Positions 1-64,000 of a stretch of 64,000 nucleotides of DNA are shown here, one piece after another. The notes under the pieces are model-generated. The model did no database searches, was not told the origin of the DNA, and saw only the letters and a program-made list of their open reading frames with translations. The stretch lies in assembly GCA_016193285.1 (NCBI GenBank), contig JACPSL010000002.1:1-64000 (forward strand). Direction: 5' to 3'. The number at the start of each line of letters is the position of its first letter. The stretch's first letter is position 1. The DNA comes from Candidatus Melainabacteria bacterium. Its GTDB lineage: Bacteria; Cyanobacteriota; Vampirovibrionia; 2-02-FULL-35-15. The position numbers and the translations under genes are program-made.

Positions 1-118
1 ACAAGAACATATGGCTAATCGTTATGTCAGATGTTATAAATCTATTTACACTAAACTTGAAATGAGAGTTGCTCACCTTGCTCATACATTCTCAAAGTGG
101 ATTAAGCTGCTTTTGAAC

Positions 119-361
119 TTAATTTTTCACAAGTCGTTCTAATACATGTCCAGCTTCAGCCAGTTTATTTTTAGCAGATTGCAAACTATTTGAAGCCTCA
201 TTAAGCAAATCATTATGTTTCCCAATGATTTCTTCTATTACTATTCTTGGAATTATAAGTTTAGAATTAGTTTCTCTCAAATATTTAAACAAAATATCCA
301 AATCTACCTTCTTCAACAAGAAGTCTTTACGCAGAATATTTGTATCTATTGCAACATGCAT
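119..361 (-). CDS. PIN-like domain protein fragment (80 aa; begins MHVAIDTNIL)
   Basis: The N-terminal MHVAIDTN motif with the acidic Asp is typical of the first strand of PIN/VapC nucleases. At 80 aa it is too short for a full PIN domain. An AGGAG ribosome-binding site (RBS) lies upstream. Confidence 0.3.
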   Translation of the reverse strand: MHVAIDTNILRKDFLLKKVDLDILFKYLRETNSKLIIPRIVIEEIIGKHNDLLNEASNSLQSAKNKLAEAGHVLERLVKN

Positions 362-468
362 ACATTTAAAACTCCTAATGTTTTTTACTCTAGCTATTAA
401 TTATAGCTTTTTTATTTATCTTAGTATAAATAGATGAACAACAATAATAATAGAAGAACTTTTTAATG

Positions 469-524
469 CTTAGTGTATACAACACACAACCACGATCAAA
501 ACAAATCTTAGTGTACACTAGAAC
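469..524. promoter_or_regulatory. Two related palindromic sites (TTAGTGTATACA … TTAGTGTACACTA) about 30 bp apart
   Basis: Seen directly. TGTATACA is an 8-bp palindrome and TAGTGTACACTA a 12-bp perfect palindrome. They lie in the intergenic region upstream of the RHH and replication genes of the island, so they are candidate operator or iteron sites. Confidence 0.3.
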
Positions 525-849
525 CCGCTTACAGACTGGGTTTGAGAAAAATGTACATAACAAAAACTTAATAAATAAGTTTAACTTATTTACATGGCTT
601 GAGCCTATGAGTTACGATTATGTGTTGAGGAACGTCCTCAGCAAAACGAAATAAAGGCTACCGACCATAACCGGAGACAGGGGAAGTAAATCCTCTTTAA
701 CAACATCAATAATCGAATTAACATAAATAGCAAAGTATCACTCGAATAATCTAAGTAATTTGGTTTTTATATATTTTGTGCTTTTATAAGAGCCTTGTAA
801 CTTATATCTGTTAGTTTATTGCCTTATACAAAGGAGGAATCACCTTAAC

Positions 850-1035
850 ATGGATAAATTAATCCCTGAACCAAATAGCAGGAATGACCTTAAAACCCTA
901 TCAATAGCATCTGTTTGGAATGAACTTAAATACCTTGCTGATAAGGAGTCAAGTTCGATTTCAAGTTACATTCGCAGGCTTGTAAAGAAAGAATATGCAA
1001 AAGAAAGGAAAAAAGAATTAGCTCCAGTCGGATAA
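850..1035 (+). CDS. small RHH/CopG-like DNA-binding protein (61 aa)
   Basis: Strong RBS AAGGAGGAA 8 nt upstream. The short basic protein has an …SSYIRRLVKKEY… pattern reminiscent of ribbon-helix-helix regulators. It sits directly upstream of the replication gene. Confidence 0.4.
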   Translation: MDKLIPEPNSRNDLKTLSIASVWNELKYLADKESSSISSYIRRLVKKEYAKERKKELAPVG

Positions 1036-1139
1036 AAACAAAAACTCCACTGGTTAGAGTGGAGTTTAGAAATCAGGTACAAATTATTTTTTCATTTCTT
1101 ATTGTACTTGATTTCATAGACTCCTTCAAGAGGTGAACT

Positions 1140-3014
1140 ATGCAATCTGAAAACTTTACAAACAAACAATTAAAAATTATTAACAAAGTAAATGCATTTG
1201 CAAAGGCAAATTTATATGCTTTGCCTGGTGAACCCGATAAAAAATTCCCACTTAACGACTTAGTTAAAATAAACTTTCCAACAAAGGAAAACCAACGAGT
1301 ATCTTATGATGTGAGAGATTATCCAGATAGGATGCTGTTACCTGAGTTTTTCAAGAAGTATCCAAATTCCAACATAATTAAACTTAATAGCAATGGTTTT
1401 CTTAGCGTAGTAATTGATATTGATAAAAAAGATGGGAAGTTTTCTAATGAAGCTCTTGCAATTACAGAATTACTAAAAGATTACCCGACTTATGTAGTAG
1501 AAACTCCTAGTGGTGGTCTTCATTACCATTACATAATTGATCCAGCTAGACCTTTAGTTGGAAGGATTATTGGTTATAAAGAAGGTGTTGATATTATTCT
1601 TGATGGTGGTACTCCTCTGCCTCCTTCAACAGCTTGGTCAGATAAGCTAGGTGCTGTAGGTGAATATACAGAAAGAGATCCTATAGAAATAAATCCGCCA
1701 ACTTTATTTCCATATGAAGTATTTCCAGATTTAATTGATACTCCTGAAAATAGGGAAAAACATGGTCAAGAAAAAAAAGTTAGAATACAAGAGCAACTTG
1801 ATAAAGGAGAAATTGCGGAGTATAGAAATGACACCTTCCACCACCTTTCAGTTGCTCTTAATTCAAAGTTTCCTAAAAATCCTAGCCTTGTGTGGGATAT
1901 TGTCAAATGGCTATATGATAACCGCACTAAAAAAGAAGGTTTCTCGCTGAATGAGCTTGAAACTACTTTTAAAAGTGCACTTAATGGAAAGGTTGTTGCT
2001 GAAGCAAGAGAATATGTGCAAGAGGAAATTAACAAAGATGTTGAGAAGTTTGGTGATCCACCTGTAGTATTTTGGAATCAGTTAAAAGATTACGATATTC
2101 CTGAGACATCTTTCCTTGTAACCAATTTAATTGTTGAAAAAGGAATTAATTATATTTATGGTAAGCCTGGTGTGTGCAAAACATGGCTAGCTCAGTACCT
2201 TGCACTTTGTATTGCAAGGGGTATTCCTGCATTTGGCAAATTTTTAACTAAACAATGCAAGATATTGTTTGTTGATAAAGACAATGACCCATACCAAATG
2301 AAACTAAGAGTTGGATCTCTTGGAGGACTTGAGACAGATCAAGTAGCTTTTTACTTAGATTCAGGTCTTTTTAGGGTTGAAAATGAGGAATCTGTAAAAA
2401 GATTAATTGCTTGCATTAAAGAGCATAAGTTTGGGTTAGTTGTTTTTGATACAGCTAGAGATATTCACAAAGGCGAAGAAGATTCTTCTACTGAAATAAA
2501 TAAACTCAACCAAGTATTTAAAAGGATAATACAAGCAGGGTGTGCAGTTCTTGTAATAAGCCACACAAAAAAAGGCGAAGGCGGTGACCTTATTGATCTG
2601 CTTAGAGGTTCAAGTGCATTAGGAGGAGCTGCTGCAAGTATGATCCATGTCAGTCAACCAAATGAAAGTACGGTGATATTACAAATGGGTAAGTGCAGAT
2701 ATGTTAAAAAGATACCACCTATTGAGCTGAATATACTTCAAAACAATAATGGGATAACTGGGTTTGAATATAAAGGTGTTGCAAAGATTGAGCCTATTAA
2801 AAAGTCTAAAGATGAACTTGCAGAACACATCTTAAAGTTAGTAAAAGGTTTTCCTGCTCCTGGATTAACTAGAAAAGATTTAATTCAGGCTTTGCAAAAG
2901 AATGGGAAGCCCAGCGAATCTACCATTGACCGTAGAGTTAATGATTTAGAGGTTGAAGGTTTGATTAAAAAGGATGACGAGGGTAATGTAATGTTTAGGC
3001 AAAATACGAGTTAA
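1140..3014 (+). CDS. replication protein: N-terminal bifunctional primase-polymerase domain fused to an AAA_25/RepA-like (RecA-fold) helicase ATPase, with a C-terminal winged-helix DNA-binding domain
   Basis: The prim-pol signature is IDIDKKDG … TPSGGLHYHY (DxD plus sGxH). Walker A is GKPGVCKT, followed by a FVDKDN Walker B-like strand. The C-terminal wHTH is LTRKDLIQALQKNG…. The RBS is AAGAGGTGA. This architecture is typical of integrative elements, satellites and plasmids. Confidence 0.75.
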   Translation: MQSENFTNKQLKIINKVNAFAKANLYALPGEPDKKFPLNDLVKINFPTKENQRVSYDVRDYPDRMLLPEFFKKYPNSNIIKLNSNGFLSVVIDIDKKDGKFSNEALAITELLKDYPTYVVETPSGGLHYHYIIDPARPLVGRIIGYKEGVDIILDGGTPLPPSTAWSDKLGAVGEYTERDPIEINPPTLFPYEVFPDLIDTPENREKHGQEKKVRIQEQLDKGEIAEYRNDTFHHLSVALNSKFPKNPSLVWDIVKWLYDNRTKKEGFSLNELETTFKSALNGKVVAEAREYVQEEINKDVEKFGDPPVVFWNQLKDYDIPETSFLVTNLIVEKGINYIYGKPGVCKTWLAQYLALCIARGIPAFGKFLTKQCKILFVDKDNDPYQMKLRVGSLGGLETDQVAFYLDSGLFRVENEESVKRLIACIKEHKFGLVVFDTARDIHKGEEDSSTEINKLNQVFKRIIQAGCAVLVISHTKKGEGGDLIDLLRGSSALGGAAASMIHVSQPNESTVILQMGKCRYVKKIPPIELNILQNNNGITGFEYKGVAKIEPIKKSKDELAEHILKLVKGFPAPGLTRKDLIQALQKNGKPSESTIDRRVNDLEVEGLIKKDDEGNVMFRQNTS

Positions 3015-3020
3015 GAATTA

Positions 3021-3059
3021 GTCGTCATCACTTTTTCCACAGGAAATGATGATGACGAC
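3021..3059 (+). other. 10-bp-stem hairpin (GTCGTCATCA … TGATGACGAC, 19-nt loop) immediately after the replication-gene stop
   Basis: Inverted repeat seen directly. It has no U-tract, so it could be a terminator or a replication-related hairpin. Confidence 0.3.
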
Positions 3060-3196
3060 GATAAGAATTTAACCAAGGAAAGACAGAAGGAGGCTAGTAA
3101 ATAACTAGTTTAGGGGGGATATTTTTATGTTTGAAGTCATTACATCAGATTTTGGATCTTTCAATTGGATTGCAGATCAATATCTGACTTCTGCAG

Positions 3197-3625
3197 GTGC
3201 CGATCATTTCAAACAACAGGAACTTGATTCAGGAGATATTACAGATGAGCGACAAGCTTGGACTGAAGAACACTAAAGAGCAGGTATTTTTAGAAATGAA
3301 GGAAAAATACCATTATTATTCTGAACTTATAAGGAAGTATAGATTAGACACACCTAGTGTACACAAGGAATATTGCAATAGTGATGATCATAGAAGATGT
3401 GGTGCAATTTGGGGGCATTCAAGCATACTATTGGATTTCATTTCTAAACTATGGTGGTGGTTTACCTCTGAAAAACCCTATGCCTATACCGCTAAAGTAA
3501 AACCTAAACTACAAAGTATTACTCAACAAATCCTTTGGCAAAGAAAAGAAGATGAACTTAATGATGAAGAATACTCTTGGCTTATAAAAATAAAGAAGGA
3601 CTGTGAAGCATTGCGAGAGAAATAA
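3197..3625 (+). CDS. hypothetical protein (142 aa)
   Basis: ORF only. No recognisable motifs, and an internal ATG near 3245 is possible. Confidence 0.35.
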   Translation: MPIISNNRNLIQEILQMSDKLGLKNTKEQVFLEMKEKYHYYSELIRKYRLDTPSVHKEYCNSDDHRRCGAIWGHSSILLDFISKLWWWFTSEKPYAYTAKVKPKLQSITQQILWQRKEDELNDEEYSWLIKIKKDCEALREK

Positions 3626-3811
3626 TACTTACTTTGCTTTTTATTAAGTTCAACTTTGTAGACTAAGTTACATTCTATAAGTGTAAATAAAAAGAAAATA
3701 CATTTCAAAAAATCAAAAAGTTTAACTCTTGCTCTACTTCAACTTTTTAACTATACTCTGGTGGGTGGAGCGGGGAGTGAGGGAAAGTTTAGATTAGGTT
3801 TGGTTTTATGT

Positions 3812-4285
3812 TCACTTGCTGTGCATATATATTGTCTGAAAACTGTCTATAAGCTCCTGTAGCTCAATTGATTTCTTTTGAACTTTTACCCACTTCCATT
3901 TCTTTTTTTTTGCAAAATTTTCTACAGCCATTCTTGCTCCAATAAATGCTGATTCAATCTCTGCTTCACTTGTTTTTTCACTATCATGGAAAATTGTTAC
4001 TGTGATAGTGTTTGGTGGATTTGGTAAATAATATATTGAGATTAAACGAGCTTTATGACTGTCAGCAAATGAGCAACTTTTCTCACTAGGTAAACAGCCT
4101 TTGTACAATTCGTTGGTTGAATTTAGGTAAGTTGCAAGCCACTCAAGCTTAGTTGGAGTATATTTATCTGAACCACTTTCGGCGTATGTAGTATAAGAGA
4201 ATGCTGTATATAAAATTAATGCTAATACTAGGGGTATGCTGATTTTTACAGTTTTCATATTTCTTAACTCCTTACAATCCAGCAA
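3812..4285 (-). CDS. hypothetical secreted protein (signal peptide MKTVKISIPLVLALILYTAFSYTTYA; true start probably near 4258)
   Basis: N-terminal hydrophobic signal-like segment, with Cys residues downstream. Confidence 0.45.
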   Translation of the reverse strand: MLDCKELRNMKTVKISIPLVLALILYTAFSYTTYAESGSDKYTPTKLEWLATYLNSTNELYKGCLPSEKSCSFADSHKARLISIYYLPNPPNTITVTIFHDSEKTSEAEIESAFIGARMAVENFAKKKKWKWVKVQKKSIELQELIDSFQTIYMHSK

Positions 4286-4381
4286 AGAACAGTCTTGTTA
4301 TCTCATATACTACATTGTTGTTATATAGTATATAACAGCACCATTCTTAGCCAATTAACCTGTATTTAAGAGGTTAAACAG

Positions 4382-4606
4382 TTGGCCAAGTGGTATAAAA
4401 AACTCAAAAAAGCAAGGGAATCAATGGGTTTGTCACTTCAAGGAGCAGTAAATCTACTCTATGAATCACACAAAATTAAAATGCATAGAGTAAATCTTTA
4501 TAAGTTGGAAGAAGGAGAGACTGAAATACCAGTGTCAAAATTTAGAGCTTTGTGTGAAATTTATGATATTAGTGCTGATTGGGTTTTAGATTTAAAAAGT
4601 TATTAA
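4382..4606 (+). CDS. XRE-family helix-turn-helix transcriptional regulator
   Basis: HTH pattern LSLQGAVNLLYESHKIKMHRVNLYKLEEGET… It ends …WVLDLKSY. The ORF track uses a TTG start with a GAGG RBS. An internal ATG giving a 60-aa product is also possible. Confidence 0.55.
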   Translation: MAKWYKKLKKARESMGLSLQGAVNLLYESHKIKMHRVNLYKLEEGETEIPVSKFRALCEIYDISADWVLDLKSY

Positions 4607-4632
4607 TTGTATATTATCCATTATTAATCTGG

Positions 4633-5115
4633 CTACTTTAGGTAGATGTTTTCAATTTGATCTGCTAAGTTCCTTAAATCAGATGCTATATAAGCCCACT
4701 CAAGATTATTAGAAGAGCTAGATTCACTTACATCTTCAGTACTACAGTTAAAGAAGTATTCTATATCTTTTAGATATTTTTCAATTTCATAACAGAAACC
4801 AAAGTTAGTTTGTATATTAAAATCACCATGGACAATCATACGTCTTAGTTTATTTAGTTTATGAAGGCATGCAAATAACTCCTTCTTTATTTCTTTATCA
4901 AGATTTATCTTATACTTGTTTTTAAAGGAATTTATTTTCTCCTCGAGACCTTCACCTCTTTCATAATTGGGTAGCTTGTCAAGCATTTCATCAAGAAACC
5001 CTTCAAATATTACAACTCTTGATAACAAGAAATACTTTGAGTATCCTTCAACTTTTGCGGACTCAGCAATATTCTGAATTTGTTGGCTATAATTATCAAT
5101 TTCTTGTTTATACAT
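4633..5115 (-). CDS. hypothetical protein, possible HEPN-like (Rx4H motif in LRRMIVHGD)
   Basis: A 160-aa mostly alpha-helical-looking protein with an R-x4-H-G motif near residue 100. It lies 22 bp downstream of the DUF262 gene on the same strand. The HEPN assignment is an inference from the motif alone. Confidence 0.45.
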   Translation of the reverse strand: MYKQEIDNYSQQIQNIAESAKVEGYSKYFLLSRVVIFEGFLDEMLDKLPNYERGEGLEEKINSFKNKYKINLDKEIKKELFACLHKLNKLRRMIVHGDFNIQTNFGFCYEIEKYLKDIEYFFNCSTEDVSESSSSNNLEWAYIASDLRNLADQIENIYLK

Positions 5116-5137
5116 TAGAGGAAAGATACTTTCAAAA

Positions 5138-6361
5138 TTAACCAGTGCGTGCTGAGTCTAAATAACTAGAAAACCCTTCTAGCCTTACTTGTAAAAGATC
5201 TTTGGTGTTTTTCCCACCACCAACATAAGCAGACTTTTGAAAAAATCTAGATTTTGTAAAACCATTAATTATTTCAGTTGTTATACCAGATATTAAATTA
5301 GGCCTGTCTATTCGAGAGACTATTACCAAAACAACAGTTTCATATAAATTTAGATTGACTGTACGATTAACTTTAAATGAATCTTTATTACAAGTCTCTG
5401 CGAGAAACTTAAAAGTATCTATGAAACACTTTTTTTCCATTTCATAATTAAACTTTATAATTTTAGCGCTGCACTGTTCTAAATAAGTTGTCAAAAAAGG
5501 AGCTATATCTTTTTGATATAAGTCCCGATTATTTTTAAATGCAAAAAATCGTAAAACAAGTTCCTCTAAAAACATGCCTTTATTTTTTTTAACTGTAGAA
5601 GGATTTTTTATTAACTTAATAGTATTTAAAAACTGCTTGTTTTTTGATAAATCATTACTAATAAAGTCAATAAACTTACTATCAATTAAACGTATAGAAG
5701 CATTTCTTAGCTGCTGATTAGATAGTTTAGTCCCACCCGCATTAATCCTTGTAAACATGTGATATCTCATCCAAACATCATCTTTTGAATATGAAAACAC
5801 ATATACATCTAAAGGTTTATTTTCTATTCGACGTTGAATCTTTCCATCAATAGAATGGTAGGTCTTCCCATTTAGTCCTTCTACAATATCACAACCTTTT
5901 AATTCAAGGTACTCAACATTATTATTAGTGTCTACCGTGTTTTCTGTTTCAGTAGGCTCCTCGTTTGATTCATCGTCTTCATTAAGTTCAAAATCTTCTT
6001 CAGGACTTTCTTCATTTAATTTATCTCTGTCAATATCAGTCAAATATTTAGTTTTTCCTATAAAGTGTAAGTAAGTACTAATTCTTTGTAAGCCGTCTAA
6101 TAGCTCCCATGCTCCATCTGCATTCTCCGCAAAATAAACAGGTGGAACTGGTAAATTAAGAGCAAGAGATTCAATAAATCTAGATTGTTGAGTAATAGTC
6201 CATTCAAAGGTTCTTTGATACGAAGGTGCAATTGTCAGTTGCTTACTTTCAATCTTTGAAGTTATCCATGATAAATCATAAGTAAATTTTTCAACAGTTA
6301 CTTTAGTTCTTTTGGCTGCTATTTCATTGGCAATATTCATACTCACAACATTTTCTGGCAT
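5138..6361 (-). CDS. DUF262 (ParB-like / GmrS-N-terminal-like) domain protein
   Basis: The N-terminal region carries the DGQQR-type motif (…WELLDGLQRISTYLHF…) after a QRTFEWT strand. It has an acidic linker (EDFELNEDDESNEEPTETEN) and a roughly 200-aa C-terminal domain of unknown type. I see no DUF1524/HNH motif. Its start overlaps the methyltransferase stop by 19 bp. Confidence 0.75.
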   Translation of the reverse strand: MPENVVSMNIANEIAAKRTKVTVEKFTYDLSWITSKIESKQLTIAPSYQRTFEWTITQQSRFIESLALNLPVPPVYFAENADGAWELLDGLQRISTYLHFIGKTKYLTDIDRDKLNEESPEEDFELNEDDESNEEPTETENTVDTNNNVEYLELKGCDIVEGLNGKTYHSIDGKIQRRIENKPLDVYVFSYSKDDVWMRYHMFTRINAGGTKLSNQQLRNASIRLIDSKFIDFISNDLSKNKQFLNTIKLIKNPSTVKKNKGMFLEELVLRFFAFKNNRDLYQKDIAPFLTTYLEQCSAKIIKFNYEMEKKCFIDTFKFLAETCNKDSFKVNRTVNLNLYETVVLVIVSRIDRPNLISGITTEIINGFTKSRFFQKSAYVGGGKNTKDLLQVRLEGFSSYLDSARTG

Positions 6362-7515
6362 TTAAATACTACCTCATTTATATTTGCATTACCTTTTATA
6401 TAATTAAAACCAGCAGCCATAAATCTTGATTCATCAAGAATAGTAAAACCTCTATTTTCTAAGCTCTCTGAAAAAATTTTTGATAAATTTACATCAATAT
6501 CTTTAAACATTGAATCCTGTAGAACGATATGAAGTGCCCCCTTCGATTTAAGTACCCTATCGATTTCGTCAAAACTTTTTTCCATATTATAGAAATAATC
6601 ATGGAATGTTTTGTAGTAATAGGAAGCCGAGGCTTTTGAGTTGTGAGATTTAATTCTATGGAGTAAGTTTTTTATCCTACTTGAGAACTTAAAAGAATTA
6701 TAAAGAATTCTTACTGTTGGAGTACCAATAAGGTTTCTTCTTAGCACATTAAATTTATTATTATCGTAACCCAACCAAACTAGTTCAGGGAGAGTCATAA
6801 CAGCATAGTCAATCCTAGTACAATATGGTGGTGAAGTGATAATGCAATCTATGCTACCTGACCTTATTGGAAGAGCCAACGATGATCCTGTCCTTAATAA
6901 AGGCAAAACAGATCTAGATACTCTCTTAGAACAATTTTGTTCGTAGAAGTGATTTATAGAAGATCTACACTCCTCAATCCATTCTTCGAAATTAAATTTA
7001 CTTAAATCATCGTCATTCTTGGGTCTTTTAATCCAAGTTGGGTTTGAACTAAAGTAATCAATGAGCTGCTTTCTAAATGCTTTAATAGCAATATATGACA
7101 GGAAATTTCGAATAATAGGTTTTCTAAGAGCTAGAATTTTATTTCTTATAACACTCAATTTTTGAGTGCTCTCTTTTGTGAACCAAAGAAAATCAAATGG
7201 TGATACGCTCTTAATTCCAATATCTTTCCAAGTGCTTACATATTTTAAAGATTCTTCTAAAACTGAATAATCTGCTAATCGAGCATAGGAATATATCAAT
7301 GTTGCTTCATTAATATCTATTCCAATAGATTTATAACCTAGATCATAAGCTACAGAGGTTGTCATTCCAGATCCGTTCCAAGGATCGAGTATTAGAGCAG
7401 TCTTTTCATTGATGTTGGATGATTTAATTGCATGCTCTACAAAAGTGTGGCTGAATCCAGCATAATAATTTATACTTGATTCTTGCTTTTTAATCTTTGT
7501 TGATGGAGTTACCAT
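6343..7515 (-). CDS. DNA methyltransferase (amino-MTase, N6-adenine or N4-cytosine)
   Basis: Motif I-like LDPWNGSGMTT preceded by an HPxxFP-like FSHTFVEH. Motif IV SPPY lies about 170 aa downstream (ITSPPYCTRIDY). The motif order is I…IV. The gene overlaps the DUF262 gene, indicating an operon. Confidence 0.8.
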   Translation of the reverse strand: MVTPSTKIKKQESSINYYAGFSHTFVEHAIKSSNINEKTALILDPWNGSGMTTSVAYDLGYKSIGIDINEATLIYSYARLADYSVLEESLKYVSTWKDIGIKSVSPFDFLWFTKESTQKLSVIRNKILALRKPIIRNFLSYIAIKAFRKQLIDYFSSNPTWIKRPKNDDDLSKFNFEEWIEECRSSINHFYEQNCSKRVSRSVLPLLRTGSSLALPIRSGSIDCIITSPPYCTRIDYAVMTLPELVWLGYDNNKFNVLRRNLIGTPTVRILYNSFKFSSRIKNLLHRIKSHNSKASASYYYKTFHDYFYNMEKSFDEIDRVLKSKGALHIVLQDSMFKDIDVNLSKIFSESLENRGFTILDESRFMAAGFNYIKGNANINEVVFKCQKML

Positions 7516-7610
7516 GTTAAGAGTATTTTATCAGTAATAGACGTTGGTTTAATATTCTAGTTACACTAGATTTAATCTTTAAATAAGACACTTATCTTAT
7601 CTCTCCATAA

Positions 7611-8729
7611 TTACCACCCCTGCATCTCTTTAATAACTTCATCCTGTGTAGTCATAAGATAGCCTTGTGTTGTTTTCAAATCAGCATGTCCTAAAGCAAG
7701 TGAAATAATATTAATTGGCTTACCAGAATTAGCAGCTATTGTTGCAAATGTTCTTCTAAGTCCATGAACATTTACTTCGATGCCTATTCTTTTTGAAAGC
7801 CTTTTTACTTTTCTAAGTAGGGTGGCTGTGTTAAATGGTACAAGCTCACCCCTAGTTGACCTTATAGTAGTTACAAAGAAATTTTCTAGATTTGTTTTTG
7901 GCCTTAATTTTAAATAATTGGCAAGATAATCATAAAGCCTGTTACTGATACCTACAAATCTATTTTTCTTACCTTTGCCTAGATAGACAAAGAGCTTTCT
8001 ATTTACTAAATCAACATCTTGAACTTTGAGATTGCAAAGCTCACTTGCCCTTAAACCAGCTAAACCTATCGTTGCAATTGTTGTACTGTTCAGGATTACA
8101 TCATAAGGTGTTTGTCCACTATGCCATCTTGATGCTTCTATTAAAAGCCTTTCAAATTCATCTTGACTGCAATGAACTTTTTTAGCAGGGTAAAACCTTT
8201 TGGGTTTTAGTTCTTTTAATTCTTCTAAGAATTTTTTATCCACCAAGCCATTTATAATTAGATATTTAATAAAAGACCTTATTGCTTTGTATAGATTATC
8301 TTTTATGCTAAAGCTCTTAGGGTCTATGCTTCCAAGAACTTGCCTTAAGTTTGCTACAGAAATTAAAGAATTTCTATTTCCTCTTTTAATAACTAAATTA
8401 TTCCAATATATACCGAAGCAATAAATATAAAGTCTTATGGTATGTTCACTAAGTGGTTTCCCAATGAGTTTTCCTGTTTTTAGCCAGTCTAACCATTCAC
8501 TTATTTGCTCTTTTACAAAAGTCTTGTTTGATAGAGAGTTTTCTTCCTTCTTTTTTAGTTGTCTAGTCTTTTTCCATTCCAAATAACTATTTAAAGGTAT
8601 AAGGTATGTAAAACCACCTGGAAAAGGTTTTGTGATTGTAGGTAGGTCTTTAGCCTTTGCTAATCTTAAAATGGAGCGTCTAGATAGCCTTAAATCCCCT
8701 GCTACCTCATTAAGTGTCAAAGTATCCAA
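7611..8729 (-). CDS. tyrosine site-specific integrase (phage integrase family)
   Basis: C-terminal catalytic signature …VHGLRRTFATIAANSG…LGHADLKTTQGYL (R, HxxR, Y). An N-terminal HTH is present (LRLSRRSILRLAKAKDLP). The gene is adjacent to a tRNA 3' end and reads away from it. Confidence 0.85.
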   Translation of the reverse strand: MDTLTLNEVAGDLRLSRRSILRLAKAKDLPTITKPFPGGFTYLIPLNSYLEWKKTRQLKKKEENSLSNKTFVKEQISEWLDWLKTGKLIGKPLSEHTIRLYIYCFGIYWNNLVIKRGNRNSLISVANLRQVLGSIDPKSFSIKDNLYKAIRSFIKYLIINGLVDKKFLEELKELKPKRFYPAKKVHCSQDEFERLLIEASRWHSGQTPYDVILNSTTIATIGLAGLRASELCNLKVQDVDLVNRKLFVYLGKGKKNRFVGISNRLYDYLANYLKLRPKTNLENFFVTTIRSTRGELVPFNTATLLRKVKRLSKRIGIEVNVHGLRRTFATIAANSGKPINIISLALGHADLKTTQGYLMTTQDEVIKEMQGW

Positions 8730-8794
8730 CTTATCCTGCTTTCCAGCAGGACACAGTAAGACACCACAAACTACTATCTATATTGTTCTAACCC

Positions 8795-8868
8795 TCGGGG
8801 CGACACGATTTGAACGTGCGACCCTCTGCTCCCAAAGCAGATGCTCTACCAAGCTGAGCCACGCCCCG
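8795..8868 (-). tRNA. tRNA-Pro (anticodon UGG)
   Basis: Cloverleaf folded by hand. The acceptor is CGGGGCG/CGCCCCG with C1-G72, the D-stem GCTC/GAGC and the anticodon stem TCTGC/GCAGA. The anticodon loop is TTTGGGA (anticodon TGG). The T-arm is GCACG TTCAAAT CGTGT and the discriminator is A. CCA is not encoded. Confidence 0.85.
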
Positions 8869-9151
8869 TTCTAGAGAATCAGAGAATCAGAAATCAGCTA
8901 CAACTCTAAGTTGTTAATATATTATATACCTCAATCAAGAAGTATGTATTCATTTTATGTAATTACTCAGGTGGCTCTGCGGTGACATAGCTCCTCGAGC
9001 CACCTTTCCATAGACCGCTCGGCTCGCCCAAATAAATTGGATCAAGCCTCGCTTTATTAAATAGCACAATTTCGTGAAGGATAACCTAAGATAAATTAAC
9101 ATGCTGAGTAGTTACCATTTCATGAAGTATGCTACGAAATTAAATCATATG

Positions 9152-9190
9152 TGTAGATAAATTTAAAGTAGTGGTTTAAATTTATCTACA
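9152..9190. promoter_or_regulatory. perfect 13-bp inverted repeat TGTAGATAAATTT-N13-AAATTTATCTACA, 19 bp upstream of an ATPase gene
   Basis: Seen directly. Candidate operator or hairpin. Confidence 0.3.
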
Positions 9191-9208
9191 TAAGCCTATA
9201 ATAATAAT

Positions 9209-12425
<3,217 letters not shown>

Positions 12426-12429
12426 AGCC

Positions 12430-12792
12430 ATGAAAATATATAAACTAAATTCTTTAACTACATTTCTTGTTGCATTATTAATTATTAGTTTGGTAACTTT
12501 CCTGCCAATAACAATGATTGAACTATTTTGGAATACTGCGATTGGGAAAAATTTTACAGATTTAACTGTCAACTTTTGGCAAGCATTAATACTTTGGTTA
12601 ATCATATTAATTACACTAAGCATATTAGGGATATTTAAGTTTGAGTTTGTAATTGAAACACATAAAGTAACTGATAAGGATTTACTTGATAAGAATCTAC
12701 TAAAAAGAAAAATAGAAAGCTTACAAAGCGAATCAGAAAAAACTCCAGAAACTGAGATTAGCATCAAAAGGGACAAGGAAGAAGGTAAATAA
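12430..12792 (+). CDS. small membrane protein (hypothetical)
   Basis: Two to three hydrophobic helices. It starts 5 bp after ligA. Confidence 0.4.
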   Translation: MKIYKLNSLTTFLVALLIISLVTFLPITMIELFWNTAIGKNFTDLTVNFWQALILWLIILITLSILGIFKFEFVIETHKVTDKDLLDKNLLKRKIESLQSESEKTPETEISIKRDKEEGK

Positions 12793-12822
12793 CTGCTTAT
12801 ACTGTCAAATCTTTAATTAATC

Positions 12823-13500
12823 ATGCTTTTTACTAGTGCTATGAAAATTCAATTAAAAATAAGCCTGTTAATAATTTTTTTAACATTTTGTTTGCCAGCA
12901 AAAAGTACAAGCATTGATCGGTACGATAACTTGCTAAATAAGTTAGATAATTTACAAGCGAAAAAAACATTAGTTCTTACTTTTCAACATGATGAATTGC
13001 CTGTACTTGACGGGACATGGATACTTAAAAAGAAATCCATTAAAAGAATAGAAGCTCCTCTTCGCCAACCGATGACTCATTCACTTTGTAATTCAAGATT
13101 ACCATTTAAAGAAGACCAAATTGAGAAAGAAATAATTCTTAGTTCAAGAGGACAAGATTTTTTTGTATTTAGATCTATTTATCCTGCTACGGTTGACACT
13201 TATTTGAATTTAACCAAAACTAAAACAGCCCAGTATCAAAATTCTAGTTTAAAAGGTGTTGTTATCCCTGAAGAAATTACTTACGCTTATACTTTAAAAC
13301 TTATAAACCATCTGGAAAACCCAGCATATGTCAGGCAACTTTTTTATAGAGGGAAAATAATAACCAAGAGTATTTCCAGAGATAGAATTTCTGGCGAAGG
13401 ATATGAAATTGAATATACTCCTGAGTGTCAAGGCTTTGTTAGAAATGAAATAGTCTTTGAAATGATTAAGCAAAACAGTAATGAGCAATTAGGCATATAG
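12823..13500 (+). CDS. hypothetical secreted protein
   Basis: N-terminal signal-like segment MKIQLKISLLIIFLTFCLPAKS. Confidence 0.4.
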   Translation: MLFTSAMKIQLKISLLIIFLTFCLPAKSTSIDRYDNLLNKLDNLQAKKTLVLTFQHDELPVLDGTWILKKKSIKRIEAPLRQPMTHSLCNSRLPFKEDQIEKEIILSSRGQDFFVFRSIYPATVDTYLNLTKTKTAQYQNSSLKGVVIPEEITYAYTLKLINHLENPAYVRQLFYRGKIITKSISRDRISGEGYEIEYTPECQGFVRNEIVFEMIKQNSNEQLGI

Positions 13501-14307
13501 TTTACCATTTCTTAAAGCCATTTCAATATTTTTTACTTTTTCCATTAATTTTTTAAAGTCATCTAACTCTAATGCTTGCTGTTTATCACAAAGTGCAGCT
13601 TTTGGATTGTTGTGAACTTCAATAATTAATCCATTTGCACCAAGTGCAATTCCAGATAGTGCAAGAGGAGTTACATATTCTTTCTTCCCTGCTGGATGGC
13701 TTGGATCAAAAATTGTAATAAAACCTGCTTCTTGAAATTTTAAAATTGCTATATGATCAGCAGTAAACCTACCAGTGCCAGAAGCAGAGCTAAAAGTGGT
13801 AATGCCTCTTTCACACATTAGTACTGGACTGCCGCCAGCCTTTGCATATTCTGCCGCTAAAACCATTTCGTCTACAGTAGATCCTTTGCCTCTTTTTAAA
13901 AGTACAGGAATACCAGTTTTACCTACTTCTTTAAGAAGAAAATAGTTTTGGGCATTTCTTGAACCAATTTGAAAAATAAAAGGATGCCCTTTTGAAGCAG
14001 AAGTAATGGTACTTATCTGGCTTGCATCTATAACCTCAGTAACAACAGGTACATTAAATTTATTTCCTGCACTAAATAATAATTCTAAGCCTAAAGTACC
14101 TAAGCCTTGAAATGAATCAGGAGAAGTTCTTGGTTTATAAGCACCACCTCTAAACAAGGTAGCACCACTTTTTACAACGTGCTCTGCAATAGTAAATATT
14201 TGGCTCTCTGATTCAATTGCACATGGCCCAGCTATGTAAAAATTCTTACCTGGGTTTATGGTTATATCACCAACTTGAATTTTTCCATCACTACTTTTGT
14301 TATTCAT
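13489..14307 (-). CDS. 3-deoxy-7-phosphoheptulonate (DAHP) synthase, class I-beta catalytic core without a regulatory domain (AroF/AroG type)
   Basis: YIAGPCAIES, RGGAYKPRTSPDSFQGLG, QIGSRN, LLKRG, MCERG, DPSH and EVHNNP all match DAHPS I-beta. KDO8P synthase would instead show KSSFDKANRSS and QIPAF. RBS GGAGGAG. Confidence 0.85.
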   Translation of the reverse strand: MNNKSSDGKIQVGDITINPGKNFYIAGPCAIESESQIFTIAEHVVKSGATLFRGGAYKPRTSPDSFQGLGTLGLELLFSAGNKFNVPVVTEVIDASQISTITSASKGHPFIFQIGSRNAQNYFLLKEVGKTGIPVLLKRGKGSTVDEMVLAAEYAKAGGSPVLMCERGITTFSSASGTGRFTADHIAILKFQEAGFITIFDPSHPAGKKEYVTPLALSGIALGANGLIIEVHNNPKAALCDKQQALELDDFKKLMEKVKNIEMALRNGKLYA

Positions 14308-14325
14308 ACTTCCTTCTTCTCCTCC

Positions 14326-14361
14326 TAAAAATAAAAAACCCTGCTTTTTTTAGAGCAGGGT
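14326..14361 (-). terminator. Rho-independent terminator (AACCCTGCT-N8-AGCAGGGTT followed by UUUUUUAUUUUU) ending 2 nt before the aroF-like RBS; the terminator arm of an attenuator
   Basis: Seen directly on the minus strand. An alternative antiterminator segment AGAGCAGG at 14398..14405 is perfectly complementary to CCTGCTCT of the 5' arm. Confidence 0.55.
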
Positions 14362-14387
14362 TAATAAGTTACAAATTATAATTACAA

Positions 14388-14513
14388 CTAAAATCTACCT
14401 GCTCTTGCAAAGTTTAAATAAAACCAGAAATAATAAGAATTATTTCTTTTAACTAATTTGCCATGGCTTGTAGATAAATTAATCATTGCTAGTTTTATTA
14501 CTTTATACCACAT
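14388..14513 (-). CDS. putative attenuator leader peptide, 41 aa: MWYKVIKLAMINLSTSHGKLVKRNNSYYFWFYLNFARAGRF
   Basis: Translated by hand from the minus strand. It carries the run Tyr-Tyr-Phe-Trp-Phe-Tyr. The ORF reads through the antiterminator segment and stops 26 nt before the terminator 5' arm. Confidence 0.45.
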   Translation of the reverse strand: MWYKVIKLAMINLSTSHGKLVKRNNSYYFWFYLNFARAGRF

Positions 14514-14544
14514 CAGCAGATTAACCTAACATTATTATATTTTT

Positions 14545-14727
14545 TTAACAATTATCATGCAAAATTACAACTTTATACAATTCTTCTGCTTGATTCGTAA
14601 TTATGTAACTTACACCAAGAGATATTAATTTATTAACTTCTTTAAGTTCTTCTTGTTTGCTTTCAAACTCTACAAAAGTCTTTATTACCCTTCGTGATAT
14701 ACTTTCTAACAATACTTTAAAAACTAA
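14545..14727 (-). pseudogene. remnant of a glycerophosphodiester phosphodiesterase-like gene (C-terminal ~60 codons, no start codon)
   Basis: The minus-strand translation is …LVFKVLLESISRRVIKTFVEFESKQEELKEVNKLISLGVSYIITNQAEELYKVVILHDNC*. The LGVsyIITnqaeEL stretch resembles the GDPD C-terminal LGVDGIITDyPdrL. An in-frame stop lies immediately upstream. Confidence 0.3.
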
Positions 14728-14729
14728 TT

Positions 14730-15695
14730 ATGTTTGTATCTAGATTGGCTTCTAAGCTTTTTTCTACGTCTGTGCAAAGACCAATAACTAACATTTCAAC
14801 CCCTATGAAAGAAAATCTTTTTAACCATGTAAGTTACTTATCAAGCTTACAAAGACATGTAAACAATATAAATGGTTTAAATCAAGCTGGAGATTATATC
14901 CGCAGTCAATGGAATAATATGGGTTTGAAAGTTACTGAACAAAAATTTGAGGGTCCATCAGGAGACTCAAATGAATATAAAAACTTAATAGTTTCTTTTG
15001 GACCACAAAATGCACCAAGGATAATTCTTGGTGCACACTATGACTCTGAAGCAGAAAGTTTAACTCCTGGTGCAGATGATAATGCAAGCGGAATTGCTGG
15101 GATCATTGAAATTAGCAGATTATTAAAAGAAAAAAATCCAAGACTAACAAAAAGAATTGATGTTGTTGCATACACTACTGAAGAAAGACCACATTGTGCA
15201 CTTGACAATGGTGAGCTAGTAAAACATGTGCCTTACATGGGAAGTTATGTCCATGCAAAATCATTAAAAAAAGAAAATGTACCTGTAGTTGGTGCAATTA
15301 TTCTTGAAATGATTGGATATTTCTCTGACTTGGAAAATTCCCAGGAATATCCTTCCAAATTACTTAAACTCTTTTATCCAGTTACTGGAGACTTTATTGG
15401 TGTAGTTGGAAATTTAAATAGTTTTGATTTTATACAAAAAGTAAAAAGTAGTTTAAAAAAACATAGCTCGATTGATGTTAGATCAATTAGCATTCCCAGA
15501 ATTATAATTCCGGATATTAGCCGTTCTGATCATGACAGTTATTATGCTCATGGATACAAAGCTCTAATGGTTACTGATACAGCTGATTTTAGGAATCCAA
15601 ATTATCATAAAAGTACAGATACACCAGATACTTTAAGCTATGAGAAGATGGCAGAAATAGTAAAAGGTGTTTATGGGACTTTAATAAGTTTGTAA
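14730..15695 (+). CDS. M28-family zinc peptidase (aminopeptidase)
   Basis: ILGAHYDSEAESLTPGADDNASGIAGIIEISRLL is a metal-binding H/D/DD/E-type pattern of peptidase M28. Confidence 0.8.
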   Translation: MFVSRLASKLFSTSVQRPITNISTPMKENLFNHVSYLSSLQRHVNNINGLNQAGDYIRSQWNNMGLKVTEQKFEGPSGDSNEYKNLIVSFGPQNAPRIILGAHYDSEAESLTPGADDNASGIAGIIEISRLLKEKNPRLTKRIDVVAYTTEERPHCALDNGELVKHVPYMGSYVHAKSLKKENVPVVGAIILEMIGYFSDLENSQEYPSKLLKLFYPVTGDFIGVVGNLNSFDFIQKVKSSLKKHSSIDVRSISIPRIIIPDISRSDHDSYYAHGYKALMVTDTADFRNPNYHKSTDTPDTLSYEKMAEIVKGVYGTLISL

Positions 15696-15704
15696 GGGCA
15701 GATT

Positions 15705-15902
15705 TTAAACACGCCTTGAAATACCAAAAAGTAAAGTAATAATACTACCAAGTATTGCTGAGAAAAAAATTAAAAATCCTACATTTACTCTTAAGCTTAA
15801 AAAGCTTGACTCCAGCATTATGTTATTGGAACTGTTAAGAAAAATCATTAATGCTACAAGTAAAATAAGTACTAATGTTGATAATCTAAAGAATTTTTTC
15901 AT
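15705..15902 (-). CDS. small inner-membrane protein (LapA/DUF1049-like?)
   Basis: Two TM helices in a 65-aa protein. The family call is weak. Confidence 0.3.
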   Translation of the reverse strand: MKKFFRLSTLVLILLVALMIFLNSSNNIMLESSFLSLRVNVGFLIFFSAILGSIITLLFGISRRV

Positions 15903-15974
15903 AGATTTATTGTACTTTAAGGTGTTTTAAAATTGTCATTTATGGGATTACTGATATTAAGGTGATTTACAATT

Positions 15975-16439
15975 ATGACATTAGACCCAATATTAATTAA
16001 AACAAGCACACGGATAAAAGAAATTGTACTGTGTATAATTCATCCATTAAAAGGAACAGAATTAGAAGGAAAGTTAGTACAATTTGAAGCAAACCCAAAT
16101 GATCCTAGCTATAACCAAGAACTTGAAAAACAAATTAAATCAACACATCCAACTTTAGAATTTCTCTTAATAAGAAAAATTAAACCATTACTGGAAGAAA
16201 TAGCAGATAATGAAAAAATTGATGAATTATTTAATAAATTTCCTCCAGAAGGAACAGCAGTGTTAGCTAACTTACTAAATTTAATTGAAAATAAACCAAA
16301 TTTACTTTTTGAAGGTAACATACAAGCTTCATTAACTGATACTCCACAAGAAGAATACAGAACAAAAATGTTTTTAAATCTTTTACATAGTGCTCTAAAT
16401 GTACATCCTACTGCTTTTGATTTAGAAGAAACTCAATAA
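15975..16439 (+). CDS. hypothetical protein (154 aa)
   Basis: ORF only. Confidence 0.35.
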   Translation: MTLDPILIKTSTRIKEIVLCIIHPLKGTELEGKLVQFEANPNDPSYNQELEKQIKSTHPTLEFLLIRKIKPLLEEIADNEKIDELFNKFPPEGTAVLANLLNLIENKPNLLFEGNIQASLTDTPQEEYRTKMFLNLLHSALNVHPTAFDLEETQ

Positions 16440-17364
16440 ATCTTACTGGAATAGTTAACTCTAACTTAATCTCTTTTTTAGTTCTTGGATGTAAAAACAC
16501 TAGCTTATATGCATGAAGCATCATTAAATTAGCAGGATCATTTTTCTTACCATAGATTTTATCACCTACAATTGGGTGTCCAATGCTTTTCATATGAACA
16601 CGTATTTGATGTGTACGACCAGTTTCTAATGTGCATTCCAGTAGAGACGTTTGGCCAAACGTCTCTACTTTCTTATAATGCGTGATTGCTTTTCTTCCAC
16701 CCGCAACAACAGCCATTTTATGTCTGTGAATTCTATCTCGTCCAATTGGTTTATTAATTGTTCCATGATCATATTCAAGTTTCCCATGAACAATGGCTAA
16801 ATAACTTCGCTTTAATTTTCTTTCTTGAATTTGTTTTGCAATTTCTTTATGTGATTTATCATTTTTACAAGCAATGATTAAACCAGATGTATCTTTGTCT
16901 AGTCTATGAACAATACCAGGCCTTAAAACACCATTAATTCCTGAGAGAGAATTTTTGCAATGATAGAGAAGTGCATTAACAAGTGTTCCTTTGTAAATCC
17001 CACTAGCTGGATGAGTTACCATCCCTTGTGGTTTATTAATTACAATTAAATCCTTATCTTCAAATACAACATCTAATTTAATATTTTCAGGTTCAACTTG
17101 AATCTCTTTTAAATCAGGAAGAGAAACAGAAATTATGTCACCTTTCTTTATTTTATAGCCGGACTTTGTGGTTTTTTTATTTATAAGAATTTGATTTTCA
17201 TTGATTAATCTCTTTATAAATGTACGAGAAATAGCAGACACAAGATCTGCTCCTACCTGATTCAAAACAAATTTGTCCAACCTTTCCCCAGAAAATTTAT
17301 CTGAAACAATAAGTGTTCTTTCCTTTTTATAGGGCTTACCATGGTAAGCCCCTACTCTTACCAC
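16408..17364 (-). CDS. rluD: RluA/RluD-family 23S rRNA pseudouridine synthase
   Basis: Catalytic motif HRLDKDTSGLII and an N-terminal S4-like domain. Length 318 aa. Confidence 0.8.
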   Translation of the reverse strand: MVRVGAYHGKPYKKERTLIVSDKFSGERLDKFVLNQVGADLVSAISRTFIKRLINENQILINKKTTKSGYKIKKGDIISVSLPDLKEIQVEPENIKLDVVFEDKDLIVINKPQGMVTHPASGIYKGTLVNALLYHCKNSLSGINGVLRPGIVHRLDKDTSGLIIACKNDKSHKEIAKQIQERKLKRSYLAIVHGKLEYDHGTINKPIGRDRIHRHKMAVVAGGRKAITHYKKVETFGQTSLLECTLETGRTHQIRVHMKSIGHPIVGDKIYGKKNDPANLMMLHAYKLVFLHPRTKKEIKLELTIPVRFIEFLLNQKQ

Positions 17365-17817
17365 TTACCTTTTCCTTATCCATTCAATTAGGATTAATAT
17401 AACTCCAAGATCAATAAACACATCAGCTAAATTAAACACAGCAAAATTAATAAATTGCAAATCTAAAAAATCAATAACACCATTAAGCAAAAACCTGTCT
17501 ATTAAATTCCCAACTGTCCCACCTAAAACCAAGCTACAACCAATTTTCATAAAGTTACTAAGTTTAACTACAGAACAAAATGTTAAATAAGAAAAAATAA
17601 ATACATTAATTACTCCAATAATTTTAAAATAAACTGGATACTGATTAAAAATACTAAAAGCACCACCGCTATTTTGAACTACTAAAAATTGCATTACATT
17701 TGGAATAAAAGGCTTACTATTATTTAATCCTACACTTTCAAGCATGAATCTTTTAGTAAATTGATCTAATAAAACAACAATGACAAATATTGAAAAATAT
17801 AAAAATATTCTTTTCAC
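17365..17817 (-). CDS. lspA: lipoprotein signal peptidase II
   Basis: NSGGAFSIF and FNLADVFIDLGVILIL motifs with four TM segments. Length 150 aa. Confidence 0.85.
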   Translation of the reverse strand: MKRIFLYFSIFVIVVLLDQFTKRFMLESVGLNNSKPFIPNVMQFLVVQNSGGAFSIFNQYPVYFKIIGVINVFIFSYLTFCSVVKLSNFMKIGCSLVLGGTVGNLIDRFLLNGVIDFLDLQFINFAVFNLADVFIDLGVILILIEWIRKR

Positions 17818-18599
17818 TAAACTATGCCTCTTTTTGTCGATTTAAAAAATTGGATTAGTTTTTTAATTTCATCAAACTGGATAAGTTCATTTTGAACTTT
17901 TTCAAGAGCATTTGTTGTATTTAAATCAGAAAGATAAATAATTTTATAAGCTTCCTTTAGAGCATTTCTAACTTCTAATCTAACACCACGTCTTCTTAAA
18001 CCTACATTATTTACTCCAACTATTTTTGCAGGTCTTCCATCAGCTATAAAATATGGAGGCAGATCAAGTCTGCTTCCTGTCATACCACCGACCATTGCAG
18101 ACTCACCAATCCTACAATGCTGATGAATAGTGCATAGTGCACTTATAAAAACATAATCTTCAACAATAACATAACCAGCAAGTATTGTAGAATTTGCCAT
18201 GATTACATTATTTCCAACTTGAACATTGTGGCCAATGTGAACATAGTTCATTAAAAAACAATTTTTTCCAATAGTTGTAAATCCTTCTTTTGTTGCCCTA
18301 TGAATAGTTACATATTCTCTAATAACAGTATTCTCTCCAATTTTTACTCCTGTGTCCTCACCTTTGTAGCTTAGATCTTGTGGAGGTAATCCAATACTAC
18401 ATGCTCCAAGTAATTTGCAATGCGGGCCTATTTCTGTTCTTCCTTCTATAATTACATGAGGTCCAATATAAGTATCTTCATTAATTTCAACTTCAGGTCC
18501 AATAACAGAATATGGTCCAATTTCTACACCAGGACTAATCTTTGCTTTGGGTGATATTATTGCTGTTGAATGAATCTTAGACTTTTCTAAAGTTGGCAT
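17817..18599 (-). CDS. lpxA: acyl-ACP--UDP-N-acetylglucosamine O-acyltransferase
   Basis: Hexapeptide repeats throughout the N-terminal region, plus the LpxA C-terminal helical region (NNVGLRRRGV…). Length 260 aa. Confidence 0.9.
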   Translation of the reverse strand: MPTLEKSKIHSTAIISPKAKISPGVEIGPYSVIGPEVEINEDTYIGPHVIIEGRTEIGPHCKLLGACSIGLPPQDLSYKGEDTGVKIGENTVIREYVTIHRATKEGFTTIGKNCFLMNYVHIGHNVQVGNNVIMANSTILAGYVIVEDYVFISALCTIHQHCRIGESAMVGGMTGSRLDLPPYFIADGRPAKIVGVNNVGLRRRGVRLEVRNALKEAYKIIYLSDLNTTNALEKVQNELIQFDEIKKLIQFFKSTKRGIV

Positions 18600-18613
18600 A
18601 AAATTAGTTTATC

Positions 18614-19087
18614 ATGAATGATCTGGCTATAGAAAATATTAAAGAATTTGAGCTTTTAGATAAAGCATTGTCTAATTCAATAGACATAGAGATTCTAAAA
18701 GATCTTGAAGACTACCTTGACATTGTAAGAAAAAAAAGTAATGCACTTGCTTCAAGCTTAAAAAGATGTTTTGAAAATGCAAGAAAAAGTATGAGATATT
18801 TATTAGTTTATAAACTAGGTAAACAAAAACCTCGAAACCTTGAAACCTCGAAACCTTTTAACGATAATGATAAAGAGCTGGAAAACTATTTACAGGATTA
18901 TTTAAAAGATTATTTTGAAAAAAATGATTTTATGCATTATAGAGAGTTTGTAAGACTTTTACGAGCATGTACTATTAATGTAGGTGGTGAAGTCAGCTCA
19001 CATATAAAAGTTATGTACAATGGGTTTTTTTTAGGTAAACGTTTAGTTAAAGCTTATAAGCTAGGAAGAGAATTAATTTCTTCATAA
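18614..19087 (+). CDS. hypothetical protein (157 aa)
   Basis: ORF only. It is followed by a terminator. Confidence 0.4.
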   Translation: MNDLAIENIKEFELLDKALSNSIDIEILKDLEDYLDIVRKKSNALASSLKRCFENARKSMRYLLVYKLGKQKPRNLETSKPFNDNDKELENYLQDYLKDYFEKNDFMHYREFVRLLRACTINVGGEVSSHIKVMYNGFFLGKRLVKAYKLGRELISS

Positions 19088-19155
19088 TCTTTCTTAATTT
19101 TTAAGCTATCAACTTTTATAAAAAAGGCCTTTTTATAAACAGAACCAGGAAACTG

Positions 19156-19177
19156 GTTTTTATAAGATCGTTTTATT
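19156..19177 (+). terminator. Rho-independent terminator AACCAG-GAAA-CTGGTT + TTTTAT
   Basis: A 6-bp stem with a GAAA tetraloop and a U-tract, seen directly downstream of 18614..19087. A second palindrome AAAAAGGCCTTTTT lies just upstream. Confidence 0.5.
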
Positions 19178-19205
19178 TAAGAAAAATATTTTAGGAAAGA
19201 AATAA

Positions 19206-20504
19206 ATGTTTGTACTTAGTGTAGATGCAGCAGCAATAGCAGCCACAACTGCAAGAACTATAAGAGCAGACTTATCAAGAGTTTTTGATAAGGTCTCTAA
19301 AGACGGTATTAAAGAAACATTTAAAGACACCTGGAAAACTGCAGATCAAATCCAAAAACTACAACTTGGAAACGGTGTCATGACTGCAATAACTAGTTTA
19401 ATTTCAGGTACTGTTACTAATCCTCTTACTTTAATTGGTATTGGATTACCAATTGCATCTTTCTTTTTACCATGGCTTATACCTGTTACAGCTGGCTGGT
19501 TTGCACTACAAGCACTTGATAGCTTAAAAAACACACTATCATCTGCAAAAAATGAAGGAGTATTTAGTTTTAGTACATTATTAAACGCTGCAGCAACAGG
19601 GCTTAGTATATTTTGCATACTACCTGGCGTTGGAGTAGGAGTTGGAAAAGCTTTTCAACTTGCAAAGCTAAAAAGTTTTAGAGTAGTTAAAGGTGATGAA
19701 CTAAAAGAAGTAGCTAAATTGGGAGAAGCTTTAGCAAGAACAAAAGAAGGATTAACACAAGGAATAACAAGGTTAGAAAAAGGCTTTGAAGGAATAGGGA
19801 AAATAATTAAATCAAATGAAGATGATCTTCTAAAGTTTATTACCACTGGAGAAAATCAACTAATTACCAGCAAACTTATTCGTGACATGCATAAGGCATT
19901 ATTAGCAGGTGACCAAGAAAAGTACAAACAATTCAGAAAGTTAGCAGTAGAATGGAAAAGACTCCAAGTCGCACAAAAAAATGCTGACACAATGATAAAG
20001 CAATTAAAAGCTACTGAAGAAGCTGCTGCACGTATTGTGCCAACTAATGAAGGAGCACTAGCTGAGTTTAATCGAATTGCAAACATTGAACTTAGAACTG
20101 ATTACAGTGTTTACTCGAGAGAATTACTTGGAGGTATTTATGGTAGGAGTGGTTACGAATGTTTTGATCGTTTTGCTACATGGTTTAAAAAAGGAAAAAC
20201 TGCTGTAAGTGGTGAAGCAAAAGCTGCTGTCAGTCCAACGGCAGCTCCACCCACAGTACCGTCAACACCAATAACATCTCCTGCATTACCATCGCCAGCC
20301 GGAGCATCAGTGGTACCACCACCACCTTCTATAAATCCATCTGCATCTACCATTAATTTACCACCGAGACCTACTCCACCCCTACCACTACACGATGGGG
20401 CAACAAATGCTGAAATGTTTGCACATGCTGCTGCATTAAACAACCACCAAGTAGCACTTGCGGAATGGGCAATTGCAGCAAGAACTGCAATCGCTAGAGC
20501 TTAA
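19206..20504 (+). CDS. hypothetical membrane protein with a proline-rich C-terminal region
   Basis: N-terminal hydrophobic helices. The C-terminal region is low-complexity (…AAPPTVPSTPITSPALPSPAGASVVPPPPSINPSASTINLPPRPTPPLPL…). Confidence 0.45.
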   Translation: MFVLSVDAAAIAATTARTIRADLSRVFDKVSKDGIKETFKDTWKTADQIQKLQLGNGVMTAITSLISGTVTNPLTLIGIGLPIASFFLPWLIPVTAGWFALQALDSLKNTLSSAKNEGVFSFSTLLNAAATGLSIFCILPGVGVGVGKAFQLAKLKSFRVVKGDELKEVAKLGEALARTKEGLTQGITRLEKGFEGIGKIIKSNEDDLLKFITTGENQLITSKLIRDMHKALLAGDQEKYKQFRKLAVEWKRLQVAQKNADTMIKQLKATEEAAARIVPTNEGALAEFNRIANIELRTDYSVYSRELLGGIYGRSGYECFDRFATWFKKGKTAVSGEAKAAVSPTAAPPTVPSTPITSPALPSPAGASVVPPPPSINPSASTINLPPRPTPPLPLHDGATNAEMFAHAAALNNHQVALAEWAIAARTAIARA

Positions 20505-20592
20505 ACACTAATTATTAAATCACAAAAACTAAATATTTCATAAGTCGAAATTTTGGACTAGGCGCCTGAAATTTCGTGGTATACTTTTTCCT

Positions 20593-21837
20593 ATGAATTA
20601 TAAAAAGAGGTTGATTGAGCCAGAAATATATAAACTTCTTAAAATCTTTCCTGTTGTTTCAATTACTGGACCAAGGCAATCAGGAAAAACAACCTTAATA
20701 AAAATAATTTCTAGTAAGTCAAAAAACTGGAAATATTATAATTTAGACAACAGGGAAATTTTGTTGAAGATAAAAGAAGATCCTTCTCTCTTTACAAACT
20801 CACTGAACTCTAACACAGCAATTGACGAAGCTCAAAAAGCTCCGGAATTATTCCATTCACTAAAAGAACTTGTCGATAGCGGATTTAAGCACAAAATTAT
20901 TATTTCAGGTTCTGCAAACTTTCTGCTTATGAAATCAATTACAGAATCTTTAGCAGGAAGAGTAGGCATTCTTGAATTACTGCCATTTTCTGTTTCAGAA
21001 GCTATCTCAAGCAGCAGCAAGAAGATAATAAAGCTTATGATTTCTTCTAAAGATATAATAAATTTTAAAAATAAGCTAGCCAGACTCAAGAAAACAAAGC
21101 AATCAGACATGTTGGAATTTATACTAAGAGGTGGATTTCCAAAAGTTCACGAACTAGATAAAAACCAGTCCAGCAAGTGGTTTGAATCATATATAAGCAC
21201 TTATATTGAAAAAGATTTAAGAGACTTATCTCAGATTGTAAATCTGGACAGTTTCCAGAAAGTATATAAAACTCTTGCTTTTCAGACAAGCAACATTTTA
21301 AACATAAATAACATTAGCTCAGATTTAGGAATCGATTCAAAGACTGTTAAAAAATATATTTCTCTTCTGGAGTCTTCATATCAGTGCAAATTAATTTATC
21401 CATTCTGTATGAAAGCAAACAAACAACTAGTTAAAAGACCTAAAGTACATTATCTGGATACAGGATTAATAAATTATTTTTATGAGAACCATACAAATGA
21501 GCAGATGCTCAATGGTGGAGAATGGGGAAAAATACTTGAGACATTTCTGTTTTCAGAGCTATACAAAGAAATAAAAGACATTACTCCAAAACCATCAATA
21601 AATTTTTGGAGAACAAGCAACGGTGCAGAAGTTGATTTTGTAATTGCCTCAGGGAAAAACATATACCCTATTGAAGTAAAATCAGGTTTTAAAATAAATC
21701 ATTATGAACTAAGAGGAATACAAAGCTTCATGGAAAGTTATCAAAATGTGCCTTTCGGAATTGTAATCTACAGAGGACAGGAACCAATATTAGTTGATAA
21801 AAAGATTATTGCCCTTCCATGGAATTTGGCTTTTTAA
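20593..21837 (+). CDS. AAA+ ATPase of the AAA_14 + DUF4143 family, copy 2
   Basis: Walker A ITGPRQSGKTT, the DUF4143 C-terminus (…GAEVDFVIAS…IEVKSG…). Confidence 0.8.
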   Translation: MNYKKRLIEPEIYKLLKIFPVVSITGPRQSGKTTLIKIISSKSKNWKYYNLDNREILLKIKEDPSLFTNSLNSNTAIDEAQKAPELFHSLKELVDSGFKHKIIISGSANFLLMKSITESLAGRVGILELLPFSVSEAISSSSKKIIKLMISSKDIINFKNKLARLKKTKQSDMLEFILRGGFPKVHELDKNQSSKWFESYISTYIEKDLRDLSQIVNLDSFQKVYKTLAFQTSNILNINNISSDLGIDSKTVKKYISLLESSYQCKLIYPFCMKANKQLVKRPKVHYLDTGLINYFYENHTNEQMLNGGEWGKILETFLFSELYKEIKDITPKPSINFWRTSNGAEVDFVIASGKNIYPIEVKSGFKINHYELRGIQSFMESYQNVPFGIVIYRGQEPILVDKKIIALPWNLAF

Positions 21838-21978
21838 GCTCTTTAACCGTACATTAACTTTTCAGCCTGCTACCTACTAGGCAGAAACGAAACGTTAAAT
21901 AGATAAACTATCAACTTTACTCTCTTACTTACTTTATATAGATGTAAACATTCAAAGTTTATTATTAAAGGATTTTAT

Positions 21979-22263
21979 ATGAGCGGAACAGGTTTTTTTA
22001 GTAATTCAGTTTTAAGTATTGTTGGCACAGCTGCAATATATGTAATTGGATTTAAAAATCCAGCTTTACTCAAAGCACTGGTAAAAAATCCATCCTTGAT
22101 TAGTAAAGAACTAGACGCATTTTATATTGGTACTAGATCTGCAAATAGAATCTTACAATATGAGAAAGATCACTTACCTCATAATATGTCTTCACTGCAA
22201 GCTCATCAAAATTCAATAACAACAACTCATAATGCTGGACACCACTTAGATCAAGCAGCATAG
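21979..22263 (+). CDS. hypothetical protein (94 aa)
   Basis: ORF only. Confidence 0.3.
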   Translation: MSGTGFFSNSVLSIVGTAAIYVIGFKNPALLKALVKNPSLISKELDAFYIGTRSANRILQYEKDHLPHNMSSLQAHQNSITTTHNAGHHLDQAA

Positions 22264-22290
22264 ATAATGTCTCAACCAAAAGATTGAATC

Positions 22291-22533
22291 TTAAATATAA
22301 CAATTAGCAAAACATGCAGAAACATTTCCGCAAGTCACAGTATGAAAGTAGTAGATTTTTTCATATTGATGACCAAGTAATTTTAAGATATGCTTATGAT
22401 AATCCCTAATATTTGTAACTTGAGTTTTAATAATGTTTGCAAGTTGCATGTAAACCACATGAATACCTTGAAATAGTTGATATATCCATCTCATTGTAGG
22501 TTTCTTGGTAGGCTTGTCTAGTTGATTTATCAC
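22291..22533 (-). CDS. hypothetical ORF (80 aa), possibly degraded mobile-element sequence
   Basis: ORF only. It lies immediately downstream of the transposase remnant. Confidence 0.2.
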   Translation of the reverse strand: MINQLDKPTKKPTMRWIYQLFQGIHVVYMQLANIIKTQVTNIRDYHKHILKLLGHQYEKIYYFHTVTCGNVSACFANCYI

Positions 22534-22609
22534 AATAGACTTATTGCGAAATCAAATGGAAGAGAAATAATTTTCTGTCAAACTTAAGTTTTCAATTTTT
22601 AATTACGTC

Positions 22610-22993
22610 ATGCAGCCTCCTTCTGATCAATGTGGTAGTTATTTAACCCACAAGCAATGAGCATAAATCTATCAGCTTTATCATTTCCCTTGTTTCTGTA
22701 GATATGAGAGACAGAATTGTATTTTTTTATGTGAGCAATGGCATGTTCATTTACAACTCTTCTTTTACTAATATTTTTATTAGTTTCTTTTTCTTCTTCT
22801 GTAAGTTCTTTACCTCAAGGCTTTTTTCTAGGCATTCTTACTTTCAGATTTGAATATTCTGTTGTAATTCCATCAAACCCTTTATCAACATTAGAAGTAA
22901 CATCAGGAGGAATACCCTGAAACTCTTTTACCGTTATACCTGTAAGTGATTTACAAATTGAATCGTTTTTTAGTCCGGATTTTGCATTAATCA
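22610..22993 (-). pseudogene. IS5/IS1182-like DDE transposase remnant (C-terminal part, interrupted by a stop or frameshift)
   Basis: The minus-strand translation gives …KELTEEEKETNKNISKRRVVNEHAIAHIKKYNSVSHIYRNKGNDKADRFMLIACGLNNYHI*. This matches the conserved C-terminal block of IS5-family transposases (LTeEekefNrrlSkiRvrVEh…K.f….YRN). The upstream piece MINAKSGL…PRKKP ends at an in-frame TGA. Confidence 0.5.
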
Positions 22994-23079
22994 TGAAAGT
23001 ATCTCCTTACACTTTCAGACTAATTGCCCTAACTTTTTGTGGCCTATCCTTATTCTTTTGTTACTATTCCGCAATAAGT

Positions 23080-23910
23080 CTAGTAAATAATATTTTCTAG
23101 CCCGTAAACTAAATGATCTAATCCCATAACTTTTTTAATGGCCATTAAAACTCCAGGCATAAATGCAGTACGGTCGTAAGTATCATGTCTTATTGTAAGT
23201 GTTTGTCCAGTCATGCCCATAATAATTTCTTGATTTGCAATTACTCCTGGCAAACGGACACTGTGTATATGAATATTTCCTTCTCCTACAGCTCCTCTTG
23301 CTCCTTTTATAGTTTCTTTGCTAGTAGAGCCATGCGGCCGCATGGCTCTACTTCCAAATAATTTTCTGTTTTCAGCCATAAGTTCAGCTGACTTTATAGA
23401 AGTACCACTTGGTGCATCTAACTTCTTATCGTGATGGTACTCAATAATTTCTGCATTGGCAAAATATTTACTGGCTTCCTTTGCAAATTTCATCATAAGT
23501 ACTGCACCTACTGCAAAGTTTGGTGCAACAATTGCACCAATAGCATTTTGTTTTGCAATTTTTGAGAGCTCGTTAACATCATCTTTTGTCATTCCAGTAG
23601 TTCCAATAACAACACGAACACCAGCTTTTAAGGCAACTTGAGCATTTACAATTACAATTTCAGGCATTGTAAAATCTACCATTACATTAGGATTAGATTT
23701 AACAAGTGTTTCTTTTAAATCACCGGTAAGTTTTACACCAGTCTCATCTATTCCACATAGTAAGCCAATATCTTTTCCTAAATTTGGATTGCCTGATCTA
23801 TCAACACCACCAACTAGTTTTAAATCTGCTTCTGCAGATACTGCTCTTACAACAGCTTGTCCCATCTTTCCAGCTGCACCACAAACTAATACTTTTATAT
23901 CTTTTGGCAT
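23080..23910 (-). CDS. dapB: 4-hydroxy-tetrahydrodipicolinate reductase
   Basis: N-terminal NAD(P)-binding VLVCGAAGKMGQAVV. The signature is EIIEYHHDKKLDAPSGTS. Length 276 aa. Confidence 0.9.
   Translation of the reverse strand: MPKDIKVLVCGAAGKMGQAVVRAVSAEADLKLVGGVDRSGNPNLGKDIGLLCGIDETGVKLTGDLKETLVKSNPNVMVDFTMPEIVIVNAQVALKAGVRVVIGTTGMTKDDVNELSKIAKQNAIGAIVAPNFAVGAVLMMKFAKEASKYFANAEIIEYHHDKKLDAPSGTSIKSAELMAENRKLFGSRAMRPHGSTSKETIKGARGAVGEGNIHIHSVRLPGVIANQEIIMGMTGQTLTIRHDTYDRTAFMPGVLMAIKKVMGLDHLVYGLENIIY
23323..23352. repeat. 28-30 bp perfect palindrome GTAGAGCCATGCGGCCGCATGGCTCTAC (contains a NotI site) inside dapB, in frame
   Basis: Seen directly. It is GC-rich in an AT-rich gene and encodes SRAMRPHGST. 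Confidence 0.6.
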
Positions 23911-23917
23911 ATAAAAA

Positions 23918-24283
23918 TTATAACAAGACTACAACTTCATCAGGGATATTATTTTTATCTACATGGATGATCTTTGGCTTAAAGTTTTTTACTTCTTCTT
24001 CATTAAGTTGTGCATAGCTAACAATTATTACAATATCTTCAGTTTTTATTTTATGACTTGCTGCACCGTTTACACAAATAGTGCCAGAGTTCTTAGAACC
24101 AGATATTGCATATGTTATGAGCCTTTCTCCATTTGTAATGTTTAGAACTTGAATTTGTTCATATTCTTTTATGTTTGCCAGTTCCATTAAGTATGAATCA
24201 ATAGTTAAGCTACCAATGTAATTAAGATTAGACTTAGTAACTGTTGCACGGTGGATTTTACTTTTTAAGAATGTTCTAAGCAT
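23918..24283 (-). CDS. panD: aspartate 1-decarboxylase
   Basis: [16 protein letters not shown]…YIGS LTID is the pyruvoyl-enzyme pattern with the Gly-Ser self-cleavage site. The ORF track extends to 24316, but MLRT is the likely start. Confidence 0.85.
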
Positions 24284-25043
24284 TAAAAATCTCTCTTTGC
24301 ATTGACATAGTATCAATTTTATCTGCTGATAGTTTTTTTAAACTTCTTATTGTCAATTTGCCTTGTAAGTTTAAGTCTTCACTTAGTTTTTTAATCAATC
24401 CATAAATGTCGATTTCAGAAATTGGTTTGCCTTTTTCATTTAAAAATAAGCTTAAACAGTTACTTGAACTAGCTAAATTAGCTCTAACTTCAAGCAAATA
24501 TTCCCTAAGCAAGGTAAATATTTCATGTGGCAGATAAATTTTCTCTGTATCAGATAAATCAATCACTTTGTTTTCAAAGTCAACTTGAAAAGTATTTACC
24601 CGTGCAATTTGTGTTGCAGAAAGCCCTAACTTACCAATTAGTAATAAAATTAACCTTTGATCAATTCTTAACTTGGTGTCTTCAATAATTTTCTTAATGT
24701 CATTTTTTTCAAGCTCATTTTCTTCTGTTTTAAAAAATGTTGCTTGGTTAGTAACTATTAATGAATAGTTAGCTGGTATAAGCTTGTGAATGTATAAGTA
24801 TCTTAAAAAGAGCCTAAATGTTGATGCTCTTCTATTAAAAGAGTTTTGTTCTTTGTTTGTTTCTTCTAAATGCTTTAAGTAACTTTTTACCCAGCCTTGG
24901 TTTATGTCTTGAAGTTGTGTGTTTGTAGAAACAACATATTCTAAAAATTCATTTAAGTCACTTTTATAAGCAGCTTTCGTATTCAAAGAAAATTTTTGAT
25001 CTTCTAGAATTTGGTTTATAAATTGTTCAATAATTTCTTTCAC
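24276..25043 (-). CDS. XerC/XerD-like protein with the N-terminal core-binding domain but apparently without the catalytic Tyr / HxxR
   Basis: The N-terminus [32 protein letters not shown] matches the recombinase SAM-like domain. The C-terminal half aligns weakly with the catalytic domain, but I cannot find the R…HxxR…Y residues, and the protein ends early at 255 aa. Confidence 0.45.
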
Positions 25044-25414
25044 TGTAAATAAAATGCGTTTTTAATATGTTCGAGCTTATTGCCTTCTTGACTAATTTTA
25101 ATAGCAATTACATCAAATCTGCAAGCTGTATTTTCAAGATTAGTTAAATGTAAATAAGCTGTTGCTAGTTTGTATAGCTGTCTTTGTTTTTTCTTTGTTA
25201 CAAGTTCTTTTGCTTCATCAAGGCTTGTAGTTCTGGATTTTACTTCTATAAAAACAAGCTCATTTTTATTTGGATCTTTTGCAATAATATCAATTTCACC
25301 ATACTTTCCAGATCTCCAATTTTGTTTTAGAATTAAAAATTTATTTTTTCTTAAATAATCACAAGCAAGCTTTTCGCCTTGTTTGCCAAGTTTGTGGTTT
25401 GTGGTCATTCTCAA
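25040..25414 (-). CDS. yraN: YraN-family (UPF0102) endonuclease-like protein
   Basis: KLGKQGEKLACDYLRKNKF…GEIDIIAKD…LVFIEVKSR is the PD-(D/E)xK YraN pattern. Length 124 aa. Confidence 0.75.
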   Translation of the reverse strand: MRMTTNHKLGKQGEKLACDYLRKNKFLILKQNWRSGKYGEIDIIAKDPNKNELVFIEVKSRTTSLDEAKELVTKKKQRQLYKLATAYLHLTNLENTACRFDVIAIKISQEGNKLEHIKNAFYLQ

Positions 25415-25421
25415 TTCTCAA

Positions 25422-25883
25422 TTATTTTCCCGTGCTTCCAAATCCACCACTACCTCTTTTTGTTTCTTCTTGAAGTCCTTCAACGAATTCAGTACTAACG
25501 TGTACAACTGGTGAAATGACTAATTGTGCAATTCGATCATTTGGTTGAATTGTATAAGATTCATCTCCAAGATTTATCATAAGACAACAAATCTCTCCAC
25601 GGTAATCACTGTCAACTGTTCCAACACAATTGGTAAGTGTAATTCCATGTTTACTTGCAAGTCCTGATCGTGGTCTTACTTGACCTTCATAACCAGGAGG
25701 CAAAATCATAATTAATCCTGTTGGTACTTTTGCACGTTCGCCTGGTTTTAATGTAAGTGGTTCTTCAAGTACATTTACTAAATCCATTCCACTAGCACCT
25801 TCTGTAGCATAAAAAGGAAGCTTTGCTTTAGGATGGATTTTTACAAATTGAACAGTTAATTTTTTTTCTGTGAAGGTTAGCAT
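25422..25883 (-). CDS. dut: dUTP diphosphatase
   Basis: ATEGASGMDL, RSGLA and GTVDSDYRGEI motifs. Length 153 aa. Confidence 0.9.
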   Translation of the reverse strand: MLTFTEKKLTVQFVKIHPKAKLPFYATEGASGMDLVNVLEEPLTLKPGERAKVPTGLIMILPPGYEGQVRPRSGLASKHGITLTNCVGTVDSDYRGEICCLMINLGDESYTIQPNDRIAQLVISPVVHVSTEFVEGLQEETKRGSGGFGSTGK

Positions 25884-25892
25884 GGTGTTATT

Positions 25893-27854
25893 TTACACTA
25901 TTTCCTTTACTGGTTCCTTATTCATTAATTCTATTGCTTCTTTTGCAAGATCAATAATTTGTGGATTCATATACGGTGCATTTTTAATATGACGCAAAAG
26001 ATCCATTGTCCTTCTTGTTGCACGAACAAGATCCCCCTCGTCTAAATTAGTAAGTCTAAGTAGATCTTCCCATCTTGTTTCTTCTTTACACCAAATTTCT
26101 ATTAAACCTGCAAGCTGAGGATTTATGTTTGCTGACATTTCTATATTGTAGTTTCTTTGAAGCTTAATTAAACTCTTGCTTATCTTCTGCATTGAAATAA
26201 AAGTATCTTCTACGTTTATTGATTGTTTTGCTCTTATATATATTCGAGGACGAGTCTCATCAATAGCAAGAGATGAAATGCATGCAGAGAATTCCTGTGG
26301 CTGTAGAACAAAATCACATTTCAATAATATCTCACTAATTAACAAAATATTTTCACCACGCAATGATGATGCCATTATTCCATGCTCAGTTGGAATATTG
26401 TCTTTTAAGTAACCAAGCTTAGTTAAAACCTTTGTTAAATTTAAAAATCCATCCCAATAAAAATCCTCATGACTGCTAAGCAAATATTGCCCAAAGCTTT
26501 TATTTAAAAGATCTTTTATTTGATCCATTGAATGATGTTGCAGAAGATTTAACGCCATTGAATAGTTTGGAGTAAACTGACTAGTAAGAGGATTAGCTGT
26601 AGCTGCTGCTAGTTTTGCAGCAAATGCTGGTGAATGATCAATAGTTTCTTTAATTACAACATTTCCAACTTTATCCATTCCTCTGCGTCCAGCTCTGCCA
26701 GACATTTGTAAAAATTCATTGCTTGTAAGATTCTTATGTCCCGCGCCTCCATGCTTTCCAAGATTACTTATCACAGTTGTTTTTGCTGGCATATTGATTC
26801 CTGCAGCAAGTGTTTCAGTTGCAAAGACAACCTTGATTAGACCTTTGCTAAAAAGTTCTTCTACAATTGTTTTCCATTGAGGTAAAAGTCCTGCATGGTG
26901 TACTGCCATTCCTTGATATAAAAACCCAAGATGTTTGTGTTTAAAAAGGTAATCATTCCCATATGTTTTTTCTTGAATTAGCTTTGATAATGTTTTTCTT
27001 TCATCTAGCGTCAGTAAATTAAAACCTAATTGTTGGCAATCTTTTAATGCAAGCTCACAACCTCGTCTTGAAAAAACAAAATAAATTGCAGGCAAAAGTC
27101 CTCTCTTATGAAGTTCTATTACTACATCAGGGATTCTTCCTTCCTTGCTACCTTTTCTTTTCATATCTTTAAACTTCTGCTTATGTGCTTTAAAAGAATC
27201 TTTATGGATTTTAAGTTGTGGATTTAACTCTTTATTTTGTAACAGTAATGGATAGAGATGGTTTTGTTTAAAATAATAAAACCTAAGTGGGACTGGTCTA
27301 TGAAAAGTTTCTATTAGTTTTGTTTTATTATGTATATTTGAAATCCAGTCTGTAAGCTCTTTTGCGTTTGCTATTGTAGCTGAAAGTGCAAGTACCTGAA
27401 GACCTGGTGGAGAATAAATTATGCTTTCTTCCCATACAGTTCCTCGCTCAGGGTCATTCATATAGTGACATTCATCTAAAACTAAGTATCTTAAGTGTTT
27501 TAAGTTTTCATCTACAGAGCCAAGCACTGTACCATAGAGCATATTTCTATAAATCTCTGTAGTCATAACAACAATTTGTGCATCACTGTTAACTGAAGTA
27601 TCACCAGTAATTATTCCAATATTTTCTTTGCCATATTTTTTCTGAAAGTCATGAAACTTTTGATTGCTCAGTGCTTTAAGCGGAGTCGTATAAAAAACTC
27701 TCTCACTTCCTTTTAAAGCTTCTTCAATAACAAACTCTGCAATTGCAGTTTTCCCGGATCCAGTAGGAGCGCTAACTACAACACTAACTCCAGATTTAAG
27801 AGCATTAATTGCTTCTTCTTGAAAAGGATCGAGGGTGAAGATGGCTGTCATCAT
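25893..27854 (-). CDS. superfamily-2 DEAD/DEAH-box (Ski2-like) helicase
   Basis: Motif I APTGSGKT, motif II DECH, motif III SAT and motif VI QMSGRAGRRG. Its start overlaps the AbiEii stop (TAATG). Confidence 0.75.
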   Translation of the reverse strand: MMTAIFTLDPFQEEAINALKSGVSVVVSAPTGSGKTAIAEFVIEEALKGSERVFYTTPLKALSNQKFHDFQKKYGKENIGIITGDTSVNSDAQIVVMTTEIYRNMLYGTVLGSVDENLKHLRYLVLDECHYMNDPERGTVWEESIIYSPPGLQVLALSATIANAKELTDWISNIHNKTKLIETFHRPVPLRFYYFKQNHLYPLLLQNKELNPQLKIHKDSFKAHKQKFKDMKRKGSKEGRIPDVVIELHKRGLLPAIYFVFSRRGCELALKDCQQLGFNLLTLDERKTLSKLIQEKTYGNDYLFKHKHLGFLYQGMAVHHAGLLPQWKTIVEELFSKGLIKVVFATETLAAGINMPAKTTVISNLGKHGGAGHKNLTSNEFLQMSGRAGRRGMDKVGNVVIKETIDHSPAFAAKLAAATANPLTSQFTPNYSMALNLLQHHSMDQIKDLLNKSFGQYLLSSHEDFYWDGFLNLTKVLTKLGYLKDNIPTEHGIMASSLRGENILLISEILLKCDFVLQPQEFSACISSLAIDETRPRIYIRAKQSINVEDTFISMQKISKSLIKLQRNYNIEMSANINPQLAGLIEIWCKEETRWEDLLRLTNLDEGDLVRATRRTMDLLRHIKNAPYMNPQIIDLAKEAIELMNKEPVKEIV

Positions 27855-28540
27855 TAACTCTCAAGTTTTACTCTCATCAAAAACACCACATCTTTTTTTA
27901 AGTTTTTCCTTGTCCATTCTTTTGTCTTTTCGTCCAGTAGTTCACCAATTCCCTGAAGAATATATTTTTCGTTTATTTTGTTTATAATTTCAATACATTG
28001 TTTTATGTATTCTTTAAGTGAAAGTCCTTTTCTCTTTTTAATTATTGTTTCATTTATATCCCAATTGTTTTTCAAGAAAAACCATATGTCGAAAATATCT
28101 CTGCTTGCTAGTTCTCTTCTATCAGACAGTGCACAGAGTTTATGTGCAAACATATCTTCTTTTATCATTACAAGCATAGAAATACCAAGATAATTTTTTA
28201 ATTCATATTTAGAGCCAAAATCTCTTCTGTTTATTTCCACCTTTATTTTTTGAGATCCTTTTGCGTAAGATAGTAGAAAAAATATAGTGTGTCTCTTTAA
28301 AAACTTGTCCTTGATTTCACCATATTCTTTAATTATGGCTTCAATCTTTTGAAAAACAAGTTCCTCTTTTTCTGAGTCAAGCAAATCAAAATCCAGATCA
28401 ACTGAGAACCTTTTAAGATCATAGAAAAGATAAGCAGCCGTCCCTCCTTTAAAGCCAAGAAGCGGACCTAAAGAAGTATCTGAATAAATCTCTTTAAGTA
28501 TTTGAAGTAGCATTGTTCTGTGTTTATTTATGTCCAGCAT
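27854..28540 (-). CDS. AbiEii/AbiGii-family nucleotidyltransferase toxin (type IV TA / abortive infection)
   Basis: LGFKGGTAAYLFYDLKRFSVDLDFDLL matches the DUF1814/AbiEii GGTAL…R.S.DlDf motif. It overlaps the upstream antitoxin gene by 17 bp. Confidence 0.75.
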   Translation of the reverse strand: MLDINKHRTMLLQILKEIYSDTSLGPLLGFKGGTAAYLFYDLKRFSVDLDFDLLDSEKEELVFQKIEAIIKEYGEIKDKFLKRHTIFFLLSYAKGSQKIKVEINRRDFGSKYELKNYLGISMLVMIKEDMFAHKLCALSDRRELASRDIFDIWFFLKNNWDINETIIKKRKGLSLKEYIKQCIEIINKINEKYILQGIGELLDEKTKEWTRKNLKKDVVFLMRVKLES

Positions 28541-29093
28541 ATTTCTTTAATCTCTTAGCAAGGTTTTTATTTTTATAAATAGGAAGAATTTGAAAGCAAA
28601 GATCCCACTTTATAGGTTTTAGATTGTCAAAGTAATATTCTCCATAAAGATAAAGGGTATCAAGAAATGCTCTTTCTTTAGATGCCACAAAGTATCCTTC
28701 CATTTTTTCAAGACCGGTTTTATTACTTAAAACAATATCTTTAATTTTTTTATAGACAATTCTGTTACCTCCACATGTTATTTCTCTTGTTTGATAACTG
28801 ATTACAAAAATACTTTTGTGGTATTGAAATATTATTCCTTCTTCTTCTAGAATAGTTTGAAGGCTAACATATGATGGTGTGTAAATTTTAGTTCCTAGTT
28901 CAAGCCTGTCATAGTTCTTGTCTTTAGCATAAATTCCCCTTCTTATTGCATACAACTTGCCGGTTTTTACATAGTAATTAATCTTACTTTTTACAAGATC
29001 TGTTTCTGTTTCACCCCAGATTAATGAGATATCTTTAAAAGTAAAGACCGTGTTTTTGGAGCTATATATTTTTAAAATATCAGATTTATCCAT
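28524..29093 (-). CDS. AbiEi-family antitoxin / transcriptional regulator
   Basis: N-terminal wHTH-like region (…FTFKDISLIWGETETDLVKSKINYYVKTGKLYAIRRGIY…). It is located and overlapping as the first gene of an AbiE pair. Confidence 0.65.
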   Translation of the reverse strand: MDKSDILKIYSSKNTVFTFKDISLIWGETETDLVKSKINYYVKTGKLYAIRRGIYAKDKNYDRLELGTKIYTPSYVSLQTILEEEGIIFQYHKSIFVISYQTREITCGGNRIVYKKIKDIVLSNKTGLEKMEGYFVASKERAFLDTLYLYGEYYFDNLKPIKWDLCFQILPIYKNKNLAKRLKKYAGHK

Positions 29094-29101
29094 GTTTATA
29101 G

Positions 29102-29132
29102 GCTAAAGGTAAGAATATTTCTTACCTTTAGC
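29102..29132. promoter_or_regulatory. 31-bp palindrome GCTAAAGGTAAGAA-TAT-TTCTTACCTTTAGC, 9 bp upstream of the abiEi start
   Basis: Seen directly as perfect 14-bp arms. AbiEi antitoxins are known autorepressors that bind inverted repeats, so this is a candidate operator. Confidence 0.45.
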
Positions 29133-29234
29133 TCAAATTATAACATATACACTGCTTTCTGTACGATTTTGTATCAAAAGCTGAAAATATATGTTTAGAG
29201 CTATAATATTTCTTGATTATAAGGAGTAAGCATC

Positions 29235-30095
29235 ATGATTCTCATCACAAACTACATCTCAATGATTATTTTCTTTGTTATTTCTGGCTTAGGTTTTGTT
29301 TTTCTTTCGCCATTAATGATGGTTAAACCCATTATGGGTTCAGTGCTTTTTAGCTTAGTGTTTATTGTTGCTTTATTTATTTCATCTGGGATAAAAATTG
29401 CAGCTCAATGGGAAAAGGCAGTTGTGTTCAGGCTTGGGAAATATAGTTCTATAAAAGGTCCAGGAGTATTTTTTATTATTCCAATGATTGACGAAATTAG
29501 AATAGTAGACACAAGAATCCTTACAATGGATATTCCAAAACAGCAAGTAATTACGAAAGACAATGTACCAGTTTCAATAAATGGTGTTTTATATTTTTTA
29601 GTTAGTAACCCTGAAGCAGCAGTTATAAAAGTTCAAAATTATTCATATGCAATTTCCCAGTATGCTCAGGCAGCTTTAAGAGATGTAGTAGGAGGAATGA
29701 CTTTTGATGATCTGCTGGCTGAACGTGAACAAATTGGGAAATCAATTGAATCAATTGTTGAAAAAGAATCAAAAGAATGGGGACTTGAAGTTAAAGGAAT
29801 TAAAATCCAGGATGTAGATGTTCCGGAAGATTTAAAGAAAATGATGTCACGTCAAGCATCAGCTGAGCGGGAAAAGCGAGCTACAATTACAAAAGCAGAA
29901 GGTGATAAACTTGCTGCAATGAATCTTGCAGAAGCAGCAAAGACAATGTCAATGAGCCCTGGTGCAATGCAGCTTCGAACTTTACAAACAATAGATGGGC
30001 TTGGGCCTACTGCATCAAATACAGTAGTACTCGCAGTACCAGTGGAACTTTATGATCTTGTAAGAAAGTTTGCAAGCAATCAAAGTAAATCCTAA
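29235..30095 (+). CDS. SPFH/band-7 (stomatin/prohibitin-like) membrane protein
   Basis: N-terminal TM segments, then the band-7 core (…VFRLGKYSSIKGPGVFFIIPMIDEIRIVDTR…) and a coiled-coil C-terminus. Confidence 0.8.
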   Translation: MILITNYISMIIFFVISGLGFVFLSPLMMVKPIMGSVLFSLVFIVALFISSGIKIAAQWEKAVVFRLGKYSSIKGPGVFFIIPMIDEIRIVDTRILTMDIPKQQVITKDNVPVSINGVLYFLVSNPEAAVIKVQNYSYAISQYAQAALRDVVGGMTFDDLLAEREQIGKSIESIVEKESKEWGLEVKGIKIQDVDVPEDLKKMMSRQASAEREKRATITKAEGDKLAAMNLAEAAKTMSMSPGAMQLRTLQTIDGLGPTASNTVVLAVPVELYDLVRKFASNQSKS

Positions 30096-30140
30096 AAGAA
30101 AGCTATAATATAAATTAAACTGATCTCTGATTCTCTAGAA

Positions 30141-30214
30141 CGGGCCGTGGCTCAGCTTGGTAGAGCACTTCCTTGGGGTGGAAGGGGTCGAGAGTTCAAA
30201 TCTCTCCGGTCCGA
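30141..30214 (+). tRNA. tRNA-Pro (anticodon GGG)
   Basis: Folded by hand. Acceptor CGGGCCG/CGGTCCG, D-stem GCTC/GAGC, anticodon stem CTTCC/GGAAG, anticodon loop TTGGGGT, T-arm GAGAG TTCAAAT CTCTC and discriminator A. Confidence 0.85.
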
Positions 30215-30292
30215 TTTTTGAAAATTAAAGCTCATCTCAAACAAATATTTGATAATCACGGTTCAAATCCCAGTGGATCTATTTAAAAATTA

Positions 30293-32293
30293 TCACCTTT
30301 GTTTAACGGTTTTTGTTTCAATTATCTTTTCACCGTCTTCTGCAAATTTTGTTATAGTATCCTCATAAGCATCTTCATAACGAAGCCACTTTCTCTCAAG
30401 TCTTAATAGGCGTTTTCCATTTGGACCAAATATTTCCTCAATAGGACCTTTATCAGCAACAACATATTTAATTACTTTCTTTTCAACAAGTTTTCCTTCT
30501 GCATTATATTTTATTTCTTCTCTACCATCTTTATTGTAAGTATGTTCTGTTTTAAAAAGCAATTTCCCTGAACCATCATATTCCTCATCTACAGAGCCAT
30601 CTTTATGGGTAACTTTCTTACTGGTTAGTTTGTCATCGCTATCAAATAATTCTACGGTATAAATATCTTTTTGGGAAGTCACAACCTTTTGCCCAGTATA
30701 TTTATTATTTTCATCATAATTTTTTGTTATAGTTGGTTCATCTTTACTTGTTACTTCTATTATCTTACCTGCAAATTCTCCGTTTATATATGTTTCTGTA
30801 ATAGCTTCAAAATCAGCTCTTCTACCATCAAATCTTATAGTTCTTATTGATCTTCTTTCTTTTAGTTTTTCATTTAAGTCAAATGTTTCACTAGTTGTTC
30901 CTGTTGAATCACTTGTTATTCTTTTTTTTAACTTTCCATAAGCATTATAAAATTCTTTAATTTCTTTGTTAGATCTACCATCATTGCCAGGAGTTCTTAA
31001 TTCAAGAGATGACCAGCAAAGCTTACCATCTTTATCGTAGCTCTTTCTTGTTTCAAGTAGTCTATCATGAGTGTATTTTGAAGTGATCTTCCCATCATAA
31101 ACACCTTTGAAATAGTGCTCTCTAACAGATTCAACTGGCTTACCAAATTTGTCAAAAACTGAAATAGTATATTTGCTGGTTATTAATTTTTTACCGTCTT
31201 TTATATTATTTTCTGTTTCTACTAAACCCACGAGATCTCTGTCGGCAGAATATTCTTTAACAGTTACAGTTTCCCTGTTATTTTCTTTATTATCTGCTGA
31301 GATATCAAAAGTCTTGACAATTTTTCCATCACAATCCCTAACAACAGTTCTTCCTAAAAGCTTGTCTTTAGAGTAAGTAGTAGCTATAGTTTGAAGTACT
31401 TTTCCTTTGCCATCTTTTATTGTTTTTTCCGAAAATGTACCATCTAAACTTATTTCTTCAATGCTGGATTCAACAAATTCTCCCTTTTTGTTTTTTACAG
31501 TTGCAATAACCGTTGTGCCTTTTATATGTGATTTTGTTTCTATAACTGTAGTTAGATCCTTATCTTTGTCTTTTTTAGTTTCAAGTTTATTGTAAACCCA
31601 GCCTTTTCCAGTACTCTTTTCAACTACAGTTGTTCCATCTTCTACAATTTTAATTGTTTCTTTATCTGTTAATTTTCCTGTTGCGTCTTTAGTTTCTGTA
31701 ACTGAAGATAAACGATCCTCGCTGATTTTTGTTACTGTTGTGGAAACTAATTTAAAATCTATGTTTTCTTCTTTTGTAGTTACTGTCAAACCATTTTCAC
31801 TATATTCTGTTGAAATTCTTGATTTTACTTTATAGTCACTGTCCATTTCTTGAACGTATTTGAATATTCTTTTTCCATTAGCATCAAAATCTACAGTAGT
31901 AAGGATAAGCCCATTATTGCTCCTTTTTGTAACACTTCTTTCCTTTAATCTCCCTAATTTATCATAAGTAAATTCTTCTTTTTCTTTCAACTTTTTGTCT
32001 TCACCAATAATTTCAATAAAAGCAAGTTTATCGTCCTTCAATTTTTTAACTTCCCTTCCTCTGCTTTTATCTAATTCAAATGGCTCGTCAGTAAGAAGAG
32101 GTAAAAGTTCTTTTGTGCTTTCTTTACCTTGAGGATCTGTGAAAGCCACAAATTGAATGTCACTGCTTATGAATTGATCATTATCAATTTCTTCAGTGGT
32201 AGGCTTTATTGTAATTTTTTTTTCTGTGCTAGTCTCAAAATTCGCTAATGATTTCTTTCCTAATATAATGATTGTTCCAATTAAATTAACCAT
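30293..32293 (-). CDS. YD-repeat (RHS-like repeat) protein, 666 aa, with no recognisable toxin tip
   Basis: YD-like units recur: YDKLGRL, YDKDGKL, YNAYGKL, YNAEGKL, EYDGSGKLLFKTEHTYNKDGRE. The protein is Lys/Thr/Asp-rich. Confidence 0.5.
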   Translation of the reverse strand: MVNLIGTIIILGKKSLANFETSTEKKITIKPTTEEIDNDQFISSDIQFVAFTDPQGKESTKELLPLLTDEPFELDKSRGREVKKLKDDKLAFIEIIGEDKKLKEKEEFTYDKLGRLKERSVTKRSNNGLILTTVDFDANGKRIFKYVQEMDSDYKVKSRISTEYSENGLTVTTKEENIDFKLVSTTVTKISEDRLSSVTETKDATGKLTDKETIKIVEDGTTVVEKSTGKGWVYNKLETKKDKDKDLTTVIETKSHIKGTTVIATVKNKKGEFVESSIEEISLDGTFSEKTIKDGKGKVLQTIATTYSKDKLLGRTVVRDCDGKIVKTFDISADNKENNRETVTVKEYSADRDLVGLVETENNIKDGKKLITSKYTISVFDKFGKPVESVREHYFKGVYDGKITSKYTHDRLLETRKSYDKDGKLCWSSLELRTPGNDGRSNKEIKEFYNAYGKLKKRITSDSTGTTSETFDLNEKLKERRSIRTIRFDGRRADFEAITETYINGEFAGKIIEVTSKDEPTITKNYDENNKYTGQKVVTSQKDIYTVELFDSDDKLTSKKVTHKDGSVDEEYDGSGKLLFKTEHTYNKDGREEIKYNAEGKLVEKKVIKYVVADKGPIEEIFGPNGKRLLRLERKWLRYEDAYEDTITKFAEDGEKIIETKTVKQR

Positions 32294-32387
32294 AACCCTC
32301 TATTCTATGTCTTACAATACAAGGCAATAAGCTAAAAATTTTTGATATTAATAAACTTCTTCAAAATAAAATTTCCTTAATTATTTG

Positions 32388-32492
32388 AAAGTAGTGAAAA
32401 ACACTAGGAGGATAGTTAAATCACGCAGCAGGAGCTAAGTCCGGTTATAAAAATATACCCTTTATACTCCATTAATTTAGTTCTCGCTTTGA
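32388..32492. repeat. ~105-bp repeat, copy A (≈85% identical to copy B at 33817..33912)
   Basis: Hand alignment of the shared blocks cactagg, tcacgcagcaggagc, ccattaatttagttctc and ctttg. Copy A ends 95 bp upstream of the YD-repeat gene start. Confidence 0.6.
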
Positions 32493-32547
32493 AAGAGCGA
32501 GGCTTGCTTTGTTTACAAAGTCTGCAATTAATCTTTTAGCTCAATGT

Positions 32548-33723
32548 TCATAAAACCCGACTTGTAGCTTTTATAATTTCGCCAACCAGATTTCTTAAGC
32601 TAACAAATGTAACTTCTATACTTCCATATTTCTTTTTGTACGTTCTATCAATATCATGAGAAACTACATAATTTAGACCTTTTTGATATGTTCTTCTGAA
32701 AATCTCTAAGTTGGAAGAATTAAAATTGTCTGATTTCCATTTGCATTCAATTGCTATCGGATCTTTGCCTCTTGGGGAAATAACAAAATCTATTTCATTC
32801 CCTTGTTTATTTCTCCAATACATTATTTTTTTCGTTTGTGTTTCTGCATTTATTTCATTTAAAACAAAGTGCTCCCACAATACTCCCATATCATCTGGTC
32901 TTAAAGAGTTCCAACTACGATAGTAACAAACAAAACCTGTATCAAATGCATACACTTTTGGGGCTTTTACTATTTCGTTTATTTTGTAGGTGCTAAAAGG
33001 CCTAACAATATTTGCTACAAATGTTTGATCTAAAATATTTAAGTAGTTATTAATAGTGACTCTGCTTACTTCACAAGGCTTAGCATATTTTGTTGCTTCA
33101 AAAATCCCACCACTATTTACAAACAAAAGTTCAATAAACTTTTGAAAAGAACTTTTCTTTTCAAGCTTAAATAATTCTTCTATGTCTTTAGACCAATATT
33201 CGCTTATCCATTCCTCAAACTCATACTCTGGTACCTTGTTCTGCAAAAAATTAGGTGGTAGCCCACCAAATAAAAATCTATGACTGTAGTCTTGATTATT
33301 AAAATTCTTTAGATCTTTAGTAATTAAAGGAGTGAGCCAAATTGAACATTTTCTTCCAGTAAGCGTATCTTTAAATTTCTTTGATGAACCAAGTGTTGAT
33401 GAACCAGTTGCAACAACTTTTATATCAGGGAAATAATCACTAGCTATCTTTAATAGCTCTGATGGGTTATCTAGCCTGTGAACTTCATCAAAGATAACTT
33501 TCTTCTTTTTTAATCCTTTTAGAAATAACTCGGGATTTTCGGCTTGTTTTCTGATTCCATAAAGCTCAAAGTCAAAGTATTCAATGTTTGGAATAGATTT
33601 GCATAGGTAGGTTTTTCCTACTCTTCTTACACCATTAAGCCATATTACAGATCTGCTTTTCCAAGCATTGTTTATCTTTTCTAACCAGAAATCTCTTTGG
33701 ACCATACGTAAGCATACTATCAT
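32548..33723 (-). CDS. AAA+ ATPase of the AAA_14 + DUF4143 family, copy 3
   Basis: Walker A LNGVRRVGKTY, Walker B VIFDEVH. The DUF4143 C-terminus has …GNEIDFVIS…IECKWKS…. Confidence 0.8.
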   Translation of the reverse strand: MIVCLRMVQRDFWLEKINNAWKSRSVIWLNGVRRVGKTYLCKSIPNIEYFDFELYGIRKQAENPELFLKGLKKKKVIFDEVHRLDNPSELLKIASDYFPDIKVVATGSSTLGSSKKFKDTLTGRKCSIWLTPLITKDLKNFNNQDYSHRFLFGGLPPNFLQNKVPEYEFEEWISEYWSKDIEELFKLEKKSSFQKFIELLFVNSGGIFEATKYAKPCEVSRVTINNYLNILDQTFVANIVRPFSTYKINEIVKAPKVYAFDTGFVCYYRSWNSLRPDDMGVLWEHFVLNEINAETQTKKIMYWRNKQGNEIDFVISPRGKDPIAIECKWKSDNFNSSNLEIFRRTYQKGLNYVVSHDIDRTYKKKYGSIEVTFVSLRNLVGEIIKATSRVL

Positions 33724-33816
33724 ATGGTTTAACTATATGCAATCAATCTTTCGTTTAGTGTAAGCTGGGAATGCAACAATAAAGCAAACCTGTCCCTGTG
33801 AGTAAGGATAAACAAT

Positions 33817-33912
33817 AGTGAAGAGCACTAGGGGATACATCACGCAGCAGGAGCCAAGCCTGGTATATAAATATGCTCTCTATATTCCATTAATTTAGTT
33901 CTCACTTTGTAC
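33817..33912. repeat. ~105-bp repeat, copy B (direct orientation relative to copy A)
   Basis: See copy A. It ends 94 bp upstream of the copy-3 ATPase start. Confidence 0.6.
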
Positions 33913-33928
33913 CTGAGGCCCGATTTTA

Positions 33929-34288
33929 CTATAGTTCAATATCTAAATGTAAAGCCATCCCTTTTTTTACACTGCTAAAGTCTTGTTCATTTAGAATGCC
34001 TATTTTTTTAATAAAATTATTTTTGCTTACTGTATAAACATGAGAACAAATTGCTGCACTTGGTTTATTTAGACCACTTTGTTTTGTTGGTTTAAGATAG
34101 ATGTAAATCTCATCGTATTGCTCTACCTTTGTAGATGTAGGAACAACTGTTATTGTGTCTAGTAAAGTACACCCCTCGTTGCTTTGAACAACTATTGAAG
34201 GTCTTGCAGTTTTGCCAAGCTCACCTCTGCGGGATGGCTCATAATTAACTAGCCATACTTCACCTTTTTTTATTTCTTTGTTATCCAA
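33929..34288 (-). CDS. MazF/PemK-family type II toxin (mRNA interferase)
   Basis: KGEVWLVNYEPSRRGELGKTARPSIVVQSN…VVPTST… matches the PemK/MazF fold pattern. It overlaps the upstream antitoxin gene by 8 bp. Confidence 0.7.
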   Translation of the reverse strand: MDNKEIKKGEVWLVNYEPSRRGELGKTARPSIVVQSNEGCTLLDTITVVPTSTKVEQYDEIYIYLKPTKQSGLNKPSAAICSHVYTVSKNNFIKKIGILNEQDFSSVKKGMALHLDIEL

Positions 34289-34556
34289 GACTTTTTGCTA
34301 CCTCAAATTGTGCTTTTTCAAGAGCTGACAATTCCTCTGCTGCTTTTGACTTAGCAAATCTGGCATATGCTTGAACACGTTTTAATTTCCTGTAAGCTTT
34401 AATAGCATCAGCTATTAATTCACTAACACTTCGGCCAGTCTTTTCTGCTTCCTTCTTAATCAACTTAGCAAGCTCATCGTCTAATGAGATTGAGATTTTT
34501 ATAGACATTTTCTTACCTCTTTTCCTACTTTTTATCCTACTATAAATCCTACCCAC
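34281..34556 (-). CDS. RHH (CopG/MazE-like) antitoxin; true start probably MSIKISISLDD near 34510
   Basis: ISISLDDELAKLIKKEAEKTGRSVSELIADAIKAY has a ribbon-helix-helix pattern. It is the first gene of the pair. Confidence 0.6.
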   Translation of the reverse strand: MGRIYSRIKSRKRGKKMSIKISISLDDELAKLIKKEAEKTGRSVSELIADAIKAYRKLKRVQAYARFAKSKAAEELSALEKAQFEVAKSLG

Positions 34557-34590
34557 CTATCATTAAAACCTAATTAAATAAGGTATTTAG

Positions 34591-34631
34591 CCGCGTAGCG
34601 TAAACCACGGGAGCTTGCTCCCGAGTAGTTT
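34591..34631. repeat. GC-rich palindromic element, copy 1 (hairpin CGGGAGCTTGCTCCCG plus a second small GC hairpin)
   Basis: Its reverse complement AACTACTCGGGAGCAAGCTCCCG closely matches AACTACTCGGGGGCAAGCCCCCG at 63588..63612. Confidence 0.55.
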
Positions 34632-34645
34632 AGAAACGTAACGAA

Positions 34646-34662
34646 TGTAACCTTGGGTTACA
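34646..34662. promoter_or_regulatory. 17-bp palindrome TGTAACC-TTG-GGTTACA upstream of the mazE-like gene
   Basis: Seen directly. Candidate antitoxin operator. Confidence 0.25.
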
Positions 34663-34692
34663 AAGTTTGATGACTATTCAGTACTTTTTAAA

Positions 34693-35001
34693 TTACCAGT
34701 CCTTTACTACGTGATCCTTAAAGTAGTTAAAATTAATGTCTTTAATTTTAAAATTCTCTATTTGTGGACTTAAGAGAAAAAGATTAATCTTTTTTTGATT
34801 GGTAATTTTTGCATCTGCTAAAAATGAGTAAAATTTTTCAAGATTTTTTGCATGATTCATTGTAGGTGTTTCATTTGATTTTATTTCTATGACATCCAAT
34901 TTATCCCCATGTTCAATTAGCAAATCAACCTCAACACCATTGCTTTCTTTATAGAAAAAAAAGTTTTTATGTCCTCCAGTTGCAAAGTTTCTTTTTACCA
35001 A
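34693..35001 (-). pseudogene. truncated DUF4143 ATPase (C-terminal ~100 aa only), copy 4
   Basis: …NGVEVDLLIEHGDKLDVIEIKSNETP… is the DUF4143 C-terminal block. No Walker A region is present and no N-terminal half lies upstream. Confidence 0.5.
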
Positions 35002-35074
35002 TTCACTGATTACAAGATTTTCAAAAATATAGTAATCCTCGGGTCCATAAGGAGCTGACCATTGCTTAATATAA

Positions 35075-36067
35075 CTACTCTACTAATCCAAATGCCTGAG
35101 CTAACAATGATTGATAATCAGAACTTATATTTGTTCCTCCTCCAACTTGTAGTCCACCAAAAGTATTGTCAACATAGCTTGGTGTAATTGTTATATCTAT
35201 GTATTTTTGTCCCATTGAATCAACTATTGCATTAATTTCTGCACCAAGAAAACCATCAGTCATTACTTCACTGGCCATGTCTGTTGAAGAAACCAGAGGA
35301 AACAAATAAGTCATTCCAACTAAAATATTTGGGTCCATATCCATAATAACTGCTCCCATTCCACCATCATTTACATTAAAAGTATCATTGACTGTAACTC
35401 CAGGCGGCTTAGTACCTATACCTGATTGAAAATAATCAATAACATTTTTAATGTCGGTTGTACTGGGATTACTGTTTGTATAATCAGTCCAATGAGCATT
35501 GTCTATATCACTGCCTGTATATAACCTCAACATATTTCCATTGTTTATAGCACTTGGCAATACTGAACTATCAATTACAAATGGAAACCCTGAACCTGCC
35601 AATGCCTTTCCTGCTGCTCTTTTTGCAACAGTAGCTTTATCATAAATTTGAACTTCGTTAATATTAAAAATCATACCTAAAAATGTTTTTGCTTTATATG
35701 TATATGAAACCATAATTGCATTTGGTGAAGGATGATTTTCATCCCATGTAAAAGTCATGTTATTAAAATCATAGACTCCAACTTGAATGGATAAATCATT
35801 GTTGTCAAGTGTTAAAGATACAAAATTAGGAATTGTTTTAGTTAGATTATTATTTAAATAATTTAAGGTTACATTTTTTGCACCAGAAATATTTTGATTA
35901 GTAACCAGCTGAGATATGCCTGCAAGTACTGAAAGATCAATCGCACTTTTTACATTTGTTTTTTTTGTATAGAAGTTTGACAAGTCAATCGTAATAGCAC
36001 CTAAGCCTAATACCGCTATTAATAGCAGTGCAAAAAATGGTATAACCATTCCATGTTTATTACGCAC
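35075..36067 (-). CDS. TadG-like Flp-pilus assembly protein (Tad domain, PF13400-like)
   Basis: An N-terminal TM segment, then …AIDLSVLAGISQL… resembling the TadE/G AaDaAALAGA motif. Confidence 0.55.
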   Translation of the reverse strand: MRNKHGMVIPFFALLLIAVLGLGAITIDLSNFYTKKTNVKSAIDLSVLAGISQLVTNQNISGAKNVTLNYLNNNLTKTIPNFVSLTLDNNDLSIQVGVYDFNNMTFTWDENHPSPNAIMVSYTYKAKTFLGMIFNINEVQIYDKATVAKRAAGKALAGSGFPFVIDSSVLPSAINNGNMLRLYTGSDIDNAHWTDYTNSNPSTTDIKNVIDYFQSGIGTKPPGVTVNDTFNVNDGGMGAVIMDMDPNILVGMTYLFPLVSSTDMASEVMTDGFLGAEINAIVDSMGQKYIDITITPSYVDNTFGGLQVGGGTNISSDYQSLLAQAFGLVE

Positions 36068-36482
36068 TTGACACCTCAGATCTTGCTACTGCTGTACTTT
36101 TTAAAACAGGTGCCCATGGCTGGCTTGAATTAAAAAGTCCAAAAGGATTTATTATCGGTGTGTAATTATACTGAACATTTACAGTAATGACATCTCCTAC
36201 TTTTTTTACTATTCCAGGAGATGGTGTAATAGTTAAAGTAAATTTTGCAATATCTGGCAATAGAGAATTAGCTCCTGAAGCATCAATAACATTTTGCTGT
36301 GTATAAGATGATGTAACCGATGCATACCTTACTGCAGATCTTGCAATTTGACTTAAACTATTTGATATATAAAACACACTGCCAAATTCATAAATAAAAA
36401 GAACTATCCCAAGTAATATTGGAATAACTAGTGCTGTTTCTGCCATTACACTTCCTTTAAAAGATCTAAATAAAAATTTCAT
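36060..36482 (-). CDS. TadE-like protein
   Basis: N-terminus …SVMAETALVIPILLGIVLFIYEFGSVFY…ARSAVRYA is the TadE-like pattern. It overlaps tadG by 8 bp. Confidence 0.55.
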   Translation of the reverse strand: MKFLFRSFKGSVMAETALVIPILLGIVLFIYEFGSVFYISNSLSQIARSAVRYASVTSSYTQQNVIDASGANSLLPDIAKFTLTITPSPGIVKKVGDVITVNVQYNYTPIINPFGLFNSSQPWAPVLKSTAVARSEVSSA

Positions 36483-36569
36483 AATTTAAATTTATAACCT
36501 CGTTCTACCTTTATTTTATTAAAAAGGCAAGGTTTACAAAAAATCTAATGATACCCCTACATGATAGCC

Positions 36570-37445
36570 CTAATAATAATAATAAGAGCGTTCATCTCCT
36601 AAAATTATTTCTATTGCATTTTCATTTTCATTTGCTGAAATTATTGCCTGAGTCTGTGAAATATCTTGTGCCCCTTCTGGCTTTTGAATTAGATCACCAT
36701 AAATATCTTCTAAATTAACCCCACTAGTTGCAGCTAACTTATCTTCTCCAAATGGCCTTAACACTAAGTGTAATTGGCCAACCTCACTAGCTAGTGCTAT
36801 TTTTTCTGCATCGTTTGAGCCAAGTGCAAGGGTTACTTGTGCAACTATTTTAGCTTGAGGTTCTGCAATAGAATTTATATCTAGAATTTTATCTCCTACT
36901 GCCAAGACTAAAATATTTTGTAAAATTGTTTTTGAAAATGTTTGTTGTTCATTACTTTTTAAAATTGAAACAATGTCAACACGATCACCTGGATTAATAA
37001 ATCCACCAACTCCAACTACTTCATTTACACGGATTGTTATTGCTCTTAGATCCTTTGGAATTACAACAGGCAAGCCACCACTAGCACCTTGACCAACAAG
37101 TCTGGTCTCAGTTACTACTTCATCAGCTTGTAATGTTGCTTTTACTATACGGTCTTTAACAGATGAAATTGAACTTGGATAATCTTTTGGAACTGCTTGT
37201 ACAGGAAATTGTTTAATTGCTAAATCGCTTTCTTGTAATTTAGTACCTGCTAGAATTTGTTTACCTGCTACAACAACTGGTTTTGTAACTGAGAGTGCTT
37301 TTACCTTTTCTTGTGTCTTGCTTAAATATTGCCAAACACCAGTTGCAGCAATTAATCCCAGGAACATTGCAAGTGAGGCCATGACCACAAGTGAATTAAT
37401 TTTGTTTTTGGTTTTTGGTGACAGGGGTGAAGGATTTATTGCCAT
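36570..37445 (-). CDS. cpaB: Flp pilus assembly protein CpaB/RcpC
   Basis: An N-terminal TM segment, an SAF-like domain (VVVAGKQILAGTKLQESDL) and the …IPKDLRAITIRVNEVVGVGGFINPGDRVDIV… beta-clip region. Confidence 0.7.
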   Translation of the reverse strand: MAINPSPLSPKTKNKINSLVVMASLAMFLGLIAATGVWQYLSKTQEKVKALSVTKPVVVAGKQILAGTKLQESDLAIKQFPVQAVPKDYPSSISSVKDRIVKATLQADEVVTETRLVGQGASGGLPVVIPKDLRAITIRVNEVVGVGGFINPGDRVDIVSILKSNEQQTFSKTILQNILVLAVGDKILDINSIAEPQAKIVAQVTLALGSNDAEKIALASEVGQLHLVLRPFGEDKLAATSGVNLEDIYGDLIQKPEGAQDISQTQAIISANENENAIEIILGDERSYYYY

Positions 37446-37933
37446 AGTTTTGAAAAAATTTCATCATTGATTCCAAATGTTATATATAAAATTGTACCCA
37501 GTGCAATAGCAACTCCATATGGCACTTTTTGTTTTTTATCTACAACTGGTAACATTTGTCCAGTTGTTATCAGAAACTTAAAATGACCTGAATTAAATAT
37601 TATCCAAACTAGTCCTAATAATAATCCACAAAATGCACTGTAGAAAAAAATAAAGATTACATCTTTAACTCCAACAATAGAGCCAATTACAGCAAGAAGC
37701 TTAACATCACCAGCACCCATCCCGCCTTTTAAGTAAGGAATTATCAAAAGTAAGATCCCAACAGTAAAGCCAAGTAAACAATTTACAATCCCTTGAAGTT
37801 TAAATGAAAAAATGTTTATTAAAAAAATAAAAATAAAAATACCAAAAATAAGCCAATTAGGAATCTTTCTATACTTCCAGTCAAAAAAACCACCTAAAAC
37901 AGATATTATTAAAAGTAATATTTCCTTACTCAT
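37436..37933 (-). CDS. cpaA: A24-family prepilin peptidase (CpaA/TadV)
   Basis: A small polytopic membrane protein with GGFFDWKYRKIPNWL and GAGDVKLLAVIGS motifs. Confidence 0.7.
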   Translation of the reverse strand: MSKEILLLIISVLGGFFDWKYRKIPNWLIFGIFIFIFLINIFSFKLQGIVNCLLGFTVGILLLIIPYLKGGMGAGDVKLLAVIGSIVGVKDVIFIFFYSAFCGLLLGLVWIIFNSGHFKFLITTGQMLPVVDKKQKVPYGVAIALGTILYITFGINDEIFSKLWQ

Positions 37934-37987
37934 AAAAAAAACATAGCCTTATCAGGCAGGCTATGTCAAATTTTCTTTAACTATTAT

Positions 37988-38191
37988 TTATTGAGTATTT
38001 AGTTCAGTATTAACATTAGTAAAAATATTCGAGATTGAGCCTCTCATTGAGATTATTATTGATGCAACACCAGCAGCAACAATTCCTAAGAGCAGTGCAT
38101 ATTCTGTCATTGATGCACCTTCTTCATCACGAATAAATCTAATGACTATGTCCATAAAGTTATTCCCAATCCTAAGCAATTGATCTAGCAA
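37988..38191 (-). CDS. flp: Flp/Fap-family pilin, copy 1
   Basis: …DEEGASMTEYALLLGIVAAGV… is the Flp motif (EEGAT.IEYGLI). Confidence 0.75.
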   Translation of the reverse strand: MLDQLLRIGNNFMDIVIRFIRDEEGASMTEYALLLGIVAAGVASIIISMRGSISNIFTNVNTELNTQ

Positions 38192-38250
38192 TTAGCTATT
38201 GATAAAACATATCCAAGAACTCATCTAACTCAATAATGCTACTTTACTGC

Positions 38251-38415
38251 TTACTTAGTAAGTTCAGTATTAGCATTTGTAAAAATGGTCTTGATGGAGC
38301 CTCTCATTGTGACTATTACTGATGCAACACCAACAGCAATAAGTCCTAAGAGCAGTGCATATTCTGCCATTGATGCACCTTCTTCATCACGAATGAATTT
38401 AATGATTGTATCCAT
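38251..38415 (-). CDS. flp: Flp/Fap-family pilin, copy 2 (54 aa, not in the ORF track)
   Basis: Hand translation gives MDTIIKFIRDEEGASMAEYALLLGLIAVGVASVIVTMRGSIKTIFTNANTELTK. A GGAGG RBS lies 7 nt upstream. Confidence 0.7.
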   Translation of the reverse strand: MDTIIKFIRDEEGASMAEYALLLGLIAVGVASVIVTMRGSIKTIFTNANTELTK

Positions 38416-38627
38416 AATTAACCTCCTATCATAAACTAACTTTTATTACATACCCACTTACCAGGAAAAATATACCTATTGTTAACCCTTTGTTTCACAG
38501 GGCTATCTCTACGTTCTAATTATTTTTTACTCACCTGTTTAATCTAACAAGGTTTAACCCTAAGACTCTAGGGGTAACAAAAATATAGAACGTAAGTTCT
38601 TTGCTCTTTAGTTAGGGAGTATAACGA

Positions 38628-40757
38628 TTGAATTTCTTTGAAGCAATAAAAAACCATTTAAGACTGGGCCTGTTAATTGTATTTATTGTACCTGCTATGG
38701 CTTGGATAATTGCACTGTCAATTACTCCAATCTTTGAGAGTAGAGCAAGGCTCCTAATAGAAGTAAAAGACTTAGGATTTGAAGGACAACAAGCTCAACC
38801 ATTTAGAACAATTGCAAGAGCAAGTGACCCTATACAAACTCAGATTGAAATTCTAAGATCAGCCACAATCTTAGATAAAGTTATCAGGCAATTTAATATG
38901 AGATATGAAAGTGGTAGTAGAAAAGGACAGTACTTAAGTTATTTAAACTTAAATGCTAATTTTGCTGTTTCTGCTGATAGAAATGTTGACGTAGTTGAAC
39001 TAAAGTTTAAACACTCTGATCCTAATTATGCAAAACACATCTTACAAGCTATTACTGACAGTTACATAGAAAAAACAATTGAATTAAAAGCAAGTGATAC
39101 TGCAAGTGCAATTAGATTTTTAAAAAAAGAAAGAAATAAAGCAGAAAGAGAAGCTCTTGAAGCTAGTAAACGTTTAAGAGAATTTGAACATAAAAGTAAA
39201 ACAATTAGTTTAGAAAGTAATCAAGAAATAGTAAAAAGCCTATATTCACTTAGAAGCATTAAACTTACAGCAGAAAGTGAACATGTTAAAGCAAAAACAG
39301 CCTCGGAACAAATTACTAAACAACTTATGTCCAGTCTAAGTGATTCACTTTTAAACATTACTGTTAGCGAAGATCCTTTTCTTACTGCACTTAGAAAAGA
39401 CTTGTATGAAAAGGAAACACAGTTAGTAAGATTACAAACCAAAGTAAAATCTGGTCATTATCAACTTGAAGAAATAAAACAACAAATTGAAGGAGATAAA
39501 AAACTTATAGAAGAAAGGGTTAAAGAGTTAGTTGGCAAGCAAGTAAATTTAAAATCCTTTTCATTTTCTAATGATCCGGTTCGTGCAGAATTAACTAGAA
39601 ACCTACTTCAAACCAAGACAGCTGAACTAGCTATTAAAGAACAACTAAAGGTAATTGATGAAGCACTTGATGAAGTACTAAAAAAACTTGAAAAATTACC
39701 AAATGAAAAATATATTTATACTCAGTTATTAAGACAAAATGACATTGCTGAAAAACGTCTTGAAGAAATTGAAAAGAAACTAATTGAATCAAGAATGAAG
39801 GGTGTGATTGCTTCTCATATTACTAATATAAGACTTATTGATCCTCCATCATTAGCAACTTCCCCAATACATCCTAATATTCCATTTGCTTTATTTTCAA
39901 GTTTTATTTTTGGACTTATTCTTGCACTTATTGTAGTTTACATTGTTGAATATTTTGATGATGTTATTAAAGGCGTTGACACTCTTCCAAGTGAAATGGG
40001 TTGCCCGTTCTTAGGCCAATTGCCTCAAGTCCATATTGGTGACTTACCAATTGTTTATCAAGAACCAAGATCAGAATACACAGAATCTATTCATGCACTT
40101 AGAACAAATCTTTCATTCTTATCTCTTTCAGGAAATAAAAAACTTTTACTTATTACAAGCCCAAGCGTACATGAAGGAAAGTCTACCGTGTCATTAAATT
40201 TAGCAATTACTTATGCACAAAGCGGGAAGAGAGTTTTATTAATTGATAGTGACATTAGGAATCCATCATTGTACAAGTACCTGGCAAGGCCAAAAGATAC
40301 AGTTGGTATAAGTAATACCTTAATTAATGAGATTGACTTTTATGATGTAGTACAAAAAAGTATTTTAGGAATAATTGGATTTGATTATTTACCAAGCGGT
40401 GAAATCCCACCAAATCCAATACAGCTCCTTGAATCAGATAGAATGAGAGAACTGCTTGAAACTGCACAACATATTTATGACCTAGTAATACTAGACACAC
40501 CACCTTTAGGATTATTTTCAGATGCACTACTACTAGCACGTTATGTAGATGTTGTTGGACTGGTGTCAAGATATAACAAGACTTCAAGAAAAGAATTAAT
40601 GGCAGCAATTGATTTACTAAAGAAATCAAATGTAACTGCAATCGGGGTTGTACTTAATTCAGTTCCATCCGGCGCAACTGGAACATACGGATACGGGTAT
40701 GGTTATTATGGCTATGGTGAAAGTGAAAGGTATGCAAAAGGTGAATCAGCAGCATAA
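38628..40757 (+). CDS. wzc: polysaccharide co-polymerase / BY-kinase (Wzc-like tyrosine autokinase)
   Basis: An N-terminal Wzz-like domain with two TM segments and a long coiled coil. The C-terminal P-loop has Walker A SPSVHEGKST, A' LLIDSD and B DLVILDTPP. The Tyr cluster is GTYGYGYGYYGYGESERY. It uses a TTG start with a GGGAG RBS. Confidence 0.85.
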   Translation: MNFFEAIKNHLRLGLLIVFIVPAMAWIIALSITPIFESRARLLIEVKDLGFEGQQAQPFRTIARASDPIQTQIEILRSATILDKVIRQFNMRYESGSRKGQYLSYLNLNANFAVSADRNVDVVELKFKHSDPNYAKHILQAITDSYIEKTIELKASDTASAIRFLKKERNKAEREALEASKRLREFEHKSKTISLESNQEIVKSLYSLRSIKLTAESEHVKAKTASEQITKQLMSSLSDSLLNITVSEDPFLTALRKDLYEKETQLVRLQTKVKSGHYQLEEIKQQIEGDKKLIEERVKELVGKQVNLKSFSFSNDPVRAELTRNLLQTKTAELAIKEQLKVIDEALDEVLKKLEKLPNEKYIYTQLLRQNDIAEKRLEEIEKKLIESRMKGVIASHITNIRLIDPPSLATSPIHPNIPFALFSSFIFGLILALIVVYIVEYFDDVIKGVDTLPSEMGCPFLGQLPQVHIGDLPIVYQEPRSEYTESIHALRTNLSFLSLSGNKKLLLITSPSVHEGKSTVSLNLAITYAQSGKRVLLIDSDIRNPSLYKYLARPKDTVGISNTLINEIDFYDVVQKSILGIIGFDYLPSGEIPPNPIQLLESDRMRELLETAQHIYDLVILDTPPLGLFSDALLLARYVDVVGLVSRYNKTSRKELMAAIDLLKKSNVTAIGVVLNSVPSGATGTYGYGYGYYGYGESERYAKGESAA

Positions 40758-40814
40758 GGGGAAAGAGACGGCGAGACGGCGAGACGGGGAACTGGGGAAA
40801 GGGGGAAAGAACAC
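40758..40814 (+). repeat. purine-rich tract with tandem GAGACGGC ×2.5 between wzc and the wza-like gene
   Basis: Seen directly (gggaaagagacggcgagacggcgagacggggaactggggaaagggggaaaga). It is unusual in AT-rich DNA. Confidence 0.4.
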
Positions 40815-42017
40815 ATGAAAAATAAAAGTAAACTAAAAATATTTCTAATGCTTATACTTATAATAGTATTATTACTTAACCAAATTGTCTTTGCAGAAGA
40901 AAATAAAGACATAAATAAAGTTAAACTTGAAGCAGTTCTTACTCCTATGTATGTAATTGGTCCTGGAGATGAGTTAACAATCATTGATAGAACGTTAAGA
41001 GAAGTATTTGGACAGGTTGAACAATATACTTTAAAGGTTTCAACAGATGGTTATATTTCTATACCATTACCAGATGGTAAACAAGAAAATCTTTTAGCTG
41101 CAGGTTATACACTTAATGAACTTTCAAAAGAAGTTAGAGAATTATTTGGAAGAACTTTGAAAAATCCACTTGTATTTGTTCAGATTAGTAGATATAGACC
41201 ACTAAACATATATATTGGAGGTGAGATTGTTAAACCAGGTGTTTACAAAATTGAACCTTCAGCAAGTACTGTAGGCGTATCAATAAGTGAAGCTATTCAA
41301 TTAGCTGGTGGCTTAAAACCAAGAGCTAATATAAAAGCTTTAATAATTACAAGAGGATCAAATGCAGAAAAGAAAAGTATTAACTTACATGCATACTTAT
41401 CAGGGGAAGATCCTACTCAGGATATTAATTTACAACCTGGAGACACAATATATGCAAACCCTGCTGAGAACCAAGCAGATCAAGCACAAAGCCATGTCAA
41501 ACTTCTTGGAAAACTTGCATATCAAGATGTACCAATTAGCATAACAGGAGAAGTAAAAACTTCAGGCAATTATAATCTAACCAACGATGCAAGCTTTTTT
41601 GATGCAATAGGCAAGGCAGGAGGTCTAACAAATGTTGGTTCCCTGAAAAAAGTAAAAGTTTCAAGATATGATGATGACGGTGTTTACAGAATATTTAAAG
41701 TAAACATAAATGATTTACTTCTTAAAGGAGCTACATTTGATCAAATTGCACTTAGACCAAACGATACTATTGAAATTGAAGCTTCAAAAGTGAAACAAAC
41801 TAAAAGTTTCTTTAGACAGGTTGGTGTTAATTTAATCCCAATTGTTGCTGGTGCTGCTAGTGCAAGCTTTGGACAATTTGTTGTTCAAGACAACTTATTT
41901 AATAGAAGTTCCAGGCTTCGTGGTTCAACAAAAGCTAGTGGTTCAGGTGGTAACTTTACTTCACCAATAACAATTATAGGCAATACCGAAAGAATTATTA
42001 ATGAAAACAGTAAATAA
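40815..42017 (+). CDS. polysaccharide export protein (Wza-like; Poly_export + SLBB domains)
   Basis: A signal peptide, then VIGPGDELTII (Poly_export motif) and repeated soluble-ligand-binding beta-grasp-like segments. It is next to wzc. Confidence 0.7.
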   Translation: MKNKSKLKIFLMLILIIVLLLNQIVFAEENKDINKVKLEAVLTPMYVIGPGDELTIIDRTLREVFGQVEQYTLKVSTDGYISIPLPDGKQENLLAAGYTLNELSKEVRELFGRTLKNPLVFVQISRYRPLNIYIGGEIVKPGVYKIEPSASTVGVSISEAIQLAGGLKPRANIKALIITRGSNAEKKSINLHAYLSGEDPTQDINLQPGDTIYANPAENQADQAQSHVKLLGKLAYQDVPISITGEVKTSGNYNLTNDASFFDAIGKAGGLTNVGSLKKVKVSRYDDDGVYRIFKVNINDLLLKGATFDQIALRPNDTIEIEASKVKQTKSFFRQVGVNLIPIVAGAASASFGQFVVQDNLFNRSSRLRGSTKASGSGGNFTSPITIIGNTERIINENSK

Positions 42018-42762
42018 AATTCTAGTTTTAATGCTTATAGCTTTTATTTGCTTTTATAGGATTCCTGTTTGTGCTCAAAATGTAAGTGAAATTAATTTAG
42101 ATATTTACAAAATAAATTTAGATTCCTTAGATAAATTTAATTTAATAAAAAAAGAAGAGATAATAGATCTTGTCTTATTAAATGATGTTTTTACAGAAGG
42201 AAAAAGATTTGCAATGTCATCAAATCTTCAGCTTACAACAAACAAACTTTACTTAAAAGATGGTCAAGAAATTCTTATTTCAGCAACATCTCCAGTAATT
42301 ACTAGTATCCATCCACCACATGCAAATAATAACTCTTCTGGAATAGCAAGAGCATTACTAGGACTATCAGTTGCAAGTACTCCATTAACATTTGGTACAA
42401 GCATAGGTATAAGCTTTTTAATCAGTGGACTACTTTCTGCATACCAGAATGGAATATCTGATTTTATCTGGGGAGGATTAAACGGGGGAGGATTTTCATT
42501 TGTAGAACATATATTTCGAAAACAACCGGACATATTTTTAACTAGTGGAACAAAAATCCCATTTGTTTTAAATGAAGATATAAAAATCAGTAAAGGAATA
42601 GAAAAAGAAAATATTGAATATATTGATATCGGTAAAGAAGAAGCTATTAAAAAAATCAATAAATTACTAGAATGGGGAGACTTAACGGGAGCTCTGGAAC
42701 TATCTGTAAAAACAGGCCAAACAGAAATATACAATGAAATCATAAAAAAGATATCATTATAG
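42001..42762 (+). CDS. hypothetical secreted protein (253 aa), translationally coupled to the wza-like gene
   Basis: A signal-like N-terminus and a 17-bp overlap with the upstream gene. Confidence 0.4.
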   Translation: MKTVNKILVLMLIAFICFYRIPVCAQNVSEINLDIYKINLDSLDKFNLIKKEEIIDLVLLNDVFTEGKRFAMSSNLQLTTNKLYLKDGQEILISATSPVITSIHPPHANNNSSGIARALLGLSVASTPLTFGTSIGISFLISGLLSAYQNGISDFIWGGLNGGGFSFVEHIFRKQPDIFLTSGTKIPFVLNEDIKISKGIEKENIEYIDIGKEEAIKKINKLLEWGDLTGALELSVKTGQTEIYNEIIKKISL

Positions 42763-42779
42763 ATTTAAAATATATCTTA

Positions 42780-45047
42780 ATGTCTACCACTAATAAAGCT
42801 TGGAAGTTATTAATTGATTTAATTTTTAATAACAAAAATAATATAGCTATAGAAGATACTAAAGATTTTTTAACACTTGTAAAAAAACATTCACTTGAAA
42901 ATTATACAAACTTTTTAAGAGGTATAAAACTTCGTGAGACTTTATTAAATAATCCTTGGGAATGGGATTTTTTAAAAGTACTTTCAAATGCTTTACAAGA
43001 AGACATTCAAGTTCTTTTATTAAAAGGTGCATGTTCAAGATTAATAGGAATTTACAAATACCCTGCTTTGCGTGAAAGCCAAGATCTGGATATTTTTATT
43101 TACAGTCCATGCAAAACATTTGATTTTAAACAATTTTTAGAAAGTTTAGCAAATCAAAAAATAATATCCTTAAGTAATGACTGGAAAGCACAGTTAAAAA
43201 GGCTTGGTAATGTACTTGCTCTTTACAATGATCATCAAATTGATATTCATTTTAAATTATTTTCTCCTTTAGGGACTGTATCTAAAACTACTAAACAAAA
43301 CAAGAAACTTGAAGGTGAAATTATTCAAAGAGCAAAAAGCCATGAAAAATTATCAAATATTAAAATAATGTCAAATGAAGATTTTTGGCTTTATAATATC
43401 TTTCAATTTATAAAAGATTTTCCTTTCTCAAAAATTCAACTAATTCTTGATTCTTATTTAATTATTAAAGGAAATAAAACAAGTCTTAAGTTACTAAGTG
43501 AACATGCCATAAAAACAAAACAAAGCTTTTTATTTAAAATTAGTTTATTTTTTCTGTATCAATGCTGCAATCATTCGAATAGTGACAATCTTAAAATAAA
43601 TCCTTTAGAAAAATATTGTTTTAATATCGAGAACATTATAAATGCAAGTAAATTTAGTGTAAAAAGCAGGTTACTAGATGCTCTTTCAAAAGGAATTTTT
43701 CTAGCAAATGGCAATATATTTTTTTCAATATTTAACTCATTACATTTTTTCATAGTAAACAATTTTTTATTAAGTACAATAGACGAAAATCCTTTTACAA
43801 TTAATTCGTTTCTAAACTTTTTTACTAAACTGTTTTATGTTTTAAGTAAAACCAAGAACTCAATAAAATCTTTTAAATCTTTTCAAGAAAATACAGAAAT
43901 CAAGATTTATTCAGAAGAAAAAAAATTAATTTCTGTCCAACTAGATAACCTTAAAATTACCTTTAATGTACCTGGTGAGTTCTATGACAAACTAAAATAT
44001 ATTTGGTCAGGTTTTATAAGTAATGATCATCTAGATAAAGTAATTAATATTGAGAAAGTAACTAATAATTCAAAGCCAGAAAATACTTATGAAGTAGCTT
44101 TTAACAACAATTATTTTTATATGAAACTATCAGATAATGTCCATGGAAAGACAGATTTAGAAGGATTAGGAAAACTTTTTGCAAACACTTTTTGGGATGT
44201 ACGTACTTTTGCTTTATGTTTTTTTAGAGCTTTAAGCTTTACAAAAAATAATTTGCTACTAGTACATTCCGGTGCTATAAGAATTAACAATGGAACATTT
44301 CTTTTTCCTGGAGGATCAAGTTGTGGCAAAACGACATTTTTTAATCTCTTAGTTAAAAATGGCGCCTGTGGTATTAATGATGATACAGTACTTTTAAAAG
44401 AAGAAAATGATACCTGGTATGTCTATCCAACACCATTTATGAGTAAAAACCAAGAACCAGTTATATCTAACAAGAGTAGACTTTCAGGAATAATAGATTT
44501 AATTAAAGTAGCTGGAGGATATGAAATTACTTCTTTAGACATAAATTACTTGTTAGCAATATTACTAAACAATTCAATTGCAGACTTTACTATAGATGAT
44601 GGAGGAATTATAAGGGCTAAAACTACAGAAAAAATAATAAACCTTTCTAAACAATTAACTCATTTAGCACAAATTAAGTTTTCATTAGAAGATGATAAAA
44701 GATTAATAAGCTTAATACGTGAGTGGATAAATAACCCAAATAAAAATATTAAATTTGGATCAAGCTTATTACCTCTTGTTCAGTTACGTGGAGATAGTAT
44801 GATGCCTTCATTTAAGAATGGTGACTTACTTCTTGTAGAAGAGGCTTACCCAAACAATATAAAAATAAATGATATGGTTTGCTTTACTAATGAATTTAAT
44901 TTTCCTCAAGTACACAGAACAAAATATTTAATAAGACATAAAAACAATATTGTTTTAATTACAAAAGGTGATAACAGGATCTTTTACGATAATCCAATTT
45001 CAGTTAAACATGATAAAAAAATACTTAAAGTAATCTCTAAACTGTAA
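42780..45047 (+). CDS. tri-domain protein: PF14907-like nucleotidyltransferase (N), HPr-kinase C-terminal-like P-loop domain (middle), S26/S24 signal-peptidase-like domain (C)
   Basis: N-terminus RESQDLDIFIYSPC…IDIHFKLF (R.s.DlDllv…lH). Middle HSGAIRINNGTFLFPGGSSCGKTTFFNLLVKNGACGINDDTVLL (HprK_C-like HG…G.SG.GKS…DD). C-terminus VQLRGDSMMPSFKNGDLLLVEE (SPase I-like GDSM.P…GD…V). Confidence 0.6.
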   Translation: MSTTNKAWKLLIDLIFNNKNNIAIEDTKDFLTLVKKHSLENYTNFLRGIKLRETLLNNPWEWDFLKVLSNALQEDIQVLLLKGACSRLIGIYKYPALRESQDLDIFIYSPCKTFDFKQFLESLANQKIISLSNDWKAQLKRLGNVLALYNDHQIDIHFKLFSPLGTVSKTTKQNKKLEGEIIQRAKSHEKLSNIKIMSNEDFWLYNIFQFIKDFPFSKIQLILDSYLIIKGNKTSLKLLSEHAIKTKQSFLFKISLFFLYQCCNHSNSDNLKINPLEKYCFNIENIINASKFSVKSRLLDALSKGIFLANGNIFFSIFNSLHFFIVNNFLLSTIDENPFTINSFLNFFTKLFYVLSKTKNSIKSFKSFQENTEIKIYSEEKKLISVQLDNLKITFNVPGEFYDKLKYIWSGFISNDHLDKVINIEKVTNNSKPENTYEVAFNNNYFYMKLSDNVHGKTDLEGLGKLFANTFWDVRTFALCFFRALSFTKNNLLLVHSGAIRINNGTFLFPGGSSCGKTTFFNLLVKNGACGINDDTVLLKEENDTWYVYPTPFMSKNQEPVISNKSRLSGIIDLIKVAGGYEITSLDINYLLAILLNNSIADFTIDDGGIIRAKTTEKIINLSKQLTHLAQIKFSLEDDKRLISLIREWINNPNKNIKFGSSLLPLVQLRGDSMMPSFKNGDLLLVEEAYPNNIKINDMVCFTNEFNFPQVHRTKYLIRHKNNIVLITKGDNRIFYDNPISVKHDKKILKVISKL

Positions 45048-45211
45048 AAAGTCTACTGTTTTCTAACTACCAGTACCAGCTCTATAAACATAAGAAGATT
45101 TTTCTTTTTCTAGATTCTCTGCAATATTTAATAATTTTTCTTGTTCTTTTGTAATAAAATAAAAATCTTTACTCTCCATTAATTTCTCCTTTTTTAACAT
45201 TATTATATACA

Positions 45212-46195
45212 ATGATCCATGTTATGAACATCTGTAATCTCACAGAAGATAGATTTGATGGCTATTTTAAGTTTTTGGATCGAGCTTATCCAAATAGGAA
45301 TTTAAAAGAACTATTTAAAAATGAAATATTAAAAAAAGCAAATGTAATAATTTCAGTAAATAAAAATAGTCAAATAGTTGGTCATCTTACTTGTTATCCT
45401 TGTGAATTTTATTTAAATAATGTAATCACTAGTGGTAATTTTTACTGTAATTTTCTAGTTCTTCAAGAACATAGAAATAAAGGCATTGGAAGCTCCTTAG
45501 TTAAAAAAGCTACTACAGAGCATAAACCTTGGTTTGCCTTTGGTGTAAATAATTTCTCTAAAAGTTTAGCTTATAAGATTGGCAAAATAATTGGTTCTTC
45601 ACAGAAATTTGTATGGTTTAGGAACTCTTATATTCCAATAAAAATTTTTACAAACCCACTAAGAAAGTATTCTATTATTAGTGACACAAAAGAACTTACT
45701 GACTCAATTTATACAGGCAGAAACTATTTTACAAATCTTAAATCAATAAATAACTGGCAAGATTATTTTTGGGGAAATAATACATTGCAATTTTCTAGAC
45801 CATATAAATTCTTAGAGAGAAAGATTTTTAGTAAAATTAATAAACATACTTTTTATTACTTTGAGAATTCCAGTCCACAAGTATATTTTACAGTTAAGAA
45901 GTCATACATAAGAGGATTAAATGTATTAGAAATTGTTGATTACAAAGTCCCAAATCATACTAGTGAACTCTTTATCGCAATAATTAATGCTGCTAAATAT
46001 TTAACTAAAAAACTAAAATTTGATGGTGTAATTTTTGAAAGTTCACATCAATACTTTGATAGAATACTAAGTTTTAACAATTTCATAAAAATTGGGAAAC
46101 CAAGGCTTATAATATCAAATATAGAAACTAATATTTCACAAGAAAAAATAAAGAATAGAGATTTTCTTTACATAACACCAATAGACAGCCCTTGA
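45212..46195 (+). CDS. GNAT-family acetyltransferase domain protein with a C-terminal extension
   Basis: The acetyl-CoA motif A-like is VLQEHRNKGIGSSLVKKA. Confidence 0.5.
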   Translation: MIHVMNICNLTEDRFDGYFKFLDRAYPNRNLKELFKNEILKKANVIISVNKNSQIVGHLTCYPCEFYLNNVITSGNFYCNFLVLQEHRNKGIGSSLVKKATTEHKPWFAFGVNNFSKSLAYKIGKIIGSSQKFVWFRNSYIPIKIFTNPLRKYSIISDTKELTDSIYTGRNYFTNLKSINNWQDYFWGNNTLQFSRPYKFLERKIFSKINKHTFYYFENSSPQVYFTVKKSYIRGLNVLEIVDYKVPNHTSELFIAIINAAKYLTKKLKFDGVIFESSHQYFDRILSFNNFIKIGKPRLIISNIETNISQEKIKNRDFLYITPIDSP

Positions 46196-46202
46196 TGAAA
46201 AA

Positions 46203-47138
46203 ATGGAAAAAAATTATTCTCATAAAATATCTATCATTATTCCTTATTACAATCCTATTCTTAAATATTTTGATAAAGCAATAGAAAGCATTTTATCTCA
46301 GTCATATACAAACTTAGAAGCAATAATTGTAAATGACGGGAGCAGTCTTGATTATAAGAATTATTTAATTAATAAAATTAATTCACTAAATGATAAAAGA
46401 TTTAGTATCATCCATCTTGATAAAAATTATGGGGTCTCATTTGCAAAAAATAAAGGGATTGAATCAGCAAGTGGAGAAATTATAACTTTTTTAGATACTG
46501 ATGACATTCATCTACCATGGTTTTATAAAGACATTGTTGATACTTTTAATGAAAACCCAGATTGTTTAATTTTGCATACTACTAATATTTATTATGTAGA
46601 TCTCCTTGGAGTGATTAAGTTGTTTGTTACTCCTAACGAAGGCTGGGATCAAAAATGTATAAATTACAAACAGGTAGTTAAGCCTCGCTTAGCTCTTAAA
46701 AAAGAGGTTTTTAAAGATATATTGTTTGATACAAATTTATTTTATGCAGAAGATACTGATTTATGTCTTCAAATATCTGAAAACAATAAGCTTCAAAACA
46801 GTACTTTACTACTTAAAAGAAGTAGCTACTTATATAGAATGCACCTTTCCAATAAAAGGCTTACACATAATCTAAAACTAGCTTTAGAAGGCAGAGAAAA
46901 AGTTAAAAGAAAATATGAAGGGAAAGATTCTACTAGTGGTAGTTTTGTTCAAACTATTACACTTAAAAAAACACTAGTTCCATTTTTTGGAATAGACTAT
47001 AGATATCTTAGAGTTTTAATTAATTTTAAGTATAATCTATACAAAAAAATTAGAAATGAGTTCACTCATTACTTAAATGTAATTCAAGATAAAAATATAA
47101 AATCACATGCTGTTAATATCTATAAAAAAATATTCTAA
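46203..47138 (+). CDS. family-2 glycosyltransferase
   Basis: ISIIIPYYNP … VNDGSSLDY … LDTDDIHLP (DxD) are the GT-A/GT2 hallmarks. Confidence 0.8.
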   Translation: MEKNYSHKISIIIPYYNPILKYFDKAIESILSQSYTNLEAIIVNDGSSLDYKNYLINKINSLNDKRFSIIHLDKNYGVSFAKNKGIESASGEIITFLDTDDIHLPWFYKDIVDTFNENPDCLILHTTNIYYVDLLGVIKLFVTPNEGWDQKCINYKQVVKPRLALKKEVFKDILFDTNLFYAEDTDLCLQISENNKLQNSTLLLKRSSYLYRMHLSNKRLTHNLKLALEGREKVKRKYEGKDSTSGSFVQTITLKKTLVPFFGIDYRYLRVLINFKYNLYKKIRNEFTHYLNVIQDKNIKSHAVNIYKKIF

Positions 47139-47150
47139 ACAAATAAGAGC

Positions 47151-48278
47151 ATGAATCAAAATCATTCACCTAAAATTAGCACTATAATTCCTTATTACAA
47201 TCCTCCTTTTCATTATTTTACAGAAGCAGTTGAAAGCGTTTTAGCCCAGTCGCATAAAAACTGGGAAGTAATTATTTTAAACGATGGGAGTAAAGTTGAA
47301 AATAAAAAGCTTTTAGAAAATTATATTGAAAGTCTTAATGACAGCAGGTTTAGCATTACTCATTTTGAAAAAAATTACGGGATATCATACACAAGAAACA
47401 AAGGCGTAGAAGCTGCTCAGGGAGATATAGTCCTATTCCTGGACGCTGATGATTTATTTTTACCATGGTATTTTGAAAAAGTTATAGAATCATTTAGCAG
47501 AAACAATAACTGTTTGATTGTAGCATTTAATAATTTAATACTCCTTTCAGCTAGCAGGTTGAAGAAAGTATATATAAAAGATACCTACTTAAAATTCTTA
47601 AATAAAAAAGAAATGTTTAACAAGCTTCCTTATTTAATTAAAAGTGGAGATGTATTTCTTCCTCCTAGAATCACATTTAAAAAGAAAGCATTTGAAATCT
47701 TAAGTTTTGATTCTATGTTTCACTCTTCTGATGATATTGATCTTAATTTTCAAATAATGTGTTCAGATGAGCTGCTTGATAAAACAATAGTAGCCCCTAT
47801 TCCAGGCTATGTATACAGATTTTACCTGTCAACAGACAGGCTTACACACAAAACAGTTTTATTAAACAAGGACATAAGAAATTTAAGAGTCAAATATAAA
47901 AAAAAGAATATACCAAGAATCTTAAAAATGATCAAGCATTTAGAGTCAAACCACAATGAATGGAGGTTTAATGATTTGTTAAATTGTTATTTTGCAACTG
48001 GCTCTTTAATAAAATGTTTTAAATATTCACTTCAGAACTTTCATACTCTAAAAGGAAAAATTAAGAGTTTACTAATTTTATTTCAAACAATTTTAATTGT
48101 AAGAGTATTAAACCCATTAACTGGAATTAGCCCACGATTACTTGAGCTTATATTTAAAAAGGAATTTTTGAATTACAATAAAATTCTTAAACAAGAATAT
48201 CTAAATTATTTAGAGAATATTTCACTAGCTACTACAGAAAGGTATTATGCAAACAGACTATTTAAAAGAATTTTCTAA
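47151..48278 (+). CDS. family-2 glycosyltransferase (paralog of the previous gene)
   Basis: STIIPYYNPP … LNDGSKVEN … LDADDLFLP. The first 120 aa closely match the preceding GT2. Confidence 0.8.
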   Translation: MNQNHSPKISTIIPYYNPPFHYFTEAVESVLAQSHKNWEVIILNDGSKVENKKLLENYIESLNDSRFSITHFEKNYGISYTRNKGVEAAQGDIVLFLDADDLFLPWYFEKVIESFSRNNNCLIVAFNNLILLSASRLKKVYIKDTYLKFLNKKEMFNKLPYLIKSGDVFLPPRITFKKKAFEILSFDSMFHSSDDIDLNFQIMCSDELLDKTIVAPIPGYVYRFYLSTDRLTHKTVLLNKDIRNLRVKYKKKNIPRILKMIKHLESNHNEWRFNDLLNCYFATGSLIKCFKYSLQNFHTLKGKIKSLLILFQTILIVRVLNPLTGISPRLLELIFKKEFLNYNKILKQEYLNYLENISLATTERYYANRLFKRIF

Positions 48279-49971
48279 TAAAGAATTACTGCCGCCAATT
48301 TTTGTTGTAGGTTGTGCAAGATCTGGAACTACATTATTAGCAAACACTATTGGGAAGCACTCAAACATTTACAATGTTAAAGAAGAAACACATTTGTTTT
48401 ATAATCTCAAGAATCAAGCTATTCTTGACAAACTTGAACGAACTAATGACATTGAAACTCTTACCTTAGTGATATTGACAAGGATGTTTTATCTTGTTAC
48501 TCCTGAAGAATTCATGCAAAAAAAAATATATCTAGGTGAGAAATTCCCTGAAATAATTAAAATATTTAAGGACATAAGCAGCTTAGAAGAATTTAAAACA
48601 GTATCTACAAGGTTTGATATTTTTGATTTATGTGCAACATTTTTAACCTTAAAAGAAAATAAAATAAGATGGGTAGAAAAAACACCTTTTCAGATTTTTA
48701 ATGTTCCTTTTATTTTAGAAATTTATCCAAATGCAAAGTTTATTGAAATTTATAGGGATCCTAGAGCTGTTTATCACTCCTGGAATAATGTTAATCACTC
48801 GTATTTTAAAAAAGGCAAACCCATACAATGTTCTTCTATTTGGAGAAGGGCTATTACAAATGGACAAAAACTTAAGCAGTTCATTCCTAAACAATACTAT
48901 CAAATAAAATATGAAGACTTAGTTAACTTACCTGAGAAAGAACTTATAGAACTTTGTGATTTTTTAGGTGAAAAATTTGAGCCAGCAATGTTAAATGTAG
49001 AAGTAAGAAACACCTTTTTTGGTGATATAAAAGAAAAAAGTGGGTTTTCAAAAATACCAGTTAATAGATGGGAAAAAGGGCTAACAGGAATTGAAAAAAT
49101 TTTTATAGATCTTAGAACAAAAGAATTTAGAAAGAATTTAAATTATCCTGATTCAGGTACGAAAATTTCAATTACTGCTATATTACCTTTTACTTTTTAC
49201 TTACTTACTAGAGGCATAGTAGAAATAGAACAAATAAAATCCTTGTCAATTAGAAAATTTAGTAAAAGGCTCTTATTTATTAAGACTATTAAAAATAATA
49301 TTATAGATTTTAGTCACAAAATAAGAAGCCCAGTAAAAATAAAAACTTATTTGAAATTACACCCTATTAAAATGCTTCAAGTAGGCTCTGGTTCTAACAT
49401 TCTTCCAGGTTGGCTTAATACAGATAGTAATCCATGTTCAAATAACATTGTATTTCTTGACAGCACTAAAAAATTCCCATTTAAGAATAATACTTTTGAT
49501 TATATTTTTAGTGAACATCATATTGAACACTTAAGTTATTTTGAAGGCTTACATATGCTTAAAGAATGTTACCGTATTTTAAAACCAAAAGGTAAAATCC
49601 GGATTGCTACACCTGATTTAAAAGTATTTATTGATTTATATAATCCACAAAAAAGTAATATTCAAAAACGTTATATTAATTTTATTTCTAATAACTACAA
49701 CTCAAGCATAGGAATTCAAAAAGATATAATTGTAATAAATAGTATATTTAAAAACTTTGGACATAAATTTGTCTATGATTTCGAAATACTAAAGATGACT
49801 TTAGAAAAAGTAGGATTTATTAATGTAACTTTTTTTAAGCCACAAGAAAGCAATGATGATTTTTTAAAAGGAATTGAATATCATGGCAAATATTACAAAA
49901 CACTAAACTTAAAGTATGGAGAAGACTTTAACTGCTTTGAAACTATGGTACTAGAAGCTTTACGTTTATAA
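48247..49971 (+). CDS. bifunctional sulfotransferase (N) / class-I SAM methyltransferase (C) fusion
   Basis: The N-terminal 5'-PSB motif is GCARSGTTLL, and the 3'-PB-like motif is RDPRAVYHSW (Sulfotransfer_3-like). The C-terminal MTase motif I is LQVGSGSNILPGW, followed by …LKPKGKIRIATPD…. Confidence 0.7.
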   Translation: MQTDYLKEFSNKELLPPIFVVGCARSGTTLLANTIGKHSNIYNVKEETHLFYNLKNQAILDKLERTNDIETLTLVILTRMFYLVTPEEFMQKKIYLGEKFPEIIKIFKDISSLEEFKTVSTRFDIFDLCATFLTLKENKIRWVEKTPFQIFNVPFILEIYPNAKFIEIYRDPRAVYHSWNNVNHSYFKKGKPIQCSSIWRRAITNGQKLKQFIPKQYYQIKYEDLVNLPEKELIELCDFLGEKFEPAMLNVEVRNTFFGDIKEKSGFSKIPVNRWEKGLTGIEKIFIDLRTKEFRKNLNYPDSGTKISITAILPFTFYLLTRGIVEIEQIKSLSIRKFSKRLLFIKTIKNNIIDFSHKIRSPVKIKTYLKLHPIKMLQVGSGSNILPGWLNTDSNPCSNNIVFLDSTKKFPFKNNTFDYIFSEHHIEHLSYFEGLHMLKECYRILKPKGKIRIATPDLKVFIDLYNPQKSNIQKRYINFISNNYNSSIGIQKDIIVINSIFKNFGHKFVYDFEILKMTLEKVGFINVTFFKPQESNDDFLKGIEYHGKYYKTLNLKYGEDFNCFETMVLEALRL

Positions 49972-50049
49972 TATCTTTAAAATCTGTTCTTCCATGCACA
50001 ATATTGTATAAAGTTTAATCTTCTACATTGCTTCTCGAATTTAAAAGGA

Positions 50050-51858
50050 TCATCTAATACGAACTCTAAATACAGTTCCACCAGCTCTTACTAAATCATT
50101 GTCTTTAAGTTCAACACCATCATCCGGTAAAAGTAGTTCATCATTTAAGAAAGTACCGTTGCTTGAATTTGAATCTCTTATCAAAAGAAATTCTCCTTGC
50201 CTGTATATTTCAAAATGATATCTGCTAACAGATAGTGAGCCTGGGATTTGCACATGGGAATCTTTTGACTCTGCTCTTCCAAAAGTACGACTCTCTCCTT
50301 CTTGTGGTTCAAAGTCCATCTCTTTACCAGAAACTTCTTCTTTGAGTGTAAATCTAACTGGCGGTTTTCCATAAGCTCCTGCATTTATATCTTTTGGTCC
50401 TTCAACAGGTGGTATAGATTCTCCAGGTGGTACATCTAATGGAGCAACAATGCCTGAATGTAATCCAGGAGAAGAACTGAATGATTGACTAATGGGAGAT
50501 GGATCTCCACTTCCTGGATCAAGTCTCTCTACCCTGGAGTATGGGTTTACTCGTGATCCTGATTGCGGTGAATCAGGAAGTGACATACTTGTGCCTATCT
50601 CACTGAGATCCTCAAGAAAATTAAGTCTTATTTGAGGATCATTAACAACTCCACTTTGCAAAGAATCGGCCTTTCTGAAATACGAAAGAAATATATTTAG
50701 TGCTCTATCTGCTAATTGAGCGTTTTCAAATTCACCGTATGCAGGAGCATCATCAAAATTAATCACAGGTATTTCCCTTTCATCAAAATCTCCTGTTGCA
50801 TATTGTCCTAGCCTAAGCATTAGTCTTACCTTTCTAGGATCATTTGCAAAAGCAAGATTTACTGAGTGCTTTTGATAACCACCCCAAATTTGATGATGTG
50901 GATTACTAAGAAATCTTGTCCCAGAAGGATGATATGTCCCATCTCCAATTGAAGGAGTTATTCTGTAAAAATCTTTTAACTCTTCCCCAGTAAGTCTTAA
51001 ATAAAAATCTGACTCACATAAACCTTGTAGTGTTACAGGCAAAGATTTACCTAGGATATCTCCTTGTGATGGAGTATGCACAAGAAATGAAGGACCTGAA
51101 CATGAAGCAAGTTGATATAGCATAGCTTGATCGTAATCAGCACCTATTCCACCCCAGATAGAAGTCACATTTAAGTCTCGTAGTCTTTCACTATCAATAA
51201 AAGGACTAGCTGCCACGGGGTTATTTTGTCCATCAGTAAATCCCATAAATAAACTTCTTGGTGGATCAGATTCTTTATACTCTTGAATTCCTCTTACTTT
51301 ATCACATGCTAACTTTACTAAGCTTTGAATATTAGTGCCGCTATTAGTTTGCAATGCTCCAATAGTATCAATCAGTGTGTTAAGATCTGTTCGATATTCA
51401 TATGGCCTTCCTTGAGGATCGTATGCAACTTTAGCATTACGATCAAAAACCAAAAGTGTAATTTTTGACTCTGGTGGAAATCCAATATTTCGCAAGCTTT
51501 GAATTACTTTTTTAAAATGTTCTAGTTTTGAAGTTTTATCAGAAGGTGTAATGTGGTTAATCATACTTCTAGATTTATCAAGCCCAATTACAATATGCGG
51601 GACTTTGTAATATTTTGGTGTTGCTAATTGAGGAGGACTTGATTCTTCTACTAAAGATATCTTCTGACCCTCTCCGCCAGCGCCAATTCCAACAGGTACT
51701 TGACAAATAGGTTTTTTCCCTGAAGGTGCTGTACCTTGCTCAGCAATAACTATTATTGGTGTTTCACCATGAAATTTTTTATTACCAACTTCTCCTCCTT
51801 GAATCCTATGTGGCAGTGCTATTGCTACAGCACTGACATTTGCTCCAGGTACTAACAT
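50050..51858 (-). CDS. vWA-domain / FHA-domain protein
   Basis: The vWA MIDAS motifs are DKSRS, SGTNI and TDGQNN in the N-terminal half. The C-terminal FHA domain is …FGRAESKDSHVQIPGSLSVSRYHFEIYRQGEFLLIRDSNSSNGTFLND…. Confidence 0.7.
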   Translation of the reverse strand: MLVPGANVSAVAIALPHRIQGGEVGNKKFHGETPIIVIAEQGTAPSGKKPICQVPVGIGAGGEGQKISLVEESSPPQLATPKYYKVPHIVIGLDKSRSMINHITPSDKTSKLEHFKKVIQSLRNIGFPPESKITLLVFDRNAKVAYDPQGRPYEYRTDLNTLIDTIGALQTNSGTNIQSLVKLACDKVRGIQEYKESDPPRSLFMGFTDGQNNPVAASPFIDSERLRDLNVTSIWGGIGADYDQAMLYQLASCSGPSFLVHTPSQGDILGKSLPVTLQGLCESDFYLRLTGEELKDFYRITPSIGDGTYHPSGTRFLSNPHHQIWGGYQKHSVNLAFANDPRKVRLMLRLGQYATGDFDEREIPVINFDDAPAYGEFENAQLADRALNIFLSYFRKADSLQSGVVNDPQIRLNFLEDLSEIGTSMSLPDSPQSGSRVNPYSRVERLDPGSGDPSPISQSFSSSPGLHSGIVAPLDVPPGESIPPVEGPKDINAGAYGKPPVRFTLKEEVSGKEMDFEPQEGESRTFGRAESKDSHVQIPGSLSVSRYHFEIYRQGEFLLIRDSNSSNGTFLNDELLLPDDGVELKDNDLVRAGGTVFRVRIR

Positions 51859-51971
51859 CTAACCTCCTTAAATAAAATATTATTGTTAAAAGTATACTAC
51901 TCCTTTTCCAATGATAAATCCAGAGGCAAAGTTAAAGAAACAATTAAATTTTCCTAAATAAAATGGTATTG

Positions 51972-52742
51972 CTATTGAACATTTTCAATCTCAATTCCAA
52001 CAGGACAATGATCTGATCCCATAACTTCTGACATTATAAATGCTTTTTTTAGATTGTTTACAAGATTAAGAGTTATAAAAAAATAATCAATTCTCCAGCC
52101 AACATTTCTTTCCCGAGCTCTTGTTATTGGATCCCAAAAAGTATAATATTCACCATCTTTTACAAAGTGCCTGAAAGTATCTATGTAACCAGATTCTACA
52201 AACTTATCCATCCATTTTCTTTCAACAAGTAAAAATCCACTTGTGTTTTCATTTTCTTTAGGTCTTGCAAGATCAATTTCTTTATGAGCAGTGTTTACAT
52301 CTCCACAAATAATTATTTTTTTCTCTTTCTCTTTTAACTTATTTACATACTTTAAAAACTCATCATAAAAAGCTAGCTTATAATTTAATCTTTCTTCATC
52401 TCTCTGACCATTTGGGAAATAAATATTAAATAAAATAAGATCACCATAATCATGAATTAAAATCCTTCCTTCTGAATCAAATTTTTTTACACCAAAACCT
52501 GTTTCAGTTTTCTTGGGTTCTTTTTTTGTAAAAGTTACAACTCCGCTATATCCTTTTCTTTCTGCACTTGACCAGAATGTTTTATAACTATTAGGCTCCA
52601 GTAATTCTTTATTTAATTGATTTGTCTGAGCCTTTGTTTCTTGTACACATAAAATATCAGGGCTTTCTTTTTGAAGCCATTCTAAAAATCCTTTTTTTTG
52701 AATAGCACGTATGCCGTTTACGTTCCAGGAGAGTAGCTTCAT
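51972..52742 (-). CDS. xth: exodeoxyribonuclease III (AP endonuclease)
   Basis: MKLLSWNVNGIRA…, …QETK… and the C-terminal SDHCPV motif. Length 256 aa. Confidence 0.9.
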   Translation of the reverse strand: MKLLSWNVNGIRAIQKKGFLEWLQKESPDILCVQETKAQTNQLNKELLEPNSYKTFWSSAERKGYSGVVTFTKKEPKKTETGFGVKKFDSEGRILIHDYGDLILFNIYFPNGQRDEERLNYKLAFYDEFLKYVNKLKEKEKKIIICGDVNTAHKEIDLARPKENENTSGFLLVERKWMDKFVESGYIDTFRHFVKDGEYYTFWDPITRARERNVGWRIDYFFITLNLVNNLKKAFIMSEVMGSDHCPVGIEIENVQ

Positions 52743-52754
52743 AGTTTAAATTTC

Positions 52755-52978
52755 TAAATAGCCTGAACAGACAGTTTTTCTTTTTTTCTTGTCTTAAAGT
52801 AAAGCTTTTCAAAGCCAATAATTTTTTTGTTTCTTTTGTTTTTTATTAATATGATCCCATCGCCAGCTTCTTCACAAACTTGATTTCTAGAAGGCTTATC
52901 AAAATATACTGTTAAGGTTTCACCTTTTCTGTCATGAATTATTTTTAACTTGGCTATATTTTTTCTCCTTCCTTTATT
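52755..52978 (-). CDS. DUF2283-like small protein ORF without a canonical start codon (frame −1 relative to the upstream gene end)
   Basis: Hand translation gives …HDRKGETLTVYFDKPSRNQVCEEAGDGIILIKNKRNKKIIGFEKLYFKTRKKEKLSVQAI*. This fits the DUF2283 pattern D.L.i.f…..GiilDyd..g.ivGiEil. There is no ATG/GTG/TTG. An A6 run lies at the junction with the upstream ORF. Confidence 0.3.
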
Positions 52979-53256
52979 TTATCAGTAATATAGGCTGTGA
53001 TTATAAATCCATCTAAGTCCATAGATTTCGTGACAACACAAATCCAATAACTGTTTATTCTCTTATAAAAAAGCAGGACATTATTATCTATCTTGCTTTT
53101 TGTAATTAAGTCAGGCATTTTTAAAGTATTTTTTATCAATGTTAAACACATTGTGGTTTCTGGGTGTTTTATTTGTATGAGTTCCCAGTACTCTTGAGTA
53201 GTTCTAATGTTTAAACCGATTGGAGTATTGATCTTAAACAAATATTTTTTAGGCAT
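52954..53256 (-). CDS. DUF4258-like small protein (putative toxin partner of DUF2283)
   Basis: A 100-aa protein with C-terminus …VLLFYKRINSYWICVVTKSMDLDGFIITAYITD… resembling the DUF4258 C-terminal VV……IITAY pattern. The call is weak. Confidence 0.3.
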   Translation of the reverse strand: MPKKYLFKINTPIGLNIRTTQEYWELIQIKHPETTMCLTLIKNTLKMPDLITKSKIDNNVLLFYKRINSYWICVVTKSMDLDGFIITAYITDKIKEGEKI

Positions 53257-53298
53257 AACTGATTAGTATAGTACAAATACTAAAATTACTTCAATAAA

Positions 53299-53354
53299 TT
53301 AACCAGCTTTACAATTGTATCTTTTGCATCACCAAAAAGCATCATGGTTTTTGG
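53299..53354. repeat. 56-bp perfect direct repeat of the pntB 3' end (copy 1, displaced)
   Basis: Identical to 54060..54115. The adjacent 15 bp encode the same VNLLK* ending as pntB using different codons. Confidence 0.8.
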
Positions 53355-53363
53355 TAAGAAAGT

Positions 53364-53699
53364 TTACTCTATGACTTCCAGAATTTCCTTCACCTTTTCT
53401 TTGATCTTTGGAAGATCTTCTCTGATAGCTTTTTCTACTTTTTCTGTATCTATATTGAAATACTGATGTGCAAGAATATTTCGCATATTAGCAATCTGTC
53501 GCCAAGGTATTTCAGGATACTTATTCTTCAATTCTTCTGATAAATATCTGCAAGCCTCACCAATGATTTCAATGCATCTAACTACACCCATAAACTTTAA
53601 TTCATCTAATTCGTGTAGAGACTTACCGAAGGACAGGTTCTTATCTAAAAGCTCCATAGCCTCTAAAATATCCAAGAGCCTTGATTTATCATCTCTCAT
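53364..53699 (-). CDS. hepT: HepT-family HEPN toxin (DUF86)
   Basis: The RNxxxHxY motif is in IANMRNILAHQYFNI. It overlaps mntA by 4 bp (ATGA). Confidence 0.8.
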   Translation of the reverse strand: MRDDKSRLLDILEAMELLDKNLSFGKSLHELDELKFMGVVRCIEIIGEACRYLSEELKNKYPEIPWRQIANMRNILAHQYFNIDTEKVEKAIREDLPKIKEKVKEILEVIE

Positions 53700-53986
53700 A
53701 AATGCTTAGCTTCTTTTAAAACATGATCTTTAATTCTTTCTTTTAAAACTTTTTCAGTTGCAACATCAACTTTATGACCAAGTAAATCTTCAAGATCAAG
53801 CCATAATTCACTCCAGCCTAAAAGTCCAACTTCAGGTCGGAAATCTACTAAAAAGTCAATGTCACTATTCTCATTTGCTTCCTGCCTTGCCACTGAGCCA
53901 AAAACTCTGACATTGAAAGCTCCATGCTTTTGAGCAAGCTTTAAAATTTCTTTTCTCTTACTTTTTACTAATTCATATAGTCCCAT
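53696..53986 (-). CDS. mntA: MntA-family nucleotidyltransferase antitoxin
   Basis: Minimal NTase motif RVFGSVARQEANENSDIDFLVDF (GS…DxD). Confidence 0.8.
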   Translation of the reverse strand: MGLYELVKSKRKEILKLAQKHGAFNVRVFGSVARQEANENSDIDFLVDFRPEVGLLGWSELWLDLEDLLGHKVDVATEKVLKERIKDHVLKEAKHL

Positions 53987-54046
53987 GATAAAAATTCCTA
54001 GCTAAATTATACACACTAATCTCTAAATCCAGCAAGTTAGCTTGTC

Positions 54047-55417
54047 TTATTTTAAAAGATTAACCAGCTTTACAATTGTATCTTTTGCATCACCAAAAAG
54101 CATCATGGTTTTTGGAAGTAAAAAAAGTTCATTTTCAATTCCTGCAAAACCTGGAGCCATAGAGCGTTTTAAGAATATAATTGTCTTTGCTTTTTCTACA
54201 TCTAAAATTGGCATTCCATATATTGGACTTGCTGAATTATTTTTTGCAGCAGGGTTTGTTACATCATTTGCACCTACTACAAGTGCTACATCTGCTCTTT
54301 CAAACTCAGGGTTTACATCATCCATCTCATAAAGTTTTTCATAAGGCACATTTGCTTCAGCAAGCAGAATATTCATGTGTCCTGGCATTCTTCCTGCTAC
54401 AGGATGAATTGCATATTTAACTTCTGCTCCTTTTTTTTCAAGCAGGTCTGCAAGTTCCCTTACATTATGCTGGGCTTGTGCAACTGCAAGTCCATATCCA
54501 GGTACAATAATTACTAAACTTGCATTTTCTAAAACAACAATTGCATCATCAGGTGTATATCCTTGGACGGTCTGTGTCTTTGATTTATCTATGCTGCTTA
54601 GATCTAACTTTCCAAATGCTCCAAACATAACATTTAACATTGAACGGTTCATTGCTTTGCACATGATTTGAGTAAGAATAATCCCTGATGCACCAACAAG
54701 TGAACCAGTAATAATTAAACAATAGTTAGATAAGATAAAACCAGCTGCACATCCTGCCATACCTGAATATGAATTTAATAAGCAAATTACAACTGGCATA
54801 TCAGCCCCGCCAATTGGCAGAACTAAAAGTGCACCTAAGATAAAAGATATTACTCCAACTACAATAAACCAAATAAAATTTTCCGGATGAAAGCATAAAT
54901 AACCTAATCCCCATACGATTGCAAAAAACTGAAATAAGTTTAATGTCTTTTGAAATGGATATGTAATTGGCTGCCCGCTAATAAAGCCTTCTAACTTTCC
55001 ATAAGCCATTACACTTCCTGTAAAAGTTATTGCTCCAATGATTAAAGTTATTGTTGTAGTAGTAATGCCATATAAGGTTTGATTATTATAGTGGCTTATA
55101 TACTCGGAAGTTGCTACTAGTGCTGATGCTAAACCGCCACAGCCATTTAAAAGACCTACCATTTGAGGCATCTGTGTCATTTTTACAGTAACAGACAAAT
55201 ATGCACCAATAGCTGAACCAATTAACAATCCAAGAAAAATATATTGGTAGCTAACAATATGTTTATCTATTAGCGTTGAACAAATTGCAATAAGCATACC
55301 TAGCGCAGAATAAAAATTCCCAGACCTTGCAGTTTTAGGTGAGCTTAACATTTTTAATCCAAGGATAAACAAAACTGCAGAAACCAGATAAGATAAGTTA
55401 ATTAAATTTTCTTGCAC
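54047..55417 (-). CDS. pntB: NAD(P) transhydrogenase subunit beta
   Basis: A polytopic membrane N-terminal domain and a C-terminal NADP(H)-binding domain (…GYGLAVAQAQH…VVGANDV…). Length 456 aa. Confidence 0.9.
   Translation of the reverse strand: MQENLINLSYLVSAVLFILGLKMLSSPKTARSGNFYSALGMLIAICSTLIDKHIVSYQYIFLGLLIGSAIGAYLSVTVKMTQMPQMVGLLNGCGGLASALVATSEYISHYNNQTLYGITTTTITLIIGAITFTGSVMAYGKLEGFISGQPITYPFQKTLNLFQFFAIVWGLGYLCFHPENFIWFIVVGVISFILGALLVLPIGGADMPVVICLLNSYSGMAGCAAGFILSNYCLIITGSLVGASGIILTQIMCKAMNRSMLNVMFGAFGKLDLSSIDKSKTQTVQGYTPDDAIVVLENASLVIIVPGYGLAVAQAQHNVRELADLLEKKGAEVKYAIHPVAGRMPGHMNILLAEANVPYEKLYEMDDVNPEFERADVALVVGANDVTNPAAKNNSASPIYGMPILDVEKAKTIIFLKRSMAPGFAGIENELFLLPKTMMLFGDAKDTIVKLVNLLK
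54060..54115. repeat. 56-bp direct repeat, copy 2 (the in-place pntB 3' end)
   Basis: See 53299..53354. Confidence 0.8.
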
Positions 55418-55434
55418 TGTCTAATGCTCCAATT

Positions 55435-55716
55435 TCATTTTCTCTTAAACATTTTTAGCATTCTGTCCGTGACAGCATAACCACCAACTACATTTATCAT
55501 TGCAAGTACAACTGCTGCAAGACCAACAAAGGTAGTTGTAGTGTTAACATCTCCTGTTGCAATTAATGCACCTACAACGGTAATTCCAGAAATTGCATTT
55601 GAACCAGACATAAGTGGTGTATGGAGAGTTGGTGGTACTTTTGAAATAACTTCAAAACCAATAAAAATTGCTAAGACAAAAATATAAATTGTAATTAAAA
55701 GTTCACCAAATGACAT
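55435..55716 (-). CDS. pntA: NAD(P) transhydrogenase subunit alpha part 2 (membrane)
   Basis: A 93-aa three-helix membrane protein between the alpha-1 gene and pntB. Confidence 0.8.
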   Translation of the reverse strand: MSFGELLITIYIFVLAIFIGFEVISKVPPTLHTPLMSGSNAISGITVVGALIATGDVNTTTTFVGLAAVVLAMINVVGGYAVTDRMLKMFKRK

Positions 55717-55732
55717 TTTTTATTCTCCAATT

Positions 55733-56872
55733 CTAACGTACTCCTGCAAGAAGATGTTTTATATTTTCTTGCAGAATCACACCCTTATGAGCAACCAATG
55801 CTCCTTTGTTTATTTCATCATTTAAATCAAAGTTTAACTGTCCATTTTTTACAAGGTGTGCAATTACACTTTCCATATTTTTTGAAAACATTTGACTTGC
55901 ATGATTTGGCATTGTTGAAGGAAGATTTAAAAGTCCACTAATAGTTACGCCATCTTTAACTATTGTTTTACCAAGCTCAGTAACTTCACAATTTCCACCT
56001 TGATCAACTGCTAGATCCACAATTATTGCTCCTGCTTGCATTTCTTTTACCATAGCTTCTGTAATTAATATTGGTGCTCTTTTACCTGGGATTTGAGCAG
56101 TTGTAATTACCACGTCTGATTTTTTAACATGCTTTCCAATTAACTCTAATTCTTTTTGGTGAAGTTCTTTTGAAATTTGTTTAGCATAACCACCTTCACC
56201 TTCAGTTTTTTCACTACCTAAATCAAGTTCAACAAATCTTGCACCTAAACTTTCTGTTTGTTCTTTTACTACTGGTCTTGTATCAAAAGCTTCAACAACT
56301 GCACCCAGCCTTTTAGCAGTAGCAATTGCTTGAAGGCCAGCAACACCAGCACCAATAATAAAAACTTTTGCAGGTGCAATTGTACCTGCTGCTGTCATAA
56401 GCATTGGGAAAAACTTTGGTAAGTGATTTGCTGCTATTAGAACAGCTTTGTAACCACTAATAGTACTCATTGAACTTAAAACATCCATGCTCTGGGCTCG
56501 TGTTATTCTAGGAATGCTGTCTAATGAAAATGCTGTTATCTTTTTGGTAGTTAATTTTTTTAAGGTATCTATGTTTATTGTTGCTTGTAGTATTGAAACT
56601 AGTGCTGCCTCTTCTTTCATTAAACCAATTTCATTAAACTCTGGCTTTCTTACTTTTATTATTAAGTCAGATGTAGAATAAAGCAAATCTGTATCTTTAA
56701 TAATTTTTGCACCTGCTTCTTCATATTCTTTATCACTAAAAAAAGAAGCTTCACCTGCACCAGATTCAACCTGAACTTCGATACCTTTTTGAGTAATTTT
56801 TTTTATGCTTTGAGGTACAAGTGCAACTCTTGTTTCATTTCCTTGTATTTCATTAGGAATACCTATCTTCAT
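55733..56872 (-). CDS. pntA: NAD(P) transhydrogenase subunit alpha part 1 (AlaDH/PNT dI domain)
   Basis: Rossmann motif IIGAGVAGLQAIATAKRLGA and an AlaDH/PNT N-terminal domain. Length 379 aa. Confidence 0.9.
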   Translation of the reverse strand: MKIGIPNEIQGNETRVALVPQSIKKITQKGIEVQVESGAGEASFFSDKEYEEAGAKIIKDTDLLYSTSDLIIKVRKPEFNEIGLMKEEAALVSILQATINIDTLKKLTTKKITAFSLDSIPRITRAQSMDVLSSMSTISGYKAVLIAANHLPKFFPMLMTAAGTIAPAKVFIIGAGVAGLQAIATAKRLGAVVEAFDTRPVVKEQTESLGARFVELDLGSEKTEGEGGYAKQISKELHQKELELIGKHVKKSDVVITTAQIPGKRAPILITEAMVKEMQAGAIIVDLAVDQGGNCEVTELGKTIVKDGVTISGLLNLPSTMPNHASQMFSKNMESVIAHLVKNGQLNFDLNDEINKGALVAHKGVILQENIKHLLAGVR

Positions 56873-56998
56873 AATCGAATATAATTATAAATGTCAAAGC
56901 AATTTTTTAGGCAGAATATAATTTATAAATAGCAAATATAGGTTTTGTGTGATTTACTCACCAAAACCGGTCTTGCAAGATAGGAGCGACCCAAGGAA

Positions 56999-57050
56999 GG
57001 TTCAGCTTGTCTGAACCTATATAAAAAGGAACCTTTGTACGTTTGTACAA
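56999..57050. promoter_or_regulatory. two palindromes upstream of lexA: GGTTCAG-CTTGT-CTGAACC (56999..57017) and TTGTAC-GTTT-GTACAA (57035..57050); candidate SOS boxes
   Basis: Seen directly. LexA autoregulates through palindromic operators. I cannot say which one, if either, is the cognate box. Confidence 0.35.
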
Positions 57051-57063
57051 GTCTATAGCTTAA

Positions 57064-57645
57064 ATGCTAGCTACACTCACCGAAAATCAAAATAATTTTC
57101 TTTTAGCACTTAAAAAGCAATACAGAAAAAATCCTTTGCCTTCAATGAGACAAATTGCTGAGGATTTAAATTTTAAGTTTCACAATTCTGTACAACATTA
57201 TTTGGAGACTCTTATGTTTAGTGGAGTAGTTAAAAAAATTGATAATTTTTTATTCCTAGATAAAAAACTCTTTTGCTTGAAAATTTATGATTCAAGAATT
57301 CCTGCTGGTCATCCAGCTCTTGCTGAAGAAAGCTATGAAATATTTGACTTTGAAAACTATATGAGAGCTGATAATGAGAGAACTTTTATGCTTAAAGTTG
57401 CAGGAGATTCAATGACCCTTGCTGGAATATATGATGGAGATCTGATTCTAGTTGACAAAAAAATTCAGCCAACTCATGGATTAATTGTTGTTGCTCTCAT
57501 AGATGGTGGTTACACTGTTAAATACTTAAGACGAAAAGCAGGAAAGTTTTATTTAAAGTCTGCTAATCCTGCATATAAAGATATTTATCCTGAAAGTGAG
57601 TTTAAGATTGTAGGCGTAGTTACAGGATCAGTCAGGAAATTTTAA
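57064..57645 (+). CDS. lexA: LexA repressor (S24 peptidase)
   Basis: An N-terminal wHTH, Ser nucleophile AGDSM, and the catalytic Lys in GGYTVKYLRRK. Length 193 aa. Confidence 0.85.
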   Translation: MLATLTENQNNFLLALKKQYRKNPLPSMRQIAEDLNFKFHNSVQHYLETLMFSGVVKKIDNFLFLDKKLFCLKIYDSRIPAGHPALAEESYEIFDFENYMRADNERTFMLKVAGDSMTLAGIYDGDLILVDKKIQPTHGLIVVALIDGGYTVKYLRRKAGKFYLKSANPAYKDIYPESEFKIVGVVTGSVRKF

Positions 57646-57780
57646 AATTTAATTGAGAACTATCAATATTTCTTGTGTATTACTACTGCTTTTATATCAT
57701 TTACTATAATCTTCACTAGAAGTCTACATTGAAACCTTAAAAGATTTGTAGGCGTCAATAATTATTAAAGGAGAAATGAA

Positions 57781-58755
57781 ATGAAATGCTTGAATATTTT
57801 TTTATCAATGCTTTTAGTTAGTCAATTTATTGTTTTACCTGCTTGTGCCAGGCCGGGTGAATCCTTAAGTCAAGTACTTGAAAAATTTAGTCTAACAGGA
57901 CAAGAACCAGTAAACCAAGGTGAATATATTTCTTATAAAGTAAGTGACACAAAATTTGTTTCACAACCCACAGTATTTTTTAAAATAGGTGCAAAAGGAA
58001 TTATACTTGAGGAAAATTTTCTTTTTGACAAGAACACAGTTCATGAAAAAGATGTCCAAAGATCAAAAAGCGACATAAGACCAGCAGTTAGCATTCCACA
58101 TCATACTTACTTGGTTGGTGATTTTTCACAACTTCCTAGAGAACAGTTTGATACTAAGAGTAAAGTAGTTGGTGCAATTGCAGCTCCTTTCGGACTAGCA
58201 GCAGGGACTGTAGCTGGTGCTGGTAAGGGCTTATATGAAGGTACAAAGATTGGTGTTAAAACTGCTGATTCAGCTAGCCGTGCATTAGGTGGAGATGTTT
58301 CAGGCAAAGCAGGAGCATGGGCTTCTTCAGCTACAGCAGTTGTTACTGGAGCTGTAACTGGGCTCTTTGCTGGTTTTACAGGTGGTGCAGTTGAAGGTTC
58401 TGTACGTGGAGCAAGAGTAGCTATAGAAGGAATAAGCGGTGCCGACAGAGAAATCACTGATGCAACACCAGTAGTAGATTCTCAGTATGTAATTATTGGT
58501 GGAAGAATTGGAAAAGAACTAACCCTTAATGAGCAAAAATCACTATTAGACGAACTGTCTAAATTAGAACAAAGTCGTTTAGCAGGAGGACAAGATACTG
58601 GTACAGAAGACTTAGCAAAATTAGATAAGGGTAAACCCGTTGCCCAAGAAGCTTTAAAAGCTTTTGATTCAGCTAAAGAAAAAGCTCCTTTTGATGTAGA
58701 TTCAAACTACCTCCCTGAAGATGCAGTAAATAAAAACGTAGCTGGGATGTGGTGA
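57781..58755 (+). CDS. hypothetical secreted protein with a Gly/Ala-rich central region
   Basis: Signal peptide …VLPACARPGES. The low-complexity region is GAIAAPFGLAAGTVAGAGKG…. Confidence 0.4.
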   Translation: MKCLNIFLSMLLVSQFIVLPACARPGESLSQVLEKFSLTGQEPVNQGEYISYKVSDTKFVSQPTVFFKIGAKGIILEENFLFDKNTVHEKDVQRSKSDIRPAVSIPHHTYLVGDFSQLPREQFDTKSKVVGAIAAPFGLAAGTVAGAGKGLYEGTKIGVKTADSASRALGGDVSGKAGAWASSATAVVTGAVTGLFAGFTGGAVEGSVRGARVAIEGISGADREITDATPVVDSQYVIIGGRIGKELTLNEQKSLLDELSKLEQSRLAGGQDTGTEDLAKLDKGKPVAQEALKAFDSAKEKAPFDVDSNYLPEDAVNKNVAGMW

Positions 58756-58797
58756 GGGCTAGAAATTAGAGAATTGGAGAATTAGAAGAAGCCATAG

Positions 58798-59544
58798 TTG
58801 TGGAATAATATAAACATGAAAAAAGTAATTCTTCCTTTATTGTGTTTTCTTGTTTTTTTAAATTTCTTACCTGCTTTTTCTTTACGTACACTTAACCAAA
58901 GATATGAATTAGTTTTAAATGTCGCAGCTAAAAAACTTTCACTTTACAGTGGCAGAAAATTAGTAAAAGAATACCCGGTAGGTGTTGGTACTTCTCTTAC
59001 ACCTACTCCACTTGGTGATTTTAAAATTGTAAGAAGAATATATAATCCATCCTGGGTAAATCCATACAGGCAGTCAAAGGTTATTGCACCTGGTGAAACA
59101 AATCCAATTGGGCAATATTGGCTTGGGTTTGCAATGAATAAAAAAAACCAGGAATTTGGCTTTCATGGGACTTCTGATTTAAGCTCTGTTGGAAAAGCAA
59201 GTACTCATGGCTGTATAAGAATGTATTCTGAAGATATAAAAGAACTTTTTAATCTTGTAAGTGTTAACATACCATTGCATGTAATTTATAATCCAATAGA
59301 AGTAAAAGAATTCCAAAATAAACTTTTTGTAAGAGCTCATCCGGATATTTATAACTATATGACTGATGAGGAATATATTAAATTTGCAAGAAACCAATTA
59401 AGTGGTGCAAACTTAGTAAAAGAACAAAATCTTTATAAAGCAATTGAAAGTAAAGATGCAAAAGATTATTTTATTGGCTGGACAGGTGCTGAACAACTTA
59501 ATGAACAAGATGCTGGGCCTGTAGGGAAGGGCAAATTAAACTAA
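58798..59544 (+). CDS. L,D-transpeptidase (YkuD domain)
   Basis: Catalytic HGTSDLSSVGKASTHGCIRM (His…Ser.GC.R). A signal peptide is present. Confidence 0.8.
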   Translation: MWNNINMKKVILPLLCFLVFLNFLPAFSLRTLNQRYELVLNVAAKKLSLYSGRKLVKEYPVGVGTSLTPTPLGDFKIVRRIYNPSWVNPYRQSKVIAPGETNPIGQYWLGFAMNKKNQEFGFHGTSDLSSVGKASTHGCIRMYSEDIKELFNLVSVNIPLHVIYNPIEVKEFQNKLFVRAHPDIYNYMTDEEYIKFARNQLSGANLVKEQNLYKAIESKDAKDYFIGWTGAEQLNEQDAGPVGKGKLN

Positions 59545-60967
59545 ATAAGGACTCTCCAGTTTTTAAATTCTCAACTACATTATTTTTGCTTTTAGCTTCA
59601 CTGTAAATTCTAAGCAGTGGCTCAGTCCCTGATGCCCTAAACAAAAGCCAGCTATCATCTTCAAATATTAATTTTGTGCCATCAAGAGTTTGGACCTCTT
59701 TTACTTTTAGATTATTGACTTCTTTAGGTGGACTTGACTTTATTTTTTCTACAAAGTCTTTTCCCATTTTAGTTTTAGGTATGTGTAAGTCAATCCTGTC
59801 ATAGTAAAACTCACCAAACTTTTTATGTAATTGTTCTATTAATTTACTTGGTTTTAAACCAAATGAATTTACTGCTTCTAGTAAAAGCAGTGCATTAAAT
59901 ATTCCATCTCTCTCAGGCATGAAGTGTAGCTTACAGCCGATTCCGTTTGCTTCTTCTCCACCTATCAAGATGTTGTCTTTTAACATTAAATCAGCAATGT
60001 GTTTAAATCCAATAGGTACTTCATAAAGTTTTAAGCCATATTTTTGTGCCATCTTTTTTACAAGAACGCTTTGAGAAAAAGTAATTACTACTCCACCTGA
60101 TAATTTTTTCTTTTCTACCAAGTAATAAAGAAGCAAAGATAAAATTTTGTGAGTGTTGATATATTCACCATTTTCATCAATTGCACCTACACGATCTGCA
60201 TCTCCATCTGTAGCTAAACCAATGAATGCTCTATTTTTTATAACTTCTTCAGACAAAGGTAAAAGCTGTGGCATCATTGGCTCTGGATTTATTCCACCAA
60301 AATTTACATCTCTTTCTCTTCTTATGGTTTTAACTTTAATTTTCCCATCACTTAAAAAACTTTCAATGTAATTTCCTCCTGTACCATGCATAGAATCAAT
60401 AATGACTGTTTCATTTATATTTTTTAGTTTTTCAATATCAAGAGTTTGTTTTATGTAACTAATGTAATCTTTAGATGGATCAATGGTTTTATAATTATTT
60501 ATTTGTAGTAAAGGTGTTGCATGCAATATCTCTAATCTTTTTTCAATCTTGTTTGTATAGTCTTTACTTGCAGAGCAGCCACCTGGCATTTTAACCTTAA
60601 AACCTGAAAACTCAGGTGGATTGTGACTTGCAGTAATAACAATTCCTCCTAGGGCATTATTCTTCTTTACATCAAAAGAAATCATTGGAGTAGGAACATC
60701 TTGATTATAAAGATTTACATTTAAGCCTTTAGCAGAAAATATTGTTGCAACTCTTTCAGCAAATTCTTTTCCTAAAAACCTTCTGTCATATCCAATAAAA
60801 ACAAGATTATTTATATCTGATTTATATTTTAAGTCTTCTAAAAATTGTTCTGCACATGCTATAGATACTAAACTTATATTTTCAAAGGTAAAGTCTTTTG
60901 CTATTACTCCTCTCCAGCCATCAGTACCAAATTTTATTTCAGAACCCACAAGTACATATATTAGCAC
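59498..60967 (-). CDS. phosphoglucomutase/phosphomannomutase-family phosphohexomutase
   Basis: Active-site TASHNPPEFSGFKV. The Mg loop is DGDADR. The sugar-binding loop is GEEANG. Confidence 0.85.
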   Translation of the reverse strand: MLIYVLVGSEIKFGTDGWRGVIAKDFTFENISLVSIACAEQFLEDLKYKSDINNLVFIGYDRRFLGKEFAERVATIFSAKGLNVNLYNQDVPTPMISFDVKKNNALGGIVITASHNPPEFSGFKVKMPGGCSASKDYTNKIEKRLEILHATPLLQINNYKTIDPSKDYISYIKQTLDIEKLKNINETVIIDSMHGTGGNYIESFLSDGKIKVKTIRRERDVNFGGINPEPMMPQLLPLSEEVIKNRAFIGLATDGDADRVGAIDENGEYINTHKILSLLLYYLVEKKKLSGGVVITFSQSVLVKKMAQKYGLKLYEVPIGFKHIADLMLKDNILIGGEEANGIGCKLHFMPERDGIFNALLLLEAVNSFGLKPSKLIEQLHKKFGEFYYDRIDLHIPKTKMGKDFVEKIKSSPPKEVNNLKVKEVQTLDGTKLIFEDDSWLLFRASGTEPLLRIYSEAKSKNNVVENLKTGESLFSLICPSLQAQHLVH

Positions 60968-60985
60968 TAGTAAGTTTCCATTTTT

Positions 60986-61285
60986 TTATAATGTTGTTTT
61001 TAGTTCTTCTTTTATTTCACCATTGCTAGTTTTGAAGTTTAATAATCCAGCATAAATAGCAATAGCAGTAGCTTGTGATCTGTTTGAGATATTTAGCTTT
61101 GTAAAAATGCTGGAGATATGATTTCTAACAGTAGAAGGACTTAACATTAATGCTTGTGAAATTTCTTTGTTAGTCTTTCCCTGGGCCAGATGAACCAAAA
61201 TCTCTTTCTCTCTGTTTGTAATAGGAAGTTCAGTAAGCCTATTTACAAATCCTAAATCTATCAGATTATTTTCTTTTATAACCAT
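60986..61285 (-). CDS. small LuxR/GerE-family HTH regulator
   Basis: LTNREKEILVHLAQGKTNKEISQALMLSPSTVRNHISSIFTKL. It has no receiver domain. Confidence 0.65.
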   Translation of the reverse strand: MVIKENNLIDLGFVNRLTELPITNREKEILVHLAQGKTNKEISQALMLSPSTVRNHISSIFTKLNISNRSQATAIAIYAGLLNFKTSNGEIKEELKTTL

Positions 61286-61583
61286 AATTACCTCTCCTTT
61301 AATTTTTTTATAATCAGTGAGCTTTTGATACTAAGATGCTAAGGTCATTTGCTTAAGAACAGACTAAGGATTTATACCCGAGTGAATATTCTCACTACCT
61401 TACTTAGAAAAATAATTTACACAAATCAAAAAAAAACTCTCTGGAAACAACTAACCTGTTAGTAAGCTGTTAGAGATTTTAGAATTAAAAGATATGAGAA
61501 ATTTAACCTATTGAAAAATTGTTTTGTTTGATCTGTAGACATGTATTAAGATTTTATTAAGGGTACGATAGAATTAATTTATT

Positions 61584-63218
61584 ATGCCTGATGAAAATCC
61601 TGAGCATACAAAAGAAGAAATAATAAAAGGAAGTAGTAATTATTTACGTGGAGACATAAAAGAAGAACTATCAAAAGATACATCACATTTTAAAGAGGAA
61701 ACCACAAAAGTATTAAAGTTTCATGGTATTTACCAACAAGACAATCGTGATACAAGAATGCAAAGAGTATCTCAAAAAATAGATAAAGAATATATGTTTA
61801 TGATCCGTACTAAACTTCCTGGGGGACAATTAACAGGAGAACAATATCTTGGTTTAAATTCAATTTGTGATAAATATTCAAATCAAACCCTACGTATTAC
61901 AACAAGACAAACAATTCAGTTCCACGGTGTTATAAAAGGAGATTTAAACAAGACATTAAATGAAATCAATCAAAGCCTAGTAATTACTTATGGATCCTGT
62001 GGTGATACAGTTAGAAATGTAACAGCATGTCCAGTATGTGATATAGATCCAGATTGTTCAATAAATTTAAATAAGCTTGCACAAGAAATCTCAAATCATT
62101 TTTTACCAAAGTCCAGAGCATATTATGAAATTTGGATTGATGGAGAGAAAAATACTGGGATAGAACAAGAACCACTGTATGGTAAAACTTATTTACCAAG
62201 GAAATTTAAAATAGGACTAGCATTGCCACATGATAATTGTGTTGATGTTTTTATACAGGATGTTGGTGTGGTAGGGATTTGCCATGACAAATCCCTATGG
62301 GGTTTTAACATCCTAGTAGGTGGAGGACTTGGTTACACTCATAAGAAACCAGAAACATTTCCAAGGTTAGGTAGTGAATTATGTTTTGTTACACCTGAAA
62401 GATTAATTAAAACTCTTGAAAAAATTGTAACTATCCATAGGGATTATGGTGGAAGAGTAAATAGAAAACATGCAAGATTGAAATATTTAATTGAAGATAA
62501 AGGAATAAATTGGTTTAGAACAAAATTAGAAAGTCGTACAGGATCTAAATTAGAACCTTTTAAAAAAATACAAAATTATAATGTCTATGATCATTTAGGG
62601 TGGCATAATCAGAAATCAGATTTGTGGTATCTAGGATTATTTATAGAAAATGGAAAGATATGTGATTCTGACAAGAGAAAAATAAAAACCGGATTAAAAG
62701 AAATAGTTGAAAAGTTTAGTCCAGATATTCGATTAACTCCACAGCAAAATATAATACTTGCAAATATAAAAGAAGAGCACAAAGATGAGATAAATAAAAT
62801 CATAGAGAAATATAAAATTTACACCGTGGAAAATGTTTCTAACTTAAGAAGGAACTCAATGGCATGTCCTGCTTTGCCAACATGTGGACTAGCCCTTGCT
62901 GAAGCTGAGAGAGCCTTGCCTAGTATTATTGATGAACTTGAAAAACTTGGCTATGGAGAAGAGATGCTTTCACTTCGGATGAGCGGTTGTCCAAACTCCT
63001 GCTCGCGCACCCCAATGGCTGAACTTGGAATAATTGGAATAAGTACAAATAGATACAATATTCATGCAGGTGGAAATTTTGAAGGAACAAGGTTAAATAA
63101 AATCTGTAAAGAAAATATTCTAGGTAAAAGTGTTGTATCTGAAATAGCAAGATTGCTTGAAACCTACAGAGAGAAACGTAACCCGAATGAAAGATTTGGG
63201 GATTTTTACCAAGATTAA
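61584..63218 (+). CDS. cysI: sulfite reductase hemoprotein (siroheme / 4Fe-4S), CysI/Sir type
   Basis: LKFHGIYQQDNRD, the NIR_SIR repeats, and cluster Cys motifs CPALPTCGLA and GCPNSCSR. It aligns by eye along its whole length with E. coli CysI. Confidence 0.85.
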   Translation: MPDENPEHTKEEIIKGSSNYLRGDIKEELSKDTSHFKEETTKVLKFHGIYQQDNRDTRMQRVSQKIDKEYMFMIRTKLPGGQLTGEQYLGLNSICDKYSNQTLRITTRQTIQFHGVIKGDLNKTLNEINQSLVITYGSCGDTVRNVTACPVCDIDPDCSINLNKLAQEISNHFLPKSRAYYEIWIDGEKNTGIEQEPLYGKTYLPRKFKIGLALPHDNCVDVFIQDVGVVGICHDKSLWGFNILVGGGLGYTHKKPETFPRLGSELCFVTPERLIKTLEKIVTIHRDYGGRVNRKHARLKYLIEDKGINWFRTKLESRTGSKLEPFKKIQNYNVYDHLGWHNQKSDLWYLGLFIENGKICDSDKRKIKTGLKEIVEKFSPDIRLTPQQNIILANIKEEHKDEINKIIEKYKIYTVENVSNLRRNSMACPALPTCGLALAEAERALPSIIDELEKLGYGEEMLSLRMSGCPNSCSRTPMAELGIIGISTNRYNIHAGGNFEGTRLNKICKENILGKSVVSEIARLLETYREKRNPNERFGDFYQD

Positions 63219-63296
63219 ATATTTTTAGCTCTACTTCTCTCAAGCCACTTTCAGTTAGCTATAAAAAGTGGGAAACACATGTGACTACCTGCTTTG

Positions 63297-63527
63297 TCAG
63301 GCAGGTTCTTCAATTTCAAAGATAGCCCATTGTGCTTCAACTTGAACCCAAAGATCTTCAGCCATTATTTTTTCTCTTAAATGAGGAATTGCATGGATGG
63401 CATTTTTTCCTAATGCTTTAATAGAAGCCTCAGATACTTTAACGACTTCATCTTCTTTATCTGATAAAGCAGTAATTAATCCTTTTATTATTTGTTCATC
63501 AAAAATTTTTGACTTGCCAAGAATCAA
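63297..63527 (-). CDS. HEAT/PBS-lyase-like repeat protein fragment (downstream piece)
   Basis: …LSDKEDEVVKVSEASIKALGKN… is a HEAT-like unit. Confidence 0.4.
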   Translation of the reverse strand: MILGKSKIFDEQIIKGLITALSDKEDEVVKVSEASIKALGKNAIHAIPHLREKIMAEDLWVQVEAQWAIFEIEEPA

Positions 63528-63585
63528 AGCTGCTTTACGACGTACTTCAGCCTTACTATTGGTAGTTAGAGCGGTTAATAATCTT

Positions 63586-63990
63586 TTAACTACTCGGGGG
63601 CAAGCCCCCGAGATCGCCGTTGGCGGTTTCGACTGTATTTGGACTTTTTCTTCTTAATCTTTCTAAAAGTGCAAACTCAGCAGCATGACTAGTTATTTTA
63701 TCTTCATTTCCTAATTGCTCAATTAAAAAATTATCTCCATTAAAAGATATTATTTTTTCAAGAGTACCTCCAAATCTAGAAGCATCGATTCTCTTACTTA
63801 GAACTTCTATAACATTGTTTGCCAATGAACTATCAATCCTTATAATTGCATAGGCAGCTTCTAGAGCAACATTGCAATCTTTATCGTTTAATGCATTTAC
63901 TAAATCATTTTTTGATTCTCCTATCTCATCAATATATCCTAAAGCAGAAGCTGACATGTAACGTACAGGTTGAACAGCACACTTAGTCAT
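63586..63990 (-). CDS. HEAT/PBS-lyase-like repeat protein (upstream piece; may extend beyond the window)
   Basis: LNDKDCNVALEAAYAIIRID repeats. The last ~20 codons are read through the GC-rich palindromic element. Confidence 0.45.
   Translation of the reverse strand: MTKCAVQPVRYMSASALGYIDEIGESKNDLVNALNDKDCNVALEAAYAIIRIDSSLANNVIEVLSKRIDASRFGGTLEKIISFNGDNFLIEQLGNEDKITSHAAEFALLERLRRKSPNTVETANGDLGGLPPSS
63588..63626. repeat. GC-rich palindromic element, copy 2 (hairpin CTCGGGGGCAAGCCCCCGAG + CGCCGTTGGCGG)
   Basis: Seen directly. Related to the element at 34591..34631 (inverted orientation). Confidence 0.55.
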
Positions 63991-64000
63991 TGCTGTTTGT

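Follow-up and report, generated by a model that had tools for sequence, protein, structure and literature searches.

P4-like satellites with defence hotspots have reportedly been described by Rousset et al. in 2022. Tycheposons are known as integrative elements of Prochlorococcus (Hackl et al., bioRxiv 10.1101/2020.12.28.424599), and PICIs span a size range of 10-20 kb (bioRxiv 10.1101/2020.12.28.424599). The Menshen system comprises NsnA (ParB-DUF262 plus ParBDB), NsnB (an ABC ATPase plus DUF3696) and NsnC (inPIN plus nuclease), and its loci often adjoin methylases (PMC12065111). The locus considered here lies in the window, a stretch of 64,000 nucleotides from an uncultured, non-photosynthetic groundwater Candidatus Melainabacteria MAG (contig JACPSL010000002.1), and is interpreted as a small mobile DNA island. 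Positions 1..8868 very probably constitute most of an integrative element that occupies the 3' half of tRNA-Pro(UGG) and belongs to a probably self-replicating family.

Read from the tRNA, the genes are ordered integrase, methyltransferase, DUF262/NsnA-like protein, XRE regulator, Prim-Pol/AAA_25 replicase, RHH-like protein and an 80-aa PIN_12 fragment (Table 1). This gene set had been proposed in a first-pass annotation, and every feature was recovered at or close to where it had been placed, the RHH match being weaker. Composition did not set the island apart, with a GC content of 32.3% vs 31.4 +/- 1.6% and a tetranucleotide distance below 1 sd, without contrast to the flank.

Table 1. Features of the tRNA-Pro(UGG) island, ordered by position in the window.
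Feature	Position	Strand	Basis
Decayed PIN remainder (still island) or junction	1..118		Two alternative readings
Slot A: PIN_12 N-terminal fragment, 80 aa, truncated/pseudogene	119..361	-	PIN_12, 38 bits
Paired related palindromes CTTAGTGTAYAC, candidate operator/origin element	469..521		Palindrome search
Small RHH-like (CopG/Arc-type) protein, directly 5' of replicase	850..1035	+	Weak RHH_7
Replicase: AEP primase-polymerase fused to AAA_25 (RepA/RecA-like) helicase	1140..3014	+	Pfam
18-nt inverted repeat, directly after replicase stop codon	3021..3059		Repeat search
Conserved 126-142-aa backbone protein, 3' of replicase	3245..3625	+	Homologues in L010, L015
157-aa protein, hydrophobic N-terminus, divergent from XRE	3812..4285	-	Sub-threshold DUF6520 match only
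Overlapping palindromes between 157-aa gene and XRE, candidate operator	4305..4340		Repeat search
XRE-family HTH regulator, backbone gene	4382..4606	+	HTH_3, 27.4 bits (cutoff 23)
Slot B: 160-aa protein, last gene of MTase-DUF262 operon	4633..5115	-	ORF
Slot B: ParB/DUF262 (GmrSD_N), NsnA-like, 407 aa	5138..6361	-	Pfam GmrSD_N, 92 bits
Slot B: N6/N4 DNA methyltransferase	6343..7515	-	Pfam N6_N4_Mtase, 55.9 bits; PADLOC MTase_II, 1e-23
Tyrosine integrase, Xer-like catalytic and N-terminal HTH_17-like domain	7611..8729	-	Pfam Phage_integrase, 89 bits
Integrase-proximal arm	8730..8791	-	~85% nt identity to relative's arm
Inferred att core, attL side: anticodon loop to 3 nt beyond tRNA 3' end	8792..8839	-	Equivalent of MFRM01000003.1 repeat
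tRNA-Pro(UGG), intact, integration target	8795..8868	-	ARAGORN (tgg); Rfam tRNA, 64.1 bits

The 3' end of the tRNA faces the integrase gene, which starts 65 nt away on the same strand, and the tRNA is identical at 74/74 positions to that of three other Melainabacteria MAGs. The integrase contains the R..K..HxxR..H..Y residues, and its catalytic residues are invariant in a sequence alignment. It matches PHROG phrog_1, its N-terminal HTH_17 match in Pfam is weak, and in NCBIfam it was placed as Xer-like only, under all cutoffs (XerA-like, 126 bits).

The ligA side of this tRNA, its 5' side, is syntenic in seven related Melainabacteria genomes, and the block itself is missing at the tRNA-Pro site of relatives, as a comparison suggested by the first-pass annotation revealed. 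On the 3' side, no gene was shared by any of the five relatives with enough flank, the related integrase of one relative being the exception among the 3' flanks; judged by gene content, the site is hypervariable. Remnants were also found there: L033 has C-terminal integrase fragments, and L042 retains an arm remnant. In the relative MFRM01000003.1 the same tRNA is adjoined by an integrase of 83% amino acid identity, with ~85% DNA identity including the arm. Its island of 12.4 kb is bounded by a perfect 48-bp direct repeat, with copies 12,436 nt apart, that spans from the anticodon loop to the 3' end of the tRNA and differs by one mismatch from the corresponding att core of the window. At its distal end, an RHH homologue is accompanied by a PIN_12 gene of full length (347 aa), in the order and orientation of the window, and the primase of this island is Toprim-like, not Prim-Pol; the comparison covers the island outside its middle 8 kb. 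The earlier proposal of an island integrated in tRNA-Pro(UGG) was thus borne out by relatives that lack the block and by the integrase and att duplication of MFRM01000003.1, and it can be regarded as well supported at the level of sequence comparison.

A metagenomic contig of 9,048 nt, L009, appears to be a complete 9-kb sister element. Its RHH (37%), replicase (48%), equivalently placed XRE (40%) and integrase (58%, compared with 83% for L037) follow the order of the window, whose backbone is complete by this comparison. The cargo of L009 differs, with HD/dGTPase-like and GNAT genes beside the integrase and DUF4238 distally, and a 43-nt repeat is deduced from its tRNA-derived termini by assembly-graph logic, rather than from a chromosomal junction. 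L010 has the RHH and replicase genes in common with the window, as well as the small conserved gene, and a tRNA-Arg fragment stands at its contig start. Since relatives share the site or att repeat and the backbone order with swapped cargo, the window element is one member of a modular, integrative family of ~9-12 kb with two cargo slots, which is probably autonomous in replication. From the distal end toward the tRNA, the conserved backbone comprises att, slot A, RHH, replicase, small conserved gene, divergent gene/XRE pair, slot B, integrase and att/tRNA.

The arms of the element carry a recurrent motif. In the window, AGCAGGACA occurs at 8745..8753 inside the hairpin TCCTGCT-GGAA-AGCAGGA, directly 5' of the TTG start of the integrase, and a lone arm-type AGCNGGNCA is found at 147..155. 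Eleven copies of AGCNGGNCA were counted in 89 kb, eight of them at the ends of members of the family. L009, L010 and L029 have mutually homologous distal arms with tandem TGTCCNGCT, and the same motif is present in the integrase-proximal arms. The copies of AGCNGGNCA near both ends are probably arm-type binding sites.

According to the first-pass annotation, the tRNA 3' end is not repeated within 1..8700 and the distal boundary falls beyond the window. A search of 1..8794 with up to 3 mismatches, and also by local alignment, found no second copy, in keeping with both statements, and no tRNA-like sequence or distal att was found in 1..118. The distal att is probably situated left of position 1. 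Based on the 347-aa PIN gene of the relative plus ~340 nt, it is expected ~1.0 kb left of the window and therefore outside the sampled DNA. Assembly ends reproducibly here, with Logan contigs from four samples all stopping at 112. The PIN_12 fragment spans profile positions 1-72 of 172 and is followed by two in-frame stops, and reading through both gains just 1.2 bits. Because this gene is truncated, the island shows a degree of decay and might be immobile. An immobile, decaying remnant, a fixed piece of a genomic island with its distal end lost or rearranged, would account for the shortened PIN gene, the missing att copy, the host-like composition and the break at 112, and genuine remnants do occur at this site in L033 and L042. 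However, the integrase, replicase, RHH, XRE and three-gene cargo operon are all intact, the backbone is complete against L009, and the missing att is expected in unsampled DNA. A remnant is accordingly considered rather unlikely, and an element that may still be mobile is preferred.

The replicase of this element scored 25.1 bits for Prim-Pol (cutoff 22.8) and 81 bits for AAA_25 in Pfam, and matched a DNA polymerase/primase PHROG at 6e-26. Homologues with 47-64% identity are found on small element-like contigs, and relatives form 753 representative clusters at E<=1e-30. The same family accompanies serine recombinases on the small contigs L015 and L016, which identifies the replicase as a free-standing module. 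The inverted repeat behind its stop codon is 86% conserved in L010. Homologues of the following small gene, annotated at NCBI as hypothetical protein HYY52_00045, are found behind the replicase in L010 (47%) and L015 (44%); its AF2 model is helical with a pLDDT of 63, and no fold match was found to this low-confidence model.

The small RHH protein of the first-pass annotation was upheld on weaker matches. Its Pfam RHH_7 match (E=0.006) falls under the cutoff of that model, and a profile of four homologues retrieved mainly RHH repressors from the PDB (HP0222, 0.011; Arc, 0.035; AvtR, 0.18). RHH homologues occupy the equivalent position in L009, L010 and L029. The paired palindromes reported before this gene are indeed present, as CTTAGTGTATAC at 469..480 and CTTAGTGTACACTAG at 507..521, 38 nt apart and ~330 nt 5' of the RHH start, inside the 487-nt PIN/RHH intergenic region. 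A third copy occurs at 3355..3364, and the motif shows no statistical excess (8 seen vs 5.6 expected).

In the pMV158-type CopG-Rep cassette, a small RHH gene is located directly 5' of the replication gene and co-oriented with it, and CopG autoregulates. The RHH gene of the window is likewise directly 5' of the replicase in the same orientation. In place of a rolling-circle Rep, however, there is an AEP primase-polymerase fused to a RecA-like helicase, and the operator is a candidate one. The likeness to plasmid copy-control modules, together with the free-standing replicase family of L015 and L016, would fit a plasmid that has integrated, or else an integrative mobilizable element conjugated by the machinery of another element. 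The latter had been named as an alternative in the first-pass annotation, but no relaxase, oriT-associated protein, coupling protein, T4SS or other secretion gene was detected in the island, and the first four were likewise not detected in L009, L010, L015 and L016. An origin of this sort is very unlikely.

An integrative element, probably self-replicating, remains the preferred reading. The palindromes of the divergent promoter region between XRE and the 157-aa gene are a candidate operator, and L009 and L010 have a gene of unlike sequence at the position of the 157-aa gene.

The methyltransferase of slot B is accompanied by the DUF262 protein, which matched NsnA (5.9e-53) and PD-T4-2_A (1.2e-34) in PADLOC and phrog_2598 (2e-68) in PHROG; no DUF1524 nuclease domain was found in this protein. 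The third product is all-helical with an Rx4H string, LRRMIVHG, and had no match in Pfam, PADLOC, PHROGs, NCBIfam or PDB; its AF2 model (pLDDT 43) is unusable, and it may be HEPN-like. The cargo genes are most likely anti-phage, and no complete known defence system was found among them, with NsnB, NsnC and the DUF1524 nuclease missing.

Ten main ORFs of at least 60 aa in 1..8729 were scanned in Pfam, PHROG and NCBIfam, and all 10/10 were without a capsid, tail, terminase or portal match, which agrees with the absence of structural phage genes noted earlier. The satellite or PICI-like character proposed with it holds for the layout of integrase, regulators and replicase without virion genes, but not for packaging, capsid redirection or helper interaction, for which neither profiles nor structure models identified a gene. 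In a true PICI-like phage satellite, XRE would act as the silencer and a helper phage as the inducer, the Prim-Pol/helicase would replicate the element and helper capsids would package it, with hijacking carried out by at least one of the small genes (3245..3625, 3812..4285 and a 49-aa ORF). The general layout and size agree with this, as do the terminal integrase, the defence cargo and the conserved gene after the replicase in three family members, located where PICIs keep interference and packaging genes; the tycheposon paper treats similar elements of cyanobacteria, of which some are PICI-like (bioRxiv 10.1101/2020.12.28.424599). However, terS, capsid-size redirection, capsid homologues, ppi/cpm-like genes, cos/pac and a helper-derepression gene were not recognised in Pfam, PHROGs or NCBIfam, the 3245..3625 model is helical, of low confidence and without a viral fold match, and no helper phage is known. 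Among the 2.9 M viral contigs of IMG/VR, a search of limited sensitivity, the replicase reached at best 27% identity and neither an integrase relative nor the att core was found. Such a satellite is considered unlikely. No packaging or conjugation genes were detected that would point to a route of transfer between cells.

For the integrative element favoured here, it is proposed that the Xer-like integrase with its N-terminal HTH recombines the chromosomal tRNA with the tRNA segment borne by the element, which extends from the anticodon loop as far as the 3' end, and that the chromosomal tRNA is restored in the process, AGCNGGNCA near both ends probably serving as arm-type sites for the integrase. 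XRE and the RHH protein would hold the element silent, the RHH protein probably autoregulating the RHH-replicase operon by analogy with CopG of pMV158, and the Prim-Pol/AAA_25 protein may copy the excised circle. Two variable slots would bear cargo of benefit to the host, most likely anti-phage: here the methyltransferase, ParB/DUF262 and 160-aa genes in slot B next to the integrase, and the truncated PIN_12 in the distal slot A.

Among known systems, Menshen resembles slot B in the fit of the 407-aa protein to NsnA and in the methyltransferase neighbour. Nevertheless, the partners here are a methyltransferase and a 160-aa protein, whereas the NsnB ABC-ATPase, the NsnC inPIN-nuclease and DUF1524 are missing, and no match to the ATPase or NsnC models was found among the neighbouring genes. 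P4-like satellites are also ~10 kb and tRNA-integrated, and combine an integrase and primase-helicase replicase with a hotspot at which diverse anti-phage systems are exchanged, but they have no sequence relationship to the window element, in which psu, delta, sid, cos and the alpha (Toprim-D5) primase were not found by PHROG and Pfam; a Toprim-like primase is carried by the island of the relative.

PICIs such as SaPIs and EcCICFT073 share the terminal site-specific integrase, HTH regulators, primase/helicase replicase and accessory cargo, without structural genes, and the combination of integrase, regulators and autonomous replicase lacking virion genes was found in the window. At no less than 8.8 kb, the element is near the small end of PICI sizes, and it integrates in a tRNA gene. 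It differs in having no recognised terS, capsid-morphogenesis or packaging-interference genes, and in its regulators, with XRE divergent from a non-conserved 157-aa gene and RHH before rep instead of a canonical stl/str pair.

Tycheposons likewise have an inward-facing, site-specific tyrosine recombinase that abuts a tRNA gene at one end, and their second att consists of part of a tRNA. A small replication module (primase, primase-polymerase or helicase) occupies the other end, the cargo varies and the tRNA flank is hypervariable; in some elements a large serine recombinase replaces the tyrosine enzyme. The window element and its relatives together conform to this definition in layout, the second att being seen in relatives. 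They differ in the host, a non-photosynthetic groundwater Melainabacteria. In addition, the cargo is defence-like, not nutrient-acquisition, and a tRNA-Arg 5' half is found in both sister elements, L009 and L010. The island is thus an unexceptional element from bacteria that have received little study, a further member of the PICI-like or tycheposon-like kind already known.

A tyrosine integrase gene abuts the 3' end of tRNA-Pro(UGG), as the first-pass annotation had claimed; its reading frame, on the strand of the tRNA, opens at a distance of 65 nt. The catalytic residues R, K, HxxR, H and Y are present in the protein and invariant with respect to a 58%-identical homologue, and NCBIfam classes it as Xer-like, under all curated cutoffs. 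Besides this tRNA, Rfam gave no match in 1..9300. The hairpin in front of the integrase gene, which is kept in the integrase end of the related island of MFRM01000003.1 (L037), holds the sole AGGA able to act as a ribosome-binding site, and it may provide translational or operator control of int. A second proline tRNA gene, tRNA-Pro(GGG), is found 21 kb away (30141..30214, plus strand), without a match to the att core pattern.

When contigs from one genome per species were scanned with the 39-nt 3' portion of tRNA-Pro(UGG), 23 loci matched, of which nine belong to Melainabacteria-type genomes. Seven relatives have ligA and the next genes, 5' of the tRNA, in the order of the window. 3' of it, the five relatives with enough flank have no gene in common, one related integrase being the sole exception; the genes differ in every relative, and none offers an empty site for comparison. 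In MFRM01000003.1 (RIFCSPHIGHO2_02_FULL_34_12), the arm and integrase next to tRNA-Pro are identical to those of the window at ~85% of DNA and 83% of protein positions, and the tRNA 3' segment recurs in direct orientation after 12,436 nt. When the two junctions are aligned, a perfect repeat of 48 bp emerges, TGCTTTGGGAGCAGAGGGTCGCACGTTCAAATCGTGTCGCCCCGAGAG, which reaches from the anticodon loop to 3 nt outside the 3' end of the tRNA and is the classical mark of an element integrated in a tRNA gene. The proposed tRNA-Pro-integrated island was thus upheld: the block is not conserved in synteny among the relatives, which themselves bear mobility signatures. At two other Melainabacteria loci 3' of tRNA-Pro, two integrase C-terminal remnants of 25-29 aa (L033, 4145..4219 and 5549..5635) and 48 nt of the integrase-proximal arm without an integrase (L042, 6329..6376) show that islands were repeatedly gained and decayed at this site.

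The distal 3.6 kb of the MFRM01000003.1 island have the gene order and orientation of the window: a replication gene, Toprim-like and not Prim-Pol, an RHH homologue (34%), a 96-aa ORF and a full-length PIN_12 gene (347 aa, 32% identical to the fragment in the window), with the att repeat 344 nt beyond the PIN stop codon. In this island the replication module is replaced, with integrase, RHH and PIN retained. At its distal end (L029, 3..1196, minus strand), a zinc-finger/Toprim-like primase occupies the place of the Prim-Pol/AAA_25 gene.

Features of the island and of the adjoining 5' side of tRNA-Pro
Feature	Coordinates	Strand	Remarks
80-aa PIN_12 fragment	119..361	-	profile positions 1-72 of 172 only
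Lone candidate arm-type motif TGTCCAGCT	147..155	-	distal-end orientation
Palindrome CTTAGTGTATAC	469..480		
Palindrome CTTAGTGTACACTAG	507..521		
61-aa RHH-like protein	850..1035	+	
Prim-Pol + AAA_25 fusion, 624 aa	1140..3014	+	
126-142-aa ORF	3245..3625	+	NCBI locus tag HYY52_00045
157-aa ORF	3812..4285	-	hydrophobic N-terminus
XRE/HTH_3 protein	4382..4606	+	domain match
160-aa ORF	4633..5115	-	no family
GmrSD_N/DUF262 protein	5138..6361	-	domain match
N6_N4 methyltransferase	6343..7515	-	domain match
Tyrosine integrase, 372 aa	7611..8729	-	Phage_integrase 89 bits; weak N-terminal HTH_17
Hairpin TCCTGCT-GGAA-AGCAGGA	8732..8753		ends 7 nt before TTG start of int
tRNA-Pro(tgg)	8795..8868	-	ARAGORN; Rfam 64.1 bits
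AAA_14 + DUF4143 ATPase, 405 aa	9209..10426		PADLOC candidate PDC-S01, 5e-101

The element of the window probably behaves as a site-specific integrative island that replicates itself. Its Prim-Pol/AAA_25 fusion is widespread, with 753 representative clusters at E<=1e-30. In the ten main island ORFs of at least 60 aa, no capsid, portal, tail, terminase, relaxase or secretion match was found in PHROGs, Pfam or NCBIfam, in agreement with the earlier statement that structural phage genes are absent. A conjugative or mobilizable element finds no support, because the island contains neither a relaxase nor a T4SS gene. The description of the element as satellite- or PICI-like held only in part: the layout does resemble that of PICIs, but helper-packaging genes are absent or unrecognisable in the island. 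Two structure predictions, for the 126-aa and 160-aa proteins, also ended without an assignment, and a search of IMG/VR, of limited sensitivity, yielded no integrase relative, no att core and no close replicase relative (<=27% identity), so that a helper-dependent phage satellite is unlikely. The model of the conserved 126-aa protein (pLDDT 63) had no BFVD match with E<0.8; conserved genes that lack an assignment could encode new helper-hijack or transfer functions.

The RHH assignment of the 61-aa protein is favoured by a profile of four positional homologues, which matches mainly RHH repressors in the PDB (HP0222 0.011, Arc 0.035, AvtR 0.18), but its Pfam RHH match is under threshold (E=0.006). 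The paired palindromes noticed near its gene do exist, 330 nt upstream, and are statistically ordinary as a motif count. Composition, by which the block might have been told from its flanks, does not set the island apart from the host: GC content is 32.3% against 31.4 +/- 1.6% in the flank, and the tetranucleotide distance is <1 sd.

A direct-orientation copy of the tRNA-Pro core pattern, TGCTTTGGGAGCAGAGGGTCGCACGTTCAAATCGTGTCGCCCCGAG, would mark the distal att. The earlier observation that 1..8700 holds no copy of the tRNA 3' end was extended to 1..8794; in window 1..200, local alignment for an att remnant scored at the level of shuffled sequence, and no tRNA-like sequence was present. The left-edge peptide had no match in a homology search. 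Because the PIN gene is truncated and the second att missing, the window might contain a partly decayed copy, a doubtful reading that is compatible with that of an integrative, self-replicating island. If the PIN gene were a point-mutated pseudogene, the distal att would be expected ~1.0 kb left of position 1, the full-length PIN gene and flank of the relative being taken as analogue. The sequence left of the window amounts to at most 7.1 kb and ~4-5 genes, HYY52_00045 being roughly the ninth gene of the NCBI record. The replicase and the 126-aa protein are each matched by an identical NCBI protein. Reading through two in-frame PIN stops carries the PIN_12 match to profile position 107, with a gain of only 1.2 bits, and PIN homology stops at ~nt 154, at the lone candidate arm-type motif. 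This motif lies 6 nt from an assembly branch point and has no adjoining att core. Window 100..175 was also considered as a conserved distal arm; its MAFFT alignment with the distal arms of related elements is plausible-looking, but the candidate was rejected, as its Smith-Waterman score lacked significance and was exceeded elsewhere in the window.

In 3-4 runs from a single study, the Logan contigs are interrupted precisely at window positions 112, 7707 and 9076, and the contigs recovered by exact-protein matches all end at 112. The segments 112..7707 and 9076 onward assemble cleanly, and no repeats occur inside the window at the three break positions. These breaks imply that, within the community, the integrase/tRNA segment and the sequence left of 141 each have more than one neighbour. 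Co-occurring variant islands sharing the integrase and distal end would explain them, as would a rearranged distal end. The last ~90 nt of the integrase gene (7608..7697), which adjoin the break at 7707, are 84% identical to a remnant in L033.

Replicase homologues at 47-64% identity were found in short metagenomic contigs only, and a replicase-alignment scan of genome contigs, which its list of 600 candidates may have limited, gave no match. The sister-element contig L009 (9,048 nt) has the backbone of the window with different genes in two places, in the order DUF4238, RHH (37%), replicase (48%), 162-aa, XRE (40%), GNAT, 163-aa, HD/dGTPase-like and Int (58%), the last also with HTH_17. Its termini have 17 nt in common; the right end is a tRNA 5' start, and the left end runs from the D-arm to an ACG anticodon loop before diverging. 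By the logic of a k=31 assembly graph, these ends would be a 43-nt repeat around a complete element of ~9.0 kb. In a second sister contig, L010, the replicase is 58% identical and the start fragment matches E. coli tRNA-Arg genes at 96% identity. Fragments of the 5' half of tRNA-Arg(ACG) lie at L009 1..30 and 9019..9048 and at L010 1..30, where the block of identity begins near position -4 relative to the tRNA 5' end and stops in the anticodon loop or stem; the partial tRNAs of L009, L010 and L029 were not scored by Rfam. Opposite tRNA halves are thus involved, the 5' half in L009 and L010 and the 3' half in the window, despite a 58%-identical integrase. It is unusual for integration to duplicate a tRNA's 5' half.

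Clear homology links the distal arms of L009, L010 and the MFRM01000003.1 island, with local alignment scores of 66-74 against ~25 for shuffles, and these arms carry tandem TGTCCNGCT sites ~60-90 nt from the core. This 9-mer recurs, in opposite orientation, in the integrase-proximal arms of the window (8745..8753), L037 and L009. The motif AGCNGGNCA has 11 occurrences in 89 kb, eight at element ends and a ninth at window 147..155. The TGTCCNGCT and AGCNGGNCA sites are candidate arm-type integrase binding sites. Members of the same replicase family (47%) are also accompanied by large serine recombinases (L015, 25..2950; L016, 3252..4856), in L015 together with an ImmA-like (M78)/XRE pair, which indicates that the recombinase module has been exchanged within the family.

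A defence role of the island cargo is plausible. In PADLOC, the DUF262 protein matches NsnA (5.9e-53) and PD-T4-2_A (1.2e-34), and the methyltransferase matches type II MTase models. The Menshen system needs NsnB and NsnC (PMC12065111), whereas the island has the NsnA-like protein without these two; the DUF262 protein shows no DUF1524 nuclease domain. The 160-aa cargo protein has no detectable relative and a predicted structure of pLDDT 43; its Rx4H string allows the speculation that it is HEPN-like. The equivalent slot of L009 carries a dGTPase-like HD protein (PADLOC 7e-9).

On the other side of the tRNA, the AAA_14 + DUF4143 gene sits between tRNA-Pro and ligA. As the tRNA directly adjoins ligA in 7/7 relatives, this gene is a separate 5'-side insertion. 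It is closely preceded by a perfect 16-nt inverted repeat (9152..9190), and paralogues are present at about 20593..21837 and 32611..33642.

These elements might, as a tentative proposal, represent an undescribed Melainabacteria lineage of self-replicating, tRNA-targeting, tycheposon- or PICI-like "defence shuttles" that each have a pair of cargo slots. Members would then exchange their replicase modules (Prim-Pol or Toprim) and their recombinase modules (tyrosine or serine), and 58%-identical integrases would use opposite tRNA halves, 3' in tRNA-Pro and 5' in tRNA-Arg(ACG). The island shows how genes acquired horizontally, probably with anti-phage roles, reach the genomes of a sister lineage of Cyanobacteria that is uncultured, by way of a tRNA-Pro hotspot served by small elements with an integrase and a replicase. 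It yields testable items in the att core, the candidate arm-type sites and the compact backbone, whose two cargo slots could be mined for new defence genes.

The island leaves the current understanding of mobile elements unchanged and is a further member of an established element type in a little-studied phylum. The logic of its hotspot is the same as that for Prochlorococcus tycheposons, PICIs and P4-like satellites. Its layout is like that of PICIs, with a closer likeness to tycheposons, in which an inward-facing integrase at a tRNA is combined with a small replication module at the opposite end and with cargo, and which show a hypervariable tRNA flank and occasional serine recombinases (bioRxiv 10.1101/2020.12.28.424599).

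Follow-up and report, generated by a model that had tools for sequence, protein, structure and literature searches.

The three-gene unit studied here is a divergent copy of a widespread kind of cassette, not an undescribed system. It lies in a window of 64,000 nucleotides from a Candidatus Melainabacteria bacterium (contig JACPSL010000002.1, positions 1 to 64,000) and encodes a dedicated DNA methyltransferase (MTase), a ParB-like DUF262-ParBDB protein predicted to be an NTPase and DNA binder, and a HEPN-like protein of the MAE_28990/RiboL-PSP type; on balance, we think it probable that the cassette couples methylation-marked sensing to an RNase. The preliminary description had treated the arrangement as new. 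This cannot be maintained, because the methylase/ParB/HEPN layout was listed in 2013, as a single table line without experiment (Anantharaman et al., 2013, Biol Direct 8:15, Table 1), and because a DUF262 plus HEPN design blocked phage in 2022. The validated anti-phage systems PD-T4-2 and PD-lambda-5, which follow the same logic, also count against novelty, as does the naming by PGAP of neighbors in such cassettes as "MAE_28990/MAE_18760 family HEPN-like nuclease". For the three-gene form, no experiment was found in the literature searched.

Gene layout and genomic setting

The genes are co-directional and tightly coupled, with a 19-bp overlap between the MTase and DUF262 genes and a 22-bp gap between the DUF262 gene and the third gene:

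6343 to 7515, minus strand: DNA methyltransferase, amino-MTase with motif I preceding motif IV, 390 aa (Pfam N6_N4_Mtase, 7.4e-15)
5138 to 6361, minus strand: ParB-like DUF262 + ParBDB protein, predicted NTPase/DNA sensor, 407 aa (Pfam GmrSD_N/DUF262, 6.7e-26, aa 39-223)
4633 to 5115, minus strand: short HEPN-like protein, predicted RNase effector, 160 aa (synteny, motif, relatives, and profile-profile comparison)
7611 to 8729, minus strand: tyrosine integrase, mobile-element carrier, context only (Pfam Phage_integrase, 3.5e-25)
8795 to 8868, minus strand: tRNA-Pro(tgg), probable integration site (ARAGORN)

Coordinates, overlap, and gap agree exactly with those first proposed, and translation verified all of the motifs quoted at that stage (DPWNGSGMTT, SPPY, DGLQR, and Rx4HG). 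The three open reading frames are not chance occurrences, since identical proteins are annotated in a Melainabacteria MAG at NCBI and dozens of unrelated genomes carry the trio as well.

The integrase and tRNA-Pro(tgg) genes lie directly upstream of the trio. The far boundary of the suggested tRNA-Pro island was not found in the window, which has no second copy of the tRNA 3' end. The integrase-borne cargo lies next to HTH regulators and a prim-pol/AAA_25 replication gene. As had been supposed, the unit is very probably a defense-type cassette carried as integrase-linked cargo.

A cassette-specific methyltransferase

The MTase matches the PADLOC model MTase_II PDLC03224 (1e-23) and phrog_18146 (3e-26). 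Searches with a purpose-built HMM place it in a cassette-specific family of 56 sequences (E 1e-87 to 1e-174), which refutes the reading, entertained earlier, of an orphan solitary methylase. Its two signature motifs are as follows:

7357 to 7386, minus strand: motif I, AdoMet-binding loop DPWNGSGMTT, aa 44-53 (translation)
6805 to 6834, minus strand: motif IV, catalytic loop SPPYCTRIDY, aa 228-237, with SPPY at 6823-6834 (translation)

Motif I is conserved in 56/56 family members (consensus DPWNGsGTTT). So is motif IV, with SPPY invariant and SPPYCTRIDY conserved in all 56. The presence of SPPY instead of DPPY in motif IV points to N4-cytosine methylation, and the only PDB matches of the protein are to N4-C MTases, both weak (E 0.02). 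From the invariant SPPY, the cassette enzyme is possibly an N4-cytosine MTase.

The DUF262 protein: sensor or nuclease

The central protein matches two PADLOC models, NsnA (5.9e-53, aa 17-358) and PD-T4-2_A (1.2e-34, aa 158-378), as well as phrog_2598 (2.3e-68), and has more than 2000 homologs. The following features were located, with motifs defined as in Li et al. (2025) and invariance judged in an alignment of 24 sequences (A4):

6200 to 6220, minus strand: DUF262 motif I, YQRTFEW (QRxxxW); translation; Q49, R50, F52, and W54 invariant
6083 to 6097, minus strand: DUF262 motif II, DGLQR (DGxQR, nucleotide-binding center); D89, G90, L91, Q92, and R93 invariant
5732 to 5755, minus strand: DUF262 motif III, FTRINAGG (FxxxN); F203, R205, N207, G209, and G210 invariant
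5912 to 6037, minus strand: acidic insertion of low complexity within the DUF262 domain, aa 109-150; covered by the Pfam DUF262 match
5141 to 5689, minus strand: C-terminal domain (ParBDB); the PADLOC NsnA and PD-T4-2_A profiles align through the region

The acidic stretch (25% D/E) had been described as a linker to the C-terminal domain; it is instead an insertion within DUF262, between motifs II and III, which are 109 aa apart in the window copy (family median 73.5). The closest clade shows similar expansions. The C-terminal domain, which initially could not be placed, is covered by both PADLOC models and appears from these alignments to correspond to ParBDB, a DNA-binding domain that Li et al. 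(2025) defined; it contains a GGGKN loop (5204-5221) that is invariant in the same alignment. A Pfam search found no DUF1524/HNH nuclease domain in the protein, confirming that its DUF262 domain lacks this partner.

The missing HNH domain bears on whether the protein senses or cuts DNA. If the system were a classical restriction-modification (R-M) system with a fail-safe, the DUF262/ParB protein itself would nick or cut unmethylated DNA, the MTase would protect self, and the HEPN would serve as a PrrC-like suicide back-up, restrained by the restriction component and set free only once that component is neutralized by an anti-restriction factor of a phage. Anantharaman et al. use the term "ParB nuclease" for the partner and suggest that HEPNs associated with R-M follow a PrrC-like logic. 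Nicking enzymes exist in the ParB/Srx superfamily (PMC12839542), the DUF262 N-terminus also matches the PADLOC REase_II model PDLC03418 (2e-9), and Vassallo et al. see in PD-lambda-5 an "RM+Abi" system in compacted form. However, in GmrSD, BrxU, and SspE, DUF262 is the NTPase/sensor and the fused DUF1524 HNH, absent here, does the cutting; moreover, a DUF262 protein that cut unmethylated DNA would make the MTase-less cassettes described below, and the one with an MTase remnant, toxic to their own hosts. We therefore regard a cutting DUF262 protein as rather unlikely and favor a sensor that acts through the HEPN partner.

The third protein is HEPN-like

The 160-aa protein has no direct match in Pfam or PADLOC. 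Its gene nevertheless occupies the position at which related cassettes carry a HEPN_MAE_28990 gene, and its own relatives match HEPN_RiboL-PSP (1.6e-5 to 7e-5) and also MAE_28990, Swt1, DUF4145, and DUF3644. Two motifs were located:

4825 to 4845, minus strand: HEPN Rx4H motif RRMIVHG, R91...H96 G97 (translation)
4999 to 5007, minus strand: FEG motif in the first long helix; F37, E38, and G39 invariant in short forms

R91, I94, H96, G97, and F99 are invariant across the short-form family, and RRMIVHG aligns with the RNxIAHG of long HEPN_MAE_28990 forms, which have Y..EGF at the N-terminal position equivalent to FEG. Comparison of the short and long forms by hhalign gave 84% probability (E 7e-6) over the RNxIxHG helix, and the AF2 model is all-alpha with six helices at low pLDDT (about 55). 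A short-form HMM matched 19 of the 1874 ORFs searched (E<1e-3), all 19 of them genes downstream of DUF262. Given the syntenic position, the invariant Rx4HG, the HEPN-clan matches of relatives, and the hhalign result, the protein is best described as HEPN-like, as the preliminary description had it, and is likely a shortened HEPN below the detection of Pfam and PADLOC models.

Shortening could alternatively mean decay, leaving an orphan MTase and a DNA-binding protein beside a non-functional HEPN. Between the EG motif and the catalytic R, short forms are missing a segment of about 55-75 aa (EG and R are 52-75 aa apart in short forms vs. 127-132 aa in long forms), no HEPN model matches the window protein, and it alone among short forms has R92 where the others have N. 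Against this, the short form persists as an intact ORF in at least eight distinct cassettes of different lineages with R, H, G, and FEG invariant, and the functional PD-T4-2B is likewise only ~165 aa. An inactive copy thus seems highly improbable, and we treat the protein as a presumed effector.

The cassette recurs across phyla and its genes co-diverge

We surveyed 84 related cassettes from many phyla (80 species-genome loci and four others). A HEPN-family gene lies directly downstream of DUF262 in 80/84, the remaining loci being mostly cut by contig ends, and a family MTase directly upstream in 53/84; the trio is thus strongly co-localized elsewhere, a point the earlier description had left to be checked. 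The order MTase, DUF262, small gene held in all seven neighborhoods of DUF262 homologs, with unrelated flanks. The third gene matches Pfam HEPN_MAE_28990 in most related loci, and both this model and HEPN_RiboL-PSP in L004/5, L007/8, and L009/10. Pairwise identities of the three proteins are correlated (DUF262-MTase 0.67, DUF262-HEPN 0.85, MTase-HEPN 0.69; Mantel p = 0.001), i.e., the three genes co-diverge. One 24-member clade lacks any MTase and consists of the DUF262-HEPN pair only, and at another locus (L089) an 83-aa MTase remnant sits beside intact DUF262 and HEPN genes; the core pair is therefore tolerated without an MTase.

These MTase-less forms are relevant to a modification-dependent (type IV-like) reading, in which DUF262 would recognize modified DNA, either phage DNA that is hypermodified or DNA that the cassette MTase has marked (a Pgl-like "mark the invader" scheme), and activate the HEPN, with the MTase supplying no self-protecting mark. 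Every characterized DUF262 sensor reads modified DNA, PD-T4-2 protects without an MTase against T-even phages with modified cytosines, and the whole clade retains the core pair alone. Yet the MTase is specific to this family, its gene overlaps the start of DUF262, and the two have diverged in step, as is typical of a cognate modification/recognition pair, and a host bearing the mark that its own sensor attacks would poison itself unless tightly regulated. We judge such a scheme improbable, and retain a self-marking MTase.

The settings of related cassettes vary. They adjoin JetABC at one locus and an MvaI/BcnI REase at another, and occur on a plasmid, in Roseomonas, next to RelE/ParE and RepA, and in temperate phages; most sit in an ordinary chromosomal setting with housekeeping neighbors and no mobile-element genes. 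Both R-M modules and HEPN toxin-antitoxin modules are known to act as addiction systems. The cassette might similarly stabilize its integrative element selfishly, with a HEPN toxin (for the logic, see PMC3710099), DUF262 and/or methylation as antidote, and island loss killing the cell; the integrase-borne cargo with its replication gene and regulators, and the neighbors of the Roseomonas copy, would fit. The prevalence of chromosomal copies without mobile-element genes and the measurable phage protection by homologous or analogous systems make addiction very unlikely. The best explanation is that the three genes are passed on and travel together, carried in this case by an integrase element at tRNA-Pro.

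Proposed mechanism

In the reading that we favor, the MTase, possibly an N4-cytosine enzyme, would mark the host's own DNA. The DUF262-ParBDB protein, lacking a nuclease domain, would bind and scan DNA, and its NTPase switch, with QRxxxW, DGxQR, and FxxxN all intact, would read modification status. On engaging DNA without the cognate mark, or with some other foreign feature, it would license the small HEPN partner, which may cleave RNA through its Rx4H site and so stop phage or plasmid propagation, perhaps abortively. In GmrSD and SspE, DUF262 serves as an NTPase sensor and switches on an effector, and the DNA-binding part is ParBDB (PMC12065111); Li et al. (2025) offer the speculation that ParB-DUF262 linked to a methylase may be directed at non-modified genomes. 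We infer the RNase activity, the DUF262-HEPN coupling, the direction of sensing, and the phenotype. If the mechanism holds, this would be a restriction-modification-like system with an RNase, not a DNase, as its effector arm.

Some observations sit less easily with this mechanism. The window copy has RR where the family has RN in the catalytic motif, and the characterized sensors GmrSD, BrxU, and SspE recognize modified, not unmodified, DNA. The tolerance of the core pair without an MTase argues against a simple rule in which unmethylated DNA is the trigger, or else the trigger differs between forms.

Comparison with known systems

Operons of the MAE_28990 HEPN family (Anantharaman, Makarova, Burroughs, Koonin & Aravind, 2013; PF18737) likewise combine a DNA methylase, a ParB-like DUF262 protein, and an Rx4-6H HEPN, and related loci with a direct HEPN_MAE_28990 match carry homologs of the window DUF262 protein and MTase. 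The window's third protein is shorter (160 aa vs. about 230) and below the Pfam threshold, so that only synteny, motifs, and profile-profile comparison tie it to the family.

PD-T4-2 of E. coli ECOR65 ("DUF262, HEPN"; Vassallo et al., 2022, PMC9519451) has been validated as active against T4, native deletion being one of the tests. It resembles the window cassette in pairing a DUF262 protein without DUF1524 with a small HEPN, for which HHpred gave HEPN_RiboL-PSP and HEPN_MAE_28990 as top matches, and the DUF262 proteins are homologous, although that of the window scores higher on the NsnA model than on PD-T4-2_A. The cloned functional fragment of PD-T4-2 differs in having two genes and no methylase. 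Its PADLOC B model matches neither the 160-aa protein nor the long HEPNs of its family; effector-side homology is therefore remote.

PD-lambda-5 ("ParB/HEPN, methyltransferase"; Vassallo et al., 2022) is a validated anti-phage operon that likewise brings together a domain of the ParB superfamily, a region resembling HEPN, and a DNA methyltransferase. There, however, the ParB is ParBc-like, not DUF262, and is fused to the HEPN in one protein, and the MTase is a Dam-like MethyltransfD12 whereas that of the window is N6_N4_Mtase. No PD-lambda-5 model is among the PADLOC matches of the window DUF262 protein.

The best of those matches, NsnA of Menshen (NsnABC; Millman et al., 2022; Li et al., 2025), shares the ParB-DUF262 and ParBDB architecture. 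The window locus lacks the NsnB ABC-ATPase/DUF3696 and the NsnC inPIN-effector, and an MTase and a HEPN flank DUF262 instead. In GmrSD, BrxU, and SspE, an N-terminal DUF262 NTPase domain with the same three motifs is likewise followed by a helical DNA-binding middle domain, though the window protein shows no significant sequence similarity to BrxU (E 0.058). Unlike these proteins, it has no DUF1524 HNH; a separate HEPN protein is presumed to serve as effector, and the locus also encodes a cognate MTase.

Results

The cassette consists of three co-directional genes, with an integrase gene and a tRNA gene at its upstream side.

Genes of the cassette and its upstream neighbors
6343-7515, minus strand: DNA methyltransferase (MTase), 390 aa
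5138-6361, minus strand: DUF262 protein, 407 aa
4633-5115, minus strand: small HEPN-like protein, 160 aa
7611-8729: tyrosine integrase, directly upstream of the trio
8795-8868: tRNA-Pro(tgg), directly upstream, neighbor of the integrase

The coordinates, lengths, strand, 19-bp overlap of the MTase and DUF262 genes, and 22-bp spacing between the DUF262 gene and the 160-aa gene were exactly as reported in a preliminary description of the locus, and translation verified the motifs DPWNGSGMTT, SPPY, DGLQR, and RRMIVHG that it had named. The MTase and DUF262 genes are predicted to be translationally coupled. Given their length in DNA of ~30% G+C and their homologues elsewhere, the open reading frames (ORFs) are not chance occurrences; identical proteins are annotated in a Candidatus Melainabacteria MAG. 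A promoter scan of the locus returned promoter-like sites at chance level (18 found vs 17 expected), and a terminator scan yielded no convincing terminator 3' of the 160-aa gene.

The trio had been placed on a tRNA-Pro island. The integrase does adjoin tRNA-Pro(tgg), but the window contains no direct (att) repeat of the tRNA-Pro 3' end, and other assemblies of the locus, at most 7.6 kb long, do not reach far enough to extend it leftward. Cargo genes encode a prim-pol/AAA_25 replication protein, HTH regulators, and a PIN fragment. In the replication protein (624 aa; 1140-3014), an N-terminal primase-polymerase domain is joined to an AAA_25 ATPase of RepA-like/DnaB-like type; with the small RHH/HTH genes at 850-1035 and 4382-4606, its gene resembles a module for replication and regulation such as a satellite-like or integrative element would carry. 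Near the left edge of the window, an 80-aa ORF (119-361) matches only the N-terminal 72 of the 172 PIN_12 positions and is a truncated PIN-domain gene. Independent Logan assemblies of the window locus itself (L092), from several runs (SRR12113418, SRR12113425, SRR12113426, and SRR12113428), terminate close to window positions 113 and 7708. The second of these points falls between the MTase and the integrase; such ends may reflect strain-level variation at the edges of the element. A second tRNA-Pro (anticodon GGG) is located at 30141-30214 on the plus strand, ~21 kb from tRNA-Pro(TGG). It is plausible that the trio is carried on a mobile element.

The MTase matched the Pfam N6_N4_Mtase model (E 7e-15) and the PADLOC MTase_II model (E 1e-23), with motif I (aa 44) preceding motif IV (aa 228). 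Within the family, motif IV is invariant (SPPYCTRIDY) and motif I reads DPWNGsGTTT. The SPPY form of motif IV in amino-MTases is a pointer to N4-cytosine methylation; a sequence search against the PDB gave just weak motif-I matches to N4-C MTases (E 0.02).

The DUF262 protein matched Pfam GmrSD_N/DUF262 over aa 39-223 (6.7e-26). As had been proposed, it carries no DUF1524/HNH domain, and neither do its neighbors, according to Pfam and PADLOC. Two further expectations did not hold. The C-terminal domain, previously considered unplaceable, is covered by two PADLOC profiles: NsnA (5.9e-53; aa 17-358, profile positions 40-335 of 385) and, with a lower score, PD-T4-2_A (PDLC04027; 1.2e-34; aa 158-378). 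These matches indicate homology of this domain to those of NsnA and PD-T4-2_A, which places it with ParBDB, the eight-helix ParB-associated DNA-binding domain also found in DndB, GmrSD-M, and SspE-M (Li et al., 2025; PMC12065111). Moreover, the presumed acidic linker between the two domains (aa 109-150) sits between DUF262 motifs II and III, within the Pfam match. Motifs II and III are spaced by 109 aa in the window protein vs a family median of 73.5, and the acidic stretch is a variable loop that has expanded in this clade specifically. Across an alignment of 24 family sequences, motifs I, II, and III (QRxxxW, DGxQR, and FxxxN) are invariant, and all three are intact in the window (YQRTFEW, DGLQR, and FTRINAGG). 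A search of the PDB with the DUF262 profile gave no significant match, the best being BrxU (E 0.058).

Close to the C-terminus of ParBDB, the DUF262 protein also contains a glycine-rich GGGKN(T) loop (5204-5221; aa 381-386), in which G382, G383, K384, and N385 are invariant across the same alignment. We found no mention of this loop in the literature consulted. Might it contact phosphate or nucleic acid?

The 160-aa protein had no match in Pfam or PADLOC even at E<=10 and none in NCBIfam; its best match in PHROGs was non-significant (E 0.064) and the HEPN profile returned noise matches from the PDB. At most related loci, the third gene encodes a protein of ~230 aa that directly matches Pfam HEPN_MAE_28990 and HEPN_RiboL-PSP (long forms). 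The window and the clade nearest to it, which comprises Vampirovibrionia/Melainabacteria and some other MAGs, have a smaller third protein of 156-192 aa (short forms). The short-HEPN family is very small: a word-indexed search with the 160-aa query recovered the query itself alone, an exhaustive phmmer search of 1.8 billion representatives added no more than two real relatives, besides three spurious repetitive proteins, and a profile search with the short-form family alignment gave four proteins in all.

Position, motifs, and profile comparisons nevertheless suggest that the 160-aa protein belongs to the HEPN family of the long forms and is a shortened version of them. Its gene sits at the identical place, 3' of an orthologous DUF262 gene, in a cassette that is otherwise orthologous. 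The short forms share an invariant FEG and L..R..I.HG.F (Rx4HG), mirroring the Y..EGF and RNxIAHG of the long forms, and R91-x4-H96 of the window protein corresponds to the Rx4-6H motif of the HEPN superfamily. Five of six short-form relatives gave consistent but sub-threshold matches to HEPN-clan models. Scores below the gathering level were obtained for HEPN_RiboL-PSP (PF18735; 1.6e-5 to 7e-3, and 1.6e-5 to 7e-5 among the closest relatives) and, again among the closest relatives, for HEPN_MAE_28990 (PF18737; 0.026-0.029); matches also extended to HEPN Swt1 (0.003), DUF4145, and DUF3644, the last two being HEPN families according to the literature. Among 1874 ORFs, the short-form HMM matched 15 long HEPNs and nothing else. 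Profile-profile alignment of 9 short with 67 long forms by hhalign gave a probability of 84% (E 7e-6) over 48 columns around the catalytic helix, replacing a shallower comparison (5 vs 4 sequences) that had given 15%. The spacing from the EG motif to the catalytic R is 52-75 aa in short forms vs 127-132 aa in long forms; thus, short forms are without ~55-75 residues in this interval. To the reading of the window locus as a decayed copy we give hardly any weight.

As a caveat to this assignment, the window copy reads RRMIVHG (4825-4845) where all other short forms read RNxIxHG. It alone has a second Arg behind the catalytic one, at a position that is usually polar.

Conservation of the cassette was assessed at two scales. 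In the neighborhoods of seven DUF262 homologues (32-50% identical), an MTase of ~400 aa overlaps or abuts the DUF262 gene and a small third gene follows (7/7), with unrelated flanks. These relatives in unrelated contexts indicate that the trio moves independently of the island. A function as an addiction module of that island, which would accord with carriage on a mobile element, is highly improbable in our estimation. We also scanned one genome per species, which returned 498 DUF262 relatives, and inspected the best 80 of these with HMMs derived from the proteins of the window and of these neighborhoods. Among these 80, 79 loci contain a DUF262 ORF; a HEPN-family ORF lies directly downstream of it at 76, the contig ending there at the other three, and the window MTase family lies directly upstream of the DUF262 gene at 54 loci (E 1e-87 to 1e-174). 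When 84 cassettes were clustered, the HEPN gene was present in 80/84, the family MTase in 53/84, and the complete trio in 50/84. Pairwise identities were correlated between DUF262 protein and MTase (0.67), DUF262 protein and HEPN (0.85), and MTase and HEPN (0.69; Mantel p = 0.001), and these correlated matrices indicate that the cassette is inherited as a unit.

Apart from a few sporadic cases, loci lacking the MTase group into a single contiguous clade with 24 members, of Lachnospiraceae type (the L029-L081 cluster). Housekeeping genes lie upstream in this clade, which is thus a true two-gene form. At the related locus L089, one of the sporadic cases, the family MTase is reduced to a remnant of 83 aa (3207-3458; E 7e-13) ahead of an intact DUF262 and HEPN pair. 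Together, this remnant and the 24-member clade argue that the DUF262 and HEPN core is tolerated without the methylase. At another related locus, L088, the family MTase is replaced upstream of the DUF262 and HEPN genes by a 999-aa Eco57I/MmeI-type (type IIG-like) MTase (231-3230), which suggests that the modification module is exchangeable.

Related cassettes also occur on mobile elements and beside other systems. On a Roseomonas plasmid, the family MTase and DUF262 genes are accompanied by one that PGAP names "MAE_28990/MAE_18760 family HEPN-like nuclease". The Terrisporobacter temperate phage TVCOM_ph1 (L098, 2986-6415) encodes all three functions on one strand but in a different order, namely DUF262, a HEPN-family gene (E 2e-15 against the long-HEPN HMM), and a different 497-aa DNA methyltransferase, adjoining a phage repressor/anti-repressor module. 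The P2-like phage P2_4B2 (L096, 140-2015) carries a DUF262 gene and a 239-aa RNDLAHG protein in an end-of-genome hotspot. In one lineage, the trio is directly upstream of JetA/JetB/JetC (Wadjet) (L007, 6024-9191; L008, 4067-7234), and at locus L004 (496-2363) it adjoins a restriction endonuclease of MvaI/BcnI type that is accompanied by an HTH gene. These Jet-adjoining and MvaI/BcnI-adjoining trios are in defense-island contexts.

Discussion

The cassette is real and conserved, is probably defensive, and is divergent within a known kind. A role in defense against mobile elements is likely. Alongside the observed conservation of the MTase motifs, we infer four mechanistic steps: the MTase would mark self DNA; the DUF262-ParBDB protein, which lacks a nuclease domain, would sense DNA in an NTP-driven manner, the role that DUF262 plays in GmrSD and SspE; on engaging foreign DNA, most simply DNA without the mark, it would activate its HEPN partner; and the HEPN partner would then cleave RNA. 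The specific rule in this model, that DNA without the cognate methyl mark triggers DUF262 and in turn HEPN, has at best an even prospect of being correct. Two observations weigh against it: the core pair is kept throughout a clade that has no MTase and also next to a decayed MTase, and all characterized DUF262 sensors read modified DNA. The latter would suit modification-dependent sensing with a non-protective MTase, an arrangement that we regard as improbable. Somewhat less improbable, though still unlikely, is a restriction-modification system with a PrrC-like fail-safe, in which the DUF262 protein would act as a nickase.

Building on the model of a missing mark, it is possible, though rather doubtful, that the cassette represents a distinct immune system in which a ParB-like NTPase reads the absence of the cognate mark and licenses a separate HEPN RNase, the inverse of GmrSD, BrxU, and SspE, with the Melainabacteria-type short HEPN as a minimal effector variant unseen by defense-finder models. 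If true, this would be restriction-modification with a 'restriction' arm that acts by cutting RNA or by abortive infection instead of by cutting DNA. DUF262 sensors are known so far solely as readers of modified DNA (Li et al., 2025; PMC12065111). The same authors noted methylase-linked ParB-DUF262 systems and speculated that these may target non-modified genomes, explicitly raising the question of whether a DUF262 sensor with a cognate methylase takes unmodified DNA as its target. For the contribution of the methylase, nature provides a comparison in the sister clade that lacks it. The three-gene MTase-DUF262-HEPN form is common, with 498 DUF262 relatives in the one-genome-per-species scan and the MTase in 53/84 inspected cassettes, and it co-evolves as a unit. 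In addition, the short-HEPN clade that includes the window escapes Pfam, NCBIfam, and PADLOC, an illustration of how rapid effector evolution conceals known systems from automatic defense annotation.

The arrangement had been thought undescribed, but it is not new in kind, since both its layout and the defensive role of close analogues have been published. Anantharaman et al. (2013) listed the same trio and gave Ribo L-PSP-HEPN as "operon with ParB". The window locus resembles their MTase-ParB/DUF262-HEPN(MAE_28990) cassette in layout, in the homology of the DUF262 protein and MTase, and in the position, motif, and profile evidence for the HEPN; the sole difference is that its third gene fails a direct test against Pfam PF18737. 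It very probably belongs to this family. The literature searched yielded no experiment on precisely this MTase-DUF262-HEPN_MAE_28990 trio.

Several characterized systems share individual components with the cassette. Menshen comes close in its sensor, as the window DUF262 protein is an NsnA-type ParB-DUF262 with ParBDB and NsnA is its best PADLOC match. However, Menshen also has the ABC-ATPase/DUF3696 protein NsnB and the inPIN-effector NsnC, whereas the genes on either side of DUF262 in the window encode an MTase and the 160-aa HEPN-like protein; PADLOC and Pfam revealed no NsnB or NsnC match and no ATPase gene in the window operon, and with both partners absent the locus is not Menshen. Membership of the type IV restriction systems GmrSD, BrxU, and SspE is likewise rejected, given the lack of DUF1524 and the non-significant similarity to BrxU (E 0.058). 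No model match links it to Dazbog, the PADLOC matches of the DUF262 protein being NsnA, PD-T4-2_A, and REase_II only.

The closest functional analogues were described by Vassallo et al. (2022; PMC9519451). PD-T4-2 is recorded as "DUF262, HEPN", with two coding sequences within 1,540 bp; the cloned 1.8 kb fragment contained no MTase, and deletion in the native strain ECOR65 sensitized it to T4. HHpred matched its B subunit to HEPN_RiboL-PSP (97.8%), HEPN_MAE_28990 (96.9%), and HEPN_Swt1 (88%); as the HEPN_MAE_28990 match spans residues 7-163, we estimate its length at ~165 aa. The window DUF262 protein matches the PD-T4-2 A-subunit model, but the B model matches neither the window 160-aa protein (E<=10) nor the long family HEPNs. 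Furthermore, PD-T4-2 functions as two genes without a methylase, whereas the window cassette has a dedicated and apparently translationally coupled MTase. On both grounds, strict membership of PD-T4-2 is rejected. PD-lambda-5 ("ParB/HEPN, methyltransferase") gave broad protection, required an mrr-deleted host, and was called a compacted "RM+Abi" system by its authors. It comprises a ParB-HEPN fusion and a Dam-like MethyltransfD12, in contrast to the separate DUF262 and HEPN genes and the N6_N4_Mtase of the window, and the locus is excluded from this system by its separate genes and different MTase type. By analogy, the cassette would work most like PD-T4-2 with an added modification module, or like an unfused PD-lambda-5.

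Follow-up and report, generated by a model that had tools for sequence, protein, structure and literature searches.

A probable ribosome-mediated attenuator with an aromatic-rich leader peptide, ahead of the DAHP synthase gene in Melainabacteria

The computational analysis of the window, i.e., the whole stretch of 64,000 nucleotides of a Melainabacteria genome, indicates that its monocistronic DAHP synthase (DAHPS) gene is very probably controlled by a classical ribosome-mediated transcription attenuator. A mechanism of this kind (trp/pheA-type) had been proposed from the sequence-only reading of the window, and the leaders, terminators, and antiterminators of related loci support it. The sequence elements are present, the two alternative RNA structures are mutually exclusive, their pairing is conserved and co-varies across loci, and the leader ORF evolves under a coding-type constraint. 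From such an arrangement one would expect the ORF to be translated, the terminator to act in vivo, and the system to respond to amino-acid supply. The mechanism is a textbook one, with precedent for DAHP synthase, and the novelty lies in a conserved and uncatalogued family of these elements in Melainabacteria.

The DAHPS gene (13489..14307, minus strand, ATG at 14307) encodes a type I-beta enzyme of 272 aa that matches PF00793 over residues 17-261 (E = 1.5e-54). The next ORF is convergent, and the gene 5' of the leader is divergent in the ORF map, so the terminator of the attenuator serves no other gene. The protein aligns over its full length with 1ZCO (262 aa) and 1VS1 (276 aa), the barrel-only enzymes of P. 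furiosus and A. pernix, and it matches residues 80-333 of the T. maritima enzyme 1RZM and residues 108-354 of 5J6F. It consists of the catalytic TIM barrel, without the N-terminal ferredoxin-like/ACT or chorismate-mutase domain, and the alignment to the barrel-only enzymes bears out the earlier claim that this synthase lacks a regulatory domain. PF18152 is present in more distant homologues, which are 329-340 aa long. The attenuator may plausibly substitute for the allosteric feedback that this barrel-only enzyme is, from its domain content, predicted to lack.

The leader ORF lies 5' of the gene, on the same minus strand (14388..14513). It counts 41 codons from the ATG at 14513 to the stop codon TAG (14390..14388) and contains the putative regulatory codons Tyr-Tyr-Phe-Trp-Phe-Tyr (TAT TAT TTC TGG TTT TAT, 14418..14435, minus). 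The ORF, its 41 aa, and the aromatic run are all found where the sequence-only reading had placed them, whereas the distance of 15 nt it gave between the run and the antiterminator segment is actually 12 nt, or four codons (L N F A). An in-frame ATG at 14486 offers an alternative start, which results in a frame of 32 codons with the peptide MINLSTSHGKLVKRNNSYYFWFYLNFARAGRF and extra Phe residues at codons 26 and 32. From this ATG onward the leader is homologous to that of a related locus, L001 (MMNL...RNSYYFFWFYLNHAGGR), and the true start may be this internal ATG rather than 14513.

We rejected the significance of the aromatic run on its own, since an AT-rich window such as this one contains many of them by chance. 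Counted over the six frames, runs of five or more aromatic codons number 22 and those of six or more number 6, and 18 of the 22 fall within long ORFs that are read in another frame or on the opposite strand. Aromatic runs are thus not rare at the GC content of the window (32%), and the case therefore rests on the comparison with relatives. The most conspicuous of the other runs, with 10 aromatic codons (37850..37821), is out of frame within a membrane-protein gene.

Between the leader ORF and the gene we found the intrinsic terminator described earlier (14327..14362, minus), with a 9-bp stem AACCCTGCT/AGCAGGGTT enclosing an 8-nt loop (14362..14337; -13.6 kcal/mol) and a T-run TTTTATTTTT (14336..14327), a T-rich tail of 10 nt. 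The tail is 19 nt away from the ATG of the DAHPS gene, and the order 3' of the terminator on the minus strand is AGGAGGAG, then the ATG at 14307. The Shine-Dalgarno sequence of the gene, GGAGGAG (14319..14325, minus), was correctly said to adjoin the T-run; it begins 2 nt past it, with just one nucleotide (A) in between and not the 2-nt gap that had been given.

The 5' strand of the antiterminator, or segment 2, is AGAGCAGG (14398..14405, minus). It is located in the last leader codons, R-A-G, and ends 7 nt 5' of the stop codon, which confirms that the stop lies downstream of this segment. Segment 3, CCTGCTCT (14352..14359, minus), is made of six nucleotides of the 5' arm of the terminator and two of its loop. 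The two segments are 38 nt apart and form a perfect 8-bp duplex (AGAGCAGG:CCTGCTCT, -14.9 kcal/mol) that none of 500 shuffles equals, so the complementarity and the spacing noted before both hold. Since segment 3 is common to both structures, antiterminator and terminator are mutually exclusive. Further upstream, the hairpin AGAAATAAT-TCTT-ATTATTTCT (14426..14447, minus) covers the codons R-N-N-S-Y-Y-F, and one of the same type is found in L001. Segment 2 is able to pair upstream in 11/11 loci, with partners that vary in position and at modest energies (-5.6 to -16.8 kcal/mol). We tentatively regard the hairpin of the window as a candidate segment 1 (anti-antiterminator) or pause structure. 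The DAHPS terminator is the only strong one in the window that lies directly 5' of a long ORF without a preceding same-strand gene. Two other terminator-before-gene candidates were rejected: at one of them a pilin-like gene simply ends in an ordinary terminator, and the second is weak.

We identified ten further leaders 5' of orthologous DAHPS genes (L001, L004, L005, L008, L013, L010, L011, L012, L016, and L017), the synthases of which are 59-79% identical. These loci are mostly on metagenome contigs, to which are added two MAG records (Melainabacteria and 'Roizmanbacteria'). All leader sequences come from uncultured metagenome assemblies, and the 11 loci, window included, are related and do not amount to 11 independent observations. 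A leader ORF rich in Phe, Tyr, and Trp codons is present in 11 of the 13 distinct loci of the short-DAHPS clade. It is 18-32 codons long, 6-8 of which encode F, Y, or W, and the peptides of the relatives include MTNLFSYFWFYFTSQGSR, MQKPIFSFFWFYFNPQRSD, MQRTTYNFFWFYFFPKGSD, MFKTKNNLKDNQNFYFWWLNYFIRRSR, MKNNTNTTFNFYWWYGEYLY, MNISSQNFYFFYFYPPTGRLAAGVTR, and MKLVLQKFWFSYFYPARNGRSVM. The searches that led to this dataset varied in yield: genome contigs searched with the DAHPS protein provided two loci, one of them useful, metagenome contigs searched with a two-protein alignment gave zero matches, and a metagenome search with a structured leader DNA pattern gave no new leader. Among the matches to this pattern, L014 (a JGI contig) is the same as L005, and L015 was rejected as a leader because it is the end of an unrelated gene with its terminator. 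In the nine leader loci on metagenome contigs for which gene calls were returned, the leader ORF is missing from the calls (9/9).

The MAFFT alignments of leaders and terminators failed to keep the divergent members in register. Hence, we counted the pairs of the terminator by anchoring on the T-run and judged the antiterminator by a permutation test. Terminators followed by a T-run are present in 11/11 loci (-10.6 to -21.1 kcal/mol), and the six basal pairs are kept in all of them with 2-4 pair types per position, i.e., with compensatory changes. In each of the 11 leaders the 3' end of the ORF pairs over 8-15 bp with the 5' arm or loop of its own terminator (-13.9 to -24.2 kcal/mol), and the antiterminator segments involved vary among loci (AGAGCAGG, TGCTGGAG, GGGAGCG, GGGAGCTT, GGGAGGTTGG, GGGCGG). 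The mean energy of segment 2 with its own partner is -14.3 kcal/mol versus -10.2 +/- 0.7 with permuted partners, and none of 20,000 permutations reaches the native mean. The own terminator is the top-ranked partner in 8 of the 11 loci, including the window. Segment 2 was shuffled in 9 loci, and in 8 of them no more than 1.6% of the shuffled versions pair as strongly as the native one; in L012 the native segment has no advantage over its shuffled versions. The sequence-only reading had put forward conservation and covariation in relatives as a test, and both are seen in the paired stems and co-varying antiterminators of the 11 loci.

The geometry of the element is also conserved. Segment 2 ends 0-9 nt 5' of the stop codon in 9 of the 11 leaders (in L016 the stop lies 17 nt past segment 2, in L012 immediately before it), and the terminator begins 21-32 nt 3' of the leader stop in all 11. 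Constrained folds mimicking ribosome positions, a check suggested earlier and done here for 9 loci, reproduced the predicted logic. When the 3' arm is not yet made and the ribosome is stalled on the aromatic run, at codons from which segment 2 stays uncovered, the antiterminator has around -15 to -21 kcal/mol, compared with 0 to -4.4 kcal/mol when the ribosome is at the stop codon. In the window, a stall at codons 18-21 makes the antiterminator the full-length MFE structure. For the full-length RNA at thermodynamic equilibrium, most loci favour the terminator even when the ribosome is stalled, so the model relies on the kinetics of co-transcriptional folding, as it does in E. coli.

Under this model, the transcript would start 5' of the leader ORF and a ribosome would translate the leader immediately. 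When charged tRNA-Phe, tRNA-Tyr, and tRNA-Trp are ample, the ribosome would pass the aromatic run, reach the stop codon, and cover or melt segment 2; segment 3 would then pair with segment 4 to form the terminator, and RNA polymerase would be released at the T-run. Upon scarcity of any of the charged aromatic tRNAs, the ribosome would stall on the run, at least 12 nt 5' of segment 2, which would capture segment 3 once it is transcribed, block the terminator, and let the polymerase enter the DAHPS gene. Since Phe, Tyr, and Trp codons all occur in the leader, it probably exerts a multivalent control.

A promoter-like site (TTTGCA, 18 nt, TATAAT; 14534..14563, minus; 10/12 matches) is placed just 5' of the leader ORF. 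It is the top minus-strand site in the 3 kb scanned, where one plus-strand site ties with it. An alternative extended -10, TGgTATAAA (14510..14502, minus), lies 15 nt 5' of the internal ATG at 14486. The same 3-kb scan showed no promoter-like site between the terminator and the DAHPS gene, in agreement with the earlier claim. Shine-Dalgarno-like 4-mers were found 5' of the conserved leader ATG in none of the 11 loci, and the ATG at 14513 has at best a weak AGG around 14 nt away. Since the leaders all lack a Shine-Dalgarno sequence, their initiation would have to be leaderless or independent of it. A -10 box 7-9 nt before the leader ATG in 6 of the 11 loci, the window not being among these, leads us to infer the same leaderless or Shine-Dalgarno-less initiation. 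Such starts have been described elsewhere: according to the available part of the preprint, mycobacterial polycysteine uORFs, which are regulatory and rich in cognate codons, start right at the 5' terminus of the mRNA and lack a Shine-Dalgarno sequence (bioRxiv 10.1101/834739), and the accessible text on Deinococcus deserti discusses leaderless mRNAs with leader peptides (PMC4007540). The likeness to the mycobacterial uORFs, as far as that portion of the preprint describes them, concerns the six leaders with a close -10 box, for which a leaderless start is suggested; the leader of the window gives no clear sign of it.

The same switch might respond to a TRAP- or PyrR-like RNA-binding protein, to uncharged tRNA in the manner of a T-box, or to a small molecule as in a riboswitch, with the ORF being incidental. 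A pair of alternative hairpins is by itself compatible with every kind of antitermination, the lack of a Shine-Dalgarno sequence before the leader ORF goes in this direction, and there are weak sub-threshold Rfam matches to PyrR and L20_leader over the terminator region. However, no cis-regulatory family of Rfam 15 reaches its gathering threshold in the leader region (E up to 10) or in the whole window, where two tRNAs are the sole matches at these thresholds. The best sub-threshold cis-regulatory matches are PyrR, with 21.6 bits versus a gathering threshold of 54, and L20_leader, with 16.2 versus 58.7. Phe_leader (RF01859) scores 21.8 bits in the window (E = 0.84) versus a gathering threshold of 55, so the leader is not a member of this family. 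Moreover, the leader frame is open in 11/11 loci, with 0 in-frame stops over around 257 leader codons, whereas the two remaining frames have 15 and 21. L008 and L013 differ by 5 nt, all at synonymous third positions, and their peptides are identical. Synonymous variation is also found within the aromatic codons of the leaders (TTT/TTC, TAT/TAC), and the insertions that distinguish the leaders of the window and L001 are whole codons (NNS versus NS, YYFWFY versus YYFFWFY). Divergent leaders share an aromatic codon composition in one frame and not an RNA sequence or shape, there is no conserved structure of ligand-binding size 5' of segment 2, and some leaders have only around 55 nt from ATG to stop. 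This makes a switch without a ribosome quite unlikely.

The ribosome could also stall for another reason, if the aromatic peptide were a nascent-chain sensor arrested by a free amino acid, in the manner of TnaC, instead of a gauge of charged-tRNA supply. Nascent peptides with many aromatic residues can make contacts in the exit tunnel of the ribosome, and six or seven of the closer leaders share an identical F-W-F-Y motif. The wider family, however, keeps the composition and not the order of the residues (FYFWW, FYWWY, FWFSYFY, FYFFYFY, FSWW). In addition, TnaC-type arrest induces catabolic genes upon excess, while the target is here biosynthetic, and arrest by an excess of amino acid would have the wrong sign, because the geometry gives read-through upon stalling. 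We therefore consider this possibility very unlikely and retain stalling at codons for scarce charged tRNAs.

If the ORF belonged to an independent gene, for a small protein or an sRNA, that ends at the terminator, DAHPS would owe its expression to constitutive leakage or to a promoter that escaped recognition, and no amino acid would be sensed. Four of the loci (L004, L005, L008, and L013) do have 45-60 nt with a conserved palindrome from the terminator to DAHPS, where a promoter could hide, but this gap is too short for a promoter in the window, L001, L010, and L012. Two separate genes would give no role to the co-varying complementarity between the 3' end of the ORF and the 5' arm of the terminator. 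The ORF is also always linked to DAHPS, despite the different genes found further 5' of the leaders (recA, GCS2-like, M28 peptidase, and trpR). We regard this scenario as highly improbable. The 55-aa ORF at 14712..14545 of the window, a possible relic, showed no similarity to the gene upstream of the L001 leader. Finally, the idea that an AT-rich ORF, a terminator, and an 8-nt complement came together by accident is effectively refuted: runs of at least 6 aromatic codons do occur six times in the window and 1.5 terminator-like hairpins are expected by chance per 3 kb, but the whole layout is seen again at 10 further loci, whose sequences differ and co-vary while the pairing is kept, which puts it far beyond chance.

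The attenuator can be compared with several known systems. It resembles those of E. coli trpL, pheL (pheA), and pheM (pheST), the Trp_leader and Phe_leader families of Rfam, in having a leader with cognate codons, a competition between 2:3 and 3:4 pairings, a T-run, and a promoterless structural gene. It differs from them in that segment 2 of the window is inside the ORF, before the stop, and in that the E. coli leaders each have codons for a single amino-acid species and precede terminal-pathway or tRNA-synthetase genes, whereas the present leaders are mixed and precede DAHPS. Mixed codons are known in the enterobacterial attenuators of ilvGMEDA (Ile/Leu/Val) and thr (Thr/Ile), where the shortage of any one amino acid relieves termination. 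The leaders described here likewise combine codons for more than one of the end products to which a branched pathway leads; the amino acids and the pathway are different, and the multivalency is suggested here by the codon content.

The closest precedent is found in Corynebacterium glutamicum, where DAHPS is of a larger type and feedback-inhibited. In this species, the leader peptide aroR, with the aromatic codons Phe-Tyr-Phe, is encoded 5' of the aroF (DAHP synthase) operon (Mentz et al. 2013, PMC4046766), and the part of the literature available to us states that stalling at the aromatic codons raises transcription, reportedly in response to Phe only (Neshat et al. 2014, per PMC11802643). 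The enzyme step and the logic are the same. As far as the published description goes, aroR has three aromatic codons, no Trp, and belongs to Actinobacteria, while the present leaders have 6-8, usually with Trp, and belong to Melainabacteria. Attenuators have also been predicted 5' of aroA(I-beta) > tyrA operons, e.g., in Thermus thermophilus, in the attenuator database of Merino (PMC1173090, Table 7). They have in common with ours a terminator and antiterminator predicted 5' of a type I-beta DAHPS gene, but they are predictions from structure only, in other taxa and operon contents, and the available portion of the article describes no leader peptide for them.

In E. coli, the DAHPS genes are under TyrR/TrpR control and the enzymes under allostery (PMC11802643). 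A TrpR-repressed DAHP synthase, as in E. coli aroH, was rejected for the window, since neither trpR nor its operator was found in the 64 kb: the TrpR of relatives had no tblastn match below E = 0.7 within the window, and there are no operator half-sites (GTACTAG..CTAGTAC) up to 7 kb from the DAHPS promoter. In contrast, a trpR gene and/or this operator at the DAHPS promoter are present in the relatives L006/L007, L009, L010, and L011. One may envisage, as a reading that we hold tentatively and short of probable, an uncatalogued attenuator family specific to Melainabacteria. In it, a single leader that integrates how well tRNA-Phe, tRNA-Tyr, and tRNA-Trp are charged would be the sole feedback at the entry of the shikimate pathway for a DAHPS that lost or never had its allosteric domain, its leaderless or Shine-Dalgarno-less translation would let the pioneer ribosome load as the transcript emerges, and the leader would be exchanged or combined with TrpR among sister lineages, which would have one, the other, or both.

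These results confirm known biology and involve no new principle. They extend attenuation by leader peptides to the Melainabacteria (Vampirovibrionia), the sister group of Cyanobacteria that does not photosynthesise, for which a full-text literature search revealed no paper describing such an element. They also show a route by which an organism with a DAHP synthase devoid of an allosteric domain could adjust to demand the flow of carbon that enters the shikimate pathway. Together, the 11 leaders make a natural series, with co-varying hairpins and a varying content in Phe, Tyr, and Trp, which could seed an RNA family model, aid the annotation of MAGs, and help to test how mixed regulatory codons relate to the sensitivity of an attenuator. 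As far as can be read from the codons, the composition of the leader tracks the content of the operon: in L011, where DAHPS is followed by trpE/trpG, the leader has Trp-Trp.

The leader lies in the 420 nt that separate a divergent M28 peptidase gene (14730..15695, plus strand) from the DAHP synthase (DAHPS) gene (14307..13489, minus strand). On the minus strand, a promoter-like site, TTTGCA-18-TATAAT (14563..14534), the top minus-strand site within the 3 kb scanned, precedes a leader ORF that runs from ATG 14513, or the in-frame ATG 14486, to TAG 14390..14388. Inside this ORF, TAT TAT TTC TGG TTT TAT (14435..14418) encodes Tyr-Tyr-Phe-Trp-Phe-Tyr, and 12 nt past this run comes AGAGCAGG (14405..14398), the 5' strand of the antiterminator (segment 2). 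The terminator hairpin AACCCTGCT-CTAAAAAA-AGCAGGGTT (14362..14337, -13.6 kcal/mol), 38 nt past AGAGCAGG, is directly followed by the T-run TTTTATTTTT and, 1 nt further, by the Shine-Dalgarno motif GGAGGAG and the DAHPS ATG. Segment 2 is the exact complement of segment 3, CCTGCTCT (14359..14352), made of 6 nt of the terminator 5' arm and 2 loop nt. Since CCTGCTCT is common to both helices, the antiterminator and the terminator are mutually exclusive. The coordinates given by the sequence-only reading were all confirmed, and only two of its spacings had to be shortened (12 instead of 15 nt after the aromatic run, and 1 instead of 2 nt between T-run and Shine-Dalgarno motif). At their 3' ends, the DAHPS gene and a convergent ORF of 225 aa (12823..13500, plus strand; no Pfam match) overlap by 12 nt (13489..13500), and no terminator was found between the two.

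The aromatic run by itself is not beyond chance. The window has 31.6% G+C, and runs of 5 or more aromatic codons number 22 over its six frames, six of them reaching 6 or more; 18 of the 22 sit inside long ORFs whose own frame or strand is another one. Among these, a 10-codon run with the look of a super-leader, YFWYFYFYFF (37821..37850, minus strand), was rejected: it is out of frame within a membrane-protein gene (165 aa, 37933..37436) resembling a prepilin peptidase, a warning that AT-rich DNA yields such runs by chance. Upstream of this gene, two tandem small ORFs (37988..38191 and 38251..38415, minus strand) have Flp-type pilin-like N-termini (…EGASM(T/A)EYALLLG…). A strong terminator (37967..37940) comes after the first of them, immediately 5' of the gene resembling a peptidase, and the downstream genes are Tad-pilus-like (35075..37445, minus strand). 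A strong hairpin with a T-run directly 5' of a long same-strand ORF occurs at 3 sites in the whole window, and the attenuator terminator is the only one of them without a same-strand gene before it. Rfam returned no family at threshold for the leader (Phe_leader scored 21.8 bits vs a gathering score of 55).

The window DAHPS, identical to the protein record "MAG: Candidatus Melainabacteria bacterium", belongs to a clade of ~36 short (263-293 aa) DAHP synthases that are 59-100% identical. Among the 13 distinct loci of this clade analyzed at the DNA level, 11, window counted, have a leader of the same design, all from uncultured organisms. The leader peptide is M(I)NLSTSHGKLVKRNNSYYFWFYLNFARAGRF in the window, MMNLHANYSDLTPRNSYYFFWFYLNHAGGR in its closest relative (locus L001), MTNLFSYFWFYFTSQGSR in L004, MQKPIFSFFWFYFNPQRSD in L005, MQRTTYNFFWFYFFPKGSD in both L008 and L013, MFKTKNNLKDNQNFYFWWLNYFIRRSR in L010, MHIYNKTKYQMTFSWWSNQNYGSF in L011, MKNNTNTTFNFYWWYGEYLY in L012, MNISSQNFYFFYFYPPTGRLAAGVTR in L016, and MKLVLQKFWFSYFYPARNGRSVM in L017. 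Genes beyond the leader vary by locus (M28 peptidase, GCS2-like ligase, recA, trpR, and others), and therefore the leader travels with DAHPS, not with the neighbours. L017 (GCA_016181725.1, JACOYT010000024.1) bears the name of a CPR lineage, Candidatus Roizmanbacteria; its DAHPS is 59% identical to that of the window and has the same kind of leader, which could be due to mis-binning or lateral transfer.

Several observations speak for reading of the leader ORF in codons. Divergent leaders keep their aromatic composition in frame, with no nucleotide motif or fixed peptide order kept. There are 0 stops in the ~257 codons of the leader frame (11 leaders), and 15 and 21 in the other two frames. 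The ORFs of L008 and L013 show 5 differences, all at synonymous third positions, and the spacers downstream differ by indels. Between the window and L001, the leaders differ by whole-codon insertions (NNS vs NS; YYFWFY vs YYFFWFY).

A terminator hairpin and T-run follow every leader (-10.6 to -21.1 kcal/mol). The first six pairs inward from the T-run are standard in 11/11 loci, with 2-4 pair types per position, i.e. double-sided compensatory changes. In every leader, a segment at the ORF 3' end can pair with the 5' arm or loop of the leader's own terminator, and the pairs of segments 2 and 3 include AGAGCAGG:CCTGCTCT (window), TGCTGGAG:CTCCAGCA, AGGAGCG:CGCTCCT, GGGAGCG:CGCTCCC, GGGAGCTT:AAGCTCCC, GGGAGGTTGG:CCAAaCCTCCC, and GGGCGG:CCGCCC. 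With the ribosome-covered part masked, the antiterminator helices have 8-15 bp and -13.9 to -24.2 kcal/mol. Native pairing averages -14.3 kcal/mol vs -10.2 +/- 0.7 for partners permuted across loci, a native mean reached by 0 of 20,000 permutations, and the own segment 3 is the top-ranked partner in 8 of 11 loci. When segment 2 was defined neutrally (stop-24 to stop+12), the native sequence outperformed at least 98% of shuffles in 8 of the 9 loci tested, the exception being L012.

Nine leaders (all but L016 and L017) were folded with the nucleotides under the ribosome forced single-stranded. With the A site on the aromatic run, segment 2 uncovered, and the terminator 3' arm absent, the antiterminator is worth about -15 to -21 kcal/mol. 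A ribosome at the stop codon reduces this to 0 to -4.4 kcal/mol, so that the terminator can form without competition. For a stall at codons 18-21 in the window, the antiterminator is the full-leader MFE (-21.5 vs -18.8 kcal/mol with the terminator forced). The terminator wins at equilibrium in most other loci, and therefore the choice has to be made kinetically, following the E. coli paradigm. Spacing is conserved: the distance from the end of segment 2 to the stop is 0-9 nt in 9/11 loci (in L012 the stop is just before segment 2, in L016 it is 17 nt after), and the terminator starts 21-32 nt past the stop in 11/11. An upstream partner for segment 2 (segment 1) is present in every locus; it is weak, its position is not conserved, and on this point the model is at its least certain. 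The attenuator proposed by the sequence-only reading is thus supported by the comparison with relatives that this reading had suggested as a test, through 11 leaders with varied stems that remain paired and own-partner complementarity, and by the masked folds of nine leaders, where a stall leaves a strong antiterminator and a ribosome at the stop codon does not. Ribosome-mediated attenuation is very probably the mechanism upstream of DAHPS here.

The leader shares the logic of E. coli trpL, pheL, and pheM; by sequence, it falls outside these Rfam families. Its closest functional precedent is aroR of Corynebacterium glutamicum, a Phe-Tyr-Phe leader peptide 5' of aroF (DAHP synthase). RNA-seq revealed this peptide (PMC4046766), and Neshat et al. 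(2014), as summarised in PMC11802643, demonstrated its response to Phe limitation. Terminator/antiterminator pairs 5' of aroA(I-beta) > tyrA operons are among earlier predictions, e.g. in Thermus (PMC1173090, Table 7). The mix of Phe, Tyr, and Trp codons recalls the multivalent leaders of ilv and thr. A search of the available literature for leader peptides in Melainabacteria gave nothing relevant. This attenuator of a known type comes from a new taxon and forms an uncatalogued family.

The window DAHPS is a bare catalytic barrel (PF00793 over residues 17-261 of 272). Its alignment is end to end with 1ZCO (Pyrococcus furiosus, 262 aa) and 1VS1 (Aeropyrum pernix, 276 aa), and is limited to residues 108-354 of 5J6F (deposited as a DAHPS/chorismate-mutase isozyme) and to residues 80-333 of Thermotoga maritima 1RZM, whose unmatched first ~80 residues form the regulatory domain. 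Barrel-only DAHP synthases are not known to be feedback-inhibited. Sensing of all three end products, Phe, Tyr, and Trp, at the level of transcription would therefore make a plausible substitute for allostery. Leader composition follows operon content: in L011 (1304-1500 and 1501-3813), the operon begins with DAHPS and also contains trpE and trpG, and Trp-Trp dominates the leader. Two successive intrinsic terminators lie 5' of DAHPS in this locus, GCTCCC-AACC-GGGAGC+T6, then CCCGGCTT-ATTAAC-AAGTCGGG+T6.

No Shine-Dalgarno-like 4-mer was found 3-12 nt 5' of the leader ORF (0/11); the DAHPS genes, unlike the leader ORFs, carry strong Shine-Dalgarno motifs. Because a TATAAT-like -10 box, often extended by TG, lies 7-9 nt 5' of the leader ATG in 6/11 loci (L001 at 2801-2814, L004, L005, L008, L013, and L017, the latter with a near-consensus TTGACT-16-TATAAT 7 nt before the ATG), translation from leaderless transcripts is suggested. 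Leaderless initiation is reported for mycobacterial attenuator uORFs (10.1101/834739) and for Deinococcus leader peptides (PMC4007540). The best promoter-like site of the window would place the transcription start ~14 nt before ATG 14513 and ~40 nt before ATG 14486, either of which may be the start codon. The motif AATTGTTAAAAAA, a possible UP-element-like or regulatory site, is common to the window (14554..14542, minus strand) and L001 (2752-2764), ~55-60 nt 5' of the homologous leader ATG in diverged surroundings.

Sister lineages place the same DAHPS under different control. A trpR gene (PF01371) is directly 5' of DAHPS, or overlaps it, without a leader in L006/L007 (1238-1501) and L009 (1257-1508), and with one in L010 (1090-1335) and L011 (926-1180). 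Operator-like palindromes occur at the promoter: GTACTAGCATACTAGTAC in L009, CATACTAGTAC in L007 and L011, and GTACTAGCACGCTAGTAT (about 1230-1265) in L012, which combines such a site with a leader. The window has no trpR, and no operator near DAHPS. L004 (about 1455-1475), L005 (about 1455-1478), L008 (about 1452-1470), and L013 (about 1452-1472) have a small conserved palindrome or hairpin in the spacer that leads from the terminator T-run to the DAHPS ribosome-binding site; the window and L001 lack it. Its structure is kept while its sequence changes (TTTGCAATGGAGCAAA, TTTGCAATGATGCAAA, AGACTTGCCATGGCAAGTCT). Candidate roles are those of an operator, of a hairpin for processing or stability, and of an element in a second layer of regulation.
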